64,000 nucleotides of DNA from Candidatus Poribacteria bacterium (GTDB taxonomy: Bacteria > Poribacteria > WGA-4E > WGA-3G): assembly GCA_965242965.1 (NCBI GenBank), contig OZ251518.1, positions 3,840,001-3,904,000 of the forward strand, given 5' to 3'. Below, one piece after another: positions 1 to 64,000 of this stretch (positions are counted from its first letter, which is position 1; every line of letters begins with the position of its first letter). Position numbers and translations under genes: made by a program. Under the pieces are notes generated by a model that had not been told where the DNA came from, did not search any database, and worked only from the letters and a program-made list of their open reading frames with translations.

Positions 1-350
1 TCATCGCCGCTTTCCGCTGCGGTGCAGAACCGTTTTTCGCCGTCTGTCACGATGGTTATTTTCTCGCGGGATTGGCGTTTATAGCCGCGGAGGAGGACGG
101 CGACACGCAAGCCGTCTGCTTGGAGTTGTTTCGCAATAGCGATGACTGCCGGCGTTTTCCCCGTGCCGCCAACCACGATATTGCCGACGCTGATGACAGT
201 GCATGGCAAACGGCGCGCCTGAAAAATACCGCGCGTGTAGCATGTATTCCGCAGCGAGACGATTGCGGTGTAGACATGCTTTAAAAGCACGCCGACCGGC
301 TGGAGGAATGGCGAGAGAAATGGGTTCTGGTGCCCATGAACATGTTTCAT
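1..350 (-). CDS. lpxK: Tetraacyldisaccharide 4'-kinase, 5' part (runs off the window)
   Basis: Manual translation of the minus strand from ATG at 350 gives ...VISVGNIVVGGTGKTPAVIAIA...VAVLLRGYK...ESGDE, the LpxK P-loop/RGY/GDE motifs. Lies directly downstream of lpxB. Absent from the ORF track because it is truncated. Confidence 0.9.
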   Translation of the reverse strand, partial: MKHVHGHQNPFLSPFLQPVGVLLKHVYTAIVSLRNTCYTRGIFQARRLPCTVISVGNIVVGGTGKTPAVIAIAKQLQADGLRVAVLLRGYKRQSREKITIVTDGEKRFCTAAESGD

Positions 351-410
351 GCTGGACGCTTGTCAGGATGGATAACTCTATCCGCTTGTCTCTACAACAG
401 AAATCTGTCC

Positions 411-1553
411 TTATGAAATGGTTCGGTGTTCCATCACGAGTTGTGCGGTGCGTTCAGCTGCGCCGGTTGAACCGAGTTGCGCGTAAACGGCACGCAACGC
501 CTCGCGTTGCAACTCGCGTTTGTGAGGATGCTGGAGGAGTTCAAGGACGTGCGCTGTCAACGTCTCCGGCGTGAGTGCTGTTTGCAGCAGTTCCGGCACA
601 ATGTCTCTACCGGCGATGAGATTCGGCAAGCCACTCCGTTCCAACGGGCTCAGCATTTTGATGATGCGCCAATTGAGCGATGAGGTGCGGAAGAGGATGA
701 GCATCGGGGTGCCGATGCACGCCGCCTCCAGTGTCGCTGTGCCGGAGGCGATGAGCATCAAGTTCGCAGCGCGCATCGCGGTGTATGTCGCATTCTCAAT
801 AATGTGAATCGGCGGAACGTCTTGAATCCCGCGGCGACATTCGGCGAAGAAATCTCGCGAAATACCCGGTGCTAACGGCAGGAGCCATTGCGCGTTTGGA
901 TAAATGCGCGCGATGTTTGCAACCCCTTTGAGCATCGGCGGCAAGATGTGCCGGATTTCAGAACGGCGGCTCCCGGGCATCAACCCGATGACAAGAGCAT
1001 CGCTGTCTATCCGCAGTTTTTCGCGTGCGGCTTCACGACTAAACGCTGTCCGTGCAAAATCGACGAGCGGATGTCCGACAAACTCGGCGTTTGCACCGGC
1101 GTTTCGGTAAAACGCCGCTTCAAACGGGAAGATGGCAGCGATGACGTTCGCCCACTTCGCAAGTTTTTTGGCACGTCCCGCGCGCCACGCCCACGCCTTC
1201 GGGGGGATATAATAGACGACTGGCACGCGATATTTCCACGCGAATTTCGCCAACGGCATGTTGAATTCGGCGAAATCAACGAGGAGAAGCGCGTCGGGAC
1301 GTTGCTGTCGGATGCACCGTTTGAGATGCATCTGTTTCCGCAGGAACACAGGCAGCGCGCCGATAACGTTCGCGAAGCCCATGGTAGCCGAATCGCCGAT
1401 ATGAAGTGCCAGCGTTACGCCCGCCTTTGCCATCAGATTGCCTCCCATCCCAAAGAGGGTGATTTCTGGACAAAGTTTCTTGAGGTGTTTCACGACGTAT
1501 GAAGCGTGCAAGTCTGCCGAGGGTTCCCCCGCGACAATCATCACATGTGGCAT
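411..1553 (-). CDS. lpxB: Lipid-A-disaccharide synthase
   Basis: Motifs AGEPSADLHA, VDFAEFN, YYIPPKAWAWR, FVGHPL, GLMPGSRRSE and SGTATLE. Confidence 0.95.
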   Translation of the reverse strand: MPHVMIVAGEPSADLHASYVVKHLKKLCPEITLFGMGGNLMAKAGVTLALHIGDSATMGFANVIGALPVFLRKQMHLKRCIRQQRPDALLLVDFAEFNMPLAKFAWKYRVPVVYYIPPKAWAWRAGRAKKLAKWANVIAAIFPFEAAFYRNAGANAEFVGHPLVDFARTAFSREAAREKLRIDSDALVIGLMPGSRRSEIRHILPPMLKGVANIARIYPNAQWLLPLAPGISRDFFAECRRGIQDVPPIHIIENATYTAMRAANLMLIASGTATLEAACIGTPMLILFRTSSLNWRIIKMLSPLERSGLPNLIAGRDIVPELLQTALTPETLTAHVLELLQHPHKRELQREALRAVYAQLGSTGAAERTAQLVMEHRTIS

Positions 1554-1638
1554 TTTTCGGATTCCCGCACAGAATTTCTTTAGGGTTCACCCGTTGCTGA
1601 TGCGTCAGTCCTAAACAAGAACGTAGTCATCGACAACG

Positions 1639-2682
1639 TCAAGGCATCAAACCCGGCACTTTCATGCCCGCCGTTTCAGGTAACCCGCACATCAGATTCA
1701 GATTCTGCACGACGGCACCTGCTGCGCCTTTCCCCAAATTATCAATCGCCGCCATGACAACGACGCGATTTGTCCGTGCATCTACCTCTAACCCAATGTC
1801 GCAATAGTTACTGCCGAGGACTGCCTTCGTTTGCGGATATTCACCAGCAGGTAGCACGCGCACGAACGGTTCATTGGCGTAGAACTCGGCATAACGTTCA
1901 AGCACAGCCTCGGTGGACATCGCCTGTTTCAGGTGGAGATAAAGGGTGCTGAGAATGCCGCGCGTCATCGGGACAAGGTGCGGCGTAAAACTGACGCGGA
2001 GCTGTTCCCCCGCGATGGCACTCAATTCCTGTTCAATCTCCGGCGTATGCCGATGCACACCGATGTTGTAGGCGACGACGTTGGATTCGCGACTCGGATA
2101 GTGTGTCGTATCGCGCGGTTTCGGGCCCGCGCCGGAGATACCCGACTTGGAATCAACGATGAGCGAATGGAGTGCCACCGCGCCACTGTCAAGCAACGGT
2201 GCTGCGGCGAGGATGGCACTCGTCGGATAGCACCCCGGGTTCGCGACTAACTTGGCGGTGCGGATGTCTTCACGATAGCGTTCCGGCAAGCCGTATACCG
2301 CTGCCTCCAAGAGTTCGGGGCTCGTATGTGGCACGTGATACCACGCTTCGTAGGTATCGGCATCCTTCAACCGATAGTCCGCGCTGAAATCAACCACGCG
2401 GAGGCCCTGCGCGAGAATCTGCGGCACGAACGCCATTGAGACTTTGTGCGGCACCGCCAACACCACGACATCGACTTTCTCCTTGAGGGTGTTGATGTCC
2501 AACGCTTCAAATTCAAACGAAATCAACCCCCGGAGGTGTGGTAGAACGCTGTCAATCCGCTGCCCTGCGTAAGTTTCAGAAGTGCAGAGCGCGACGGTGA
2601 GTTCACCCGGATGATTGACGAGGAATCGTAACAATTCGCTGCCGCTATAGCCGGATGCTCCAATAATTCCGATTTTTATCAT
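1639..2682 (-). CDS. argC: N-acetyl-gamma-glutamyl-phosphate reductase
   Basis: Motifs GASGYSG, ANPGCYPT, SGISGAG, HRHTPEI and IDNLGKGAAG. Confidence 0.97.
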   Translation of the reverse strand: MIKIGIIGASGYSGSELLRFLVNHPGELTVALCTSETYAGQRIDSVLPHLRGLISFEFEALDINTLKEKVDVVVLAVPHKVSMAFVPQILAQGLRVVDFSADYRLKDADTYEAWYHVPHTSPELLEAAVYGLPERYREDIRTAKLVANPGCYPTSAILAAAPLLDSGAVALHSLIVDSKSGISGAGPKPRDTTHYPSRESNVVAYNIGVHRHTPEIEQELSAIAGEQLRVSFTPHLVPMTRGILSTLYLHLKQAMSTEAVLERYAEFYANEPFVRVLPAGEYPQTKAVLGSNYCDIGLEVDARTNRVVVMAAIDNLGKGAAGAVVQNLNLMCGLPETAGMKVPGLMP

Positions 2683-2733
2683 GGTTTTCTAAGTAGAAAA
2701 TGGAAAACGCATCGGAATGGGTTCTTTTCTCGC

Positions 2734-3567
2734 TCACGACGCGGTCCAACATCCCTCTGTATACGCTTCCCGATTAAATAACTTTTGACGTTCCGGCGTG
2801 GCGCGTGTCAGCCATTCCGCCGGAATCTCCTGCGTGTAGCGGTGCGGCGGGCCCACCTCCTTGAAAATGTCAATAGCGAAGATGCGATAAGGCTGCGCGG
2901 AATCTATCGGTTTCGCTTCGACGGCGTGGAAGATGCGCGCGTCAATGTATACCATGCTACCCGGCGGTAATTCCAGACGTTTCTCTGCTAATTTGCGGCC
3001 TGCCGCTGCGTCAAAATCGCCTGCCAGCATCCGTTCCGGTGTCGCCTCGGCAGTCGGCGCGACGCGGTGGCTGCCGGGGATGACTTTCAGGTTCCTGTCC
3101 CCTTTGGTGAACCCGTTCGGATAGTAGAGAATCTGGACGTAATACTTATCGCGTTCGGCAAGGTTGACAGGGTTTTCATGCTTCCAATGATGGTGGTCTT
3201 GGTGAAACGGGATGGGCCCGATGCCGCGCGGCGCAATGTTCAATGCGGAGTGACAAAAGTGATAATCCGCGCCGATCGTCGCCGTGACGAGTGCCGTAAT
3301 AAACGCATCATCGATGAGCCTGTCGCTATAATGTTCGCGCTCGTTCCACGGGCGAACGAAATAGGCTCTCGATGTGTCTCCGTTCTTTTCCAACGCCTCA
3401 ATGTATTCCCGCACCGGTTTAAGACGCGTGATTTCATTGATGAGTCCCTCGCGCGCCGCGTCGGTAAATACATCGGGATAGACGATGTATCCATCGTTGT
3501 GGAAGGCATCGATATCGGCTTGTGAGGGGCCCGATAAACGGAAAAGTGAATCCAATTGGGTTGTCAT
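2734..3567 (-). CDS. Phytanoyl-CoA dioxygenase (PhyH) family Fe(II)/2OG oxygenase
   Basis: HQD (HxD) motif, LKVIPGSH, distal His in IFHAV. Confidence 0.85.
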   Translation of the reverse strand: MTTQLDSLFRLSGPSQADIDAFHNDGYIVYPDVFTDAAREGLINEITRLKPVREYIEALEKNGDTSRAYFVRPWNEREHYSDRLIDDAFITALVTATIGADYHFCHSALNIAPRGIGPIPFHQDHHHWKHENPVNLAERDKYYVQILYYPNGFTKGDRNLKVIPGSHRVAPTAEATPERMLAGDFDAAAGRKLAEKRLELPPGSMVYIDARIFHAVEAKPIDSAQPYRIFAIDIFKEVGPPHRYTQEIPAEWLTRATPERQKLFNREAYTEGCWTAS

Positions 3568-3584
3568 GATTTTTGCTCCGAACC

Positions 3585-3611
3585 GTAGGCGCGATTGGAA
3601 ACCGCGCCTAC
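3585..3611. repeat. GTAG-headed palindrome (REP-like), possible terminator
   Basis: GTAGGCGCG-ATTGGAAAC-CGCGCCTAC between two co-oriented genes. Confidence 0.75.
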
Positions 3612-3629
3612 TAGAACGTCTTTTTCATA

Positions 3630-4400
3630 TTACCGCGTCGTCTTCATTCGTCCCCACGTCGTTGCCAATTTCCCGTTGGGCTCAACGTCAAAGGCATCCT
3701 CCCAACCGTTCAGGAGTTGCTGAATTTCTTCTGCCTCCAGTGCGCGACTGAGGATGACTACCTCGTCAATACCCCCGGTAAACTGCTCCGGTCCGAATTT
3801 GAGTTGCAACACCTCGCCTACCGCCACTTTTCCACCCCATTCGGGTTTCCAATCGGCTTTGTCGGCAGATAGCGCGCCTTTTGCGCTTTCCGGTTCGCCA
3901 TCGACATACATCTCAACGTTCAGTCCGTCGTAGGTGCCGGCGATGTGGTACCACTTCTTCTGTTCTAATTCGGTTTTCCCGTAGAAGCCGGGTGTGATGC
4001 CTTGTGCAGTCCAGACCCGGAAGGAGAACCCATCAGGGATGGGTTCACCACCCGACTGGTCTTCCAATAAATACGCGCCGTTCTTTCTGACACCCGTGTC
4101 TGAATCGGCATCCACTCGGAACCAGGCGGCGACGGTAAGTTCATCTTGAACGCTTTGCAGGCTTTTTGAGTCTTGGACATCAATACTGCCGCCGCCCCCG
4201 GCGACGACTGCCTTTCCAAATTTGCCGGGCTCAAACTTAAAGTTACCCGCAATTTTTCCATCGTTGCCGTTCTTTGTTGCATCCTTAACATCGCCCTCAA
4301 AGAGCCATACGCCGACGATGGCCGGGTCATCGGGCTCTAACGCGGATGTAACGGCGCAAAGACAGAAGAGCAGCGCGATGCTGATAGTGAGCAATTTCAT
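3630..4400 (-). CDS. Secreted LamG/concanavalin-like domain protein with Poribacteria-type C-terminal tail
   Basis: Signal peptide MKLLTISIALLFCLCAVTSA after a GGAGG RBS; LamG motifs WYHIAGTYDG...MYVDG and FTGGIDEV; tail VEPNGKLATTWGRMK. Start moved to 4400 from the ORF-track start. Confidence 0.8.
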   Translation of the reverse strand: MKLLTISIALLFCLCAVTSALEPDDPAIVGVWLFEGDVKDATKNGNDGKIAGNFKFEPGKFGKAVVAGGGGSIDVQDSKSLQSVQDELTVAAWFRVDADSDTGVRKNGAYLLEDQSGGEPIPDGFSFRVWTAQGITPGFYGKTELEQKKWYHIAGTYDGLNVEMYVDGEPESAKGALSADKADWKPEWGGKVAVGEVLQLKFGPEQFTGGIDEVVILSRALEAEEIQQLLNGWEDAFDVEPNGKLATTWGRMKTTR

Positions 4401-4529
4401 CGTGAATTCCTCCGTGTTCGTGTTGTGCAAAATCGGGAGGATAAATAACGGCATCCTCCCTACAGATAAAACGTTGATAAATAGGATACCACCCACTAGG
4501 AAAAAATTCAAGCAGAATTTTCTGTTTCT

Positions 4530-4857
4530 AAGCAGGATTATCAAGATTGAGCAGGATTATCAAGATTTTTCAAGATTTTCAGGATTAGTTTTTTGATAGT
4601 CCTAGCACGCTTGGATATGCCGCCACCGGCCTGTCTATCAGATTGCTAATCTTGCTAATCGTGTCAATCCGGAGCAGGATTTTCAGGATTTCCCAAGATT
4701 TTCAGGATTAGGTTTTTGACGCACCGGTACCGTTTTGGCAGGCCACGGGGTATTCGATGCATCAGCACCCCAAAAAAATCTTGCTAATCTTGTAACTCTT
4801 GTAAATCCTGCTCATATCGTGTAAATCCTGCTCATATCTTGCTAATCCTGCTTCAGA
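4530..4857. repeat. Array of degenerate ~9-bp units (CAGGATTWT/CAAGATTTT and complement AATCCTG/AATCTTG) forming two inverted pairs
   Basis: Seen directly: 4533-4588 forward units, ~4645-4670 reverse units, 4673-4710 forward units, 4778-4856 reverse units. Confidence 0.85.
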
Positions 4858-4863
4858 TTCTTC

Positions 4864-4892
4864 TTGCAAACAAAACCGAAATATGCTAGATT
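4864..4892 (+). promoter_or_regulatory. Sigma70-type promoter of the R-M gene
   Basis: TTGCAA-N17-TAGATT with a TGn extension; AGGA RBS upstream of the ATG at 4925. Confidence 0.6.
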
Positions 4893-4924
4893 AACGTATC
4901 TTAACGCAAGAGGACAACACGGCT

Positions 4925-7900
4925 ATGATTGCCATTAAACCGACGCATAAACCGATAACCAATTTTTACGCCGAACTGGCGCAATACGAACACCTCGGTG
5001 AAACACACGAAGGCGCAGTCCGACCCGCTTTCGGGACGCTCCTCCAGCACTACGCACGGCAGGATAACCTCACGCTTGTCAGTGAGAAACGCCTGCGCAC
5101 GCCCCAGAATACCACCATCGTTGTCGACGGCATGCTCATCGATAACGAATTCGGGCTCCCGCGCGGCTACTGGGAAGCGAAGGACCTGCACGATGATTTG
5201 CCCACCGAAATCGACAAGAAATTCACCGCAGGTTACCCGACAGATAACATCCTCTTCCAAACACCGCAACGCGCAATTCTCTATCAGAACGGCGAACAGG
5301 TAATGGACGTGGATATTTCCGACCGGGGTGCACTGGCCCAGGTGCTACTCGCCTTTTTGAACTATGAACAGACGGACATCGCGAATTGGTATCGCGCCGT
5401 CGCCGAATTCAAGGGTAAAGTGCCTGCACTCGGCAAAGAACTCGCAGGGCTCATCCGCAACGAGGCGGAGACGAACGCGCCGTTTCAGGAGGCGTTCACC
5501 GAATTCTATCGCCAGTGCCAAGCGGCGATTAACCCGAATCTCGCCAAAGCCGCTGTTGAGGAGATGCTCGTCCAGCATATCCTCACGGAACAGATTTTCA
5601 CCTCGGTCTTCGATAGCCGCGATTTCACGCGGCGGAATATCATTGCACTTGAGATTGAGAAGGTGGTAGACGCGCTCGTGTCACAGCAGTGGAACCGCGC
5701 CGAGTTCCTCAAAAGCCTCAAGCCGTTCTATGCCGCTATTGAACGCGCCGCCACGACGTTCATTGACTTCTCGCAGAAACAGCACTTCATCAATACGGTG
5801 TATGAGCAGTTTTTCCAAGGCTTCTCTGTCAAGGTTGCGGATACGCACGGCATCGTCTATACGCCGCAGCCGATTGTCGATTTCATCGTGAAGAGCGTCT
5901 CGCATGTCCTGAAAACCGAATTCAACAGGACGCTTTCGGATAGCGGTGTGAATATCATCGATCCGTTCGTCGGCACCGGCAACTTCATCGTGCGGCTGAT
6001 GCAGGAGATTGACAAGACGGCACTCCAAGCGAAATATAGCGAGGAGCTCCACTGCAATGAGGTGCTCCTTTTGCCATACTATGTCGCCAGCATGAACATT
6101 GAGCACGAGTTTTGGGTCGCGACGCAGAAGTATCTCCCCTACGATAAAATCTGTCTCGTGGATACGTTCGATGTGACGGATGCGCCGCAGATGACGATGT
6201 TCGCGCCGGATAACACGCGCCGGGTTGAGACGCAGAAGGAGTCCTCGATGTTCGTCGTCATCGGGAATCCGCCTTACAACGCCAAGCAGACGAACGAAAA
6301 CGACAATAATAAGAATCGGAAATACCCTGCACTGGATAAGCAGGTGCAGGCGACATACGTCCGAGACTCTGCATCAACGAACACAAACCTGCTCTACGAT
6401 CCCTACGTCAAAGCGATTTTCTGGGCATTGCAGCGAATTGGCCGCGAGGGCATCGTCGCGTTTGTGACGAATAACAACTTCATCACCGGGCAGTCGTTTG
6501 ACGGCATGCGGAAGCATCTCGCCCAAGATTTTGACACGCTGTATCTGTTTGACATGGGCGGCAATATCCGCAAGGGACAACCCGGCACCTCCAACGTCTT
6601 CGGTATCCAGGTCGGCGTGAGTATCTGCATCTTTGTGAAAAAGGCGAACGCGGGCACCTCCCGCATTTTCTACAACGACGAAACGGCGGCGATGCCTAAA
6701 GACGAAACGTTTGACTTCCTGAAAACGCGCGAACACGTCGGCAACGTCACGTGGCAGCAGCTTCAGCCGGACGCGCGGCATACGTGGATTACAGAAGGGC
6801 TCCGTCCCGAGTTTGTCGATTTCATCCCGATGGGCACCAAGGAAGCGAAAGCCACGAAAGGCGAGGTATCCGGTGTGATTTTCCACCAATATTGCAACGG
6901 TGTGAAGACTAATCGGGATGCTTGGGCAATCAATTTCAACTCAGATGCTCTCGCGACGAACGTTCAGCGAATGATGGAAACCTATAATGCAGAGATGTTT
7001 CGGTGGCAGGCATTGGCGGACAAGTCAGGAGCGAACGTTGACAATTTCGTTACGGACGATAAGCGGCAAATCAGTTGGAGTAGCGACTTGAAGGCGAAGT
7101 TGAAGCGCGGCAAAGTCGCCAAGTATGCTAAAGACAAGGTGCGGAAAGTGCTTTACCGTCCCTACGCAAAAAGGAGTCTCTACTTTGACCGGATGCTGAC
7201 TCAAGTTTACCTGCTTCCGTCTTTTTTCCCAACACCTCAAACTGAGGCGGAAAACCAGGTCATTTGTGTCAGCGCGACCGGAAGTAGCCAACCGTTTCAG
7301 GTGTTAATGGCGGATGTGATTCCGAACAGCGCGCTCCTTCAGATTGCGCAATGCTTTCCGTTTTACACCTACGATGAGGATGGCACGAACCGTCGTGAGA
7401 ACATTACGGATTGGGCATTATCGGCGTTCCGTGCGCATTACGGCGATGCGAGCATCACGAAGTGGGACATTTTCCACTATTGCTATGGTGTGTTGCATCA
7501 TCCTGAGTATCGGGAGCGGTATCAGGCAGATCTGAAGCGCGATTTGCCGCGTATCCCGTTCGCGGATGCGCGTGGAGTATCCGCGGATTTTTGGGAGTTC
7601 GTAAAAGCGGGGGAGCGGTTGGCACACTTGCATCTCCACTACGAGGAATTGCCGGTTGATGAGACGCTTCGGTTAATTGAAACGCCGGGTGCGCCGTTAG
7701 ACTGGCGCGTGTCGCAGATGAAATTTTCCAAAGACCGGACATCGCTCCGTTACAACGATTTCCTGACGTTGGCTGGTATTCCTGAGGCGGCGTTTGCGTA
7801 TCGGTTGGGAAGTCGTTCGGCGTTGGAGTGGGTAGTGAATCAGTATTGCGTGAAATCGGACAAAGCGAGTGGTATCGTCAACGATCCGAATTTGGTTTCG

Positions 7901-8002
7901 GATGCGGAGTCCATCGTGCGCTTGGTGCGTCAGGTGGTGCAGTTGAGTGTGGAGACGGTGGAGATCGTTTCGGGGTTGGGGGAGTTGAGGGTTGATGGGT
8001 GA
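4925..8002 (+). CDS. Single-chain restriction-modification enzyme (type IIG / type ISP-like, no helicase): nuclease-like N-terminus, N6-adenine MTase, C-terminal specificity domain
   Basis: VDG...YWEAK (PD-(D/E)xK-like), GIVYTPQPIVDF, IIDPFVGTGNF (motif I), VIGNPPY (motif IV), and LlaBIII-like C-terminal motifs GVKTNRDAW, YRPY and YRLGSRSALEWV. Confidence 0.85.
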   Translation: MIAIKPTHKPITNFYAELAQYEHLGETHEGAVRPAFGTLLQHYARQDNLTLVSEKRLRTPQNTTIVVDGMLIDNEFGLPRGYWEAKDLHDDLPTEIDKKFTAGYPTDNILFQTPQRAILYQNGEQVMDVDISDRGALAQVLLAFLNYEQTDIANWYRAVAEFKGKVPALGKELAGLIRNEAETNAPFQEAFTEFYRQCQAAINPNLAKAAVEEMLVQHILTEQIFTSVFDSRDFTRRNIIALEIEKVVDALVSQQWNRAEFLKSLKPFYAAIERAATTFIDFSQKQHFINTVYEQFFQGFSVKVADTHGIVYTPQPIVDFIVKSVSHVLKTEFNRTLSDSGVNIIDPFVGTGNFIVRLMQEIDKTALQAKYSEELHCNEVLLLPYYVASMNIEHEFWVATQKYLPYDKICLVDTFDVTDAPQMTMFAPDNTRRVETQKESSMFVVIGNPPYNAKQTNENDNNKNRKYPALDKQVQATYVRDSASTNTNLLYDPYVKAIFWALQRIGREGIVAFVTNNNFITGQSFDGMRKHLAQDFDTLYLFDMGGNIRKGQPGTSNVFGIQVGVSICIFVKKANAGTSRIFYNDETAAMPKDETFDFLKTREHVGNVTWQQLQPDARHTWITEGLRPEFVDFIPMGTKEAKATKGEVSGVIFHQYCNGVKTNRDAWAINFNSDALATNVQRMMETYNAEMFRWQALADKSGANVDNFVTDDKRQISWSSDLKAKLKRGKVAKYAKDKVRKVLYRPYAKRSLYFDRMLTQVYLLPSFFPTPQTEAENQVICVSATGSSQPFQVLMADVIPNSALLQIAQCFPFYTYDEDGTNRRENITDWALSAFRAHYGDASITKWDIFHYCYGVLHHPEYRERYQADLKRDLPRIPFADARGVSADFWEFVKAGERLAHLHLHYEELPVDETLRLIETPGAPLDWRVSQMKFSKDRTSLRYNDFLTLAGIPEAAFAYRLGSRSALEWVVNQYCVKSDKASGIVNDPNLVSDAESIVRLVRQVVQLSVETVEIVSGLGELRVDG

Positions 8003-8019
8003 GGGGTCACTACGCGGTG

Positions 8020-9954
8020 TTACCCCTTTTCCTTTTGCTTCGCCTCTCGCAATTTCTGGTAGCGTTCTAGGAATTCAGTATGTGCGCGTTGCACCATGGA
8101 GAGTAAATCCCTATACCGCCTGATATAGATGCGAGAGTTCGCTAAAATTTCGCGCCTGCCTCTCACGTAAGGCGTATCAACCAAATCTCCGCAGAGAAGA
8201 TACCCCGTAACCTCCTGATACTGAGATTCGGGATCGGTTGTTCCTTGGAGGTGGTTCTGGACAAAGATAACGTACTCTTCAATCTGTCTAAGTTCTTCAC
8301 GAGAAACTTTTGACATCGGACGCTTGATTTCCACTACGACGAGGTGTGTTCCTTCGCGGACGCAGAGAAAATCAATGCGCTTGTTTTTCTCTGGCACATC
8401 ACTACTTTCGGGGAATTTATCACGTAGGAGTTGCCTATAGGTGACTTCGTTAGCTACAAGCGTCCACCTCGGGTCGATCACCCAGGGGAATTCGCGTAGG
8501 AACTTATGGAGTGTTGGCACTTCCAGCGCGTTGGTTTCGATGAGTTTCTGCAGTTTTTCGATGGTTGTTATCCGTCCGCCGGTAACGCGTGCCATCTCTT
8601 TCGCTTCAACGATTTGCCACTCCCGGAACAAATCAAGGAGTTTTCCCGGGTTTTCAAGTTCGGCTTCGGTTAAGTCGTTGGCGATTTCCCAGAAGGCATC
8701 AAACTCCAGAAAATCGAGACACATTTGGATGATTGGTTCTTGTTCCTTCACGTCAGCGAGCGGGTTCCTCCGGACGGCTTGGCGCACGAGTCCGTCTGCC
8801 AATTTCAAAGCGCGTAGGTTGGCAATCTCTTCTGCATGCTGCCGAAAGTTGACATACAGTGGGTTTTCTCGCAGTCGTCGCTCATTATCCTGGCTGCGTT
8901 TCTTCGACCAATCGCTAGCAATTTTATTAACCTCTTTTTGTCCCCACTCCTTGAGAGCCGCGTTTGCTTCGGTGTCCCACACCAAGGCGTTCCGGCTTGT
9001 TCCGATGGTGTCTTCCTCTTCATCAACGAATTCAACGTGCAGTTCGCCAATGAGGTAAGAAAACGCGAACTGTTGTCCACCAACCGCGTCGAAAACAAAC
9101 GGTTCTTGGACCAACTTTCCTCTCGCCATTAAGGCAATGCCCCGGTCTACTTTGTCCTTGGTTGGCGATGTGTGTGCTAGTGCGCCAATCCAACCCGACA
9201 CTGTCCAGCCAGTTTCTGGTTGGATTTCCTCGTCGTATTCCCACAGATACGGTTTGCCATCCATATCTTTGTCGAGTAGGCGTTTCAAATCCCGGTCTTC
9301 CGGCGAAATGGGTTCGCCGTTAATGACGACTTCAAAGTTATTTTGCGCGCCGATGACAGCGAATCGCCGGGCGAGTCCACGCCGAATGATGTCAACCGAA
9401 ATCCGGCGGTTTCGGAATTTGGTGATATGTCGGAGCGTCACCGTTGTGCCTTTAGAGACATTTTCGGTTGGAGGCAGTTGCGGCAGTTCAATCTCCCTGT
9501 TCTCGGCATTTTCCAGTAGTTCGTCGTAATTCATTCGGAAATGGCTAACTTCACCGTCTTTGACGCTTTCGACAGCGATTTCCCGCGCAATACCAAACGC
9601 CGAGAATTTACCGATGCCTTTTCTGCCCATGATTCGGCGACAAGCAGGGGGCGGGGTTTGATCTGCCTTTTCCTCATCGCGCCGGTCTCTGTCGATAATG
9701 AGATATTTTTTCCGCACATCTTTATCTGACATACCGATGCCGTCATCGCGAAGAACAATCTCCGACGAGGTGCTAATTGCCTCATTGGGAATCGTAATCT
9801 CGACTTTGGTGGCGTTGGCATCCCAACTGTTGGCCACCAATTCCCCGATGACAGATGGCAACGTTGAATACATCTGCAAGCCGAGGTGCTTGATGGTACA
9901 AACGTCAAACTCCATTCGATACGGCTTTTTGGAACGATCGACTTCTTGGTGCAT
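8020..9954 (-). CDS. GHKL (MORC/MutL-like) ATPase fused to a C-terminal PD-(D/E)xK nuclease
   Basis: GHKL motifs ELVANSWDANA, DDGIGM, GRKGIGKFS and GTTVTL; C-terminal RIDFLC...VVVEIKRP...QIEEY. Start 9954 follows a GGAGG RBS. Confidence 0.85.
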   Translation of the reverse strand: MHQEVDRSKKPYRMEFDVCTIKHLGLQMYSTLPSVIGELVANSWDANATKVEITIPNEAISTSSEIVLRDDGIGMSDKDVRKKYLIIDRDRRDEEKADQTPPPACRRIMGRKGIGKFSAFGIAREIAVESVKDGEVSHFRMNYDELLENAENREIELPQLPPTENVSKGTTVTLRHITKFRNRRISVDIIRRGLARRFAVIGAQNNFEVVINGEPISPEDRDLKRLLDKDMDGKPYLWEYDEEIQPETGWTVSGWIGALAHTSPTKDKVDRGIALMARGKLVQEPFVFDAVGGQQFAFSYLIGELHVEFVDEEEDTIGTSRNALVWDTEANAALKEWGQKEVNKIASDWSKKRSQDNERRLRENPLYVNFRQHAEEIANLRALKLADGLVRQAVRRNPLADVKEQEPIIQMCLDFLEFDAFWEIANDLTEAELENPGKLLDLFREWQIVEAKEMARVTGGRITTIEKLQKLIETNALEVPTLHKFLREFPWVIDPRWTLVANEVTYRQLLRDKFPESSDVPEKNKRIDFLCVREGTHLVVVEIKRPMSKVSREELRQIEEYVIFVQNHLQGTTDPESQYQEVTGYLLCGDLVDTPYVRGRREILANSRIYIRRYRDLLSMVQRAHTEFLERYQKLREAKQKEKG

Positions 9955-10066
9955 CGTGTGATTACCTCCTCTGTTAGCAAGCAACTCCAAAAACGTCACC
10001 GCAACGCTTTTTGATAACTGTTAATAGGATACTACAAAGCCTTCTTTTTTGCAAGTCAAAACAACA

Positions 10067-10096
10067 TTGACATTAACTGCAGTTTTAAGGTATCAT
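10067..10096 (+). promoter_or_regulatory. Sigma70-type promoter for the TIR gene, in a divergent AT-rich region
   Basis: TTGACA-N18-TATCAT, with palindrome AACTGCAGTT in the spacer. Confidence 0.55.
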
Positions 10097-10186
10097 TAAT
10101 TATTGAAACAATTTAGCCGCAGGGGCAAACAGTTGCGTCCCTGCAATAACACAATTGACGCGAAACCTTTAAGGAGGTATTAAGAG

Positions 10187-10570
10187 ATGGCCAAGGTACG
10201 TGTATTCTTGAGCTTTGAATTTGACAAAGACGAGCCACTCCATCGCAATTTCTACGAGCAGGCGAAGAAACAGTCTTGCTACGCCATTCGTAATTATTCT
10301 ATGAACGAAGCCTATCGCCCCGACAAAAGTTGGCTGAATAAGGCCAGAAAGCTGATTTGCGAGTCCGACATCGTGATTGTCCTCGTCGGCCAGGATACCC
10401 ACAACGCGCCCGGCGTTGAAAAAGAGGTAACCATCGCAAATCAGGAAGGCAAGCCGATTTTCCAGATTAGACCCCAGGGGAAAACTTGGGGTGAAGTCAA
10501 GGGAACCGGCGACTTGATACCGTGGAAATGGGACAAAATTGACGAGAAGATAGGCGAACTTTTGAATTAG
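10187..10570 (+). CDS. Stand-alone TIR-like protein (MTH538/DUF1863, ThsB-like)
   Basis: RVFLSF, ESDIVIVLVG, GVEKEVTIA (conserved Glu position) and GKPIF; strong AAGGAGG RBS. Confidence 0.8.
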   Translation: MAKVRVFLSFEFDKDEPLHRNFYEQAKKQSCYAIRNYSMNEAYRPDKSWLNKARKLICESDIVIVLVGQDTHNAPGVEKEVTIANQEGKPIFQIRPQGKTWGEVKGTGDLIPWKWDKIDEKIGELLN

Positions 10571-10688
10571 AAACGGTACGGATAAAACTGCGGAAGTTCT
10601 ATCCGAGTGCCGTCCGGCTGCACGATGCAGCAAAAGTTGCCCCTAATCCTGTTAATCCTTTAATCCTGCAAATCCTGATTCAGACAAT

Positions 10689-10723
10689 GAAAAAGAGGTT
10701 CCCGCGGCGGGAACCTCTTTTTC
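10689..10723. terminator. Bidirectional intrinsic terminator
   Basis: GAAAAAGAGGTTCCCGC-G-GCGGGAACCTCTTTTTC, a perfect stem flanked by A and T tracts. Confidence 0.8.
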
Positions 10724-10725
10724 TC

Positions 10726-10755
10726 TTGCAAACAAAACCCAAAAGATGCTAAATT
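10726..10755 (+). promoter_or_regulatory. Sigma70-type promoter of the sulfatase maturase; near-copy of 4864-4892
   Basis: TTGCAA-N18-TAAATT with a TGn extension. Confidence 0.55.
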
Positions 10756-10846
10756 GTAACCTAAACCCAAAGCCCGGTAGGAGGGACCTCCCGGTCCCGA
10801 TACCCAGGGCCCCGGTCACGAATTTTGCCGAGAGAGGATAACCATA

Positions 10847-12142
10847 ATGGTTCAATACAAAGCACCCCGCGCGTTTCATGTCATGACAAAGCCCATCGGG
10901 CCGATATGCAACCTCGATTGCGAATACTGCTTCTATCTTGATAAAGAGAAACTCTACCCCGAAACTCGCTCTTTTCGCATGAATGACGAGATTCTGGAGA
11001 ACTACGTCAAACAATACATTGACGCACAGCAAGTCAACGAAGTCACCTTCGCATGGCAAGGCGGCGAACCGACGTTGATGGGCGTAGACTTTTTCCGCCG
11101 CGCTGTCGCTTATCAGAAGAAGTATCGCCGCACCGGCATGACAATCCAGAATTCGTTTCAGACGAACGCCACGCTCCTTGACGACGAATGGGGAGAGTTC
11201 TTCAAGCAGCATAACTTCCTCATCGGCGTGAGCATTGACGGCCCGCCGGAGATTCACGATAAATACCGCTACGACAAGCGCGGACGTTCATCGTCTGAGC
11301 AGGTGATTCAGGGGTTGCGCATCTTGCAGAAGCATAAGGTTGACTATAACGTGCTGTGTGTTGTCAACCGCCACAACGCCGAGTATCCGCAGGAAGTCTA
11401 CGCCTATTTCAAGGAACTTGGCGCGGAGTTTATGCAGTTCATCCCCGCAGTTGAACATTTCGGCGGAAAGAATGTGTCCCCGCGCTCTGTCACGGCACGG
11501 CAATACGGTAAATTCCTCTGCCAGATTTTCGATGAGTGGGTGGTGAACGACATCGGCACTATCTTCGTGCAGATTTTTGATGTCGCGCTGGAGGCGTGGA
11601 TGGGGTATACACCGAGCCTCTGCGTTTTCAACGAGACCTGCGGTGATGCCCTCGCATTGGAACATAACGGCGATCTTTACTCCTGCGATCACTTCGTCAC
11701 GCCGGACTATCACGTCGGTAACATTTCGGAAACCTCCATCGCCGAGTTGGTGGATTCCGATTTCCAGCGCAAGTTCGGCACCGATAAACGCGATACGCTC
11801 CCCGAATATTGCCGCACCTGCGAAGTGAAGTTCGTGTGCAACGGCGGTTGTCCCAAAAACCGATTCATCAAAACCCCGACTGGCGAGGATGGGTTGAACT
11901 ATCTCTGTGCCGGCTACAAGCAGTTTTTCAAGCACATTGACGAACCGATGAAGATGATGGCGGCCGCGCTGCATCAAGGACAGCCTGCGAATAGCATCAT
12001 CCCGGTCCTGCGCGAACGTCGAAACGCCGCGAAAACCGCGAGGATGTCGGAACAAGGCACACAAGGGAAGGTAGGACGGAATTCGCCTTGTCCGTGCGGC
12101 AGCGGCAGGAAGTATAAGCAGTGCTGCTTGCGGAACAAGTAG
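10847..12142 (+). CDS. Anaerobic sulfatase maturase (radical SAM/SPASM) with a SEC-C tail
   Basis: CNLDCEYCFY, WQGGEPTL, SPASM cysteines (CxxC...CNGGCPK...C) and GRNSPCPCGSGRKYKQCC. Confidence 0.95.
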   Translation: MVQYKAPRAFHVMTKPIGPICNLDCEYCFYLDKEKLYPETRSFRMNDEILENYVKQYIDAQQVNEVTFAWQGGEPTLMGVDFFRRAVAYQKKYRRTGMTIQNSFQTNATLLDDEWGEFFKQHNFLIGVSIDGPPEIHDKYRYDKRGRSSSEQVIQGLRILQKHKVDYNVLCVVNRHNAEYPQEVYAYFKELGAEFMQFIPAVEHFGGKNVSPRSVTARQYGKFLCQIFDEWVVNDIGTIFVQIFDVALEAWMGYTPSLCVFNETCGDALALEHNGDLYSCDHFVTPDYHVGNISETSIAELVDSDFQRKFGTDKRDTLPEYCRTCEVKFVCNGGCPKNRFIKTPTGEDGLNYLCAGYKQFFKHIDEPMKMMAAALHQGQPANSIIPVLRERRNAAKTARMSEQGTQGKVGRNSPCPCGSGRKYKQCCLRNK

Positions 12143-12153
12143 AGGAAGACGCT

Positions 12154-13665
12154 ATGGCTCAAACCAGACCGAATATCTTATTGATTACCAGCGACCAGCA
12201 GCATTGGAACACGCTGGGATGTCTCAACCCGGAGCTCCATACACCGCACTTGGATGCACTGGCGCGGGAAGGGACGCTTTTCCATCGCGCGTATTGCCCG
12301 AATCCGACCTGCACGCCGACGCGCGCTTCGATCATCACCGGCAAATACCCGAGTCAACACGGTGCCTGGTCCCTCGGCACGAAACTCTCTGAAGAGGAGC
12401 ATACCGTCGGTGAAGATTTCACAGCGGCAGGTTACCGCACCGCGCTCGTCGGCAAGGCGCATTTTCAACCGCTGCACGGCACGGACGAGTTCCCGTCGCT
12501 GGAATCCTATCCAATTCTACAAGACCTAGGTTTTTGGCGCGACTTTAACGAACCGTTTTACGGGTTTGAGCATGTGGAACTCGCACGCAACCACGCCGAT
12601 GAGGCGCACGTCGGACAGCACTATGCTATCTGGATGGAGGAGAAGGGCTGCACGAATTGGCGCGATTATTTCGCACCGCCGACCGGGAATGCCCGCGGAC
12701 AATATAGGAAATGGCCCATTCCGGAGGAATACCACTACGATACGTGGATTGCCGAACGGACGAACGTGCTGATGGAAGAATATCAGCGGAATGGTGAGAA
12801 CTTCTTCCTCTGGGCCAGTTTCTTCGACCCGCATCCGAAATATCTCGTGCCGGAACCATGGGATACGATGTATGACCCGGGCGTTCTGACAGTGCCATCA
12901 GTCACCGAAGGGGAGCATGCAAACAACCCGCCGCATTTTCAACTGACGCAGCAGCGGAAACCTGACTTCTCTGCATGGCGCGAAAGCGGGAAGGGTGTCC
13001 ATGGGTTCAATTCGCATCTGCGCGACAAGGACGAACTTGCGAAGGATATCGCTGTCTATTACGGCATGGTGAGCCTGATGGACAAATACATCGGGCAAAT
13101 CTTGGCAAAATTGGATGCGTTAGGACTTGCGGAGAATACCCTCGTCCTCTTCACGTCCGACCATGGGCATTTTTACGGACAGCACGGGCTCGTCGCAAAA
13201 GGCGCGTTCCACTATGAAGATGTGATTCGGGTGCCGTTCATCGTGCGGTATCCGGAGATTGTGCCGGCGGGGATGCAATCGGAGGCGTTGCAGAGTTTGG
13301 TAGACTTGGCACCGTCGTTCCTCAGTGCCGCCGGGATTGACATTCCGCGCCCGATGACAGGCGAAGATCAGACACCCGTTTGGTATGGTGAACAGACGAG
13401 GGTTCGGGAGCACGTTATCGTTGAGAATCACCACGAGCCGACGACGGTCCACGTCAAAACCTACGTTGACGAACGCTACAAACTCACCGTCTATTACAAC
13501 CGCGATTACGGCGAGTTGTTCGATCTTCGGGAAGACGCAGGCGAGGTTAACAACCTCTGGAATTCCCCCGCGCATGCTGAGTTGAAGGCAGAACTGGTGA
13601 TGAAGTTGTTGTTCGCGGAGATGGGGAAAGAACCGCTGTGGATGCCGCGGACATCGGGTGCATAA
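12154..13665 (+). CDS. Sulfatase (Cys-type, formylglycine-dependent)
   Basis: RPNILLITSDQ, CTPTRASIITG (CxPxR), GYRTALVGKAH and FTSDHG; adjacent to the maturase. Confidence 0.93.
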   Translation: MAQTRPNILLITSDQQHWNTLGCLNPELHTPHLDALAREGTLFHRAYCPNPTCTPTRASIITGKYPSQHGAWSLGTKLSEEEHTVGEDFTAAGYRTALVGKAHFQPLHGTDEFPSLESYPILQDLGFWRDFNEPFYGFEHVELARNHADEAHVGQHYAIWMEEKGCTNWRDYFAPPTGNARGQYRKWPIPEEYHYDTWIAERTNVLMEEYQRNGENFFLWASFFDPHPKYLVPEPWDTMYDPGVLTVPSVTEGEHANNPPHFQLTQQRKPDFSAWRESGKGVHGFNSHLRDKDELAKDIAVYYGMVSLMDKYIGQILAKLDALGLAENTLVLFTSDHGHFYGQHGLVAKGAFHYEDVIRVPFIVRYPEIVPAGMQSEALQSLVDLAPSFLSAAGIDIPRPMTGEDQTPVWYGEQTRVREHVIVENHHEPTTVHVKTYVDERYKLTVYYNRDYGELFDLREDAGEVNNLWNSPAHAELKAELVMKLLFAEMGKEPLWMPRTSGA

Positions 13666-13729
13666 ACGGGAAACGGGCGGCGATAGAAATCCGTCCATAC
13701 ATGCCTGCGCGATGGGTGCGAAAATCAAC

Positions 13730-13758
13730 TTGACATTTGTGACAGAATAGGATATTAT
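13730..13758 (+). promoter_or_regulatory. Consensus sigma70 promoter
   Basis: TTGACA-N17-TATTAT, about 135 nt upstream of the Uma2 gene. Confidence 0.7.
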
Positions 13759-13895
13759 ATAAAGTTAACATGTGGACAGCACTTCTAGGGTTACCTAGGG
13801 TTGGCCCATGTTCTTATTGGTGGCTGCAGTCAAGTTGCAGTCGTTGCCTCGCTATCCTTTAAGTTTAACTTTTATCAATTTCAGGAGATGATACG

Positions 13896-14627
13896 ATGCA
13901 GGAAACAATCAAGTCTGCGCCGACAATCCTCTATCCCGAATCGGACGGTAAACCTATGGCAGAAACCGATACTCATCGCGACTTAATCACCGATTGCATT
14001 CAGACGCTCAAGCAGCACTACCGGGAAGAACCGGACGTTTACGTTTCTGGCAATCTGCTGGTGTATTACGAACCCTATCCAAATCCCCGCGCCGTAGCAC
14101 CGGATGTCTTCGTCGTGCGCGGCGTGTCCAAAAAACCGCGGCGGATTTTCGTGGCTGCGGCGGAGAATAAGACACTAGATTTTGTGTTGGAGGTGGGCAG
14201 CCGCGGCACCTACCGGCAAGATCTTGAACGCAAGAAAAACATTTACGCCACCGAACTCGGCGTGAAGGAATACTATATCTATATCCCCTCCGGCGTAGCG
14301 GAAGAATCCTTTATCGGGTTTCGGCTCGTTGACGGTGCCTATGAACGGATAGAGTTCGTCAACGGCCGGCTGTCCTCCACGGTGCTTGGGTTGGAACTCG
14401 GGATATATGAGGATACACTGCGGTTCTATCATCCACAGCTGCAGCAATGGTTGCAGCCCCCTGAGGCACGCGTTGAACGCGCCGAGACACGCGCCGAGCG
14501 CGCCGAAGAACGCGCCGAACACGCCGAAGCGCAAGCGGAACAGGAAGCACGCGCACGCCGAGACATGGAGGAAGAACTCGCAAAGGCTTTGAGCGAAGTC
14601 CAGCGTCTTCAAGCACAGATAGGATAG
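13896..14627 (+). CDS. Uma2 (DUF820) family PD-(D/E)xK endonuclease with a coiled-coil tail
   Basis: YPESDGKPMAETDTH, VAPDVFVV, DFVLEVGS, GVKEYY; ERAE repeats at the C-terminus. Confidence 0.9.
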   Translation: MQETIKSAPTILYPESDGKPMAETDTHRDLITDCIQTLKQHYREEPDVYVSGNLLVYYEPYPNPRAVAPDVFVVRGVSKKPRRIFVAAAENKTLDFVLEVGSRGTYRQDLERKKNIYATELGVKEYYIYIPSGVAEESFIGFRLVDGAYERIEFVNGRLSSTVLGLELGIYEDTLRFYHPQLQQWLQPPEARVERAETRAERAEERAEHAEAQAEQEARARRDMEEELAKALSEVQRLQAQIG

Positions 14628-14743
14628 TAATTTCCGAGCACGGCGAGGGGGCGACGATGCCAGTAACAGGCAGATATGGATATCCGCTCTTACAGTGCAG
14701 CCTTTGGAAATGGGAAGCCCGCGAGGGATAGGCCATCGCCCGC

Positions 14744-15559
14744 CTAATACCGCCGTTTCCAATGCCAACTGTCACTGCCGGAGATGAGGGGCCGGATGTC
14801 CTCTGGCAGCGTCTCAATAAATTCGGGACTTACCTCGTTGCCGGGCCATTCGCGCACCATCGGCGGCGTGTAACCGGCGATGAGGATTACCCGCTCTTTG
14901 TCGCTCCGGATAGCCGTTGTGCTGTGCACCAGCGACTCGGCGAAAAGCAACACAGCTCCGGCGGATGCCTCCACCTGATAGATGAGTTTGTCATCGGCTA
15001 ATGCCGCTTCGATCATCTCGTTTTGGGGCCATGTCAAGCGGTGGCTTCCGGGAATAACGCATGTGCCGCCATCGTCGGGGCCGACATCGGTGAGGTAGGC
15101 GAGCGTCTTCACGAAGATGCAGTGGAACTTGTGCTGCTCCATGTAGGTGCCCCATCCGTGTTGTGTGCCGCGATGAAAGCCTGTCGGGTTATAGCGACGT
15201 TTGCGGAGTTCGCTGAGAGGTGTCTCCGGGTTCCGGCGATTGATAATCGCCTCTGTCTCCTCCAGTCGGACTTTGCCGCCCACCACTTCCTCAACGAGAG
15301 GCACCAGTTTGGGGTGCGCGGCGTATGCCAATAACGCCGGTGCGTATTCAACAAGGTTGCCGAAAAGCACGTGGTGTTCGCCATGTGGGCGTGCATAGAC
15401 GCGCGTGGATTCCAATGCCGCGTCTGCCTTGATTTTGTAGAGCGCGTCTTTCATCTGTGCGATTTCATCGCCGCTCAGGACATCCTCTAGCAACACGAAG
15501 CCGTAGATGTCGAAGTGTAGCCGTTGCGCTGGCGTGAGTTGGATGGGTTCACTTTTCAT
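14744..15559 (-). CDS. PhyH family dioxygenase
   Basis: FDIYGFVLLEDVL, YLTDVGPDDGGTCVIPGSH and ESLVHS. Confidence 0.85.
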   Translation of the reverse strand: MKSEPIQLTPAQRLHFDIYGFVLLEDVLSGDEIAQMKDALYKIKADAALESTRVYARPHGEHHVLFGNLVEYAPALLAYAAHPKLVPLVEEVVGGKVRLEETEAIINRRNPETPLSELRKRRYNPTGFHRGTQHGWGTYMEQHKFHCIFVKTLAYLTDVGPDDGGTCVIPGSHRLTWPQNEMIEAALADDKLIYQVEASAGAVLLFAESLVHSTTAIRSDKERVILIAGYTPPMVREWPGNEVSPEFIETLPEDIRPLISGSDSWHWKRRY

Positions 15560-15580
15560 CTCGGTGTTCCTCCTCATTTC

Positions 15581-15641
15581 CGGTAGGCGCGCGTTGGCAG
15601 CGCGCACGTTAACTTGCGCCGTTTGAAACCGCGTCTACCGG
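15581..15641. repeat. Inverted pair of GTAG-headed REP-like units; the right unit supplies the TAG stop of the upstream gene
   Basis: CGGTAGGCGCGCG...GCGCGC followed by ...AAACCGCGTCTACCG. Confidence 0.65.
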
Positions 15642-16387
15642 GGGTGTCCCCCTGTTTTGATATTTGCCCACATCGTTGTCAGTTTACCATCTGTTTCTAC
15701 TGCAAGTTCCAGCGGTTCATCGCCTTCGTAAACGAGCAGTTCATCGACGTAGCCCGCGACAGTCATCCCCCAGACATAAAAGACGAGCCACTTGGCTGTG
15801 GGCCCGATGGCGGCGTTCCGAAACGCAAGCCCCTTTTCCGGTTTCGCTTTCAGTGCTTTGTCCCTGCTGTCTCCCGCGTAGAAGTCAAACTCGCTTTTGT
15901 CAAAATCGGCGACAATTCGGATGTATTTCCAGACATCTGTCTCAAAATCGCCGATTGGTTGCCACGCGGCACCGTCGTAGAAGCGGACAATATTTGCGTC
16001 CCAGTTGATATAAGTGCCGCCGTTGTTTTCGCCAATGTTATCGGCGGAACCGATTTTGACGTTGAAAGAGCGTCCGCCGCCCTCAATGTAAACCCAGCAT
16101 TCAACGGAGGTGATAGGGTTATCGGTTTCTATCGGCACGCCGAGTCCATCGCCATCTGCGCCGCCCAAAATGGCGAGCGATTTTTTGTCGGTTTTGACGG
16201 TGTCATCGGTAACCTCAAATCCGTCGCCTTGCGCCTCCCAATCTTCGGGGGCTTTGCCGAGGGTGAATTCTTCAAATCCTGTCTGGACGAATACCTTCTG
16301 TGCGGCGGTGCTGTTCATAAAGACGACACTGAGCAGGATGGCCGTTGCGATAGTCAAATAGGTTTTCGTGTCTTTCGTGTTTGTCAT
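15635..16387 (-). CDS. Secreted beta-sandwich protein with Poribacteria-type C-terminal tail
   Basis: Hydrophobic signal (YLTIATAILLSVVFMNSTAA); tail AVETDGKLTTMWANIK. The ORF-track extension upstream overlaps the next gene and was removed. Confidence 0.7.
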   Translation of the reverse strand: MTNTKDTKTYLTIATAILLSVVFMNSTAAQKVFVQTGFEEFTLGKAPEDWEAQGDGFEVTDDTVKTDKKSLAILGGADGDGLGVPIETDNPITSVECWVYIEGGGRSFNVKIGSADNIGENNGGTYINWDANIVRFYDGAAWQPIGDFETDVWKYIRIVADFDKSEFDFYAGDSRDKALKAKPEKGLAFRNAAIGPTAKWLVFYVWGMTVAGYVDELLVYEGDEPLELAVETDGKLTTMWANIKTGGHPR

Positions 16388-16407
16388 GAGTGTCGCGTAT
16401 GCTCCTT

Positions 16408-17202
16408 TCATGGCATCCAGATGTTCCATTCCCCCTTTTTCTCCCACGTGCGGCAGGCGAGGCACAAGCACATATACCGAATCGCGAACCGGGGATAAGG
16501 CGTGACGTTTATCGTGCCGGAGTGCGGCAGCAGATAGTGAAAGAGAAGCACATCGCCTGGTTTGGCGGTGACTTCCATCGGTTCTCCTAAGTCCATCTGT
16601 GGGAACAGGGCGCGCACATCGCCGACGCGGTTGGAGAAGTTCGGGTTCTTTTTCCGAAACGCGCGGATGCGCGCCGGGCCCTCCGGCCATATCATCGTTG
16701 TCCCACCGTGCGAATGTGCATCGGTGAGGTAGGTTAAACTCGTCACACGAAAGCAGCCCGGGTCTAACCGCAAATCCCTGAAGTCGCCATCAAGGTGCGG
16801 CGATGGACATTTCCACTGTCTTCCATCTGGATGTCTTTCATCTGGAAACTGATTGAGGGCCCAGATGCCGTCGGGCTGCCTGCTTTGACAGTGCGGAATC
16901 TCCGGATACCTCTCCGCGAGTTGATAAAGGACAGCGAGATACGCCGGCGTGCAACATGCCATGACATCTGGATGCTTCACGCCGTAAAGTTCAATCCGAT
17001 TCCCGATGCCCAACTGTTCCATATAAAAGCCAGAGAGTGGTGGACGTTGGAAATGCTTCCATGAACTTGGGTTATCTGACTGCATGCCCATCATCTGCCA
17101 CATCGCCGCTTCTGCTTTTGTGACAGTCTCTTCGGGGATGAGGCCGGAGAGTTGGAGATACCCTTCCTCCTCAAATTGTACCAGTTGCTGTTTTGAAAGC
17201 AT
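16408..17202 (-). CDS. PhyH family dioxygenase
   Basis: FEEEGYLQL, PHLDG, YLTDAHSHGGTT and PGDVLLFHYLLPHSG. Confidence 0.8.
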   Translation of the reverse strand: MLSKQQLVQFEEEGYLQLSGLIPEETVTKAEAAMWQMMGMQSDNPSSWKHFQRPPLSGFYMEQLGIGNRIELYGVKHPDVMACCTPAYLAVLYQLAERYPEIPHCQSRQPDGIWALNQFPDERHPDGRQWKCPSPHLDGDFRDLRLDPGCFRVTSLTYLTDAHSHGGTTMIWPEGPARIRAFRKKNPNFSNRVGDVRALFPQMDLGEPMEVTAKPGDVLLFHYLLPHSGTINVTPYPRFAIRYMCLCLACRTWEKKGEWNIWMP

Positions 17203-17206
17203 AGGG

Positions 17207-18013
17207 TTAGTCCTCAATCGTGATTTGTGAAATATCAAACGTGGGTTCGGGATACTTCATGTCCAACTTCTCCAGTGCCTCAACCACGCGTTCAGTGATG
17301 ACGAGGTTGCGGTACCACTTCTTGTTCGCCGGGATGATGTGCCAGGGTGCCCACTCGGTGCTGCAGGTATTGAAAACCGCCTCATACGCCTGCATATAAT
17401 CGTTCCAGTAAGCGCGTTCACGAATGTCGGATTCTGCGATTTTCCAGTGCTTCCTCGGGTCTTTCAGTCGCGATTCAAGCCGCGCTTTCTGTTCATCCTT
17501 AGAGATGTGGAGGAAAAACTTCAGGACAACCATCCGGTTTTCTACCAGCATTTTCTCAAAGTTGTTAATCTGCTGATACCGCAGTGCCCAGTCCTCTTCG
17601 GGCACGAGGTTATGCACCCGTGCGACAAGCACATCTTCATAATGCGAACGGTTGAAAATGCCGATGGTGCCTTTTGCGGGCACAGCGCGGTGTGCCCGCC
17701 ATAAGAAATCGTGGGAAGTTTCATGCTCGGTGGGCACCTTGAAATTGACGACATCGCATCCTTGCACGTTGATGCCGGACATCACACCGCGGATGGTGCC
17801 GTCCTTGCCGCAGGTGTCCATGCCTTGCAGGATGATAAGCAGTGCGCGCTGATTTTCGGCGTAAAGCAGTGCCTGAAGTTTCGTCAACCGCTTATGCAGT
17901 TTTTTCAGCGCGCTTTTCGTTTCCCCTTTTTTGCGGTAATGCCCGGTGTAGTCTGCGTCATAATCGGTTAAACAGACGCTACTGCCGGGCGTGACGATGA
18001 AAGGTTGTGACAT
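17207..18013 (-). CDS. ppk2: Polyphosphate kinase 2 (single domain)
   Basis: QGMDTCGKDGTI, FKVPT, HDFLWR, FNRSHYEDV and APWHIIPANKKWYRN. Confidence 0.93.
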   Translation of the reverse strand: MSQPFIVTPGSSVCLTDYDADYTGHYRKKGETKSALKKLHKRLTKLQALLYAENQRALLIILQGMDTCGKDGTIRGVMSGINVQGCDVVNFKVPTEHETSHDFLWRAHRAVPAKGTIGIFNRSHYEDVLVARVHNLVPEEDWALRYQQINNFEKMLVENRMVVLKFFLHISKDEQKARLESRLKDPRKHWKIAESDIRERAYWNDYMQAYEAVFNTCSTEWAPWHIIPANKKWYRNLVITERVVEALEKLDMKYPEPTFDISQITIED

Positions 18014-18064
18014 AGAGTTCCTCCCATGAAACAGACGCGAATTGGGGCGCGCCGTGAGGAGATG

Positions 18065-19213
18065 TTATCCCATTTCTCTATCTAGTTCTTCTAGACTCAT
18101 TTTCCGGACGAAGTCCACCGTGATTTCTGCGCCATTGCCGGTTTCAAACGCCTTCAGCAGGACGTTCCGGCACCGTTTATTCACATCTCGCGGCGTGCGG
18201 CGTTGCAAGTTCGTCAAGAGAAGTTTGAGTGCGTCCTCGGTAAATGGCGAGTAGCCTGTTTTTGGCTTCGCGGCGGTTCTGTGGTGCGCGAGGAGTTCGC
18301 ACACATATTGCAGCATCGCCTCCTCTTCCATCTCGTGAAAGAAAATCTGCTGCGTAACTCTGTCTATCAGATAGGTTCCAAGTATCAATTCGATTTCCTC
18401 ATACTCCTCAGGCGCGGTGAGCGTGAAATTCATGAAAAGCGTGAAGAAATAGGGCATCCTGTCTACGAGTTCGCGCAATCCTTGTCCAAAAGGACGGTAC
18501 TGCGGCGGCGTGAAATAGATGAAATTCTCCATTTCATCTATCCAGAGGCAGAACCGATTGTGTTCGGTAACATCAGTCGATTCGGATAGCCCGGTGAAGC
18601 AGTGAAAAACCCCGGCGAGCACCCGAAAATAGTCCTGCGTCTTTTCGAGGTTGCGATTCAAACCGAGTTTCCGCAATTCGGTAGTTGTGCATTTGCCGAG
18701 GAAGTATGCGTTCAGCAACGGTTTCGTCTTCGTCTGCACGTCTGCCAAACCGAGCAACGCATCCACGAGAACGGTGCTGAGCATCGTTTGCCGCAGGCTC
18801 TTTTTCGCTGCTGTGTACCCGACAGATTCAACCGTTCTAGTTACGGACTCTTGTATCCGCTCAAGTCCAGTCTGCTCCATGACATCGAGATAAAAATCTC
18901 GCGTCGGGTTATCAACTTCCGTGGGGGTATGGACGCGGCAAATCTCTATATCCTGCACACTAGGTGTTAGAATAGGGATATTTGCTTCATGGCTAAAGAA
19001 CAAGGAAGCGTGTGTTTTGCCGCTGCCAACGGGCCCCCGACATAATATCACCTGAGTTGGCGCGGATGCCTTTGCTTCACGGAAAACGTTGTCAAACTCA
19101 CCTTTGAGCGCGTCCATGCCCACCCAAACCGCCTGGTGTGGGTTGAGCGGTGGCACGGTTGTAAAGGGATTCTCCCGTAAACAAGCTGAATTCCAATCAA
19201 TGGAAAATTTCAT
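18065..19213 (-). CDS. P-loop ATPase of unknown function (STAND/AAA+-like)
   Basis: N-terminal ENPF, Walker A GPVGSGKTH, Walker B LWIDEME, helical PFTEDAL...RTPRDVN. Confidence 0.75.
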   Translation of the reverse strand: MKFSIDWNSACLRENPFTTVPPLNPHQAVWVGMDALKGEFDNVFREAKASAPTQVILCRGPVGSGKTHASLFFSHEANIPILTPSVQDIEICRVHTPTEVDNPTRDFYLDVMEQTGLERIQESVTRTVESVGYTAAKKSLRQTMLSTVLVDALLGLADVQTKTKPLLNAYFLGKCTTTELRKLGLNRNLEKTQDYFRVLAGVFHCFTGLSESTDVTEHNRFCLWIDEMENFIYFTPPQYRPFGQGLRELVDRMPYFFTLFMNFTLTAPEEYEEIELILGTYLIDRVTQQIFFHEMEEEAMLQYVCELLAHHRTAAKPKTGYSPFTEDALKLLLTNLQRRTPRDVNKRCRNVLLKAFETGNGAEITVDFVRKMSLEELDREMG

Positions 19214-19219
19214 GATTAT

Positions 19220-19849
19220 TCACCTTGAAACTTTTTTCACACGCGGCAATGTTCTGAGCATACCGTTTAATTCCTCAAGATAGCCGAGATGGTTCCGAAG
19301 ACGCTTCATCATTTCGGCTTGTTTGCCTCCTATGCGAGAATTTACGGTTTTCAATGCCGCTTCTGTCAATACATACGACCATCTCGGAAACAATACGAGA
19401 TAGAGGTGCATGAGCAGATCTAGTGACGACCAGGTTCTCATCGTTTTGAAGCGTTCTTCATACCACGCAATCAAACCCCGACAAGCATTCATATCATCTG
19501 TTAACATGATAACCTGGCCGGTGTATTGCCGCCGCACTTGATACAGCGCGAGTGCGCAATTTTGACGTTCGCCCCGGTTGCATTTTGGGTTACCAGCAGG
19601 CGACTCGGTGAAAATCAGGTTCTCATAAACCTGTTCTCGATGGAAATATCGCCTCGCTTGCCTCACAAATTGTAATATCTGTTCGGCATTGCTATTCAAT
19701 TTGTCTTTGTGCCGCCGTACCTCGTGTGGAATCTCTCGTGAGACTTGCACATTAAATTGCTGTGTTAACACATCAACGATATGGGTTTCCCCGATATATA
19801 CATCGCGTATGTTGATGAGTGCCGAGGTATCAGGAATAAGAATATCCAT
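19220..19849 (-). CDS. PIN-domain-like protein (putative RNase)
   Basis: Acidic residues spaced as in PIN folds: IPDTSALI, PHEV, NRGE and MLTDD. An upstream TTG start at 19933 is possible. Confidence 0.6.
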   Translation of the reverse strand: MDILIPDTSALINIRDVYIGETHIVDVLTQQFNVQVSREIPHEVRRHKDKLNSNAEQILQFVRQARRYFHREQVYENLIFTESPAGNPKCNRGERQNCALALYQVRRQYTGQVIMLTDDMNACRGLIAWYEERFKTMRTWSSLDLLMHLYLVLFPRWSYVLTEAALKTVNSRIGGKQAEMMKRLRNHLGYLEELNGMLRTLPRVKKVSR

Positions 19850-19944
19850 AGATTGTATCAGCGTTAAAACTTCCGATGGGATGAGCACAGAAATTTGCAC
19901 AGCATCCAGCGGCCCTAGCACTGAACTCTGCAAAAAGCCTCAGG

Positions 19945-21039
19945 CTAGATTGGACGAAAAATAAGATACGACTCATTCTCGCGACGGGAGAATCGAACTT
20001 CGTAGCGTGAATCAAGAGCCCTTGCAGACGTATCCAAAGCCCTATGAAGTTCATCAAGGTTCGCGCCAATACCGTGCTCTGTGAGTAAAAAGAGTGCCAT
20101 ATAGATGAGCGCAGGATACAGAGCTATCTTTGGTGTTGGCGTGCTTCTGAGCGTTTCAAACGCTTGATTTGCGAGATTGCGAAGCAACTCTTTTTGTTCT
20201 AATTTTTCTATTTCTGCCCACTTCCTGTCAGTGCCACCTAGGAGTGTGCGCCCGGCAACCCCAAAAAAGTGCTGCTGCAACCACGCAGGACTTGTGTGAA
20301 CGATGGAATCAGTCTCTTGGAGCCTCGGCAGCAGTTGGTAAAATTGATGCCCCTTAGCCGTTAATTTAGGGACTTTCCCGTTGCCATTTCCAATTGAAGC
20401 CAACCCGAGGTCAGCTAACCAGTGAATTCGCGGCGGCACGATATGCTCTATACCGCGTTGCGACGCTTTCCAACTCTGTGCCACGCGATTGCGCACCGCT
20501 AGAATTTCACGAGCGACGCGCGTTTCTTCTATCAATATACGGGCATCCAATTGCCGCAAATACTGCTCCTGAAATTGACTTTGCAAACCAGATAGGGACA
20601 TATTTGGTGTTTCAACCAACATCGTTAACACCGTAAGAAACTGATCGCTATCCTTTCGCAGCAGCCAATAAAGGTATGCGCATCTTTCCGGGTCAGTCAG
20701 TTCAAAAGGGCTGCGCCCTGACACCTGATTAAGAAAAGGGAGTAAGGGCTTCCCAAAGCGAGTTACACGGCAGGCACCGGCGATTCGCCCAAGCAGTCCT
20801 AATGAGGCAGCGAATTCAGTGTAGCGTTTTGCACCAGTTCGTCCCCGGGTTGCCTTAATGTGTCCTTGAGGATTTGTATAATTCGTCAAATCCTGCTCAT
20901 GGTTAAGGCTCCACCTCTCAAGACGATTATAGAGCAAGGACTCGCTGAGCGTTTTATGCTCCAGCAACTTCAAAATTGCCGACACATAACCGAGACGGCG
21001 GACGTGCGTGTTAATCTCTGTGATGCCAATTTCATACAT
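19945..21039 (-). CDS. Hypothetical protein with two winged-helix-like repeats
   Basis: YTEFAASLGLL...RVTRFGK and RIHWLADLGLA...KLTAKG both match the helix-LGL-wing-LTxxG pattern of wHTH domains. Confidence 0.6.
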   Translation of the reverse strand: MYEIGITEINTHVRRLGYVSAILKLLEHKTLSESLLYNRLERWSLNHEQDLTNYTNPQGHIKATRGRTGAKRYTEFAASLGLLGRIAGACRVTRFGKPLLPFLNQVSGRSPFELTDPERCAYLYWLLRKDSDQFLTVLTMLVETPNMSLSGLQSQFQEQYLRQLDARILIEETRVAREILAVRNRVAQSWKASQRGIEHIVPPRIHWLADLGLASIGNGNGKVPKLTAKGHQFYQLLPRLQETDSIVHTSPAWLQQHFFGVAGRTLLGGTDRKWAEIEKLEQKELLRNLANQAFETLRSTPTPKIALYPALIYMALFLLTEHGIGANLDELHRALDTSARALDSRYEVRFSRRENESYLIFRPI

Positions 21040-21175
21040 TTTGGGGCACCTGAAGTGACATTTACATCAGTCTTGCTAATTGTACACGAGTGAATGAAAA
21101 AAAGCAAGATATATTTTCCAAAACGTCAATTGTCGGGCGAAGGACAGGTTTCCTTCGCCCGACAGAGCCGCTGCT

Positions 21176-24100
21176 TCATTGCGACAACGACTCGTAATAG
21201 TTATCGACGAGGCGGCGGTATTCAGGCGGGACATCCTCCTTCGCAACCTGCGAAAGACGTTTTTTCTCCTGAAGCGTGTTGAGCCGCTCTTCTAATGCCG
21301 ACTCCAACTTGTTCAAGTCCCGAATGACGAAATCGTATTTCGGGAAGGGGCGCGAACGGTTGCTCGGACGATGCTGCATCGTATCCAGCAAACCGAGCCA
21401 CAACTCCTCGATTTCGCGGTTTGATTCAACACCGGCGCGTCCTTCTTGCTGATTTTCAGCGTCGCCTTCGCCATCTTGCCCGTTTTGTTCTTGCATCGCC
21501 TGCATCGCCTGCATCGCCTGTTGCATCCGCTCCTGAATCTGCTGTTGCTGTTCAGCGAGTTGCTGCTGACGATTCTGCTGTTCCGGCGTGTCCTCTTGTC
21601 CTTCCATCGCTTGGAGTTCGCGTTGGATATCCTGCATTTGCGCTTCCATGCTTTGGAGTTGCGCCAGGGCGGCTTCCAGCTGCTCCTCTTCCGTTGTCGC
21701 CAGATTCGCTCGCGCCTGCTGCAAATCAGCCTGCGCTTGCTCCAGCGTCTCTAACACCTCTTGTTGATTCTGCGCTGCCGCTCGGAAGCTCCGCCATTGC
21801 AAAGCGCGTTGCGCCGTTGCCATATCCCCGACAGTCTGCTCTTCCGTGAGACGGTTGGCGGCATCGCCTACATTTTGAGATGCCTCTGGATTCTCGGCGT
21901 TGAGCTGCTCCTGAAGCTGCCGCAGATTGTCCTCAAGCGATTCCAGCTCTCGCTGAAGCCCACGCTGCTGATTTGCCAAATCGGAGGCGCGCTCAAAATC
22001 TTCCGGCTGCATTGACGATTGCGCCGCGCGGTTCCGAAGTTCCTGCGTCTGCTGTTGCACATCGGATTGCTCCGCTGTCAACTGCTGCAATGCGTGGATA
22101 GCATCTTCAAGCGCATCGTCAGAGAGTTCCGCGGCGACGTTCTCCAGCTGTTCAATCGCCGCCGCGAGGCGCGCCGCCGCTTGCTCACCTTTAGCGGCAC
22201 TCAGCTGCGGTTCTTGCTGCTGCATCCCTTGCGCCGCCTGTTGCATTTGCTCGCCAGCCTGCTGCATCGCTTGTCCCGCCTGTCCGAGGCGTTGCGCCTG
22301 CGTGCCTTGTCCGCTGCCTTGCATCTGTTCCAACTGCTGCGACATCTGCTGCGCTTGCTCCGACAACTGTCCTTGTTGCTGGCTATTCTGCTGCATCTCG
22401 CTCGGTGAGGGTTGGCTTTCGCGGCCTAATTGCTGGCTTTGTTGATTGAGTTGCTGCTGCTCCTCCAACATTTCCCGCGCCTGTTCGAGCATTTCTTGCG
22501 TCTGCTCCCGCATCTCCCTGTCTAGTTCACCCTGGTCCTGCTCAATTTCGCTCTGCAGTTCCTCCATCTCCAATTCAAGATTTTCCGCCGCTTGCGCGTT
22601 GCTGTTGCGCATCTGTGTCAGCACTTTCGGGAGCTCAATGCTGACTTTGATGAGCAGTTCCAACGCTTCTTGTTCTGGCGGCATCGCCTCGGTAGGCTGG
22701 GTGGCGTTGAGGCTATCGCTCGCCTCGCGCATCCTGTCGACAGCATCTTCGAGATGCATCAGAATTTCCGGCGCGACCGGGGCAGTTTGCATCGCCATGC
22801 TGATTTCGTCAACTAACCGCTGCGTCTTATCCTTCGTTTCAGACTGCTTCTCCCCGGTCTTCTTCACAGCCGAGCGATATTCATCGGTGACAGACGCGGG
22901 TGCGGCGTTGATATGCTGCCACGTTTCTCGGATAATCTGCTTCTGTGTGGCGATGAGCTCCAAGGTGACATTCGGTGCTGGTTCTCCCGGTTCCCCCTCT
23001 TGCTTCTGGAACCGTTCGTTAAAGGGACGCACCTCAATGAAGTAAATCTCGCTGCTTGCCTCCCCGGGCCCGGTGAGCGTGTTGTTATCAGTGGCTTGCG
23101 CGTAGTAAGAGATAACTTCGCCGGGCTCTACGTCAAACTCCTCCATATAGAAGGTGTAGGTGCCGCGGCGGCTTTTTGTTGTTCGGGTGATGCCTACGTT
23201 CTTGCCTTCTCCCTGGCCTGTCTCCCTGGCAAGTTCCTGCAATTCGCCTGCGCCGATACGATACATCAGTGCCAATTTTTCAACGCCGTAGTCGTCCTTC
23301 GCCTCGGCGACAATCTGCACTTCTTCTAATTTTGTCGCCTTGACATCGCGCCCGGGTTCCTTGATAACCACTTCCGGCGGGTTATCCGGAACCGCGCGGA
23401 TTTTGTATTCAATCGGAATTTCGTTGTTAAACCCATCAATGCAGTGCAGCGCAACAGCGTATGTTCCATCTTCAGTAACGTCTACCGTTGTCGTTAGGAT
23501 GTTGCCATCGGAAATCACCATCTCTGTCTGTATCGGTAAGACAGCCTCATCTGTTTCGGGCGACGCGTCTGCCTGGGAGGCTTGGCTCACCGTGAACTTC
23601 GCCATTTGGATGGCTTTGTTTGTCGTCAACCGAATTTCTGCACGCGTGCCGACAACGGCGTGAATATCTCCCGTGCCTTGCTGCACGACAGGTGGCAACC
23701 CCGTATACCCCGGATACGTATAGGCAACGGCGATATCTGTCACCCTCGGCATCTCAAAGACTTCAACGGTGTAGCGCGCCGATGTCGCCTCGTTCGCTTG
23801 GACAGTGTATTCCATGTCCGCGTCAATGTTGAAAATTTCGTAAGTAAAGCCGCGTTTATCCTCTGGATTCTGCACCATGTTAATTTCTTGTCCGGTGCTT
23901 TGCATGCGCGCACGAGAAGTATACGTCAAAACAACCTTATCGGCGGATTTGCCGGTGACGGTGACGTGAATCGGCAAACTCTTCCCACGCAGGATACGCG
24001 CATTCCCCGGTGTAACGGTGAGTTTCGTCGTCAAAATCGGCTCTGTTTTCCCCCACGGCACCAGCACGCGGAGCAGACTGGTATGAATCTCGGAAGGAAA

Positions 24101-24610
24101 CAGCAGCGATAGCACGGTACACCCGGCGACAACGAGCGCAGCGATACCGACGTGTTTCCGCGTCCGGCTCGCATCTACGGTGGCTTTGAAATCGATGCCT
24201 TTCACGCGCTCGGTTGTATCCTCAAGCAGCCGTTGCAACATGTGCGCTTCAATCACATCATCGGTTTCGCGATTTCCGAATTGCACCGCACTGACGAGTC
24301 TATCCTCAAGGTTCGGGTAATGCCGTTCCACGTTGAGGGCGACATCGCGCAGCGTGAGGGATGCACGCAGCGGTTTTATGAGGTGTTTGTAAAGCAGATA
24401 GCCGCTCGCGATGACAATGCCCGCCAGCAACGCAACGCGCACTGGACTTGGCAGCGGCATCAGCCAATCAACGATGGATTCTCCAACGACTATCGCAAGC
24501 AACCCGGTTAGGACGATGGCTGCACCAGTCCAGAAGAGCCCACGTCTCCAGACGCGCCGAGCGGCGAGAATTTTCTCTTGTAGTTCCGCGTAACTTTCTT
24601 TTGTGTTCAT
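21176..24610 (-). CDS. Large membrane-anchored coiled-coil, Gln-rich protein (DUF4175-like)
   Basis: N-terminal TM helices, LEDRLVSAVQF, Ig-like YPGYTG and AKDDYG segments, Q-rich coiled coil, C-terminal VPPEYRRLVDNYY. Confidence 0.75.
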   Translation of the reverse strand: MNTKESYAELQEKILAARRVWRRGLFWTGAAIVLTGLLAIVVGESIVDWLMPLPSPVRVALLAGIVIASGYLLYKHLIKPLRASLTLRDVALNVERHYPNLEDRLVSAVQFGNRETDDVIEAHMLQRLLEDTTERVKGIDFKATVDASRTRKHVGIAALVVAGCTVLSLLFPSEIHTSLLRVLVPWGKTEPILTTKLTVTPGNARILRGKSLPIHVTVTGKSADKVVLTYTSRARMQSTGQEINMVQNPEDKRGFTYEIFNIDADMEYTVQANEATSARYTVEVFEMPRVTDIAVAYTYPGYTGLPPVVQQGTGDIHAVVGTRAEIRLTTNKAIQMAKFTVSQASQADASPETDEAVLPIQTEMVISDGNILTTTVDVTEDGTYAVALHCIDGFNNEIPIEYKIRAVPDNPPEVVIKEPGRDVKATKLEEVQIVAEAKDDYGVEKLALMYRIGAGELQELARETGQGEGKNVGITRTTKSRRGTYTFYMEEFDVEPGEVISYYAQATDNNTLTGPGEASSEIYFIEVRPFNERFQKQEGEPGEPAPNVTLELIATQKQIIRETWQHINAAPASVTDEYRSAVKKTGEKQSETKDKTQRLVDEISMAMQTAPVAPEILMHLEDAVDRMREASDSLNATQPTEAMPPEQEALELLIKVSIELPKVLTQMRNSNAQAAENLELEMEELQSEIEQDQGELDREMREQTQEMLEQAREMLEEQQQLNQQSQQLGRESQPSPSEMQQNSQQQGQLSEQAQQMSQQLEQMQGSGQGTQAQRLGQAGQAMQQAGEQMQQAAQGMQQQEPQLSAAKGEQAAARLAAAIEQLENVAAELSDDALEDAIHALQQLTAEQSDVQQQTQELRNRAAQSSMQPEDFERASDLANQQRGLQRELESLEDNLRQLQEQLNAENPEASQNVGDAANRLTEEQTVGDMATAQRALQWRSFRAAAQNQQEVLETLEQAQADLQQARANLATTEEEQLEAALAQLQSMEAQMQDIQRELQAMEGQEDTPEQQNRQQQLAEQQQQIQERMQQAMQAMQAMQEQNGQDGEGDAENQQEGRAGVESNREIEELWLGLLDTMQHRPSNRSRPFPKYDFVIRDLNKLESALEERLNTLQEKKRLSQVAKEDVPPEYRRLVDNYYESLSQ

Positions 24611-24683
24611 TGTGATTCTCCTCCATCGCGCTATCAACATTAAGTTTCCTTGACGAGACTTTATCAAAAAGGGCTTTCCCTAC

Positions 24684-25354
24684 CTATTTAAAAACAAGCA
24701 CCTCCAGCATAACACCCGACAGCCAGATAAGTATCGCGACAAAAGATGCCTTCACCTTCCCTGTGTCGGCGAGAATTGAGACAGCGATTGTCAAAACGGC
24801 GATAGGCCAGATGCTTAACGGATTAAAGTGGCTCAGAAACATGAGCACCTGCACGTTTTCGCTAGAACTCAAGAAATGCAATCCCGGAATCACCTGCATG
24901 TCTACCGGTGTCCTGACATTCTCAAGTCCTCTCAGCACAGGCACGAACGCCGTATTGACGAAATAGACGAACGTCGGAATGAGTGACGCATGTGCAAGAC
25001 TTGCATAGATATGTCGAAACCGACGGCGGCATCCACCCTGAAAATTCGCGCCGCGCAGGTAAGCAGCGCGCTGAGCACAACCATCGCGAGAAGTGGGATA
25101 AGAAGGGCAAACAAGAGCACAAAGTTGCCAATAATCGGTGCCGCCTCTTCAATGAGATAGCGCGGCACACGCTCCCTTGCCAACTCTAGCGAAATCAGTC
25201 GTTCCGTAAACGGTGCCGCAGACCAGGTTACACCAACTTGCAGCACACAAAAGAGGATAAGTGCCATGCCCCACTTCGGTTGGGTTTTGAGGCGCGCAAA
25301 CGTTACACTCGGTGCAACGAAAAGATCTTTGATGTTTTGCCAACTTTCTTTCAT
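24684..25354 (-). pseudogene. Frameshifted Yip1-family membrane protein, tandem paralog of 25409-26095
   Basis: The N-terminus aligns with the neighbour (MKES..NI..L...PS..F.R....PKWG.A). After GGTTTC near 25017, homology continues in another frame (RHIYASLAH...VNTA...PGLH...LMFLSH.NP.S.W). Confidence 0.75.
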
Positions 25355-25408
25355 GGATTTCTCAACGCTGAAGTATCGTGCTCAAGAGAGCACTCCCACC
25401 GGTAAAAG

Positions 25409-26095
25409 TTAAGAGGCAGACAGCACATCCGGTAGAATCCAGACGAGCCAAATCAGCACAGCGGCAATCCGTGCCCGGGTCTTGTCTACATCAGCAAGCA
25501 CTGCTACAGCGATAGCTGTCACGGCGATTATCCACACACTGAACGGATTGATGTGGCTCAGAAACATCAGCAGTTTCGCATTTTCAAGCGAACCGAAGAG
25601 GAGATGCAAACCCGGGAGCAGCCGCATAGCCACGGCGTTTTTCACATCGGCTACGTCTCGAAACACGAGCAGCAATGCAGTGTTGACGAGGTTGATAACG
25701 CACCCGAGCAGCGATAGATGCACAACGGCGGCGAAGATATGCCGAAAGGTTAAGTTTTCGTTGTTACCCAAACGCGCCGCCAATTTGAAGATTGCACTGC
25801 TAATGACGAACCACAGCACCGCAAAAAGTGGCAGGAGAAAGAGGCCGACTTGCGTCATAATCCCTACCATCATTTCGGCCGCCTGACGTTGTTCCTCCGA
25901 CATATTCGTTTGTGTTTGTGTCATTCCTTCGGCGATGAGTGCTTGGCTATACGGCGCGGTTGCCCATCCTATCAGAACATTAAATAGGTAGAAGATGAGG
26001 AAAGCGACACCCCACTTCGGTTCAGTTCTGATGCGTTCAAACGCAGCACTCGGTTCCGCGATAAGTTCTCCGATGTTACGCAAACTCTCTTTCAT
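25409..26095 (-). CDS. Yip1-family integral membrane protein
   Basis: PSAAFERI...W motif and about five hydrophobic helices. Confidence 0.75.
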   Translation of the reverse strand: MKESLRNIGELIAEPSAAFERIRTEPKWGVAFLIFYLFNVLIGWATAPYSQALIAEGMTQTQTNMSEEQRQAAEMMVGIMTQVGLFLLPLFAVLWFVISSAIFKLAARLGNNENLTFRHIFAAVVHLSLLGCVINLVNTALLLVFRDVADVKNAVAMRLLPGLHLLFGSLENAKLLMFLSHINPFSVWIIAVTAIAVAVLADVDKTRARIAAVLIWLVWILPDVLSAS

Positions 26096-26223
26096 AGTTT
26101 CACCCGCTGATTAGACAAAATGTTGGTGGAAAGGTTCATTTTAATAGTATAACAAATCCTGCACAAAATCGCAAGAAATTTTTCAGTTGTTTTCTCGCGG
26201 GCGATGTGGTAATATAGAATATT

Positions 26224-26775
26224 ATGGAAAAACAAGCATCCATTCCCATTTATACTATCGGCTACGGAAGCCGTCCGGTCGGAGCGTTCATGGAAGTGTT
26301 GCGCCTGCACCAGATAGCGTATCTCATTGACGTGCGTTCTACGCCTTATTCGCGCTACAAACCGGAGTTTTCCAAAGACGCTCTGGCATCGGCACTCCAC
26401 CGACACGGGATTCACTACGTCTTCATGGGCGATACCCTCGGCGGGCACCCCGATGATGAAACGTGTTACGTGAACGGAAAAATTGACTACGAGCAGGTGA
26501 AGACAACGGCGGACTATCAGCGGGGGATTGAACGCCTCCGCAATGCTTTCGCGCAGCAACGCCGCGTTGTCCTGATGTGTAGCGAGGGGAAACCGGAACA
26601 GTGCCATCGCAGCAAACTCATCGGCGCGACGCTGACAGCAGCGGATATTCTGGTGCATCACATTGATGAGAAGGACGAACTGCAAACGCAGGAAACAATC
26701 ATTGAACGGCTGACAGGCGGACAACTGCCGCTGTTCGGCGAGGAGACGTTCCACTCGCGCAAGCGATACTTGTAA
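26224..26775 (+). CDS. DUF488 family protein
   Basis: IYTIGYGSR, LIDVRSTPYS, LGG and LMCSE...CHR. Confidence 0.9.
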   Translation: MEKQASIPIYTIGYGSRPVGAFMEVLRLHQIAYLIDVRSTPYSRYKPEFSKDALASALHRHGIHYVFMGDTLGGHPDDETCYVNGKIDYEQVKTTADYQRGIERLRNAFAQQRRVVLMCSEGKPEQCHRSKLIGATLTAADILVHHIDEKDELQTQETIIERLTGGQLPLFGEETFHSRKRYL

Positions 26776-26894
26776 CGGCGGCTTTGAGCCGGGTCCGTTT
26801 TTCGTAGGGCGAGGGCCTGTCCCTCGCCGTGTATAGTGCTGTCAGTCGGATTTCATACGGGCCCGTTTTCCGTCCGAATCACGCGAGAATTATT

Positions 26895-27386
26895 ATGAAA
26901 ACGCCCAAAATTATCACCATTGGCGTATACGGATATGACGAAGAGAGTTTCTTTTCTGCGCTACAAGCGGCAAACGTAGATACCTTCTGCGACATCCGCA
27001 GCCGGCGCGGCGTGCGCGGCGCGACTTACGCATTCGCCAACAGCGTCCGGTTGCAATCGCGCCTCGCGGCACTCGGCATCCGCTATCTCCATTGCAAAGA
27101 GCTCGCGCCGACGAAAGCAGTGCGCGACAAACAAGCCGCAGCGGATAAAGCAGACAACGTTGCTAAACGCGAACGCACTACGTTGGGAGAAGCGTTTATT
27201 GCGGCATACCACGCCGAATGCCTCGCGCATTTTGAGCCGCAAAGTCTACTGGACAAAATCGAGGCAGATGCGCAAGTTGTCGCTCTCTTTTGCGTTGAGA
27301 GAGAACCAGCGGCGTGCCACCGTTCACTCGTCGCCGAGAAACTGGCGAAAGAACTTGGACTGGAAGTTGAGGACATTGTCCTATGA
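26895..27386 (+). CDS. DUF488 family protein (second, divergent copy)
   Basis: IITIG, CDIR, YLHCKELAP and LFCVE...CHR. Confidence 0.85.
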   Translation: MKTPKIITIGVYGYDEESFFSALQAANVDTFCDIRSRRGVRGATYAFANSVRLQSRLAALGIRYLHCKELAPTKAVRDKQAAADKADNVAKRERTTLGEAFIAAYHAECLAHFEPQSLLDKIEADAQVVALFCVEREPAACHRSLVAEKLAKELGLEVEDIVL

Positions 27387-29608
27387 GAGTGCTAATTGTT
27401 GCGAAAACGCGGATGGGAAGCGGTGCGTGCATTGGCGCGCTCACGGAGAAAGGCGAGAGCGTGCGGCTTGTTCCGTTCAACGCCGATGAACACCAGGGCG
27501 CAAATCGGGAGTATGAGATAGGTGAAATCTGGGAGATTTCCGCGAAACCCGCGGCCGCTGTCATCCCGCCGCATCACGAAAACATCGTCGTCTATGAAAA
27601 GCGGCACCTCCGTACCATGACAGCATTGGAAAGCGCGATTGAGCTCCTCATGCCGCCTAACATCGGACACCCGCGTGAACTCTACGAAGGACTCTTACAG
27701 ATGAGCCGTAGCGGCGCGCTTTACATCGCAGAGAAGAGCGGGATGCCACCTTACAGCACAACGTTTTGGCGGCCAGACCAGGCACTCACCCGTGATACGG
27801 ACAGCAGACGCATTCGGTATCGTTACCCCACAGCAGATGGCGGATGCACGCTCACCTATGTCGGTTTTGAAGAACCGCTTGAAACAATCCCTGCTGGCAC
27901 CCTCGTGCGCGTCTCGCTCGCACAGTGGTGGAAACCGACAGACAGAACGGATAATGAGGAACGGTGCCACGCGCAAATTTCCGGCTGGTTCCTCGAAGAA
28001 TCAGTAGGCGAGCCCTCCCGTTCTCAACAGACATCACCGGTAGAAGAGCCCTCCCTGTCTCAACGCTCTCAAGCCGACATGCCGCCGCCTGAAACCCCAC
28101 GCGAATATCTCAAGCAAGTCTTCGGACACGACGACTTCCGAGCGTTGCAAGAGGAAATCATTACGCACGTCCTTGAAAGACACGATGCTCTGATAGTCCT
28201 ACCGACAGGCGGCGGAAAATCACTCTGCTATCAGCTGCCCGCGCTCATTTTTCAGGGGGTTTCTGTCGTCGTTTCGCCCCTCATCTCACTTATGCAGGAC
28301 CAGGTGATGCAGTTGGAACAAAAAGGCATCCCTGCCGCTTTTCTCAACAGCACTGTGAGTTATGACGCTTACGTTGAAACGATGCACCAAGTCAAACGCG
28401 GCGAGATTAAGTTGCTTTACGTCGCGCCAGAAACACTCGTGCGCAATGAAATCCTGCTGATGCTTGACGCGTCCAATGTCGCGTGCATCGCTATTGACGA
28501 GGCGCACTGTATCTCGCAGTGGGGCCACGATTTCCGTCCCGAATATCGGCAACTCGTCTCGGTGCGCGAACGGTTCCCGAACGCTGTCTGTGTCGCGATG
28601 ACAGCCACCGCCACGCCGAGGGTGCAGGCGGACATCACGCAGTCGCTGCAATTGCAAGCGGAAAACCAATTCATTGCTAGTTTCGACCGGGGGAATCTCT
28701 TCATCACTGTGGAACCGAAGGTTGAGTTGCTGCGGCAGACGCTTGCGTTTCTCAATGCCCACCACGGCGAATCGGGTATCATCTACTGCCAGACGAGGAA
28801 ACAGGTGGAATCGCTGTGCCACAATTTAAGCACCTACGGGATTCAGGCACTCCCCTATCACGCAGAACTGGGTGCGGAAACCCGCAAGCGACATCAGGAG
28901 GCTTTCATCAACGGCGACACACGAATTATCGTCGCGACGATTGCCTTCGGCATGGGGATTGATAAGCCGGATGTCCGCTTCGTCCTCCACGCCGGTTTGC
29001 CGAAGGAACCCGAGTCTTACTATCAGGAAATCGGCCGTGCCGGGCGCGATGGGCAACGTTCCGAGTGCCTGCTGCTATTCAGTTATGGCGATGTGGACAC
29101 GATTCACCATTTCATTGATGAAGGCGCGCCGAGTGAACGTAAAGGACGGCTAGAACGGTTGAATACGCTTGTCGACTGGGCGACTTCGCTGGAGTGCCGT
29201 CGCAAGGGGTTGTTAGCCTATTTCGGAGAACAGTCCGAACAAGCCAATTGCGACATGTGCGATAACTGCCGCCAAGCACGGGAAGAACGCGTCGATCTGA
29301 CGTTGCCAGCGCAGAAATTCCTCTCGTGTGTTTATCGCACAGGGCAAATGTTCGGCGGCGCGCATATTATCAGTGTGATACGCGGTTCAAAAGCGAAAAA
29401 GGTGCTTGAAAATGGACACGACGCGCTCTCTACCTACGGCATTGGCACGGAGTATAGTGCGGCGCAGTGGAACTACCTCATGCAACAGTTTATCCAACAC
29501 AAGTTGTTGCGGCGAGATGCGCAGCACGGCAGTCTGCGTTTGACTGAAAAGGGGTGGGCAGTCCTCCGAAGCGAGGAGCCGTTTTTGGGATTTTCGGTGG
29601 AAAAGTGA
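27383..29608 (+). CDS. recQ: Fusion of an N-terminal dual-OB-fold-like domain (~205 aa) to a RecQ helicase (core, Zn-binding, RQC; no HRDC)
   Basis: RecQ motifs PTGGGKSLCYQLP, DEAHCISQWGHDFRPEY, ATIAFGMGIDKPDVRFV, QEIGRAGRDG and CRR...CDMCDNC. The N-terminus (LIVAKT...CIGA...VRL, PPHHEN, VSLA, CH) resembles dual-OB proteins. ATGA overlap with the upstream DUF488 gene. Confidence 0.85.
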   Translation: MRVLIVAKTRMGSGACIGALTEKGESVRLVPFNADEHQGANREYEIGEIWEISAKPAAAVIPPHHENIVVYEKRHLRTMTALESAIELLMPPNIGHPRELYEGLLQMSRSGALYIAEKSGMPPYSTTFWRPDQALTRDTDSRRIRYRYPTADGGCTLTYVGFEEPLETIPAGTLVRVSLAQWWKPTDRTDNEERCHAQISGWFLEESVGEPSRSQQTSPVEEPSLSQRSQADMPPPETPREYLKQVFGHDDFRALQEEIITHVLERHDALIVLPTGGGKSLCYQLPALIFQGVSVVVSPLISLMQDQVMQLEQKGIPAAFLNSTVSYDAYVETMHQVKRGEIKLLYVAPETLVRNEILLMLDASNVACIAIDEAHCISQWGHDFRPEYRQLVSVRERFPNAVCVAMTATATPRVQADITQSLQLQAENQFIASFDRGNLFITVEPKVELLRQTLAFLNAHHGESGIIYCQTRKQVESLCHNLSTYGIQALPYHAELGAETRKRHQEAFINGDTRIIVATIAFGMGIDKPDVRFVLHAGLPKEPESYYQEIGRAGRDGQRSECLLLFSYGDVDTIHHFIDEGAPSERKGRLERLNTLVDWATSLECRRKGLLAYFGEQSEQANCDMCDNCRQAREERVDLTLPAQKFLSCVYRTGQMFGGAHIISVIRGSKAKKVLENGHDALSTYGIGTEYSAAQWNYLMQQFIQHKLLRRDAQHGSLRLTEKGWAVLRSEEPFLGFSVEK

Positions 29609-29637
29609 TTGACATTCGCCATGGCGTATGGTATACT
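29609..29637 (+). promoter_or_regulatory. Consensus sigma70 promoter with an internal palindrome (candidate TA operator)
   Basis: TTGACA-N17-TATACT; the spacer contains CGCCATGGCG. Confidence 0.7.
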
Positions 29638-29669
29638 TAGTTAACATTTCAACATCAACGGAGGATAGG

Positions 29670-30485
29670 ATGAAAAAATTATGTGACATGTCAACAGATG
29701 AATTACGCACCCTGCTCCAGCGAGTTACCGAAGAGGAAGACTTTTATGCCTCGCGCGAGCAGCTGCTTGAATTGCTGCAAGACCCGGGTTCGGCTCTCTA
29801 CGATGAGCACACCGTTAACCGAGCCGCTTTTCACGTCGAACCGGGCGCGTTGCTGCGGCCGATAGACGGTGTGCCGATTCCTGAATCTCCCCTCGCCACA
29901 GAATTCCGCGAATTTTTCTCTGGATACACCGAGATTGGCTGCTGGCTGGATGACTATAAGGAAGATCCGCTGGAGGGGCTTGCACCGCACACGCCGCTCG
30001 CGAAAAAACTCGCGCGGCACCGCGACTATATCCTTGCAATGCGGAAAACAACGCGGGCAGACCGGCGGTTCAAACGAATGGGTGTCTATATGGCGGATAA
30101 TCCGATGCGCAGCGAGAAAGCGGCATCGGCGTTGCAAGAGACGCGAATCGCCGAGTTGCCGCCGCCGGCATTCCGCGCGCTCGTCCGGCAATTGGTAATG
30201 CAGGAAATTTTTGAGGTGCGCGAAAAGGTTGTGGCGTTGCTGGCGGGACATCCGCCGCGCGAACAGTTGGACCTGGCGTTTCGGGAGTTCTTCGTTGCTT
30301 ATGAGCTCTTTGAGTTGGTTTTGGAGGCATACCACTATGATGCCGACGATGGGTTTGAGTTAAACCCAGAGGTGGAAGCCGAAATTGACGCGGAGGATGC
30401 GGCGATTAAGGCTGGAACAGAGAAACTCATCTCGTTTGAGGAAATCGCCAAGGAGTTTGGATACCTGTTGAAATGTACACGCTAG
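29670..30485 (+). CDS. Putative antitoxin with an internal duplication
   Basis: Acidic protein overlapping a RelE-like toxin by 13 nt; antitoxin-like C-terminus (KLISFEEIAKEFG); two similar halves. Confidence 0.6.
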   Translation: MKKLCDMSTDELRTLLQRVTEEEDFYASREQLLELLQDPGSALYDEHTVNRAAFHVEPGALLRPIDGVPIPESPLATEFREFFSGYTEIGCWLDDYKEDPLEGLAPHTPLAKKLARHRDYILAMRKTTRADRRFKRMGVYMADNPMRSEKAASALQETRIAELPPPAFRALVRQLVMQEIFEVREKVVALLAGHPPREQLDLAFREFFVAYELFELVLEAYHYDADDGFELNPEVEAEIDAEDAAIKAGTEKLISFEEIAKEFGYLLKCTR

Positions 30486-30730
30486 AGTTCAAGCGACGCG
30501 CTAGAAGGGGGTTACGGCGGTTGGATGCTACGAACTGCCGACGAGTGCTTGAAGAATTGGAACGGCTGTGTGCAAATTGCGACATCTGGCCGCACGAGGC
30601 ATTGAAAGGGAAAGAACGTGGACGGTTCAAGTTGAAGTCTGGTAAATATCGCGCTGTCTATTCCTTCAGTCGTCCGGACAGAGAGATTGTCGTCCACAAA
30701 ATCGAGCACCGTGCCAAAGTCTATTCGTAA
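30473..30730 (+). CDS. RelE/ParE-family toxin
   Basis: Basic 85-aa protein: YTLEF...A...L, LKG...FKLKSGKYRAVY...VHKIEHRAKVY. Confidence 0.85.
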   Translation: MYTLEFKRRARRGLRRLDATNCRRVLEELERLCANCDIWPHEALKGKERGRFKLKSGKYRAVYSFSRPDREIVVHKIEHRAKVYS

Positions 30731-30744
30731 GTAGGAGGTGTGCC

Positions 30745-30890
30745 TTACGGCATCTCGTCATGCAGGAAATCTTCGTGGTGCGCAATCTCGCTGTGGCATT
30801 CTGGCAGGGCATCCTTCGCAACTGCAATTGGAACTCACGTTTCGGGAGTTCTTCACCACTATGATGCTGACGATGGGTTTGAGTTAAACG
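30745..30890 (+). pseudogene. Eroded fragment of a paralog of the antitoxin C-terminal half
   Basis: Aligns with 30186-30365 (ATGCAGGAAAT, TTTCGGGAGTTCTTC, ACCACTATGATGCYGACGATGGGTTTGAGTTAAAC) with indels. Confidence 0.75.
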
Positions 30891-30893
30891 CGG

Positions 30894-31826
30894 CTAACTC
30901 GGACGATGGGCAGACGAATTCGCCGAAAATCTGTCCAACATTGCCGCAACAACCTGCTTCGTTGATGTCCTTTCTATCCATTTGATACGACAATCTCGCC
31001 GGAACCATGTCAATTGCCGTTTGGCAAAGCGACGCGTGTTCTGCTTCAACTGCGCTATCGCCTCGTCTAACGTGCAGTTCCCATCCAGATACGCAATGAG
31101 TTCTTTGTAGCCGAAACTTTGAAGCGCGGTGGCATTCCGAGAATGGCCTCGCGCGAGCAACCGTTCAACCTCTTCAATTAATCCATCGGCGAGCATCGCA
31201 TCGACTCGCTGTTCAATCCGACGGTAGAGTTGCTCCCGCGGCATCGTCAGTCCGAAGGCGATGAACGGGTACCTCGGTTCCTTATTCCACTGCTGTTGTA
31301 ATTGCGAGATGGGGGTGCCGGTGAGTTCATAAACCTCCAGCGCGCGGATGACTTTCACCAGATTGTTCGGATGAATGCGCTCGGCAGATGCCGCATCGCA
31401 GGCACGGAGGCGAGTGTGGAGAGCCTCTACACCTTGCTGCGCTGCTTCTTGGCGGAGCCGCTTCCGAATCGCCGCGTCCGCCCCCGGTCCTTTGAATAAT
31501 CCATCGACAATCGCGCGGAAATAGAGCCCAGAACCACCGACTAGCATGACGCGCTTGGCGCGGTTTTGGATGTCAGTTATCGCCGCATCCGCCAGAACCT
31601 GATACGCCGCGACAGAGAACGAGTCCGCAATGTCTACGCAGTCAATCAGGTGGTGGCGCGCGGCCAACTGCTCTTCCCGGGTCGGCTTCGCCGTGCCGAT
31701 GTCCATCTCCCGATAAATCTGCCGAGAATCGACGGAAACAATTTCGGCGTTGAGGCGTTGCGCCACCTCAATTGCTATCTCCGTTTTGCCGATGGCTGTT
31801 GGGCCAAGAATGCACAGAAGTTTCAT
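30894..31826 (-). CDS. miaA: tRNA dimethylallyltransferase
   Basis: GPTAIGKT, SVDSRQIYREMDIGTAKP, VGGSGLY, RALEV and AKRQLTWFR. Confidence 0.97.
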   Translation of the reverse strand: MKLLCILGPTAIGKTEIAIEVAQRLNAEIVSVDSRQIYREMDIGTAKPTREEQLAARHHLIDCVDIADSFSVAAYQVLADAAITDIQNRAKRVMLVGGSGLYFRAIVDGLFKGPGADAAIRKRLRQEAAQQGVEALHTRLRACDAASAERIHPNNLVKVIRALEVYELTGTPISQLQQQWNKEPRYPFIAFGLTMPREQLYRRIEQRVDAMLADGLIEEVERLLARGHSRNATALQSFGYKELIAYLDGNCTLDEAIAQLKQNTRRFAKRQLTWFRRDCRIKWIERTSTKQVVAAMLDRFSANSSAHRPS

Positions 31827-32895
31827 TTTCATACACATCGGTAGGAGGGTTTTTCCTGTTCTGATGTTGAAGTGCAGTGTTGATGTTTTTCGCTGTTCCG
31901 ATAATCGTGACGTTGTCTTTGATGTGTGGAAACAACTTTTCCACTCGCAGTGTGAACGTTTCCACAGCGCGGTAAGTCAAATCAATGCCGAGCCACTGAC
32001 GGTTCAGTTCCTCGGCGGCGAGGAGCGTCGTGCCGCAACCACAGAACGGATCTAGCACTAAGTCGCCTTCGTTGCTAGATGCCTCGATGATGCGCTTATA
32101 GAGTGCTATCGGCTTCTGTGTCGGATAACCGGCGCGTTCGGAATCGGTGCTATTCAACGTCGGCAGGATCCACCAATCGTTCGCCATTTTGCCTTCGTCG
32201 GCATAATAGCGATAGATTTTCCCACCTGCCCGCGAGGTGCGATAACGCCGTCCAGATTCATCATAGTATCGGTAATCGCGCTCCAATTCTTCCGCAGAAT
32301 GTGGGACACGATACCCGTTGAAATGGCACACTGCAGATTTCGCGTAGAAGTAAATCACATCGTGCTTTCTGGAAAAGGTCTTTTTCGACCTGCCGCTGGA
32401 ATCATAGCACCACACTATCTCGTTTTTGAAATGTTGATGCCCAAATACCGCATCCATTAGGATTTTCAGATAGTGGCTCGCGGCCGGGTCGCAGTGAAGA
32501 TAAATTGAACCCGTTGGTTTGAGGATCCGGTGCATCTCCACGAGACGGATGCCCATCATCGCTAAATACGCCATCATCGGAGTTTGCTTTAAGAACTTTT
32601 GGAGTCCTTCAATCGTCTCGCCTATCGCGCCGCCGACATCACAGATGAGTTCCTCACACGCGGCTTCCGCAGCGTCTCCCCATTTCCACGTATCCGTGAA
32701 CGCCTTGACAAGCGTATCGGGTGCCTTGCCATGCTCGTCACGATAAGGCACGAAATAGTTGCGCTTGGAGTTGAATGGCGGGTCTGACGCGATAAGAGCC
32801 ACTATATTGTCTGGAAATTTGCGCATCTCTTCCAAGTTATCGCCGCGGATGAGGGTTCGGTTCGGTAGTTGGGTATTTTCAAAGAGAAATTGCAT
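31768..32895 (-). CDS. Beta-class amino-DNA methyltransferase, probably C-terminally truncated
   Basis: GDNL, SDPPFNS, GSIYLHCD, GYPTQKP and VLDPFCGCGTT. Lacks the nuclease domain of its paralog at 40787-42262; the tail runs into miaA. Confidence 0.85.
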   Translation of the reverse strand: MQFLFENTQLPNRTLIRGDNLEEMRKFPDNIVALIASDPPFNSKRNYFVPYRDEHGKAPDTLVKAFTDTWKWGDAAEAACEELICDVGGAIGETIEGLQKFLKQTPMMAYLAMMGIRLVEMHRILKPTGSIYLHCDPAASHYLKILMDAVFGHQHFKNEIVWCYDSSGRSKKTFSRKHDVIYFYAKSAVCHFNGYRVPHSAEELERDYRYYDESGRRYRTSRAGGKIYRYYADEGKMANDWWILPTLNSTDSERAGYPTQKPIALYKRIIEASSNEGDLVLDPFCGCGTTLLAAEELNRQWLGIDLTYRAVETFTLRVEKLFPHIKDNVTIIGTAKNINTALQHQNRKNPPTDVYENETSVHSWPNSHRQNGDSN

Positions 32896-32950
32896 GTTTT
32901 TAGAAATCGGTAGGCGCGGTTTGAAAGCGCGCATACCCGGGAGGTTCCAC

Positions 32951-33616
32951 CTACCGGTCTGCCCTGGGACAATAGATCAGGTGTTTTCCCAAGAGTTGCT
33001 GTTTGCCGTCCGTGAAGACAACCTTCCCGCAGTGTGAACAGGTTAGGACTGCCGCAGCTGCACCGCTTGAAACGGCGAGGAATCCAACCAGAAGAATGAC
33101 TGCAGCAATGCACTTCGGATGAAAACGTGTAAAGAGGGCTGCCGCTTTGGCATCTTGACGGTTTGGCGAGAACATATATTTGCCTTGATACCGTGTTGAC
33201 GGGCCGTAGTAGAACAGGGAATAAACACCGATGCCTCGCGCGCCGATAGCGACAACCCCCATTGAATGCGCGCCGATAGCGATAACGCCAAAAGCATTCC
33301 CGCCAACGGCAACAATCCCAATGGCGTTCATACTACCGATAGCAACAACTCCAACGGCGTTACACGCGCTGATGGCAACAATCCCCAAGCCGTTGACGAG
33401 CCCGATAGTGATGAGCCCGAACATGTTCATACCTACAGCAATAAACCTGAAATCGAACTCCATCCAATCTCGGTTCGTAAAAAACGGCGTGAATTGCCAT
33501 AGGTAAACGTAAAGCAGTAATACCGCACCTATCAGAATTCCCCAAACGATGATGAGTTTCTGAAAATGGGGTTTGAATTCGGCTTTGAAGTTTTCCGGTG
33601 TGTAGGTTGCTTGCAT
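32951..33616 (-). CDS. Membrane protein with Gly/Ala/Ile-rich (AIG..A.G) repeats
   Basis: TM helix followed by repeated AVG/AIG units. The longer ORF-track N-terminus is only translated REP DNA. Confidence 0.55.
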   Translation of the reverse strand: MQATYTPENFKAEFKPHFQKLIIVWGILIGAVLLLYVYLWQFTPFFTNRDWMEFDFRFIAVGMNMFGLITIGLVNGLGIVAISACNAVGVVAIGSMNAIGIVAVGGNAFGVIAIGAHSMGVVAIGARGIGVYSLFYYGPSTRYQGKYMFSPNRQDAKAAALFTRFHPKCIAAVILLVGFLAVSSGAAAAVLTCSHCGKVVFTDGKQQLLGKHLIYCPRADR

Positions 33617-33660
33617 TTCTGTAATTCCACTAGAAACACTCAACAAGTCTGATAGCGATG

Positions 33661-34073
33661 TTCCCGGTAGGAGAGACCTCCCGGGCTCGATGCAATAGGA
33701 CGGCTCGCCTACCGGGGCCGCAGCGGCAGAAGGTCCCCCTTCATCGTAGGGCGGGGGCCTGTCCCTCGCCATCGTTCACGCGCCAGGCCCTGTAGTTCAG
33801 GATCGCCAGATCCTGACCTGTTTGTGATCAGGCGATCACAAACTACAGCGAGGGAAACATACATCCTGACGATGGAGATCGCGGGGGAAACCCTCTCGGA
33901 TGCGCGTATGGCATCCGAGGGCCCCGCGCTCCGATAAAAAACGGTGCTTGAGCCATCGCGGGGGAAACCCTCTCGGATGCGCGTATGGCATCCGAGGGCC
34001 CCCGCGCTACGGGAACATCGAGACCAGGAGGTCTCTCCTACCGGGAAGACCTCAAGACCAGGAAGTCTCTCCT
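33661..34073. repeat. REP-like cluster (several GTAG families)
   Basis: GTAGGAGAGACC-TCCC-GGGCTC, GTAGGGCGGGGGCCTGTCCCTCGCC, TTTGTGATCAGGCGATCACAAACTAC and two CTCGGATGCGCGTATGGCATCCGAG hairpins. Confidence 0.9.
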
Positions 34074-34075
34074 AG

Positions 34076-35152
34076 TCAAGAAGAAATCCAACCGCCGCCG
34101 ATAACGTAGTCCCCATCGTAAAAGACGGTGGCCTGGCCCGGCGTAATTGCCCGGCGCGGTTCGTCAAACTTCACGACAGCCTCCGTGTCACTGACTGGAG
34201 AAATCGTGGCGATGCCGCCTTCATCGCGGGAACGGATTTTGACGGTGGCACGAATCGGATCCGTTAACCTGTCAATCGCAATGAGGTTTATCTGCTCAAC
34301 GTGCATTGTGTCTGCCAAGAGTTCATCCGATTCCCCAACGACGACGGTATTCTCCGAAGCGTTGAGTTGTGTCACGTAGAGCGGCTTTCCTGCGGCGATG
34401 CCCAACCCGCGCCGTTGTCCAACCGTGTAAAACGGCACCCCTTGGTGCTGTCCGAGGACCTTGCCACCTTTATCCACAATATCGCCGCCGGCGATTTTCT
34501 CCGGCACCCTGTCTTGCAGAAAGCGTCGGTAGTTGGTATCGGCGACGAAGCAGAGTTCTTGGCTCTCGTCCTTTTCAGCGGTGCGGAGTTGATACTTCCG
34601 TGCGAGTTCGCGCACTTGTGCCTTAGTATAGTCACCGAGGGGCATCAGCGCGCGGCGGAGTTGCTCCTGTGTCAGCGCGGCGAGGAAATAGGACTGGTCC
34701 TTCTCAGGATTCAGTGCCTTGCACAATAGCGCGCGGCCTGTCTCCGGGTGCCGTTCAATGCGCGCGTAATGTCCTGTCGCGATGAAGTCGCACTCCAGCG
34801 TATCGGCTAGCGCGAGAAGTTTGCCGAACTTCAGTTCGCGGTTGCACACCATGCACGGGCTCGGTGTCCTGCCGGCGAGGTATTCCTCCACGAAGTAGTC
34901 GATAATCTGCTCGCGGAAAATATCCTCGTAGTTGACACCGTAGAAGGGAATGCCGAGTTGCGTGGCGACGCGGCGCGCGTCCTCAATGCCTTCTAGCGAA
35001 CAGCAGTTGGGACGTTCAGGTTCAACTTCGATTGTATCAGGCGCGCCGAGGCGCATGGTGATGCCGATGACATCGTGCCCCGCGTCTACCATCATGGCGG
35101 CAGTGACGGAACTATCCACGCCACCGCTCATCGCAACCAGAATCTTTGACAT
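34076..35152 (-). CDS. mnmA: tRNA-specific 2-thiouridylase
   Basis: AMSGGVDSS, TPSPCMVCN, ATGHYA, KDQSYFL, YTVGQRRGLG and AITPGQ. Confidence 0.97.
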   Translation of the reverse strand: MSKILVAMSGGVDSSVTAAMMVDAGHDVIGITMRLGAPDTIEVEPERPNCCSLEGIEDARRVATQLGIPFYGVNYEDIFREQIIDYFVEEYLAGRTPSPCMVCNRELKFGKLLALADTLECDFIATGHYARIERHPETGRALLCKALNPEKDQSYFLAALTQEQLRRALMPLGDYTKAQVRELARKYQLRTAEKDESQELCFVADTNYRRFLQDRVPEKIAGGDIVDKGGKVLGQHQGVPFYTVGQRRGLGIAAGKPLYVTQLNASENTVVVGESDELLADTMHVEQINLIAIDRLTDPIRATVKIRSRDEGGIATISPVSDTEAVVKFDEPRRAITPGQATVFYDGDYVIGGGWISS

Positions 35153-35229
35153 GGGTGTGTTTCCGGTGTTACGTTCAATACCGTAGTTCGCGAGGGACAG
35201 GCCCTCGCGCTCCGGGTCAAAGGCGGTTT

Positions 35230-36396
35230 TTAGGCCACCTGCCACTCTTCATTGCCGGCGTAACGTTCCGCGTAGACATCTTCGTTCAATTCCAGGCCGA
35301 GGCCGGGTGTCTCCGGCACCGTAAAAAAGCCGTCCGTAAACTCATAGCCGGAGGTATCCACGACATCGCTGGTGAGTGTCGCTACCTCGCCATAGAGGAA
35401 ATGCGGAATCGTCTTCCCGAATTGGAGACTGAGGAAGAAACCGAGCAGCGAGCCCCAGTTATGCGGCGCGCATTGGACATTCGCTGCTGCAGCCATATCG
35501 GCAAGTCGCCGCCAGCCGCTCACGCCAAGCCCTTTCATATCGTGTTGGATGACATCAATAACACCGGCATCAAAAAACGGTTCATAGAATTCAAGCGGTT
35601 CCCGCGTGCGGGTTTCGCCATCGGCGATGAGCGTTTTCAACCCCTTCTCCTGAATCCACGCCTTGAGGTTGCGGTATAACTCGACATCCTCGTCAAACAT
35701 CTCCTCGATCCAAAACACATCGCAATCGCGAGTTTCGGTGAGGAAAGTAATCACTTCGTCGTAGGTATACGCATTGTTTGCATCGACGAGGATGTTGAAC
35801 TCTTCGCCGGCGGTGCTGCGCGCGAGCCGAACGAGTTCGATGTCGCGATGGAGTCCCGCCTTGCGTTCCATGAGATGGTTACCGCGCCCCATCTTCATTT
35901 TGCAGGCGACAAACCCGTTGGCGAGGCTGCTTTTGACATCGTCTTCGATGCGTTTGAGCCCCTCAGCCTTCGTGTCATACAGCAGGTCATTGAAGTAAAT
36001 AGTGCTGTCGTAAGCGGGGAGACTGGTGCCGTGTGTCTCCGTGCCCATCAGTTGATACGCGGGCTTACCGAGGATGCGGCCGAGGGTATCCCACAGCGCG
36101 TTTTCAAGCCCGCGAAATTCCTCAACGACTCCCTGTTCCGGGTTCAGGAGCTCAAACGGGTTTCGGTTGAGAGCACCTTGCGCGGCTTCCGCGGTAGTCG
36201 TGCCCCAGCTGCCTGCACCCCATCCGAGCGTTCCATCGTTTGTCTGGATGCGGATGATGCGTTCATTCCACTTCCCGTTCGGATCCGGCTGGACGATTTC
36301 CTTCGCACCGGAGTTGCAACCGATAGCAGGCTGGTCGATCTGGAGGATAACCTGCTCAATTTGCGTAATCTTGATGTCCTTCGGATAGTTCTGCAT
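35230..36396 (-). CDS. Mandelate racemase/muconate lactonizing enzyme (enolase superfamily)
   Basis: KMKMG (KxK), LVDAN, WIEE, ADGE and APHNW. Confidence 0.88.
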   Translation of the reverse strand: MQNYPKDIKITQIEQVILQIDQPAIGCNSGAKEIVQPDPNGKWNERIIRIQTNDGTLGWGAGSWGTTTAEAAQGALNRNPFELLNPEQGVVEEFRGLENALWDTLGRILGKPAYQLMGTETHGTSLPAYDSTIYFNDLLYDTKAEGLKRIEDDVKSSLANGFVACKMKMGRGNHLMERKAGLHRDIELVRLARSTAGEEFNILVDANNAYTYDEVITFLTETRDCDVFWIEEMFDEDVELYRNLKAWIQEKGLKTLIADGETRTREPLEFYEPFFDAGVIDVIQHDMKGLGVSGWRRLADMAAAANVQCAPHNWGSLLGFFLSLQFGKTIPHFLYGEVATLTSDVVDTSGYEFTDGFFTVPETPGLGLELNEDVYAERYAGNEEWQVA

Positions 36397-36419
36397 GAAT
36401 ATGCTCCTGATGAAACGTC

Positions 36420-36860
36420 GCGGTGAAAAAAACGCCGCCCTTTCCCGTAGGACGAGGGCCTGTCCCTCGCCATGCGTTGGTGAAAAAAACGCTTCCCCTT
36501 CCCGTAGGGCGAGGGCCTGTCCCTCGCCATGCATTGGTGAAAAAAACGCTTCCCCTTCCCGTAGGGCGAGGGCCTGTCCCTCGCCGTGCGGCGATCGCGG
36601 GGGACAGGCCCCCGCGCTACGGTGAAAAACGTCTCTCTTTCACCGTAGGGCGTTGGGAAAACCTGTCCCTCGCCGTGCGGCGATCGCGGGGGACAGGCCC
36701 CCGCGCTACGGTAAAAAACAGTCCCCTTCACCGTAGGGCGAGATCCTGACCCGTTCGGGAGCGGGCGCTCCCGAACTACAGAGGTGCCCGATCCTTTCTG
36801 GTATTCGCCCGCCCTCCCAGGCGGGATAAATACCGAAACGGGGTGATGAAACACCCTCAC
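36420..36860 (-). repeat. Composite REP-like cluster ending in the conserved terminus GAAACACCCTCA
   Basis: Three ~58-bp tandem units containing GTAGGGCGAGGGCCTGTCCCTCGCC plus CGCGGGGGACAGGCCCCCGCGCTAC copies; 36780-36859 is a reverse-complement homolog of 40080-40165. Confidence 0.9.
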
Positions 36861-36865
36861 GTTAT

Positions 36866-38056
36866 TCACTCCAACACGAGGAGGAGTTCGTTCAGCGCGA
36901 CCTTCACCATGTCGTTGCTTTCTTTCGTCCGGAAATAGTCATCAAGTTTGTGCGGCAGATTATCGTACTGGTCTGCCGCTTGAATCTGCTTCAGCAAGGC
37001 AGGCTTTTTCAGGAGTTGCGCGATGCGGAGCCTGTCCTTATGCTCAGCAATTTCAGTCTCGGTTAACAGGGTGATTAACCGTCCGGCTAACCCATCTGCG
37101 AGTCCTGTTTCCGCGTAAAGGTTCAGCGTATCAAGGAACACCTGCTTCGTATGCGTAGTGGAATCGCTCGTCAGCGCGCCGATGAGGTTATCCACTGCGC
37201 TAGCATCGGTATGCTTCTGTAGTGCTTCTGCGGCGTATAACCGCACGGTGTCATCGCTATCCTTGAGCTCCTTGATTAGCTCCGCGGTCGGCGGTTGAGT
37301 GAGCGCGACCATCGCCTTCGCGGCGGCACGCCGGACGGTAACGTCACTGTCGTCAAGTCCTGCGATGATTTTGTCTTGATACGCCTTGTTGCCGAGCAGA
37401 TAGAGCGCGGTGTTGATTTCCATCTGTAACCCCGCGTGCGATGTCGCCTTGCGGAGCGATTCCAAGCCGGTGGTAGCGGCGGTATCGCCGATGTCGCCGA
37501 TGATTCGGACGAGTTGCGTCTTCACGGCAGTCGGCGTAGTCGCCTCGCCCGCGGTGGCGAGGAGCTGTTCGACGGCTTTGGAGCCCATCTCGGTTAAGAT
37601 TTGCACCAAGTCGCCGTGGATGTGCTTATAGCGGCCCTTCACCAGGTCCTCCAAGATGAAGGGGACCGCGGGCGCGCCTTTATCGACAAGGATTTGCATG
37701 GCGGATTTCTGGACGCGGTGGCGTTCGTCAAGAATTTGCAGAATTTTCTTCATCTCATATTCGCCGAGTTCCAGAATCCGCCGGTTGCGTTCGGTTTGGT
37801 ATTCAGCTTCTACATGGTGAGCTTTCGCCATGTTTTCATCAATCGCGTAGCCGTAAGCAATAACCAACAGGGCCCGAGGTTCCACTTTGTTTGCCTCTTC
37901 TATTTCGGCGCGCTTGAGATGCTCTACAGCCTCCAGCGCGAGGCCCGCGTCCAGCAATTTCGCTCTCCCTACTTCCAGCTGGGTAATAACTTGTTTCTGC
38001 TGACAGCCGATGCTTACGACGGCGATAAGCAGCAGTATCGTCAAAACTCTTTTCAT
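36866..38056 (-). CDS. HEAT/PBS-lyase repeat lipoprotein
   Basis: Lipobox VSIGC; repeats LDDSDVTVRRAAAKAM and LKDSDDTVRLYAAEAL. Confidence 0.8.
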   Translation of the reverse strand: MKRVLTILLLIAVVSIGCQQKQVITQLEVGRAKLLDAGLALEAVEHLKRAEIEEANKVEPRALLVIAYGYAIDENMAKAHHVEAEYQTERNRRILELGEYEMKKILQILDERHRVQKSAMQILVDKGAPAVPFILEDLVKGRYKHIHGDLVQILTEMGSKAVEQLLATAGEATTPTAVKTQLVRIIGDIGDTAATTGLESLRKATSHAGLQMEINTALYLLGNKAYQDKIIAGLDDSDVTVRRAAAKAMVALTQPPTAELIKELKDSDDTVRLYAAEALQKHTDASAVDNLIGALTSDSTTHTKQVFLDTLNLYAETGLADGLAGRLITLLTETEIAEHKDRLRIAQLLKKPALLKQIQAADQYDNLPHKLDDYFRTKESNDMVKVALNELLLVLE

Positions 38057-38255
38057 CTTCCGTTTACATTTCCTCCTGGATTCTCGTAACTTTGGCCCGC
38101 CTATCCGTGCGCCCTGCATTTGCGTCAGCGCGCCTTCGCGGATAAAGCGAACGCGATGTTGACAAACATGTTACAATAAATCCGTTTTTATGTCAAGAAA
38201 ATTAATCAATTTTGCAATAACTGAGCTCTCAGGTTTCAATAGATGCGATATTGCA

Positions 38256-38720
38256 GTAGGCGCGCCCTCCCTGTTTGCCGTAGGAGAGACCTCCCGGTCT
38301 CGATGCAATTAGGTAGGAGAGACCTCCCGGTCTCGATGTGGTTCGTATCGGGACAAGGATGTCCCTCCTACAGCAGAGGTATCGGGACAAGGATGTCCCT
38401 CCTACGGCAAGCGGTGAAAAAAACGCCTCTCCTTCACGTAGGGCTTGGGCCCTCGGATGCCACACGCGCATCCGAGCGGGTTTCCCTCGCCGTGCATCGA
38501 TCGGGAAAACGGCGTTGGTTGGCGTGCGTTTTTCGCGCAGGTCGGGCGATCGCGGGGGACAGGCCCCCGCGCTACGGCGAAAAAAACGTTCCGTTTCCCG
38601 TAGGGCGAGGGCCTGTCCCTCGCCATGCGCCGGTCGTGAAAGCAAACGTCCGTGGTCTCTGGTCTTCGGACGTTTTTCGTTTTGGTCGAGCGATCGCGGG
38701 GGACAGGCCCCCGCGCTACG
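38256..38720. repeat. REP-like cluster
   Basis: GTAGGAGAGACCTCCCGGTCTCGA x2, TCGGGACAAGGATGTCCCTCCTAC x2, and GGCGAGGG/CGCGGGGG palindromes. Confidence 0.9.
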
Positions 38721-38742
38721 AAAAAGTGGGGTTTCCGCAGTC

Positions 38743-39942
38743 TTACGGCGAGAGCAATTCCAGCAACTGCGACAGCGTGGTTTTCACCTGTGCGCTCCCC
38801 TCAACTTTTTGATAGTATTCGTAGAGTTTCGCCTCCAATTGGTAAACCGAAGCAGTAGCATGAATCTGCTTGCGCAGCGGTTCCCGTTTGAGAAGCAGCA
38901 CGAGATGGAGCCGGTTGTTCGCGTCGCTCACCTCCCCGTTAGTGAGGAGTGTGGTAACGCGATTGGCTAACGTTTTTGCCAATCGGTTCGCGGCGTAAAT
39001 CTCAAGCGTGTCAATAGCGGCTTGCTTCGGTTCTTTGCCGAGTTCACCTGTGAGGATGTCTATCAACGCATCGACAGCGGCGGCATCCCGATGTTTTTCG
39101 AGAGCTTTCACTAAGTCCGTGACGACTTCCTCATCGCTATCTTTTAGCCCAGCGATGAGGCTTTTCGGCGGCACATCGCTGAGGTTCACCATCGCCTTCG
39201 CGGCGGCACGCCGAACGACGACATCGCTATCGCCTAACCCCGCGAGGATGGCATCCTGATAAGCAACCTCGCCGAGTTGATAGAGCGTCGTGTTAATCTC
39301 CATCGTCAACCCGGCTTCCATCGTCGTTTGTTGCAGGGATTTGAGCGCAGCCACCGCCTGTTCATCGCCGATGTCTGCGATGACGCGGACTAGTTTCGTC
39401 TTGACAGGTGCCGGTGTTGTCTCCGCAGCGAGTGTCTCCAGAATCATGTCGAGCCCCTCGCTGCCTATCTCGACCAGCATCGCGGTGAAGTTTTCGTGGA
39501 GGCTCGGGTATCTCCCTTTCACGAGACTTTCCAGCATCAGCGCGACTGCCGGTGTGCCTTTGTCGACAAGCACCTGCAAACCGGCGATTCGGATGCGCGA
39601 CGGCTGTCTAAGCGTCTCCAAGATGGACTTCATTTCCGCGTCGGTGAGTGCCGCTATCCGTTGCGCGCGTTGATTTTTGTATTTCGCCTCAACGCCGTGG
39701 CTGCGCGCGCTTTTATCGGCGAGCCCGTGCGAATAAGCGAGCAGCAGGAGCGCGCGCGGCTCCACCTTATTTACTTCTTCTTCCTCCGCCTTTTCGAGAT
39801 GTTTCACTGCTTCCAGCGCGAGGCCGCTGTCGACCAGTTTGCTTTTGCCTACGGATAGATTGCTTGGGCCCTTCTGCTTCGTCTCACAGCCAAAACATAC
39901 CATCAGTAGTGCAATTATTGGGATGATGACAAATTTTTTCAT
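38743..39942 (-). CDS. HEAT repeat lipoprotein, tandem paralog of 36866-38056
   Basis: Lipobox CFGC; shared blocks GLALEAV.HL..AE.EE.NKVEPRALL and MEINT.LY.LG...YQD.I.AGL.DSDV.VRRAAAKAMV. Confidence 0.8.
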   Translation of the reverse strand: MKKFVIIPIIALLMVCFGCETKQKGPSNLSVGKSKLVDSGLALEAVKHLEKAEEEEVNKVEPRALLLLAYSHGLADKSARSHGVEAKYKNQRAQRIAALTDAEMKSILETLRQPSRIRIAGLQVLVDKGTPAVALMLESLVKGRYPSLHENFTAMLVEIGSEGLDMILETLAAETTPAPVKTKLVRVIADIGDEQAVAALKSLQQTTMEAGLTMEINTTLYQLGEVAYQDAILAGLGDSDVVVRRAAAKAMVNLSDVPPKSLIAGLKDSDEEVVTDLVKALEKHRDAAAVDALIDILTGELGKEPKQAAIDTLEIYAANRLAKTLANRVTTLLTNGEVSDANNRLHLVLLLKREPLRKQIHATASVYQLEAKLYEYYQKVEGSAQVKTTLSQLLELLSP

Positions 39943-39968
39943 TCAGTCCTATTTTCCTCCTCAGGATA

Positions 39969-40018
39969 GTCTGGTGTGCATGGCCAAAAAACTGTCTGGT
40001 GTGTATGGCCAAAAAACT
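39969..40018. repeat. Tandem 25-bp direct repeat upstream of the HEAT gene
   Basis: GTCTGGTGTGCATGGCCAAAAAACT / GTCTGGTGTGTATGGCCAAAAAACT. Confidence 0.85.
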
Positions 40019-40072
40019 TTTTGGATAGCATAGCATAACGTGAAAAAAATTGCAAAAAAAGAGGGTTGGGTT

Positions 40073-40780
40073 ACTGAACTGAGGGTGTTTCCTAACTCCG
40101 TTTCGGTATTTATCTTGCCTTGGCGGGAGGGTGAATACCGGCAGGCATCGGGCCTACCTCTGTAGTTTGTGATCGCCTAATCACAACCGGGTCAGGAGCA
40201 GGCGCTCCTGAACTACAGGGCCTGGCGCGAAAACGATGGCGAGGGACAGGCCCTCGCCCTACGATGAAGGGGAGGCGTTTTTTTTCGTAGCGCGGGGGCC
40301 TGTCCCCTGCGATGGTTGGAGTGCGCGAGCAATGGCGAGGGACAGGCCCTCGCCCTACGGTGAAGGGGGCGGCGTTTTTTTCACCGTAGCGCGGGGGCCT
40401 GTCCCCCGCGAGCGTTGGAGTGCGCGAGCAATGGCGAGGGACAGGCCCTCGCCCTACGGTGAGGGGGTGGCGTTTTTTCACCGTAGCGCGGGGGCCTGTC
40501 CCCCGCGTTGGCCATCGTCAAGCGGTGGCGTTTTAGGGCCTTTAGGACCTAAGAGACGTTTTTTATCGTAGCGCGGGGCCCTCGGATGCCACACGCGCAT
40601 CCGAGAGGGTTTCCCCCGCGAGCGTCGGAGTGCGCGTGCGATGGCGAGGGACAGGCCCTCGCCCTACGGGGAAGGCGGCGTTCTTTCGCGTGCTAGATGG
40701 CGAGGGACAGGCCCTCGCCCTACGGTGAGGGGGCGGCGTTTTTTCACCGTAGCGCGGGGCTGTCCCCGCGTCGCGCGCTG
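40073..40780 (+). repeat. Composite REP-like cluster starting ACTGAACTGAGGGTGTTTC
   Basis: Alternating GGCGAGGGACAGGCCCTCGCCCTAC and GTAGCGCGGGGGCCTGTCCCCCGCG units in inverted pairs. Confidence 0.9.
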
Positions 40781-40786
40781 CCATCA

Positions 40787-42262
40787 CTAAATCAACCAGA
40801 CCTGCTCCTCACCATGATGCATCGCCGCCTGCTGGCGCGTGTCAACCATCCATTGCTGCGGCAGGATAATCTCTGGCACCCCAGTGTGGAAATACCTATC
40901 CGTGAGATGCCAAAACTGCAGCCGCGGCACCCGAGTCTTCCCCAACGTCAAGAACCCTTCCCGCGCCGCCTGCACTCGCATCCCCTCGGTAGGGACCGTG
41001 AGCGTGACGAAAATACCCAAGTCTGCACCCTGGTCACGCATCGCCGTGCGGAAATCGCGCAGCATCCCCCGATGCAGATTCTTACCCGATTTCACTTCCA
41101 CTAAAATGTGCGTATACTGCTCAACGCCGTCCTTGACATGCGTCAGCACGCTGCCACGGCCATCAAACCCATCGTCACCCGTTTTCCGCGTGACAGCAAT
41201 CTTCGGCAGCAATCCAATCACCCATGTCTCAAATCCGAATCTATCTATCTCGGCGAGTTTTATCGCGTCTTGTAGACTCTGCGGATACCCATGCACCTCA
41301 TAGTCAACCCCGCGCGTGAACGTCTCCGGATGCCGTTGCTGCATCCGGCGGAGAATCGGTTCAATCGCCAAAATCGTTTTATCTATCCCAATCCACCGGC
41401 GGCCTAAGCCGTGCGCCGCGTCAAGCGTTGTCCCGCACCCACAGAACGGATCTAACACCACATCGCCGGGCACTGAGGAAGCATGGAGAAGCAGTTCCAA
41501 CAACCTTATCGGTTTCTGCGTCTCATACCCCAACTTTTCTTTCCCGCCTGTCAACATCGGAATCTGAAGCACGTTATCCCGCAGTTTTTCCGTGCTGACT
41601 ACGTATTCTACCTGTCCCTGCGCGTCTCGCACCGTCACCTTTTTCCCATCCACCTTCTTAATGCGAGGATACTTTTTCGGCACGTCCCGCGCTTCATATT
41701 GCGGCTGGAAGGTATAGTCGTCAGACTTCGTATAGAAGAGCAGCGTATCTGTCGCCGCTTGCCAAACACGCTTGCGGCTGTCTCGCAACTTATTAGTATA
41801 ATGCCAAATCACCTCGTTGCGGAAGTTGTCATATCCGAAAATGTTGTCCACGATCACCTTCAGATAATGCGACATCTTCGCATCGCAGTGCAGATAGAAA
41901 CTGCCTGTCTCCTTGAGGACGCGATGGATATGACACAGGCGCGGTGCCATGAACGCCAGATACGCCATCTGCCGCGAGTCCCCCTGAATTCGCCAAAAGG
42001 ATTCTAAGAGTTGGGCTGTTTCAGGATAGTCCTGTGCCAGTTCGTCTTGGAGGTAGCGATAGTCTCGTTCTGCGGCTTCTCCCCATTTCCATGTATCGGT
42101 ATACGCCTGCGTTTGCGTCTGGCTGCGTGTGCCTTTTGCATGCAAGAAGACGTTGTAGTCGCGTCCGGTGCCGAAGGGTGGGTCGGCGTAACAATAATCG
42201 ACGGTGTTGTCGGACATGTCTTGCATGACGCTGAGGTTGTCGCCGAAGTAGAGGTGGTTCAT
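40787..42262 (-). CDS. Beta-class DNA methyltransferase fused to a C-terminal Mrr-like nuclease domain
   Basis: YFGDNL, YADPPF, GYETQKP and VLDPFCGCGTT; C-terminal FETWV...DDGFDG...LVEVKSG...DLGIFVT. Confidence 0.88.
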   Translation of the reverse strand: MNHLYFGDNLSVMQDMSDNTVDYCYADPPFGTGRDYNVFLHAKGTRSQTQTQAYTDTWKWGEAAERDYRYLQDELAQDYPETAQLLESFWRIQGDSRQMAYLAFMAPRLCHIHRVLKETGSFYLHCDAKMSHYLKVIVDNIFGYDNFRNEVIWHYTNKLRDSRKRVWQAATDTLLFYTKSDDYTFQPQYEARDVPKKYPRIKKVDGKKVTVRDAQGQVEYVVSTEKLRDNVLQIPMLTGGKEKLGYETQKPIRLLELLLHASSVPGDVVLDPFCGCGTTLDAAHGLGRRWIGIDKTILAIEPILRRMQQRHPETFTRGVDYEVHGYPQSLQDAIKLAEIDRFGFETWVIGLLPKIAVTRKTGDDGFDGRGSVLTHVKDGVEQYTHILVEVKSGKNLHRGMLRDFRTAMRDQGADLGIFVTLTVPTEGMRVQAAREGFLTLGKTRVPRLQFWHLTDRYFHTGVPEIILPQQWMVDTRQQAAMHHGEEQVWLI

Positions 42263-42428
42263 GGGTTAACACTCCTTCTGTAGAAAAATATCCGCCGCGC
42301 AAAAATATGCGTTGATGGCGATTTTTCCCTTGTCAAGGATACCGGTGGAATCCGGCGATTCCAACCGAGAGAGAGAACCATCAGGAGACAGCTAAGTGTG
42401 TTGATGATGTTTTTAAGCATGGAGACCT

Positions 42429-43940
42429 CTATTCGATTTTTCCGCTGGGCTCTACTGAATAAACTGTTCTACCATCTGTTTCGCTTTTGAAGAGCACAGG
42501 CAAATCAAGTTCCCGGAAGGTGACAATGTACGGGATGCCTCCATGTCTCCGAACCTGTCTACTGAGAGGTTTCCACATATTTTCTGACCTGTAAACGTGT
42601 GCAGGATGAGAAGTTTGAAACATGAGGTAGAGGTGGTCACAATGGTTTCCCACGTTCTTTTGATCAAGTTCTGTGAGGAGCACTGCGTTTTTTGGCAAAG
42701 AGGTCTCTACAAAATTCGCTGTTTCGGCTAGCGTCTTATCGTTGACATTTTTGTTAGTAATCCACCATGCGTCATGGACTTCTAGGAGGAATAAAATCCC
42801 TAACAACACCCGCCAAGTTTTGCGAATCCTACGTCGCCCTTTTGTTTCGTTAGCATATTTTGCTGGGCGCGTCGTTCGCGCAGCAAAGTCGCCAAATATT
42901 AAGAGGAAAGCAGGCATGCCAATAATTGTTGCACTGGGTGTCTTAGTGATGGCGAGCATAAAAGGAATAAGCACGCCGAAACCCCAAGCATACAATAGAC
43001 AGATGCCGAGATGTCTTTTTTCCCATAGATGCCGGAGATTCCAACACACCGCTATGAGCACTGGGAAAGTGAGCATGTTAAAGATATCGGCACTGTAGAG
43101 AAAAATCTTATACCAAGGGGCTCCCCATGTCTCAATATCCTCTATGAGATGTCTAAAAATGTGCCCGTGTTCTATTTTGAACTCAATAGGATACTGAATA
43201 GCGGTATAAAGCATCCAGGGGCCTGCGACGAGTGCTGTCACAGCCAACATCGCTAAGATATGTTGTCCACGAAGATGACAGTCTTCTTTTTCTGCTAACC
43301 CAAGTCGCGGTGCTCCCCAGGCGGCTAGGGCAACGCCTGCGACAATAAACGCGGGATAAGTTTTTGAGAGAAACGCGAGTCCCTGGCCGATGCCCGCCAG
43401 GAAAACGAAACGCCACTGTCCTGTCTTTACCGCACGAACGATGCCGTAAATGCCGAGTTCACAGTAAAACAAGAGGGAGATGTCAATTGCGTCGCTAAAT
43501 TGGTATCCTTGCGTTAAACGCATGATGAACCACGAAAACGCCTGAAACACTGCGGCGATGCACGCGGCTCGGCGCGTCAACAGCTGCATTCCAATCAGAT
43601 AAGTCAACCAAACGGCGAAGGTGCTGAGGATGGCACTAGGGAGCCGGAGCGCGAAAGGCGTAACGCCCAACAGCCAATAAAAGAATGCACTTTGCCATAG
43701 TGGAAGGATAGGTTTATGAAGCCAGATATGGTTCTCACTCCATAAAGCCTCTTTGTAAAAACTGTAGGGGACATCAATAAGTGTCGGCTTCAACGGATGT
43801 TTCAGCAGGTTTTTGGCAACAAGCGCGTGACAGCATTCGTCAATGCTACCAAAACGGCGATGCCCAAGATGGTTGAGTTTCAGGCCAAAGGAGAGCAGCA
43901 ACACGGCGGCAAGGAATAGAAACAGATAGCTTTTTTTCAT
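42429..43940 (-). CDS. ArnT/PMT-like (GT-C fold) membrane glycosyltransferase
   Basis: DE motif (SIDECCH), WLHKPILPLW, ALRLPSA and LAFLSK; many TM helices. Confidence 0.8.
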   Translation of the reverse strand: MKKSYLFLFLAAVLLLSFGLKLNHLGHRRFGSIDECCHALVAKNLLKHPLKPTLIDVPYSFYKEALWSENHIWLHKPILPLWQSAFFYWLLGVTPFALRLPSAILSTFAVWLTYLIGMQLLTRRAACIAAVFQAFSWFIMRLTQGYQFSDAIDISLLFYCELGIYGIVRAVKTGQWRFVFLAGIGQGLAFLSKTYPAFIVAGVALAAWGAPRLGLAEKEDCHLRGQHILAMLAVTALVAGPWMLYTAIQYPIEFKIEHGHIFRHLIEDIETWGAPWYKIFLYSADIFNMLTFPVLIAVCWNLRHLWEKRHLGICLLYAWGFGVLIPFMLAITKTPSATIIGMPAFLLIFGDFAARTTRPAKYANETKGRRRIRKTWRVLLGILFLLEVHDAWWITNKNVNDKTLAETANFVETSLPKNAVLLTELDQKNVGNHCDHLYLMFQTSHPAHVYRSENMWKPLSRQVRRHGGIPYIVTFRELDLPVLFKSETDGRTVYSVEPSGKIE

Positions 43941-44027
43941 GCGAATTCACGCAACAGATGTGGTATGGGTACTGGCAAACACGAGCAGCCTACCCTTGTA
44001 GGAGGTTCACAAGGACAACCGTGCTGC

Positions 44028-44070
44028 CTCACAGCTGCAAAAGATTTCACAACTCTCTTGCAGCTGTGAG
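44028..44070. terminator. Stem-loop downstream of 44102-45370
   Basis: CTCACAGCTGCAA...TTGCAGCTGTGAG, a 13-bp perfect stem with no clear U tract. Confidence 0.45.
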
Positions 44071-44101
44071 TGACAGTGTAGCCGAATTGTCGGTGTCAAA
44101 C

Positions 44102-45370
44102 CTATTTCTTCTCAGTTTGACCGCTTTGAAGCCGCGTTTCAATCTGCGATGCAAGTGCCGGATCTGTTTCCTTGAGCCGCTGAAGTCCTTCTTGGGGACC
44201 ATAACGATTCAAAAGGGATATTGCGCGATTGAAACGTTCTGGTGAGAGTTGCTCGCGAAGACCGGTTTCAAGACTCTCGGCGGTTGGCAATGCCAGTTCT
44301 ATCCCGCTAAGCTTTCCGATCTCTTCCAAGGCGGGTGGCTGGAAACCCTCTGGGTCTAGCGATACTTTCATCTCCCCCGGAACAGGTGTCTCGTGGGGGC
44401 TATCCCACGTATGCATCGGCTGTTGACTGGGCGTGACAGGCGGCGGTGGTTCCACTTGGATGGATGCCTGCTCAGACAAAAGCGATGCCTGTGCATCATC
44501 AAGGGAACTGCTGAAGAACTCTTGCAGTGTTAACGAATCATCGGATAAAAGGTCAAGTCCTTGGAAGAGACTTTCGTAGTGATCCTCAACACGTTGCGGA
44601 ATGGTGCGCCAATTTTCAATCACCGACCCATGCGGCGGATTCACTGGGGCCAATGCTTCCTCATAACGTTGAGTGACGACATCCCATTCAGCCGGCGCGT
44701 TTTCTTCCATCCACGACAGCAGCACTTGGATGGGTTCAGTCTGACGGAGGACTTCGTGGCGTTCCGTATTCCACTGAACCATCGCGTGTATCTCTTGGAG
44801 GTATTCCTGCTCCAAGTCGGATAGACCGAATAATTTTTCCTTCAATTCATAGTAACGAACTGCATCTTCTGGACTCTGATAACCTTTGTCGGTCCCTGGA
44901 ATTGCGTTAAGCTGCAAGTGTCCGGCAAGATGGAAGAATTCTGTCCAGTCCGGATCCCCGTCCCCCAGTTCTCTGGCGATAGTATGCAGCTTCGCGTCAG
45001 CAAGGACGGGATCCGTGTCTTTCAATGCGAGGGCCGGTTCAAAAGCATCCACCATGGCCTGATAGGTGAGGCGGCGCGAGTCTGTTTTGCTCCCTGGGTC
45101 CGCTCCTTGTCCCGCCGGTTCGCCTTTCGCCGTAGTGCTCTCAGCCTGCCGGTTTGCCTCAACCACTGGCTGTGCGTTTGGCACCGTGTCGCTGCGGGAG
45201 GTATTGTGTGGATGCGGGTGCGGATGCGAATGTGGCTCTGTTTGGTTATTCCCTAGCACGCCAAAAAAAACAAGCACTATCAGTGTCAGAAAAGCCACGC
45301 CGACAAGTGCCAAAAACGCCAGCGCAAAAAACGTAATCCGGTTTAATTGAATCGACTTCGTCAGTTTCAT
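44102..45370 (-). CDS. Membrane-anchored hypothetical protein with a conserved C-terminal helical module
   Basis: N-terminal TM, His-Pro repeat PHSHPHPHPH, and a C-terminal module shared with 48856-50208. Confidence 0.7.
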   Translation of the reverse strand: MKLTKSIQLNRITFFALAFLALVGVAFLTLIVLVFFGVLGNNQTEPHSHPHPHPHNTSRSDTVPNAQPVVEANRQAESTTAKGEPAGQGADPGSKTDSRRLTYQAMVDAFEPALALKDTDPVLADAKLHTIARELGDGDPDWTEFFHLAGHLQLNAIPGTDKGYQSPEDAVRYYELKEKLFGLSDLEQEYLQEIHAMVQWNTERHEVLRQTEPIQVLLSWMEENAPAEWDVVTQRYEEALAPVNPPHGSVIENWRTIPQRVEDHYESLFQGLDLLSDDSLTLQEFFSSSLDDAQASLLSEQASIQVEPPPPVTPSQQPMHTWDSPHETPVPGEMKVSLDPEGFQPPALEEIGKLSGIELALPTAESLETGLREQLSPERFNRAISLLNRYGPQEGLQRLKETDPALASQIETRLQSGQTEKK

Positions 45371-45523
45371 TGCGTTCTACTCCTCTTGTGTTATCGGTTC
45401 GTCTCGTAGGTTACCTGCTTTGTGAGTGGCCCTCATCTTAAAAGAGAGGCGTGGCTGGCGCGCCGATGCACGCCAGCCCGTCAGAATGAGAAACCATTCT
45501 GAACAAAGGGGTTAGCGTGTCCC

Positions 45524-45874
45524 TCACCAGAATTTGAGTTTCTCGACGAGACTCCCAACATCCCTGAGCGTTTGCGAGAGGCGCTCCGATAGGGAATGTT
45601 CGTGCTCCACCTCGTACGTGTACGAATAGGTTTCCTCGACGGTTACATCTTCAAAGTTCCCGCCCGTTAGAACCATTTGGTACACGCCATCAACACATTT
45701 CCGCTCAAAAGTTCCTTTCCAAAGCCGCTTAACCACCTGCCTCGTGCCACTCGCAGTCACGTACTGCGAATGAGATACAACTGGAGTGGGGATTGAGACG
45801 AACAACAGCCCAACAATAAACATTATTGCAAGGGCGGTTGCAATGCTTGTTAGAAAACTATTAGGTTTCCTCAT
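45524..45874 (-). CDS. Small exported or membrane hypothetical protein
   Basis: AGGAG RBS, hydrophobic N-terminus and a Cys in a beta-rich body. Confidence 0.55.
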   Translation of the reverse strand: MRKPNSFLTSIATALAIMFIVGLLFVSIPTPVVSHSQYVTASGTRQVVKRLWKGTFERKCVDGVYQMVLTGGNFEDVTVEETYSYTYEVEHEHSLSERLSQTLRDVGSLVEKLKFW

Positions 45875-46160
45875 TATATACTCCTGTTTGTCGCTCCCCA
45901 AAGGGAGCCGGGATTCATTGATGAAGGAGAAAAATCAACGGGCGCAATCAAACAGGAAAGCGGATTGCCCTTCTTGCGCCGCACCCCGCCTTAAGCGGTG
46001 TGCTGTTCGCGCCGAAGGGATGCGCAATATCGGCAGGCGATTCGCCCGGTTCGATCGCGCCACTGCTGGGCGCAACATTGACTCTTCTCCTCTCAATGTG
46101 CAGGAGATGTGTCTAATGATAACACATCCACTGCATGAAATCAACAAATAAACACGAGTG

Positions 46161-46197
46161 GTATCTCTCCGTTTTTGTTTCCAAACACGGCAGATAC
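46161..46197. promoter_or_regulatory. Conserved hairpin motif, copy 1
   Basis: GTATCT-CT-CCGTTTTT-GTTTCC-AAACACGG-C-AGATAC; homolog at 47135-47170. Confidence 0.55.
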
Positions 46198-46341
46198 TCC
46201 ATAACGGCCTGAGCACCGCTATGCCTGATTTGCCGCCGCTGCGAACGCGCCGTGCCCTCAGTGAGCCACCGACTTAGCGTCTATGACGCAGGACAGCCGG
46301 CGGCGAAAAGGACAGAACTACCCGCCATCGCGCGACAAACA

Positions 46342-46839
46342 TTAACGAACTGGCACCACGCTACAATCGTAGAGCCAGACGCTGATAGACCACACCGATT
46401 CAATCTTTCCTTCAAGCGTCACTGTTTTACCGAGCATGCGGTTCAATTGCGCTGCCGTGAATTCGGTGTTGAGTTCGCACCTCACGGTTTTGTCACCTAA
46501 GGTTATCTCAACGGTATCAGCGACAATCCGCTCGTAATTCGTCACATCTGTCACACGGCCTGTCACTCGGGCCGTCCGGTTGAGATACTTCTGCCGCGCC
46601 TGATTTTTATCACGGCGGACTTCCGAAAAGATAGACAGGGATGACGCATTGATGAGCACTGCCCCATCGGGTGCTTCTCGCGTGATGCGGCAGGAATCAA
46701 TCACATATTCATCGCCGAACGTCATCTCGTCAAGTTCGACAGTTTCGCCGGGGCTCATTGTCGTAACAGTGTCCCAGCATCCGGTGGTGAATGCGATGGC
46801 GAGCAGTAGCATGCCTGTCAAAATGCATTTCATAAGCAT
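46342..46839 (-). CDS. Lipoprotein with a tRNA_anti-like OB fold
   Basis: Lipobox-like FTTGC; KYLNRTARVTGRV...VRCEL...GKTVTLEGKI...LYDCSV. Confidence 0.7.
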   Translation of the reverse strand: MLMKCILTGMLLLAIAFTTGCWDTVTTMSPGETVELDEMTFGDEYVIDSCRITREAPDGAVLINASSLSIFSEVRRDKNQARQKYLNRTARVTGRVTDVTNYERIVADTVEITLGDKTVRCELNTEFTAAQLNRMLGKTVTLEGKIESVWSISVWLYDCSVVPVR

Positions 46840-47134
46840 TTTCCTTTATTAGGACAGCGGAAAAACTAACCTTGTGCGTTAAGCATCCCTATGCAGCCTC
46901 AGGCCAAGAGGTAATTCTTACATGCCGAGTCGGGTGCCCGATGCGTTGTTTCGTCTCGTGTCGCCTCGCCGAGTTCGTTTTTCGGCTCGCTAGTGCTGAG
47001 CGAATCAGCGTGTCAGCGTCGCGGACACCTCGGAATATCAGAAAACATCTGGCTGAAGCACATTCGGCGTGCGCAACCACAGGCTGAATTTTCCCTTTTC
47101 GATTAAACAACTCTTCAACTAAACAACAATAGTC

Positions 47135-47170
47135 GTATCTACCCGTTTTGTTGCCAAAAACGGAAGATAC
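47135..47170. promoter_or_regulatory. Conserved hairpin motif, copy 2
   Basis: GTATCT-AC-CCGTTTT-GTTGCC-AAAAACGG-A-AGATAC. Confidence 0.55.
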
Positions 47171-47193
47171 CGCGTAGCGGACTGAAGTAGCGG

Positions 47194-47778
47194 CTAGGAC
47201 TTCTTCGTCGGCGGTAAGAAGTCAGGGAGGACCTCGGCAAGCCGCTTCCGTATCTTTGTCTTCCGCGACTTCACCGTGTTCTCCGGAATGCCGAGCATCT
47301 CCCCTATCTCTGCCGACGTGTAACGCTGCCCCCACAACTCAATCACGGCTACATATTTGGGACCCAGTTCCTCAATGATGTCCATCACCGCGTCATCGCT
47401 GAACTCATCCGGCAGGCCCCGGCGCGCTTCCCTGTCAACAGCGGCACGCCGGATGTCTGCGCCGAGTGCCATGGCCTCGTGGTGTTTCTTGGCTGCGCGC
47501 CCGAAATCGGCGCACTTGTTGCGCGCGACTTGCTTGAGCCACTTGTCCACCTTGCGGATAGCGGTGGCATCTTTGCGCACTTGCTTTACCAGCGCGAAGC
47601 AGATATCGCCAAAGACATCGTTTTCATCATCGCGGTTGGTGATGCCTTCGCCGTTGATGATGGCGCGGAGGAGTTTCTCATATTTTTCAATGAGTGCCTC
47701 CATCGCGTCATCATCGCCGTTCTGGATTTGCGCTAGCAAGACTTCGTCTGAGACTTCATTGAGGTTTTGAGTGTCCAT
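47194..47778 (-). CDS. ECF-type RNA polymerase sigma factor
   Basis: SDEVLL...GDDDAMEALIEKY, WLKQVARNKCAD (region 2) and YTSAEIGEMLGIPENTVKSR (region 4 HTH). Confidence 0.9.
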   Translation of the reverse strand: MDTQNLNEVSDEVLLAQIQNGDDDAMEALIEKYEKLLRAIINGEGITNRDDENDVFGDICFALVKQVRKDATAIRKVDKWLKQVARNKCADFGRAAKKHHEAMALGADIRRAAVDREARRGLPDEFSDDAVMDIIEELGPKYVAVIELWGQRYTSAEIGEMLGIPENTVKSRKTKIRKRLAEVLPDFLPPTKKS

Positions 47779-47785
47779 TTAATCC

Positions 47786-47931
47786 ACAAGACGTAAAAAA
47801 AGACCAAAACGGTCACGAATTTTTCAAAAAAGACCTTTTTTTTGCGAAAAACCGGTCCTTTTTTGCAAAAAATTGCGAAAAAAGTGTGAATATCTATATA
47901 ACAAGACGTAAAAAAAGACCAAAACGGTCAC
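47786..47931 (-). promoter_or_regulatory. Two identical 31-bp ECF-promoter-like sites upstream of the sigma gene
   Basis: ACAAGACGTAAAAAAAGACCAAAACGGTCAC at 47786-47816 and 47901-47931; the minus strand reads GTGACC-N17-CGTCT. Confidence 0.7.
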
Positions 47932-48002
47932 TCGGGGTGAAAAAAACGCGTTTTTTTGTAAGGACATGAGTTGATGGCTATATCTGTCCGCTCGCGCAAT
48001 GA

Positions 48003-48820
48003 AAACTGAACTGAGGGTGTTTCATAACTCGTTGAGGTGAGTTGCCGTTCGCGTGTAGAACCTGTTTTAACGCTTTCAACGGTTTGTAAAAAGGGTTTAG
48101 CGAAATGCCGAACGATTCCGTTTCCCCGGTAGGAGAGACCTCCTGGTCTCGATGCCCGTGGTAGGAGAGACCTCCTGGTCTCGCTGCCTGTCAGGTAGGA
48201 GTGCCCTCTGGTCTCGATGTTCCCGTAGCGCGGGGGCCTGTCCCCCGCGATCTCCATCGTCAAGAGATGGCGTTTTAGGTCCTTTAGGTCCTAAATGTCT
48301 ATAGCAGCACGTGTCGTTCCGTTTTCAAGGTCCTTTAGGTCCTTAATAAAACCCGCGCGGCCCTGGCAAAACCTATTAAGGCCCTAAAGGACCTTAGTGT
48401 TCTTCGCGGGCGCGCGTGCTATAGACATTCAGGTCCTACAGACCTGAAGAGAACAAGAGACGTTTTTTCCGTTCTCCTCTCTGTAGTTTGTGATCGCCTG
48501 ATCACAAACAGGTCAGGATCGGGTGCTCCTGACCTACAGGGCCTGGGCGCGCGGACGCTGGCGAGGGACAGGCCCTCGCCCTACGAGGAAGTGCCGTTTT
48601 TTCCCGTAGCGCGGGGGCCTGTCCCCCGCGATCGTTGGATTGCGCGAACGCATGGCGAGGGAAACCCGCTCGCATGCGCGTGGGGCATGCGAGGGCCCAA
48701 GCCCTACGATGAAGGGGGACTTTCTGCCGCCGCGCCCCCGGCAGGTGCGCCGCCCTATTGCATCGAGACCGGGAGGTCTCTCCTACTGGGGAATCGAGAC
48801 CAGGAGGTCTCTCCTACCGG
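48003..48820 (+). repeat. Composite REP-like cluster with the ACTGAACTGAGGGTGTTTC terminus and a CTATAG-type nested inverted block
   Basis: Several GTAG families plus TTAGGTCCTTTAGGTCCTAAATGTCTATAGCA...TGCTATAGACATTCAGGTCCTACAGACCTGAA (48275-48450). Confidence 0.9.
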
Positions 48821-48855
48821 CAGAGGTGAATGTTTAGTGATGAGTGAACCCCCTC

Positions 48856-50208
48856 CTATTGCCGAATATCTCGCGAAGACCGTTTTCCGGTTAGCACACG
48901 TTCCAACTGTTCAGCAACCTCCGGATCGGCTTTTCGGAGTCGGTGGAGCCCTTCTTCAGCCCCGTAGCGATTCAAGGTGGACATCGCCCGGTTAAGACGC
49001 TCCGGTGAGAACTGTTCGCGAAGGGAAGTTTCAAGACTTTCCTCTGTAGGAAGTTCCTGATGTGCTTGAGCTCCCTGCGTCACCTGTTCCGCAAAGTCTG
49101 TCTCTGAGTTAAGTGCAGGTTCTCTTACCTGTGCCGGCTTATCCTTTTGTGGTGCCTTGAGACGCTCAATAGGCGTATCGGCGGATTCCATCCATGGCGC
49201 ATAGTCAAGAAGACTATCTGGTGAGTTATCCTCCCTCGGTATCTCCGATTCAACCATAGTTGGTGCCGGAGACACTTTGTCTTCTTGTGGGAAAAACGTG
49301 CCAGTCCAGCCTTTCGCACGCAGGGCCTCCTCTAAACCGGGAGGCGGGGTCCAACCTTCCGGCGGTACCCAGTCGGCCGGTGGCAAGGTTACGTTTTCCA
49401 GCATCCGTTCTCGCGTGATTGGCATCGGAGATTCACTCATCGGATTATAATGCTCATCAAGGTAGATAACCTCATAGTTTTCCGGGTGGATGCCTTTATG
49501 CAAGAGATTGAACTTTTGTGCATCATCTAGCACGTCGCCATAAAGTGTGGCCGTCAGCCCATTCTGTTGCAAATAGACGCGTCCCGGCACGAACGGGAGA
49601 AAGATCTCTTTGTCGGGCCCCGTAAACATCCCACCTACGATGCGTGGATTAGCCGCCTTCGCTTGGCTGTACTGCTGGTTTTCCCAGATTTTTCTGTCAA
49701 TGTAAAGGGATTTAAAGGTTGCCCAGTCGGAGGTTGGTGCAATCCCAAAAAGATCGGCAGTCCACTTATCCGGCTCGGTTTCAAGCCGAACCAAATTCCG
49801 CCGGATGTTCATATAGCCAGAATACTCGCCGAAGTTTGCTATGGTAACACCACGATTCAGGAGCATCTCCAACCACGCAGCAGGCGGGTATTTCTCATCA
49901 ACTTCGGCATCGGGTTTCATCAGATTACCAAAGGCTTTGAGGAGTGCCTCTACGGTTTGTGGTCCCTGATACTTCTGGGTCTGTTGAATCCTAATAGCGG
50001 CAGGGCGCTGCCCGGGGGACGGATGTCGAAATCCACCTTTTGCTGGTTCAGAACCAGTGCTTATAGGTGGATGCTGCTTTCCGAGACGTTGTTGAATAGG
50101 ACTATCCGTTGTTTGTGAAGACTGTTGATATGCCCTGAGTCCATAAAAGGCACTCACTGAAACAACCAACAAACAGAGAATAGCAAAGATGGCTTTTTTC
50201 AAATTCAT
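48856..50208 (-). CDS. Membrane-anchored hypothetical protein with a conserved C-terminal helical module
   Basis: N-terminal signal/TM; C-terminal LPTEESLETSLREQFSPERLNRAMSTLNRYGAEEGLHRL. Confidence 0.7.
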   Translation of the reverse strand: MNLKKAIFAILCLLVVSVSAFYGLRAYQQSSQTTDSPIQQRLGKQHPPISTGSEPAKGGFRHPSPGQRPAAIRIQQTQKYQGPQTVEALLKAFGNLMKPDAEVDEKYPPAAWLEMLLNRGVTIANFGEYSGYMNIRRNLVRLETEPDKWTADLFGIAPTSDWATFKSLYIDRKIWENQQYSQAKAANPRIVGGMFTGPDKEIFLPFVPGRVYLQQNGLTATLYGDVLDDAQKFNLLHKGIHPENYEVIYLDEHYNPMSESPMPITRERMLENVTLPPADWVPPEGWTPPPGLEEALRAKGWTGTFFPQEDKVSPAPTMVESEIPREDNSPDSLLDYAPWMESADTPIERLKAPQKDKPAQVREPALNSETDFAEQVTQGAQAHQELPTEESLETSLREQFSPERLNRAMSTLNRYGAEEGLHRLRKADPEVAEQLERVLTGKRSSRDIRQ

Positions 50209-50289
50209 TTTCTATCCTCAGCATGTAGATACGATTTGTTGCAATTCTACGCGAATTTCGTTAAACATGCAAATTTTTTGGCTGCGCTG

Positions 50290-50712
50290 GCCATCGGCAA
50301 GAGGGCGTTTTAGGTCCTACGGACCTGAAAAGAACAAGAGACGTTTTTTCGTTCTCCTCTCTGTAGTTTGTGATCGCCCGATCACAAACAGGTCAGGATT
50401 AGGCGATCCTGACCTACAGGGCCTGGCGCGAAAACGATGGCGAGGGACAGGCCCTCGCCCTACGTGAGGGGAGGCGTTTTTTTCCCGTAGCGCGGGGGCC
50501 TGTCCCCCGCGATCTCCATCGTCAAGCGGAGCGTTTTAGGTCCTTCTCTCCTCTCTGTAGTTTGTGATCGCCTGATCACAACCGGGTCAAGAGCACTTGG
50601 CATAGATGCCAGAGCTTCAGACGATCTTGCCCTACAGGACCTGGCGCGCGGACGATGGCGAGGGAAACCCTCTCGCATGCGCGTGTGGCATGCGAGGGCC
50701 CAAGCCCTACGG
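50290..50712. repeat. REP-like cluster
   Basis: Near-copies of blocks at 48430-48710 (GTAGTTTGTGATCGCC.GATCACAA, GGCGAGGGACAGGCCCTCGCCCTAC and the nested CTCGCATGCGCGTG.GGCATGCGAG hairpin). Confidence 0.9.
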
Positions 50713-50726
50713 TGACGTGCCGTATG

Positions 50727-50755
50727 TTGACATATCGCGTAACCTATGTTATACT
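50727..50755 (+). promoter_or_regulatory. Consensus sigma70 promoter
   Basis: TTGACA-N17-TATACT with a TGn extension. Confidence 0.7.
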
Positions 50756-50785
50756 CTGATAATGATTCAAATGGAGAAATCGCTG

Positions 50786-53458
50786 ATGAAAAGGTTTGAT
50801 CGCGTTCACTACAATTGGCTCCCCTTACTACTGCTTGCTTTTTGGATACCCGTTCCACAAATCGACGCGCAGCCGATGTCCCCGGAAGAAACACTCGGCT
50901 TTCAAGTCGGCGCGGATTACAAAGTCGCAGGATGGACAGCCGTTGCTGACTATCTGCGGCACGTCGCCGACACGTCAGACCGGGTGCAACTGGAAGTCCT
51001 CGGCAAGACGACGGAAGGCAACGATTTTGTCATGCTCCTCATCTCTGCACCAGAGAATTTGGCGAATCTGGCGCGCTACAAGAACATCCAGAGGCAACTC
51101 GCTTATCCCGATGCAGACAGCCGTGGTCCGTTAGATACCTTCTGTGAGGAAGGCAAGACTGTCGTCCTAGTTAACTGCAATTTGCATTCCACTGAGATTG
51201 CCTCATCGCAGATGTCAATGGAGCTCGCTTATCAATTTGCTACAGCGGAGACTCCCGAAGTGCAGGCAATTCTCGAAAACGTCATCGTGCTGCTCATTCC
51301 TTCGGCAAACCCGGATGGGTTAAACATCGTCGTAGATTGGTATCAGCGCACAGTCGGCACGCCGTATGAAGGCGCGAAACTGCCGTGGCTGTATCAGAAA
51401 TACACGGGACACGATAACAACCGCGATTGGTTTATGTTGACGCAAGTTGAGACGCAGTTGCTCACACGCGTGCTTTATGAGGAGTGGTTTCCCGAAGTCG
51501 TCTACGATGTGCATGAGATGAGTTATCGGGGGCCGCGCTTCGTGATTCCGCCCTATTTTGAGCCGATGAATCCGAATATTCCGCCGCTGTTACAACGGAC
51601 GTTATCGCTCATCGGCGCGCAACTCGCCTTCGATTTCACTTCGCAAGGTTTGACTGGCGTGCTGTCAAGTGCAGTCTACGATACGTGGTGGCACGGCGGG
51701 TTTCGCACGGTGCCGTATCGGCATAACATGGTGGGGATTTTGACAGAGGCGGCGCGCGTCGAAATTGCGACACCGATTTTTCAACCGCACGGAACGCTCA
51801 AAGGGTATCGGCGCGGGTTGGATAAATACACCCTCCGCACCAATTTTCCTGAACCGTGGCCGGGCGGCTGGTGGCGGCTGCGAGACATCGTGGATTATGA
51901 ACTCGCGGCGGCGCGTTCAATTCTCACATTCGCCGCGCGGCATCGGGTAACGCTGAAGCGGAACTTTTACCAGATGGGGCTCCAAGCGATAGAGAAAGGA
52001 CAGAATGAACCACCGCGCGCCTTTCTCATTCCGATGGAACAGCGCGATTGGCACACTGCGCGCAAGATGTTGGACATCCTCCAGCGCGGCGGTGTGGAAA
52101 TCCATCAGGCGAACGCGCCGTTTACAGCGGACGGCGTGGCATATCCGACAGGGACTTACGTCGTTTTGATGGCGCAACCCTTTCGCGCGCATGCGAAGGA
52201 TTTATTGGAGGTGCAGCGGTATCCGGAACGTCGCCCTTCGCCGCAATCGCCGCCAGAGCGTCCCTACGACATCGCCGGATGGACGTTGCCTTTACAGATG
52301 GGCATCCGCACGGTGACGGTGGTGCATCCGTTTGAGGCGGAGTTAACGTTGGTTGACGCGCTGCCAACGGTGCAGGGACAGTTGCATCTCGTGCAGGAGC
52401 CGACCGGGTATCTATTTGAAAACCGCTCGAACGTGGAAGCGATTGTCCTCAACAGACTCTTCAACGCGAAATTGGCGGACGGTGCCCCGCGCTATCAACT
52501 GTATTGGGCAAGACGTGAATTGGAGGTGCAAGGGAAAGTGTTTGCGCGTGGCGCGGTTTTGGTAAGGATGCGCGAATTGCAAGGAACAGGCACTCGTCCT
52601 ACGAGCCAAAGGCAGTCTTTGCAAGAAATTGAAGAATTACAGGCTTTGGCGGCCGATTTTGGCATCCAGATTTACGCCGATGCCTCGCTTGGCGACAAAT
52701 CTTTCACTCGGACATTCTCACAACTGACACTTCCTCGTGTTGGGCTCTACAAACCGTGGACAGCGAACATGGACGAAGGATGGACGCGGTGGGTGTTGGA
52801 TACACACGAATTCGCCTATCGCAGTCTCACGAATGCGGAAATCCGCGCAGGTGAGTTGGCATCGCGCTACGATGCAATCATTTTGCCGGACATGGGAGCC
52901 GCCGCTATCCTCAACGGACATCCGATAGGCGCGTTGCCACCGGAATATGTAGGTGGCATTGGCACGGAGGGACTCGCGAATTTGCGCACGTTCGTGGAAG
53001 AAGGCGGCAGTCTCATCTGTCTCAACCGCGCAACAGAACTGCCGCTGGAATATTTTGGGCTCCGTGAGCGCGGCATCGTCAATGTAGTAAAGGCAACAAA
53101 TCAAGCGACTGACGCTGCGTTTTTCTGTCCCGGTTCATTGCTGCGCGCCCGGATAGAGACGAAGCACCCGATTGGGTACGGGTTAGCACCGGAGATGGCA
53201 CTCTTTTTTAAATCGGGACCGGTTTTTGATGCCACGCGCGGCGGGACAGTTATCGCAACGTATCCTGCGTTTAATCCGTTGATGAGCGGGTGGCTTGAGG
53301 GAGAAAAGCGCATCCGACAGAAAAGCGCGTTGTTAGAAACTTCACTCGGCGAAGGACGTGTGATGCTTTTCGGATTCAAACCGCAGCATCGCGGGCAATC
53401 GCACGGGACGTTTAAGTTGCTTTTCAATGCGATTTATTATAGCACGGTGAGGGAATAA
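50786..53458 (+). CDS. Secreted M14-family zinc carboxypeptidase-like protein with a C-terminal GATase-like domain
   Basis: Signal peptide; LHSTE (HxxE), NPDG, DNNRDW, DVHEM and MDEGWTRW. Confidence 0.88.
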   Translation: MKRFDRVHYNWLPLLLLAFWIPVPQIDAQPMSPEETLGFQVGADYKVAGWTAVADYLRHVADTSDRVQLEVLGKTTEGNDFVMLLISAPENLANLARYKNIQRQLAYPDADSRGPLDTFCEEGKTVVLVNCNLHSTEIASSQMSMELAYQFATAETPEVQAILENVIVLLIPSANPDGLNIVVDWYQRTVGTPYEGAKLPWLYQKYTGHDNNRDWFMLTQVETQLLTRVLYEEWFPEVVYDVHEMSYRGPRFVIPPYFEPMNPNIPPLLQRTLSLIGAQLAFDFTSQGLTGVLSSAVYDTWWHGGFRTVPYRHNMVGILTEAARVEIATPIFQPHGTLKGYRRGLDKYTLRTNFPEPWPGGWWRLRDIVDYELAAARSILTFAARHRVTLKRNFYQMGLQAIEKGQNEPPRAFLIPMEQRDWHTARKMLDILQRGGVEIHQANAPFTADGVAYPTGTYVVLMAQPFRAHAKDLLEVQRYPERRPSPQSPPERPYDIAGWTLPLQMGIRTVTVVHPFEAELTLVDALPTVQGQLHLVQEPTGYLFENRSNVEAIVLNRLFNAKLADGAPRYQLYWARRELEVQGKVFARGAVLVRMRELQGTGTRPTSQRQSLQEIEELQALAADFGIQIYADASLGDKSFTRTFSQLTLPRVGLYKPWTANMDEGWTRWVLDTHEFAYRSLTNAEIRAGELASRYDAIILPDMGAAAILNGHPIGALPPEYVGGIGTEGLANLRTFVEEGGSLICLNRATELPLEYFGLRERGIVNVVKATNQATDAAFFCPGSLLRARIETKHPIGYGLAPEMALFFKSGPVFDATRGGTVIATYPAFNPLMSGWLEGEKRIRQKSALLETSLGEGRVMLFGFKPQHRGQSHGTFKLLFNAIYYSTVRE

Positions 53459-53504
53459 CACAGGTTGTCGAGACGCGGGAGGGCTTTCCTACGGAGGCGG
53501 TTTA

Positions 53505-53875
53505 TTGAGGGTGTTTCCTAAATCGCTCAACGTCGCGGGGGACAGGCCTCCGCGCTACGGGGAAAAAACGGTCCCTTCACCGTAGGACTTGGGCCCTCGC
53601 ATGCCACACGCGCATGCGAGCGGGTTTCCCTCGCCATGCCTCGCGCTACGGAAAAAACGTCTCTTGTTCTCTTCAAGTCCTTTAGGACCTAAAAACATAA
53701 CTTGCCAATGGAGATCGCGGGGGACATCCGCTCGGATGCGCGTCTGGCATCCGAGGGCCCCCGCGCTACGATAAAAAAAATGGTTCTTGAGTTCTCGCGG
53801 GGGACAGGCCCCCGCGCTACGGGAAAAATCGAGACCGGGAGTCTATTGCATCGAGACCAGGAGGTCTCTCCTACT
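53505..53875 (+). repeat. REP-like cluster starting TGAGGGTGTTTCCTAA
   Basis: Same terminus and unit families as the clusters at 40073 and 48003. Confidence 0.88.
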
Positions 53876-53911
53876 GAGGGGAAAGGCTCGCCCGGGAGGG
53901 CTCTTCGCGCG

Positions 53912-55360
53912 CTAGTCATCCTGCTCATCCTGCCGATACGTCTCCAATTTCCGATGCAACGTCCGCACGCCGATGTCCAAAATCTTCGCCGCCTCCGTCT
54001 TATTCCCATCCGCCTCCGTGAGTGTCTTCTGGATGGCCGCCTTCTCAATCTCTGCCATCGTCATCCCCACCTTGCCGATGGCATCTTCGTCAAACGCGGT
54101 AGGAGGGACATCCCTGTCCCGATGCATTTCGGTAGGAGAGACCTCCTGGTCTCGATGCTTTTTCGTAGGCGGGACATCCCTGTCCCGATGTTTGGTAGGA
54201 GGGACATCCTTGTCCCGATGGATTTCGGTAGGCGCGTCTTCCCTGTCGTGAACTTCCTCGACCGGCGCAGGAAGCGGCAAAGGCGTTTCCTCCATCTGTT
54301 TGGCGACGGTTGAGAGCACCGTTAACGCCTTCTGCAGGATGTCTCTCTGGCTATGATGGGCTGATGCATCAACATCATCAGCGATTTGCAGCCAGCTGGT
54401 ATCCTCATCCGGAATCGCGATCTGAAGTTCATTCTGTTCCGGCATTAAGGCGGGTGCATCGTCACCAAGCAACCGGATTGCGGCGAAAATCAGCCCCAGA
54501 ATCGTCTTGTAAATCGCCACGTTTTCAGCAAGCGGCGAGGTTGCACGCGCGGGAAGCAGGGGTGCCGGTTCCAACTCCGACATAATCGGAAAATCACGAA
54601 GTTTCAATTCTGCCGAGGGGGCGACAATGATGGCACTTTCTACAGCATTTTTGAGTTGCCGAACGTTGCCGGGCCAGTCCTCTTGTTCGAGATAGGCGAG
54701 TGCCTCTGGGGTAATACCGGTGACCTGTTTCCCGTGCTCGGCACTGAGTTCCTTGATGAACGCGTGGACGAAAAGTGGAATATCCTCCCGGCGTTCCCGC
54801 AACGGCGGGATATGGATGCGAAAGAGGTTGAACCGATAGTAAAGGTCTTGCCGAAACGTCTTTCGTTGCACGGAGTTGCTGAGTTCGACGTTCGTCGCGG
54901 CGATGAGGCGGACATCAACGAAGATGCTTGTATCGCCACCGAGCCGCGTGAATTCGCGCGTCTCCAGCACCCGGAGGAACTTCACCTGTGTTTCAAGCGA
55001 CATTTCGCCGACTTCATCGAGGAACAGCGTGCCGGTATGTGCCTGTTCAAACACGCCGCGGCGGAGGGTAGCGGCATCGGTGAACGCGCCTTTTTCATGT
55101 CCGAAGAGCTCGCTTTGTAGAAGATCGCCGTGAAACACACCGCAGTTGACTGCCTTGAAGGGTCTGGTTTTACGCGGGCTATTTTCATGGATGGCCTGGG
55201 CGATGACATCTTTGCCCACCCCTGTCTCACCGGTAATGAGGACCGTGGCGTTTGTCGGCGCAACCTGCCGCACGCGGCGCAGCACCTCCTGCATCGGTGC
55301 AGATCTTCCGATAATGCGCCGAGGTCTATTATTGCTGGGAATTGGGGTTGGACGATTCAT
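53912..55360 (-). CDS. Sigma-54 enhancer-binding AAA+ activator (no sensory domain) with a Fis HTH; carries in-frame REP units
   Basis: GETGVGKD, ELFGHEKGAFTDA, LFLDEVGEM, WPGNVRQL and GNKTEAAKILDIGVRTLHRKL. Confidence 0.92.
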   Translation of the reverse strand: MNRPTPIPSNNRPRRIIGRSAPMQEVLRRVRQVAPTNATVLITGETGVGKDVIAQAIHENSPRKTRPFKAVNCGVFHGDLLQSELFGHEKGAFTDAATLRRGVFEQAHTGTLFLDEVGEMSLETQVKFLRVLETREFTRLGGDTSIFVDVRLIAATNVELSNSVQRKTFRQDLYYRFNLFRIHIPPLRERREDIPLFVHAFIKELSAEHGKQVTGITPEALAYLEQEDWPGNVRQLKNAVESAIIVAPSAELKLRDFPIMSELEPAPLLPARATSPLAENVAIYKTILGLIFAAIRLLGDDAPALMPEQNELQIAIPDEDTSWLQIADDVDASAHHSQRDILQKALTVLSTVAKQMEETPLPLPAPVEEVHDREDAPTEIHRDKDVPPTKHRDRDVPPTKKHRDQEVSPTEMHRDRDVPPTAFDEDAIGKVGMTMAEIEKAAIQKTLTEADGNKTEAAKILDIGVRTLHRKLETYRQDEQDD

Positions 55361-55420
55361 CGTTAAATCACCATAGTGTGCGGGGTTTGGCCCTCGTTTT
55401 GTCCAAGGCTGCCCATCTAT

Positions 55421-55612
55421 CGTAGGGCGAGGGCCTGTCCCTCGCCGTGCCTTGGTGCCCGTGGCGATCGCGGGGGACAGGCCCCCGCGCTACGGGCCAA
55501 GGAGCGGTTCTCCTCCGCTGTGTCTGCTGGCGATCGCGGGGGACAGGCCCCCGCGCTACGGGCCAAGGAGCGGTTCTCCTCCTACCGTAGGGCGAGGGCC
55601 TGTCCCTCGCCA
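55421..55612. repeat. REP-like cluster
   Basis: GTAGGGCGAGGGCCTGTCCCTCGCC x2 and CGCGGGGGACAGGCCCCCGCGCTACGGGCCAAGGAGCGGTTCTCCTCC x2. Confidence 0.9.
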
Positions 55613-55629
55613 TGCCGAAACGTAACAAA

Positions 55630-56394
55630 TTACATGTCCGCTAGGGCAATATCGCGAATCATCTGAGGATTTTGCCGGATCTCCTCAAAAAGATTGAGCC
55701 CTTCACGACAGACTGCCTCACACATCTTTTTGAACACGAACCCTTTCAGTGCAACGCCCATAACTCCAAGCGTCCGCGACAAGGCACTCCCCGCGGGAAC
55801 GAAATGGACATTCGGCGCATCAGGAATCAGTCTGCGATACCCCGCGCCGAGCAGGAAAATCTGAGTAACAGACTCCGGCACTCCTCCCCGGTAGGAGAGA
55901 CCTCTCGGTCTCGATTCGCTTCCTCCCGGTCTCGATGCGTTTCCTTCCGGTCCCGATGCGCTTCCCTGGTAGGAGAGACCTCCTGGTCTCGATGGGTTTC
56001 CTCCTGGTCTCGATTCCCCCAAAGGAAGTTGCAGTGCCTGAACGTATTCTTTCCCTAACAAAAAGAAAACCACGTCATATCGTGCGATTAACTCCGCCGC
56101 CCGTTCACGAAGTTGAAGGCGACGACTCTTCTCCAAAATTTCCGCCTTCTTCATCCCCTGAAAAGTGACGTTGTAAGGCGCGATTACGTCGTTTTCATTG
56201 AGCAGCCCATACTCCGCCGAAATGATTGCCACGTCTACGGATGATTGCCCGTAGCGCGTTCGGACTTGGTTCACCCCGTCCATCAACAGCGTATGTTGCT
56301 GGCCGGTATACATCTTGGCGGCGGGAGCGTTGTGGTTCAGTTTCTTGCTCGTGCAGGAACTGATGACTAATACGTTCATGGGCAAGAATTTCAC
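55630..56394 (-). CDS. DUF6884-like protein with a 46-aa in-frame REP-derived insertion
   Basis: LVISSCTSKK, PAAKMYTG, IISAEYGL, IAPYNVTF and LLGKEY. Confidence 0.7.
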   Translation of the reverse strand: MKFLPMNVLVISSCTSKKLNHNAPAAKMYTGQQHTLLMDGVNQVRTRYGQSSVDVAIISAEYGLLNENDVIAPYNVTFQGMKKAEILEKSRRLQLRERAAELIARYDVVFFLLGKEYVQALQLPLGESRPGGNPSRPGGLSYQGSASGPEGNASRPGGSESRPRGLSYRGGVPESVTQIFLLGAGYRRLIPDAPNVHFVPAGSALSRTLGVMGVALKGFVFKKMCEAVCREGLNLFEEIRQNPQMIRDIALADM

Positions 56395-56408
56395 GGGCCT
56401 GAGCCTCC

Positions 56409-57149
56409 TTAAGAATCTTGGACAATTTTAAGGATTCGCTGTGGCTCCTGTTTGATTTCCTCAAAAATGTCAAACCCGTCCCGACACACGGCTTCACACA
56501 TTTTCTGGAACACGAATTCTCTGAGGCTCCGCCGATTCGCCCCCGGAAGTGCTTCTAACGCTATTCCTGTTTCAACGGCGTGGAGGTTGGGCACGTCATC
56601 AGGAATCAGATGCCTAGCACTTGGGGCTATCAACACAATCACGGTTACTGCACGTTCAGTCTCAAAGAGAGGTTTGAGTGCCTTGACATCTTCCCGCCGC
56701 AAGAGCGAGAAAACCAGGTCATGACGTTCGATTAAAGCCGTAACGCGTTTGACTATCCCACTGTCGGAGTAGTCGATGTCACTGGCCTGAGGAGGAAGGT
56801 CGAACGGGACGATTTTATCGGACTCGTGGACCGGCCCTTCTTCTTTTGATACTAGCGGATCGTCCCATGGAAAATAGAGATCGATAGTCGTTGACTTTCC
56901 GTAGTCCTCGTGTGCCCGAACTTGTTCCAAACCTTTCCTTACCTGCCTCGGTCCAGGTCCTGTGAACATTTCTCCGGCGGGCACGCTGTAATCTCTACTT
57001 TCATGATACCAGCCATCCGCATTATAGCCGCTCAGTTCTTTGATGCGCCGCGCGAGACGTTCGGGTGAACCGTAATCTTCGCTCCGCAGCAAGTTATCGG
57101 GTTGATATTTCTGCCCCTTTGTGTAAGAGCTCAAAACCAAAATTTTCAT
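56409..57149 (-). CDS. Divergent paralog of the DUF6884-like protein
   Basis: ILVLSSYTK, PAGEMFTG and IVPFD; shared C-terminus LIPD.PN.H.V..G....FVF.KMCEAVCR.G...FEEI.Q.PQ.I..I. Confidence 0.65.
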   Translation of the reverse strand: MKILVLSSYTKGQKYQPDNLLRSEDYGSPERLARRIKELSGYNADGWYHESRDYSVPAGEMFTGPGPRQVRKGLEQVRAHEDYGKSTTIDLYFPWDDPLVSKEEGPVHESDKIVPFDLPPQASDIDYSDSGIVKRVTALIERHDLVFSLLRREDVKALKPLFETERAVTVIVLIAPSARHLIPDDVPNLHAVETGIALEALPGANRRSLREFVFQKMCEAVCRDGFDIFEEIKQEPQRILKIVQDS

Positions 57150-57152
57150 AAC

Positions 57153-58082
57153 CTAAGCCTCCACTTCTCGCTGACGTTGATGCCAGATATACAGAATCGG
57201 GCTCGCGATGAAGACAGACGAATACGTGCCTACCACCACGCCGACGATGAGTGCCAACGCAAACGTGTTAATCTCCGCGCCCGCGCTGGAAAGGAAGAAG
57301 ATGACTAACACTACAAACAGCGTCGTCAAGGAGGTAATCACCGTGCGGGTCAGCGATTGGTTGATGCTGCGGTTCAGCACGTCAATGTAGGGTGTGCCGC
57401 GCAGCGTTTGCGCGTTTTCACGGATGCGATCGAACACCACGATGGTATCGTTCAGCGAATACCCGATAATCGTCAGGAACGCCGCCACAGTCGGCAGGTT
57501 AATCTCCTTCGCAAGCACGGCGAAGATACCGAGGGTTATCAGCACATCGTGGACGAGTGCCGCAATCGCGCCGATGGCGAAACGGAACTCAAATCGCCAC
57601 GAAATATAGACGAGCAAAATCACGATGGACCAGAGGACAGACCAGAGTGCCGCCCATTGCAGGTCGCGCCCGACACTCGGTCCTACCTCGGAAACGTTGA
57701 TGCCTTCAGGCAGCGCATGCCAGCCATCCCCGCCTGCCAAGAGCGCGTCGTTGAGTGCCCTGCCAGCACTGCCCTCCATTTCAGGCAGTCGTTCCATAGC
57801 ATGCGTGGCCATAGAGATTGTGGCTTCGTTTTGTGCCGGATCCAACTGAATCTGAGCGCGTGGATAGCCCAATTCCGACAACTTCGCTTGCAGTTCCGCT
57901 TCGGTTACCATCCTGTTGAATTTGGCTAGGATTTTCACGCCGCCACGGAAGTCAATCCCGAAATGCGGGCCGCCGTTCACCGCAAGGAATACCAAACCGA
58001 TGCCGATTATTATCGCAGAGGTAAGAAATCCCATGCGGTGTTTGTTGATAAAATCGAATTTTGTATCGCGTAATAGTTCCAA
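57153..58082 (-). CDS. secF: Protein translocase subunit SecF
   Basis: GIDFRGG, VGPSVG, ALVHDV, IGYSLNDTIVVFDRIRE and GTYSSVFIA. Confidence 0.97.
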   Translation of the reverse strand: MELLRDTKFDFINKHRMGFLTSAIIIGIGLVFLAVNGGPHFGIDFRGGVKILAKFNRMVTEAELQAKLSELGYPRAQIQLDPAQNEATISMATHAMERLPEMEGSAGRALNDALLAGGDGWHALPEGINVSEVGPSVGRDLQWAALWSVLWSIVILLVYISWRFEFRFAIGAIAALVHDVLITLGIFAVLAKEINLPTVAAFLTIIGYSLNDTIVVFDRIRENAQTLRGTPYIDVLNRSINQSLTRTVITSLTTLFVVLVIFFLSSAGAEINTFALALIVGVVVGTYSSVFIASPILYIWHQRQREVEA

Positions 58083-58215
58083 AATCTTTATCCTCTTTTT
58101 GTCGTTCGCAAGGCGTTTGATTAGGGGGTTGGTGTTATCACGTCCTCTGCGTAACCCGCAATCGACGTTGTTGATCTTTGCCGATTGCGGCGTTTTTTAG
58201 CAGGATTTCCGGGAC

Positions 58216-60186
58216 TTAAATACTTAATGTTTCCACGTCGCGATTGCCAATCGTTAGCCCATAGAGTTCGCGAGTGACGATAATCGCTGTGAACATACTG
58301 GCGAGGATGCCGATGCCGAGCGTCACGGCGAACCCTTTAATCGGGCCTGTCCCGAATTGATAAAGGACGAGCGCGGTGAAGAGCGTCGTGAGGTTGGCAT
58401 CCAAAATCGTAATAAAGGCGCGTTGGTAGCCGCTCTCAATAGCCCGCCAGACACCGCCTGTGCTAGCAGTTCCGGAACGAAGTTCCTCGCGGATGCGCTC
58501 GAAAATAAGCACATTTGCGTCAACGGACATGCCGATAGTCAGCACCAACCCGGCGATACCGGGGAGCGTCAATGCCGCGCCGAAGCCTGCCAAGGCACCC
58601 AGAATAATCACCATATTCAATACGAGCGCGATGATGGCAATCGCCCCGGAGAGCCGGTAATAGATGAGCATAAAGATTACCACGCCGCCCATGCCGATGA
58701 GTGCCGCCAGAATGCCATCGTCAATAGATTCCTGTCCCAACGTCGGGCCTACCGTCCGTTCCTCGGCGATCTGGACACCGACAGGGAATGCGCCTGCCTT
58801 AAGGATGTTCGCCAGATAGTTTGCCTCCTCAAAAGAGAAATTTCCCTCAATGATGGCGTTGCCGAGAATCTGGTCATTGATAACCGGCGCGGATTGCACT
58901 TTGCCGTCAAGGAGAATCGCCAGATGCCTGCCGACGTTGTCGCCTGTAATTTGGGCAAACGTGCTTCTGCCGCTACCGTCAAAACTCATCGAGACGACGA
59001 TGTCAAAACTGGTTCTGCCAGTGGAGGGCCCCGCGTTAACGATGCTATCGCCGCTCAGCAGGACAGGACTTTGCAAAACATACCAGTCACCGGTTTCGTA
59101 GTGATAGCGGATTTCTGTCCCATCGGGGATAGTATCGGGGGGTGGTGTATTGCCGGAGCCGCGCCACAAATTCCCACCGTTCGGCGATTTTTCGACTAGT
59201 TTGAACGCCAGCCGTCCCATATCCTTGACAACCTCGAGCGGTTTGGAGGAATCCTTCGCGCCCGGCAGTTCAACGATGATTCTCGGTTTATTCGCCTCTT
59301 GCCGAATGGAGGGTTCCGAAACGCCGAATGCATCGACACGATTGCGCAGGACAATCAGCACCTGTTGAATCGCCTGGTCGCTGTATTTCTCGATGCCGCT
59401 TGCGCTGAGGCGCAGCTGATAGGTAGTCTGCGTATCGGTTGCGGCGAGCGTCTGCACGTTTTCAAAGAATTCAAGTTCGTTCAGAAGTCCCGCGGCTTTC
59501 TCCAGATACTTCTGTTTTTCGGCTGCGTCCGCGCGGAACCGCGAGGGGATGCCGACAAACACGTTAAGCGCGTCCTGTCCGTCTACTTGTAGGACCTCGC
59601 GACATAAAATTTCCTCGGTGCGGAGTCTATCGGGGATGGAGAGCCGGTTTTCTCGGAGGAGTTCCGATTTTGAAGTTTCCAGATCTACTTCCAGCACGAG
59701 ATGAACGCCGCCGCGCAAGTCCAGCCCAAGTTTCAGGCGGTTCGCCGGGATAACTTGGCGGAGGAGGATGGGGAGACTCCCATAGAGGTGCAGTTCTTCG
59801 AGGGTTGCCTGCGGGTTTTGAAGTGCCTTCTCCGAGGTGAGTTGCACGTAGAAGTCGCGCGCCTCCGTGGTATCAAATTGATAATCCGTGGTCTCCTCTA
59901 ATCCGAGTTTCCGGAGATGGACGCGGAAGACATCCTGCAGTTCTTGCGTCGCATCTTGGAAGTTTTTGCCTTCCGGATAGTCAACGTCCGCGAGGTTCAC
60001 CTTGAACGCGGTTTTTTCGTCTTCGACGTTTACCTCAAAACGCGGCAGGTTCTCCTGCATCCACAGCGGGAGATTGCCGTATAGGGGGTTGTAGAAACTA
60101 TCCGGCGTGGGGACGAGATAGAGCGCGGCGAGCAGCAACACCCCAAAGATGAAAACAATTTTCCAGATACTGAATCGGTACATCAA
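58216..60186 (-). CDS. secD: Protein translocase subunit SecD
   Basis: LKLGLDLRGG, RVDAFGVSEP, VGPTLG, LTLPGIAG, GMSVDANVLIFERIREE and GPIKGFAVTL. Confidence 0.97.
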   Translation of the reverse strand: MMYRFSIWKIVFIFGVLLLAALYLVPTPDSFYNPLYGNLPLWMQENLPRFEVNVEDEKTAFKVNLADVDYPEGKNFQDATQELQDVFRVHLRKLGLEETTDYQFDTTEARDFYVQLTSEKALQNPQATLEELHLYGSLPILLRQVIPANRLKLGLDLRGGVHLVLEVDLETSKSELLRENRLSIPDRLRTEEILCREVLQVDGQDALNVFVGIPSRFRADAAEKQKYLEKAAGLLNELEFFENVQTLAATDTQTTYQLRLSASGIEKYSDQAIQQVLIVLRNRVDAFGVSEPSIRQEANKPRIIVELPGAKDSSKPLEVVKDMGRLAFKLVEKSPNGGNLWRGSGNTPPPDTIPDGTEIRYHYETGDWYVLQSPVLLSGDSIVNAGPSTGRTSFDIVVSMSFDGSGRSTFAQITGDNVGRHLAILLDGKVQSAPVINDQILGNAIIEGNFSFEEANYLANILKAGAFPVGVQIAEERTVGPTLGQESIDDGILAALIGMGGVVIFMLIYYRLSGAIAIIALVLNMVIILGALAGFGAALTLPGIAGLVLTIGMSVDANVLIFERIREELRSGTASTGGVWRAIESGYQRAFITILDANLTTLFTALVLYQFGTGPIKGFAVTLGIGILASMFTAIIVTRELYGLTIGNRDVETLSI

Positions 60187-60272
60187 TTCTTCCTATTTTA
60201 TCGTCGCCTGTAAACGCGGTTTGCGCTCGCGCCTACGGGTTCGTTCAGTGTCATATTTATGAAATGAATAGG

Positions 60273-60345
60273 CGCGCCTGGGAGGAATCGAACCCCCGAC
60301 ACGAGGCTTAGGAAGCCTCTGCTCTGTCCGCTGAGCTACAGGCGC
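60273..60345 (-). tRNA. tRNA-Arg (anticodon CCT); CCA not encoded
   Basis: Minus strand: GCGCCTG-TAGCTCAGCGGACAGAGC-A-GAGGC-TTCCTAA-GCCTC...GGGGGTTCGATTCCTCC-CAGGCGC-G, a full cloverleaf. Confidence 0.95.
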
Positions 60346-60355
60346 ACAACAGCAA

Positions 60356-60871
60356 CTAACAATCGATGAGGGTGAAAATCTCGTAATCGTCGATTTTTTC
60401 TCGGCCTTCCAATTCGGCTATCTCTGCCAGCAGCGCGATGCCGACGAGTTCGCCTTCCAATTTTTCTATCAGTTCGACAGAAGCGGCGAGCGTGCCGCCT
60501 GTCGCAAGGACATCGTCACAGAGGAGCACCCGGCTCTGCTTCGGGAACGCATCTTGATGAATCGCGAGCGTATCCATGCCGTATTCCAGATCATAGGTAA
60601 CCTCATACGTCGCGTAAGGCAGTTTCCCACTCTTCCGAATAGGGACAAACGCTGTTTCCAAGCGATAAGCAAGCGCCGCACCGAGGATGAAGCCGCGCGC
60701 ATCAATGCCGACAATCACATCGATAGCCGTGGATTCATACTGCGCCGCGAATGCCTCAATCACGTCACGAAAAATGGCTTTGTCGCCTAAAAGCGGCGTA
60801 ATATCTCTGTAGAGGATGCCTGCATTGGGAAAATCGGGTAAATCCCGAATAAATCTCGAAAAGTCACGCAT
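60356..60871 (-). CDS. apt: Adenine phosphoribosyltransferase
   Basis: PDFP..GILYRDITPLL, DARGF, RKSGKLP, YDLEYG and DDVLATGGT. Confidence 0.96.
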   Translation of the reverse strand: MRDFSRFIRDLPDFPNAGILYRDITPLLGDKAIFRDVIEAFAAQYESTAIDVIVGIDARGFILGAALAYRLETAFVPIRKSGKLPYATYEVTYDLEYGMDTLAIHQDAFPKQSRVLLCDDVLATGGTLAASVELIEKLEGELVGIALLAEIAELEGREKIDDYEIFTLIDC

Positions 60872-60902
60872 TCTTCTACTCTCCTGTTGCGATAGATCCA
60901 AA

Positions 60903-61030
60903 ATCGAGACCAGGAGGTCTCTCCTACGGGTGTTTGTCGAGACCAGGAGGTCTCTCCTACTGCTCGTTTGGGTAGGAGGGACATCCTTGTCCCGATATGG
61001 TATTGCATCGAGACTAGGAGATCTCCTACT
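60903..61030. repeat. REP-like cluster
   Basis: TCGAGACCAGGAGGTCTCTCCTAC x2, GTAGGAGGGACATCCTTGTCCCGA and a degenerate copy just beyond the neighbour's stop codon. Confidence 0.88.
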
Positions 61031-62072
61031 GTCCGTTTGGATGCATCATGATTTTCATCCCTTTTCGGGATTCCATCGCTTCAAACGCCTTGTCGATTTC
61101 CACGAGTGGGAAGTGGTGCGTGATGAGCGGTTGCACTCGCACGAGCCCCTTTTCAAGGAGCCGCACTGCCAATTCGTGGTGCCGCGGCACGCAGCCGTGT
61201 GAACCTGTGAGGAAGCACTCCTTGTAGTGAATCGTGTTTGAAAGAATACTCATCGGGCGCGTCGTCTTCGGCAGGCCGCCAAAAAGGTTAACGTAGCCGC
61301 GGTGCGCCACCATCTCAACGGCTTGTTCGTGTGCTTCCACCGAGCCGCATGTCGTGACGACGATATCCGGGCCTTCGCCATCGGTTTCTTCACGGCATCG
61401 TTCCACCACGTCCTCTTCCTCGGATGCGATGTAGGTATCCGCTTCGTAGAACTTGGCGATTTCCATGCGCAGCCTGCTGCGTTGCACACCGATGACCTGG
61501 GTTGCGCCCATTATCCGCGCCAGATCTATCATCATACAGCCGATAGGACCGAGTCCGATGATGACAACTGTTTTCCCGAGGGACATATTCACCAATTCCA
61601 GTCCGTTAATGGCACAAGCGAGCGGTTCGGCGAGGGCGGCTTCATCGAAACTGAGCGCGCTGCTGAACGGCGTAACCGGTCCTTCTTCAAGCACGAGGCG
61701 CGGCAGTTTCATGTATTGTGCGAACGCGCCCGGAATTTGGTAACCGATGGCGTAGTTAATATCGCAGTTATTACCGAGGCCGTTTCTGCACCAGCGGCAC
61801 TGCCCACACGGCACATCGGCACCGATGGAAACCCGTTCTCCTTCTCGGACGCGCGTGACGTTTTTGCCTGTTTTGACAATGACACCGGCATTTTCGTGGC
61901 CGATAATCGTCGGCGGTGTGACGCGCGGATTTCCGTGGTGAAGGATGCGCACATCAGAGCCGCAGATGCTGACAGATTCAACGCGCATCAAGGCGGAGTC
62001 GTCGTCGATTTCAGGTTCGGGCACCTCTTGGACGGTTAACTTTTCGGGGCCTTCAAGTATCGCAGCTATCAT
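61026..62072 (-). CDS. Zn-dependent polyol/sugar dehydrogenase (L-iditol 2-dehydrogenase-like)
   Basis: ICGSD, IGHE, CGQCRWC...C, EPLACA and GLGPIG. Confidence 0.88.
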   Translation of the reverse strand: MIAAILEGPEKLTVQEVPEPEIDDDSALMRVESVSICGSDVRILHHGNPRVTPPTIIGHENAGVIVKTGKNVTRVREGERVSIGADVPCGQCRWCRNGLGNNCDINYAIGYQIPGAFAQYMKLPRLVLEEGPVTPFSSALSFDEAALAEPLACAINGLELVNMSLGKTVVIIGLGPIGCMMIDLARIMGATQVIGVQRSRLRMEIAKFYEADTYIASEEEDVVERCREETDGEGPDIVVTTCGSVEAHEQAVEMVAHRGYVNLFGGLPKTTRPMSILSNTIHYKECFLTGSHGCVPRHHELAVRLLEKGLVRVQPLITHHFPLVEIDKAFEAMESRKGMKIMMHPNGQ

Positions 62073-62119
62073 AGTGTTGTTCATTCCTCCCGGCACAGCG
62101 CGAAGGCCGTTACCTCGCC

Positions 62120-62215
62120 ACCGTAGGAGAGCCTTCCCGGTCTCGACGCACTTCCCCGGTAGGAGAGACCTCCTGGTCTCGATGCATTCCGGTAGCGCGC
62201 CCTCCCGGTCTCGAT
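62120..62215 (+). repeat. Three tandem REP-like units
   Basis: GTAGGAGAG.C.TCC.GGTCTCGA variants. Confidence 0.85.
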
Positions 62216-62219
62216 TTCT

Positions 62220-63329
62220 TTATTCAACGCCTTGCGCACAACGAATAAGCACCTTCGCGTAAAATTCCTGTTTATCTTTCATTGTCTGCAACATGTCTAT
62301 TCCATCGGCCAACGGCACTTTATGCGTAATCAACGGTGCCAGGGCGAGTTGCCCCGATGCCATCGCTTTTAGCACGGCGCGCCAATCGTCGTCGTTACCG
62401 GCGGTGCTGTAATCGGAGTTCCATGTGCCGAGGAGCGTCACTTCGCGCCGCATCAGTTGCGAGATGAGCGTCGCGGGCAAGGTGACATCTGCAATTGGGT
62501 TGCCGAGCAAGACGACGCTGCCGCCGTGCCGGACGCTGCCGAGTGCATCGCGATAGGTTTGCGGCACCCCCGCGGCTTCAATTGCGACGTGCGCGCCTTT
62601 TCCATCCGTGTGCGCGTTAACGATTTCTGTTGTTCTCAATCGCAAGCGGTTTTCGCTGGCATTCGCTTCTACCGCTGAGCTATTAAAGACGTGCTGAAAT
62701 CCGAGACGCTTCGCGAGTGCCAGTTTCTCCGCGACAATGTCAAAGAGCAGCACAGTTGTTGCACCCATGATGCGTGCCCAATGTGCAGCCATGAGTCCTA
62801 CCGGGCCCGCGCCAAAAATCGCGACAGTTTTTCCGACGAGCGATGTTCCGACGCGGCGAATCGCGTGTAGCGCGACAGCGGCGGGTTCTGTCATCGCCGC
62901 TTCTTCCAACGTGACACCTTCCGGTACGCGAATGAGGTTCTCTTTTGGTGCGACGACGAATTCAGCGAACGCGCCATCACGCCGCGAACCGAGGTAGTCA
63001 TAGTCGTGGCACTGCACATAGTTTCCCTGTTCGCATGCCGGGCATTTTCCGCACCAGAGCAGTGGAAAGACGACGACTGCATCACCGGGAGAAAAAGTGT
63101 CAACGCCTACGCTGCACTCTTCAACGGTGCCGGCGAATTCGTGTCCGCATACCGTTGGGAAGGTATAGGTGCCTTTGTCAAAGATGCGCGGCATATCGGA
63201 GCCGCACACGCCGCAAAACCCGACGCGGACGCGCACTTTTCCTTCGGTGAGCGGCGGTTTCGGTATCCGTTCGTGCCGTATATCGCCTATGCCGTGTAGC
63301 ACGAGTGCCGCCATCAATTCGGTTTGCAC
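62220..63329 (-). CDS. Zn-dependent galactitol-1-phosphate 5-dehydrogenase-like protein
   Basis: GVCGSDMPR, GHEFAG, CGKCPAC, YLGSRRDGAFAEF and GAGPVG. Confidence 0.88.
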   Translation of the reverse strand: MQTELMAALVLHGIGDIRHERIPKPPLTEGKVRVRVGFCGVCGSDMPRIFDKGTYTFPTVCGHEFAGTVEECSVGVDTFSPGDAVVVFPLLWCGKCPACEQGNYVQCHDYDYLGSRRDGAFAEFVVAPKENLIRVPEGVTLEEAAMTEPAAVALHAIRRVGTSLVGKTVAIFGAGPVGLMAAHWARIMGATTVLLFDIVAEKLALAKRLGFQHVFNSSAVEANASENRLRLRTTEIVNAHTDGKGAHVAIEAAGVPQTYRDALGSVRHGGSVVLLGNPIADVTLPATLISQLMRREVTLLGTWNSDYSTAGNDDDWRAVLKAMASGQLALAPLITHKVPLADGIDMLQTMKDKQEFYAKVLIRCAQGVE

Positions 63330-64000
63330 GCCGTCCTCCGTTGCGCAAGTCCCTTCTCCACCGCGGCCTGTATCCGTTTGATATTTTCGGCGTGCGTGCC
63401 CTCGGTATGAAAGACGCTGCTCGTTCCCCCGACGAGGATATCCGCGCCGGCGGCTACCATTTTCGGGATGTTTTCAAAACTGACGTTGCCGTCTACCTCA
63501 ATTGGGATGTCGCTTCCGTGCTCCGCCAAAAATGTGCGGCAATCCGCGATTTTCTTGAGCGTCGCCGGCACTAATGTCTGGCCTGCAAATCCGGGATTCA
63601 CCGTCATCACCAGCACAAAATCGAGTCTGTCAACGACATAGTCCAGAGCAGAGAGGGGTGTCGCCGGGTTGAGTGCGGCCCCTGCCTTGATGCCGCGCGC
63701 CTGAATGAGGGACAACGTCCTATCCAGATGCCTTGCCGATTCGACATGGACAGCGATTTGCTGCACGCCAATATCTGCGACTGCCTCCACGAAAAAATCG
63801 TTGTTTTCCACCATGAGGTGAATGTCAAACGCGCAGTCTGTCTTCTGACGTAATTGCGCGAGGAGTGCGAGCCCAATCGGCATATTCGGCACGAAGTGCG
63901 CGTCCATCAAGTCAAAGTGAAGCAGCGCGATGCCCGCGCTCTCCAGTCGTCGAATCTCGGTTTCAAGATTACACAAATCGGCGCACATCACCGAGGGCGC
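63314..64000 (-). CDS. rpe: Ribulose-phosphate 3-epimerase family (Rpe/AlsE); start lies outside the window
   Basis: APSVMCAD, HFDLMDAHFVPN, DIHLMV, MTVNPGFAGQ and IEVDG. Confidence 0.88.
   Translation of the reverse strand, partial: APSVMCADLCNLETEIRRLESAGIALLHFDLMDAHFVPNMPIGLALLAQLRQKTDCAFDIHLMVENNDFFVEAVADIGVQQIAVHVESARHLDRTLSLIQARGIKAGAALNPATPLSALDYVVDRLDFVLVMTVNPGFAGQTLVPATLKKIADCRTFLAEHGSDIPIEVDGNVSFENIPKMVAAGADILVGGTSSVFHTEGTHAENIKRIQAAVEKGLAQRRTACKPN

Follow-up and report, generated by a model that had tools for sequence, protein, structure and literature searches.

In a sigma-54-dependent activator gene, five head-to-tail REP units are read in frame and encode residues 371-422 of the protein, between the AAA+ part and the Fis-type HTH. 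This REP-derived segment is absent from other genera and varies in unit number and type among close relatives. We consider it likely that a rare in-frame insertion opened a tolerant slot in the linker, which has since changed by tandem gain and loss of units and by the arrival of fresh variants from the genomic pool, with selection keeping the frame. That a GTAG REP can lie inside a protein is already known; what is new here is turnover at the scale of a population, with old slots refilled with current variants.

The REP array and its genomic family

The activator gene lies in a window (the whole 64,000-nucleotide stretch of DNA analysed) of a genome, here G000, which is assembled in two contigs (5.70 Mb, completeness 94.7%); C1 is a contig of G000, and G001 and G002 are its two congeners. 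Several sequencing runs that contain the stretch are labelled sponge metagenome, and the named protein relatives of the activator are labelled Candidatus Poribacteria. The gene and its domains are:

53912..55360, minus strand: sigma-54-dependent activator gene, open ORF of 482 aa
54812..55315, minus strand: sigma-54 interaction (AAA+) domain, residues 16-183 (Pfam PF00158, E 9e-68, above cut-off)
54587..54799, minus strand: AAA+ lid, residues 188-258 (Pfam PF25601, above cut-off)
53936..54058, minus strand: Fis-type HTH (HTH_8), residues 435-475, intact (Pfam PF02954, above cut-off)

The original prediction was of five REP-like peptides in frame before an intact HTH, in an ORF that stays open. 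The 482-aa ORF contains these peptides as they had been written, and the PF02954 match confirms the HTH. Both hallmarks of a sigma-54 enhancer-binding protein, the AAA+ sigma-54 interaction domain and the Fis HTH, are present; profile searches detected no N-terminal receiver or sensor domain, and none of the named NCBIfam subfamilies reaches its cut-off with the activator. Across 55 relatives 45-50 of 50 HTH residues are identical, and best-match relatives of the activator are present in 39 of the 40 other genomes searched. About 100 residues (259-360; 54280-54585, minus strand) have no Pfam match yet are conserved in the family, and in the L1 loop the activator has Asp in place of the Gly that is the consensus of 12 orthologs. 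A structure model built from 12 orthologs was uninformative on the linker (mean pLDDT 44, low throughout).

All five units lie on the plus strand, and the gene reads them antisense. Copy numbers are exact 24-mer counts in the genome.

54099..54122, plus strand: REP unit 1 (family F1), 71 exact genomic copies, hairpin
54132..54155, plus strand: REP unit 2, a different F1 variant, 493 exact copies, hairpin
54165..54188, plus strand: REP unit 3, 27 exact copies, hairpin
54195..54218, plus strand: REP unit 4, 178 exact copies, hairpin
54228..54251, plus strand: REP unit 5, decayed, single copy, 5-6 mismatches to the nearest seed, no hairpin

Each of the five has the GTAG tag at its 5' end. Between unit 2 and each of units 1, 3 and 4 there are differences at 4-6 of the 24 bases, and unit 4 and its spacer nearly repeat unit 1 and its spacer, with 1 + 1 differences. 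Unit 5 is probably the oldest of the array, because it matches the first unit of the congeners' arrays. In DNA folding units 1-4 form 6-7-bp hairpins (z -2.3 to -3.7) and unit 5 forms none (z +0.7); the mRNA structure across the array is no more stable than that of shuffles (z -0.9). The inverted REP doublet of REPINs and BIMEs is absent from the locus, where all five units are direct, and inverted F1 pairs exist elsewhere in the genome. No donor array for the five units was found in the genome, in which the longest exact match elsewhere is 33 bp and each unit-plus-spacer string of the array is unique. As exact copies of four different common variants, units 1-4 may well have been imported from the genomic pool.

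None of the listed contig pieces from the sequencing runs spans the whole array, and the read depth over the units stems from other REP copies and has no bearing on the exact five-unit allele. In contigs of two runs a different unit adjoins position 54253 in the same frame; these joints may arise from repeats, and proteins P0004, P0122 and P0124 have the same arrangement. Contigs of two runs also have indels near 54353-54359, with a net change of +6 or -3. The runs containing the stretch have no RNA run listed among them and so have no bearing on expression.

Counting seeds in the genome revealed five large GTAG families, whose non-overlapping units were taken at up to 4 mismatches. The genome holds 10,065 REP units in 3,814 clusters, which cover 6.6% of contig C1.

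REP family sizes, in units: F0 4,847; F1 (the family of the activator array) 2,359; F2 1,778; F3 596; F4 485

F1 units are not chance matches: in a reversed-seed control on C1 (up to 4 mismatches) F0 gave 0 matches and F1 gave 5, against 2,359 real F1 units genome-wide. Exact copies of the F1 pattern number 1,496 in G000, 77 and 274 in the congeners and 0-3 in the other 38 genomes searched, a distribution indicating that the array units belong to a genus-wide GTAG REP family.

Turnover of the linker among relatives

Both congeners have three units, mostly decayed, in the same activator linker, and no F1-like unit within 8 mismatches was found at 26 activator loci from other genera, which suggests that the slot was present in the genus ancestor. 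Among 120 of the 260 matches of a protein database search, 14 belong to the REP-bearing clade and 106 show no REP peptide. It had been proposed that the segment should be absent or variable in orthologs and that genomes lacking these REPs should not have the same peptide, and both expectations hold: it is missing in other genera, was not seen in the 106 non-clade proteins and comprises 2-6 units in relatives. Cluster members extended the REP-bearing clade to 56 proteins (a 41-member cluster being represented by 15), and in 55 of these the linker is in frame and the HTH intact. The other protein, P0145, has a frameshift within the array, which would reflect either a real allele of this kind or an assembly error.

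In the near clade (n=22, core identity 95.8-100%) there are 22 different linkers, all in frame; this number of alleles may be too high if repeats were collapsed or miscounted in short-read assemblies. They contain 2, 3, 4, 5 and 6 units in 3, 5, 6, 5 and 3 proteins respectively, and the order of unit types changes among them. In two near-clade proteins the flanks are identical, yet the linker has 3 units in one and 6 in the other. The tree behind these groups is a quick one with most forks open, and only two of its groupings are relied on here, the 22-member clade (support 99) and the pair with identical flanks. None of 14 sister-group arrays contains the type to which units 1, 3 and 4 belong, which also speaks for import from the pool. 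One unit type accounts for 12 units in the near clade yet has only 11 six-frame occurrences in G000, and this rarity in the genome points to spread within the array.

Codon differences from the closest congener, G001, indicate that the flanks are under purifying selection, with 50 synonymous and 13 non-synonymous differences in the AAA+ domain and lid and 11 and 3 in the HTH region. The 29 alignable codons of the linker have 4 synonymous and 17 non-synonymous differences, a pattern that fits tolerance and not a conserved function. The idea that the palindromes act as a source of useful new peptide is not supported by these counts. In an activator ortholog from another genus (L023, G015:C2:1035060-1039121) an 11-residue tandem triplication unrelated to REPs lies shortly before the same linker.

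REP-derived inserts across the genome

A genome-wide census used a dicodon model trained on 1,538 REP-free ORFs, and a cluster was taken as internal where the frame is open and coding-like sequence lies on both sides. This identified 136 of the 3,814 clusters (3.6%) as internal and in frame, with 251 units in 116 ORFs; a unit within 2 mismatches is present in 101 of these clusters, in 87 ORFs, and relaxed thresholds give 181 clusters. By family, 142 of 2,359 F1 units (6.0%), 105 of 4,847 F0 units and 4 of 1,778 F2 units are internal, with none in F3 and F4. Because coding-like DNA makes up 85% of the non-REP DNA, coding REP copies are strongly under-represented, through selection, targeting to existing arrays, or both. 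The activator array is a tolerated exception among REPs that are mostly extragenic. REP-derived peptide is thus found in at least 116 ORFs of the genome, as had been supposed for this lineage, but the F1 and cluster counts do not fit the further claim that REPs 'routinely' become protein.

At a Pfam threshold of 1e-10 there were 87 matches among the 111 of 116 insert-bearing ORFs that were scanned as batches, and two more were scanned separately. Carriers of inserts include DapF, TsaB, ClpB, HisC and IleRS over NCBIfam cut-offs and, by Pfam, CarB, HemE, TGT, two UvrA, UvrD, RecQ and many Type ISP enzymes. For seven of ten genes (DapF, TsaB, ClpB, HemE, CarB, TGT and a CCA-type enzyme) tblastn gave a single match in the genome. 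The inserts add 2,718 residues, in which R, P, G and S are enriched and F, I, L and Y depleted. Two further sites lie in the window:

55891..55992, plus strand: second in-frame F1 insert of the window, inside a DUF6884 gene (55630..56394, minus strand)
28004..28063, plus strand: in-frame pair of decayed F1 units within the gene of a RecQ-like helicase with a dual OB domain (ORF 27371-29605, plus strand)

The DUF6884 insert, of about 43 aa, was missed by the strict census and caught by the relaxed one, and the neighbouring paralog (56409-57149) lacks it.

Inspection by eye of 23 candidate frameshifting clusters showed that nearly all are REPs between adjacent genes, and one is a clear frameshifting insertion, in a Type ISP paralog (C1:4437218). 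This frameshift count is a floor, since it was made without other genomes for comparison. Among 15 close Type ISP paralogs nine have REP clusters, eight of them in frame and one frameshifted. The frameshifted one, a restriction-modification paralog at G000:C1:4435286-4438641, is split at a REP pair. REPs also touch gene ends: an upstream coding frame ends inside a REP cluster in 87 cases, and in two paralogous operons (G000:C1:1035573 and 4925923) the next gene seems to take its ATG from the 3' end of an F1 unit.

The original prediction drew attention to an antisense strand free of stops. This is true of the antisense F1 strand in all three frames, but it is not special, as a fraction of 0.48-0.55 of shuffled versions, about half, are alike; for the top seeds of F0, F1 and F3, five of six frames are open. 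Head-to-tail F1 spacings are multiples of 3 in 38 of 38 cases inside genes, against 192 of 435 elsewhere, and the commonest such spacing outside genes is 33 bp (134 of 435), a period that may favour F1 in coding slots. Frame use of intragenic clusters is uneven, with 24, 14, 11, 9 and 4 for F1 against about 12 each (p = 3e-4) and p = 2e-6 for F0. This hints at selection on the peptide; the phase of the target site is an alternative cause, and the paralogs are non-independent.

Sixteen further genes, hand-picked as eight housekeeping genes with at least two units and then eight mostly with single near-exact units, were compared with up to five relatives, making 17 with the activator. For 13 of the 17, one congener or both also have REP sequence at that site, as a rule in another number or variant, and four (UvrA, DUF790, GH129 and HemE) have no REP at the site in the congeners found, G001 having given no match for four of the compared genes. 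Ten genes checked in other genera had no unit at the scan threshold (5 or 6 mismatches), save for a decayed unit (6 mismatches) in DapF of G004. Orientations or families are mixed in the slots of ClpB, the CCA-type enzyme and Type ISP enzymes, and the spacers of AnmK arrays are lineage-specific.

The DapF slot, parsed in 153 of 159 proteins, is 9 residues long when empty and 23 with one unit; lengths of 27 and 38 correspond to partial or full duplication and lengths of 14, 11 and 10 to the state after in-frame loss. The two DapF units of G000 are near-exact duplicates. In the one-unit, 42-bp slot the units of G001, G002 and G004 are 1, 5 and 6 mismatches from the seeds, and DapF of G000 and of G004 differ at 58 of 124 fourfold sites, which again fits import from the pool. 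In a DapF model (pLDDT 78.7, pTM 0.76) the fold is confident apart from the insert, which forms a loop of low confidence at 57-82 linking strand 48-53 to strand 89-95, in keeping with a tolerant site. Near residue 55 the insert interrupts the match to solved DapF structures. DapF of G007 (L137, G007:C1:917467-920982) is a partial match with internal stops, either a broken gene or an assembly error. A UvrA gene (L104:4-3186, minus strand; G000:C1:3066075-3069260) has a 71-aa REP-derived insert that four relatives lack, including one at about 95% identity.

Proposed origin and turnover of coding slots

The history that we favour would begin with the spread of F1 by a REP-associated tyrosine transposase (RAYT), an HUH nuclease that nicks and rejoins single-stranded REP DNA. 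Once, in the genus ancestor, one unit would have landed in frame in the linker before the HTH, and comparison shows that the slot was retained because the linker tolerates length change. The slot would then have acted as an accordion, in which tandem duplication and deletion, helped by the 33-bp period of F1, add and remove units, while variants now abundant in the pool of about 2,400 copies replace old units or settle beside them. The pattern is seen in the alleles, and the route may be either RAYT-initiated or ordinary homologous recombination. Selection would purge out-of-frame products and insertions in folded cores, and the peptide, presumably translated, would be a tolerated spacer, probably disordered and without conserved function. 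The same cycle may operate in about a hundred other genes.

How REPs spread is poorly understood, according to the accessible part of PMC8266576, which also reports that cleavage and strand transfer of single-stranded REPs by RAYT have been shown in other species. G000 has one RAYT (NF047646 above cut-off; L032:1030-2434, G000:C1:3146083-3149418), with 14 F2 units around it. A RAYT flanked by F1 was not found in G000, nor was a cognate RAYT detected for its two largest REP families; searches of G000 with RAYT-like proteins of relatives each found only the L032 gene. G002 has a RAYT-like gene (L036; PF01797 above cut-off) flanked by 14 F1 units and 59% identical to the RAYT of G000, as well as another Y1 gene that is F0-flanked, and G001 gave no Y1 match. 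A role of RAYT in array change may be supposed from these genes, and RAYT is at most a candidate agent of present-day change in G000. G000 also has an IS200/IS605-type element (L031, G000:C1:3123891-3127127) in which a TnpB-like ORF is 408 aa long and two stops break the TnpA match.

The array might instead descend from one old insertion that has changed by slippage and unequal crossing-over inside the array only, with no input from extragenic REPs. The near-duplication of unit 1 and its spacer as unit 4, the DapF duplicates in G000, the lineage-specific AnmK spacers and the lack of a long donor match are all in keeping with such a history. We nevertheless regard it as unlikely, as unit 2, for all its differences from its neighbours, keeps its hairpin and equals a 493-copy variant, the ClpB, CCA-type enzyme and Type ISP slots mix orientations or families, and four of the 17 genes have units where the congeners found have no REP, an example being the UvrA insert. 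The very high allelic diversity in a regulator, together with the uneven frame use that suggests selection on the peptide, could also speak for an adaptive contingency locus, in which linker length tunes the positioning of the HTH relative to the AAA+ ring and REPs supply heritable variation. This seems improbable to us, since length also varies in DapF, ClpB, AnmK and others, for which tuning is a less convincing account, the sequence of the linker is not conserved and a REP-free linker works in other genera.

That the segment is an artefact, a misassembly or an untranslated pseudogene, is very hard to credit. No run contig spans the whole array, but the in-frame linker and intact HTH recur in 55 of 56 clade proteins from many separate contigs, the flanks are under purifying selection, and inserts occur in seven enzymes and other proteins (DapF, TsaB, ClpB, HemE, CarB, TGT and the CCA-type enzyme) that each have one tblastn match. 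We therefore retain in-frame insertion followed by turnover from the genomic pool as the likely explanation. A bolder version, possible but doubtful in our judgement, is that in this genus REP slots are live templates that RAYT- or recombination-driven copy-and-overwrite continually rewrites from the genome's REP population in about a hundred proteins, essential enzymes included, by means of a 33-bp module with a tendency to preserve the frame. If so, they would form a genome-wide, repeat-templated generator of variation in protein loops and a natural record of REP spread.

The original prediction regarded GTAG REPs inside proteins as unexpected, yet many are catalogued in the accessible part of PMC3733652 (Di Nocera, De Gregorio, Rocco 2013), where they occur in frame in known proteins as singles, dimers and groups. 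Most intragenic GTAG REPs listed there are in Opitutus terrae, with grouped clusters in Thauera, and in the sigma-54 regulator Pput_0585 of Pseudomonas putida (671 aa) a REP dimer occupies 579-607. The targets include UvrA, UvrD and tRNA synthetases, and its authors suggest neutrality in linkers or loops. The load is higher in our genome (about 10,000 units, at least 116 ORFs) than in O. terrae, with about 70 rows, counted by eye and obtained by another method. Apart from a remark that two Xanthomonas recB genes have different REPs at nearly the same position, the text available does not follow strain variation or unit replacement within one slot. We found no description of slot turnover among near-identical alleles in the open-licence literature, as far as its accessible portions go, and no literature on REPs of Poribacteria among the matches listed.

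Rickettsia palindromic elements are likewise palindromic repeats in frame in many functional proteins (PMC3733652, PMC3184786, the latter reviewing repeat-ORF fusions, both in the parts available), and the inserts described here share with them in-frame insertion in conserved proteins and absence in outgroups. They differ in having CGTC ends and no associated transposase (PMC3733652, in part), whereas our units begin with GTAG and are associated with a RAYT in a congener; RPE-1 is longer and inserted singly, and some of its bearers were shown to be expressed, whereas the 24-bp GTAG REPs here form arrays that vary in number. With REPtron/RAYT (TnpA-REP) systems, REPINs and BIMEs, as described in the accessible parts of PMC8266576, PMC3116915 and PMC3686654, the present case shares GTAG REPs around a Y1 HUH gene, several classes of REP in one genome, tandem arrays and related RAYTs with different REP classes. 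Unlike these, the activator array consists of five direct repeats and is coding, and its putative cognate RAYT was found in a congener and not in G000.

The array also resembles a variable repeat locus in that its in-frame unit number varies (2-6) among close relatives. In coding minisatellites, or VNTR loci, in-frame repeat number differs among strains; unlike those, the array is built of heterogeneous units that match a mobile family found across the genome. At coding slots, alleles that are empty, filled, duplicated, overwritten or partly deleted can be compared at exact orthologous coordinates, so that insertion, duplication and conversion can be distinguished in natural data. They further reveal how much foreign peptide single-copy enzymes accept, and, being hypervariable, they offer markers for telling apart strains of an uncultured sponge symbiont. 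Units are also present in UvrD and in a second UvrA of double length, which echoes the repair genes in the accessible list of PMC3733652.
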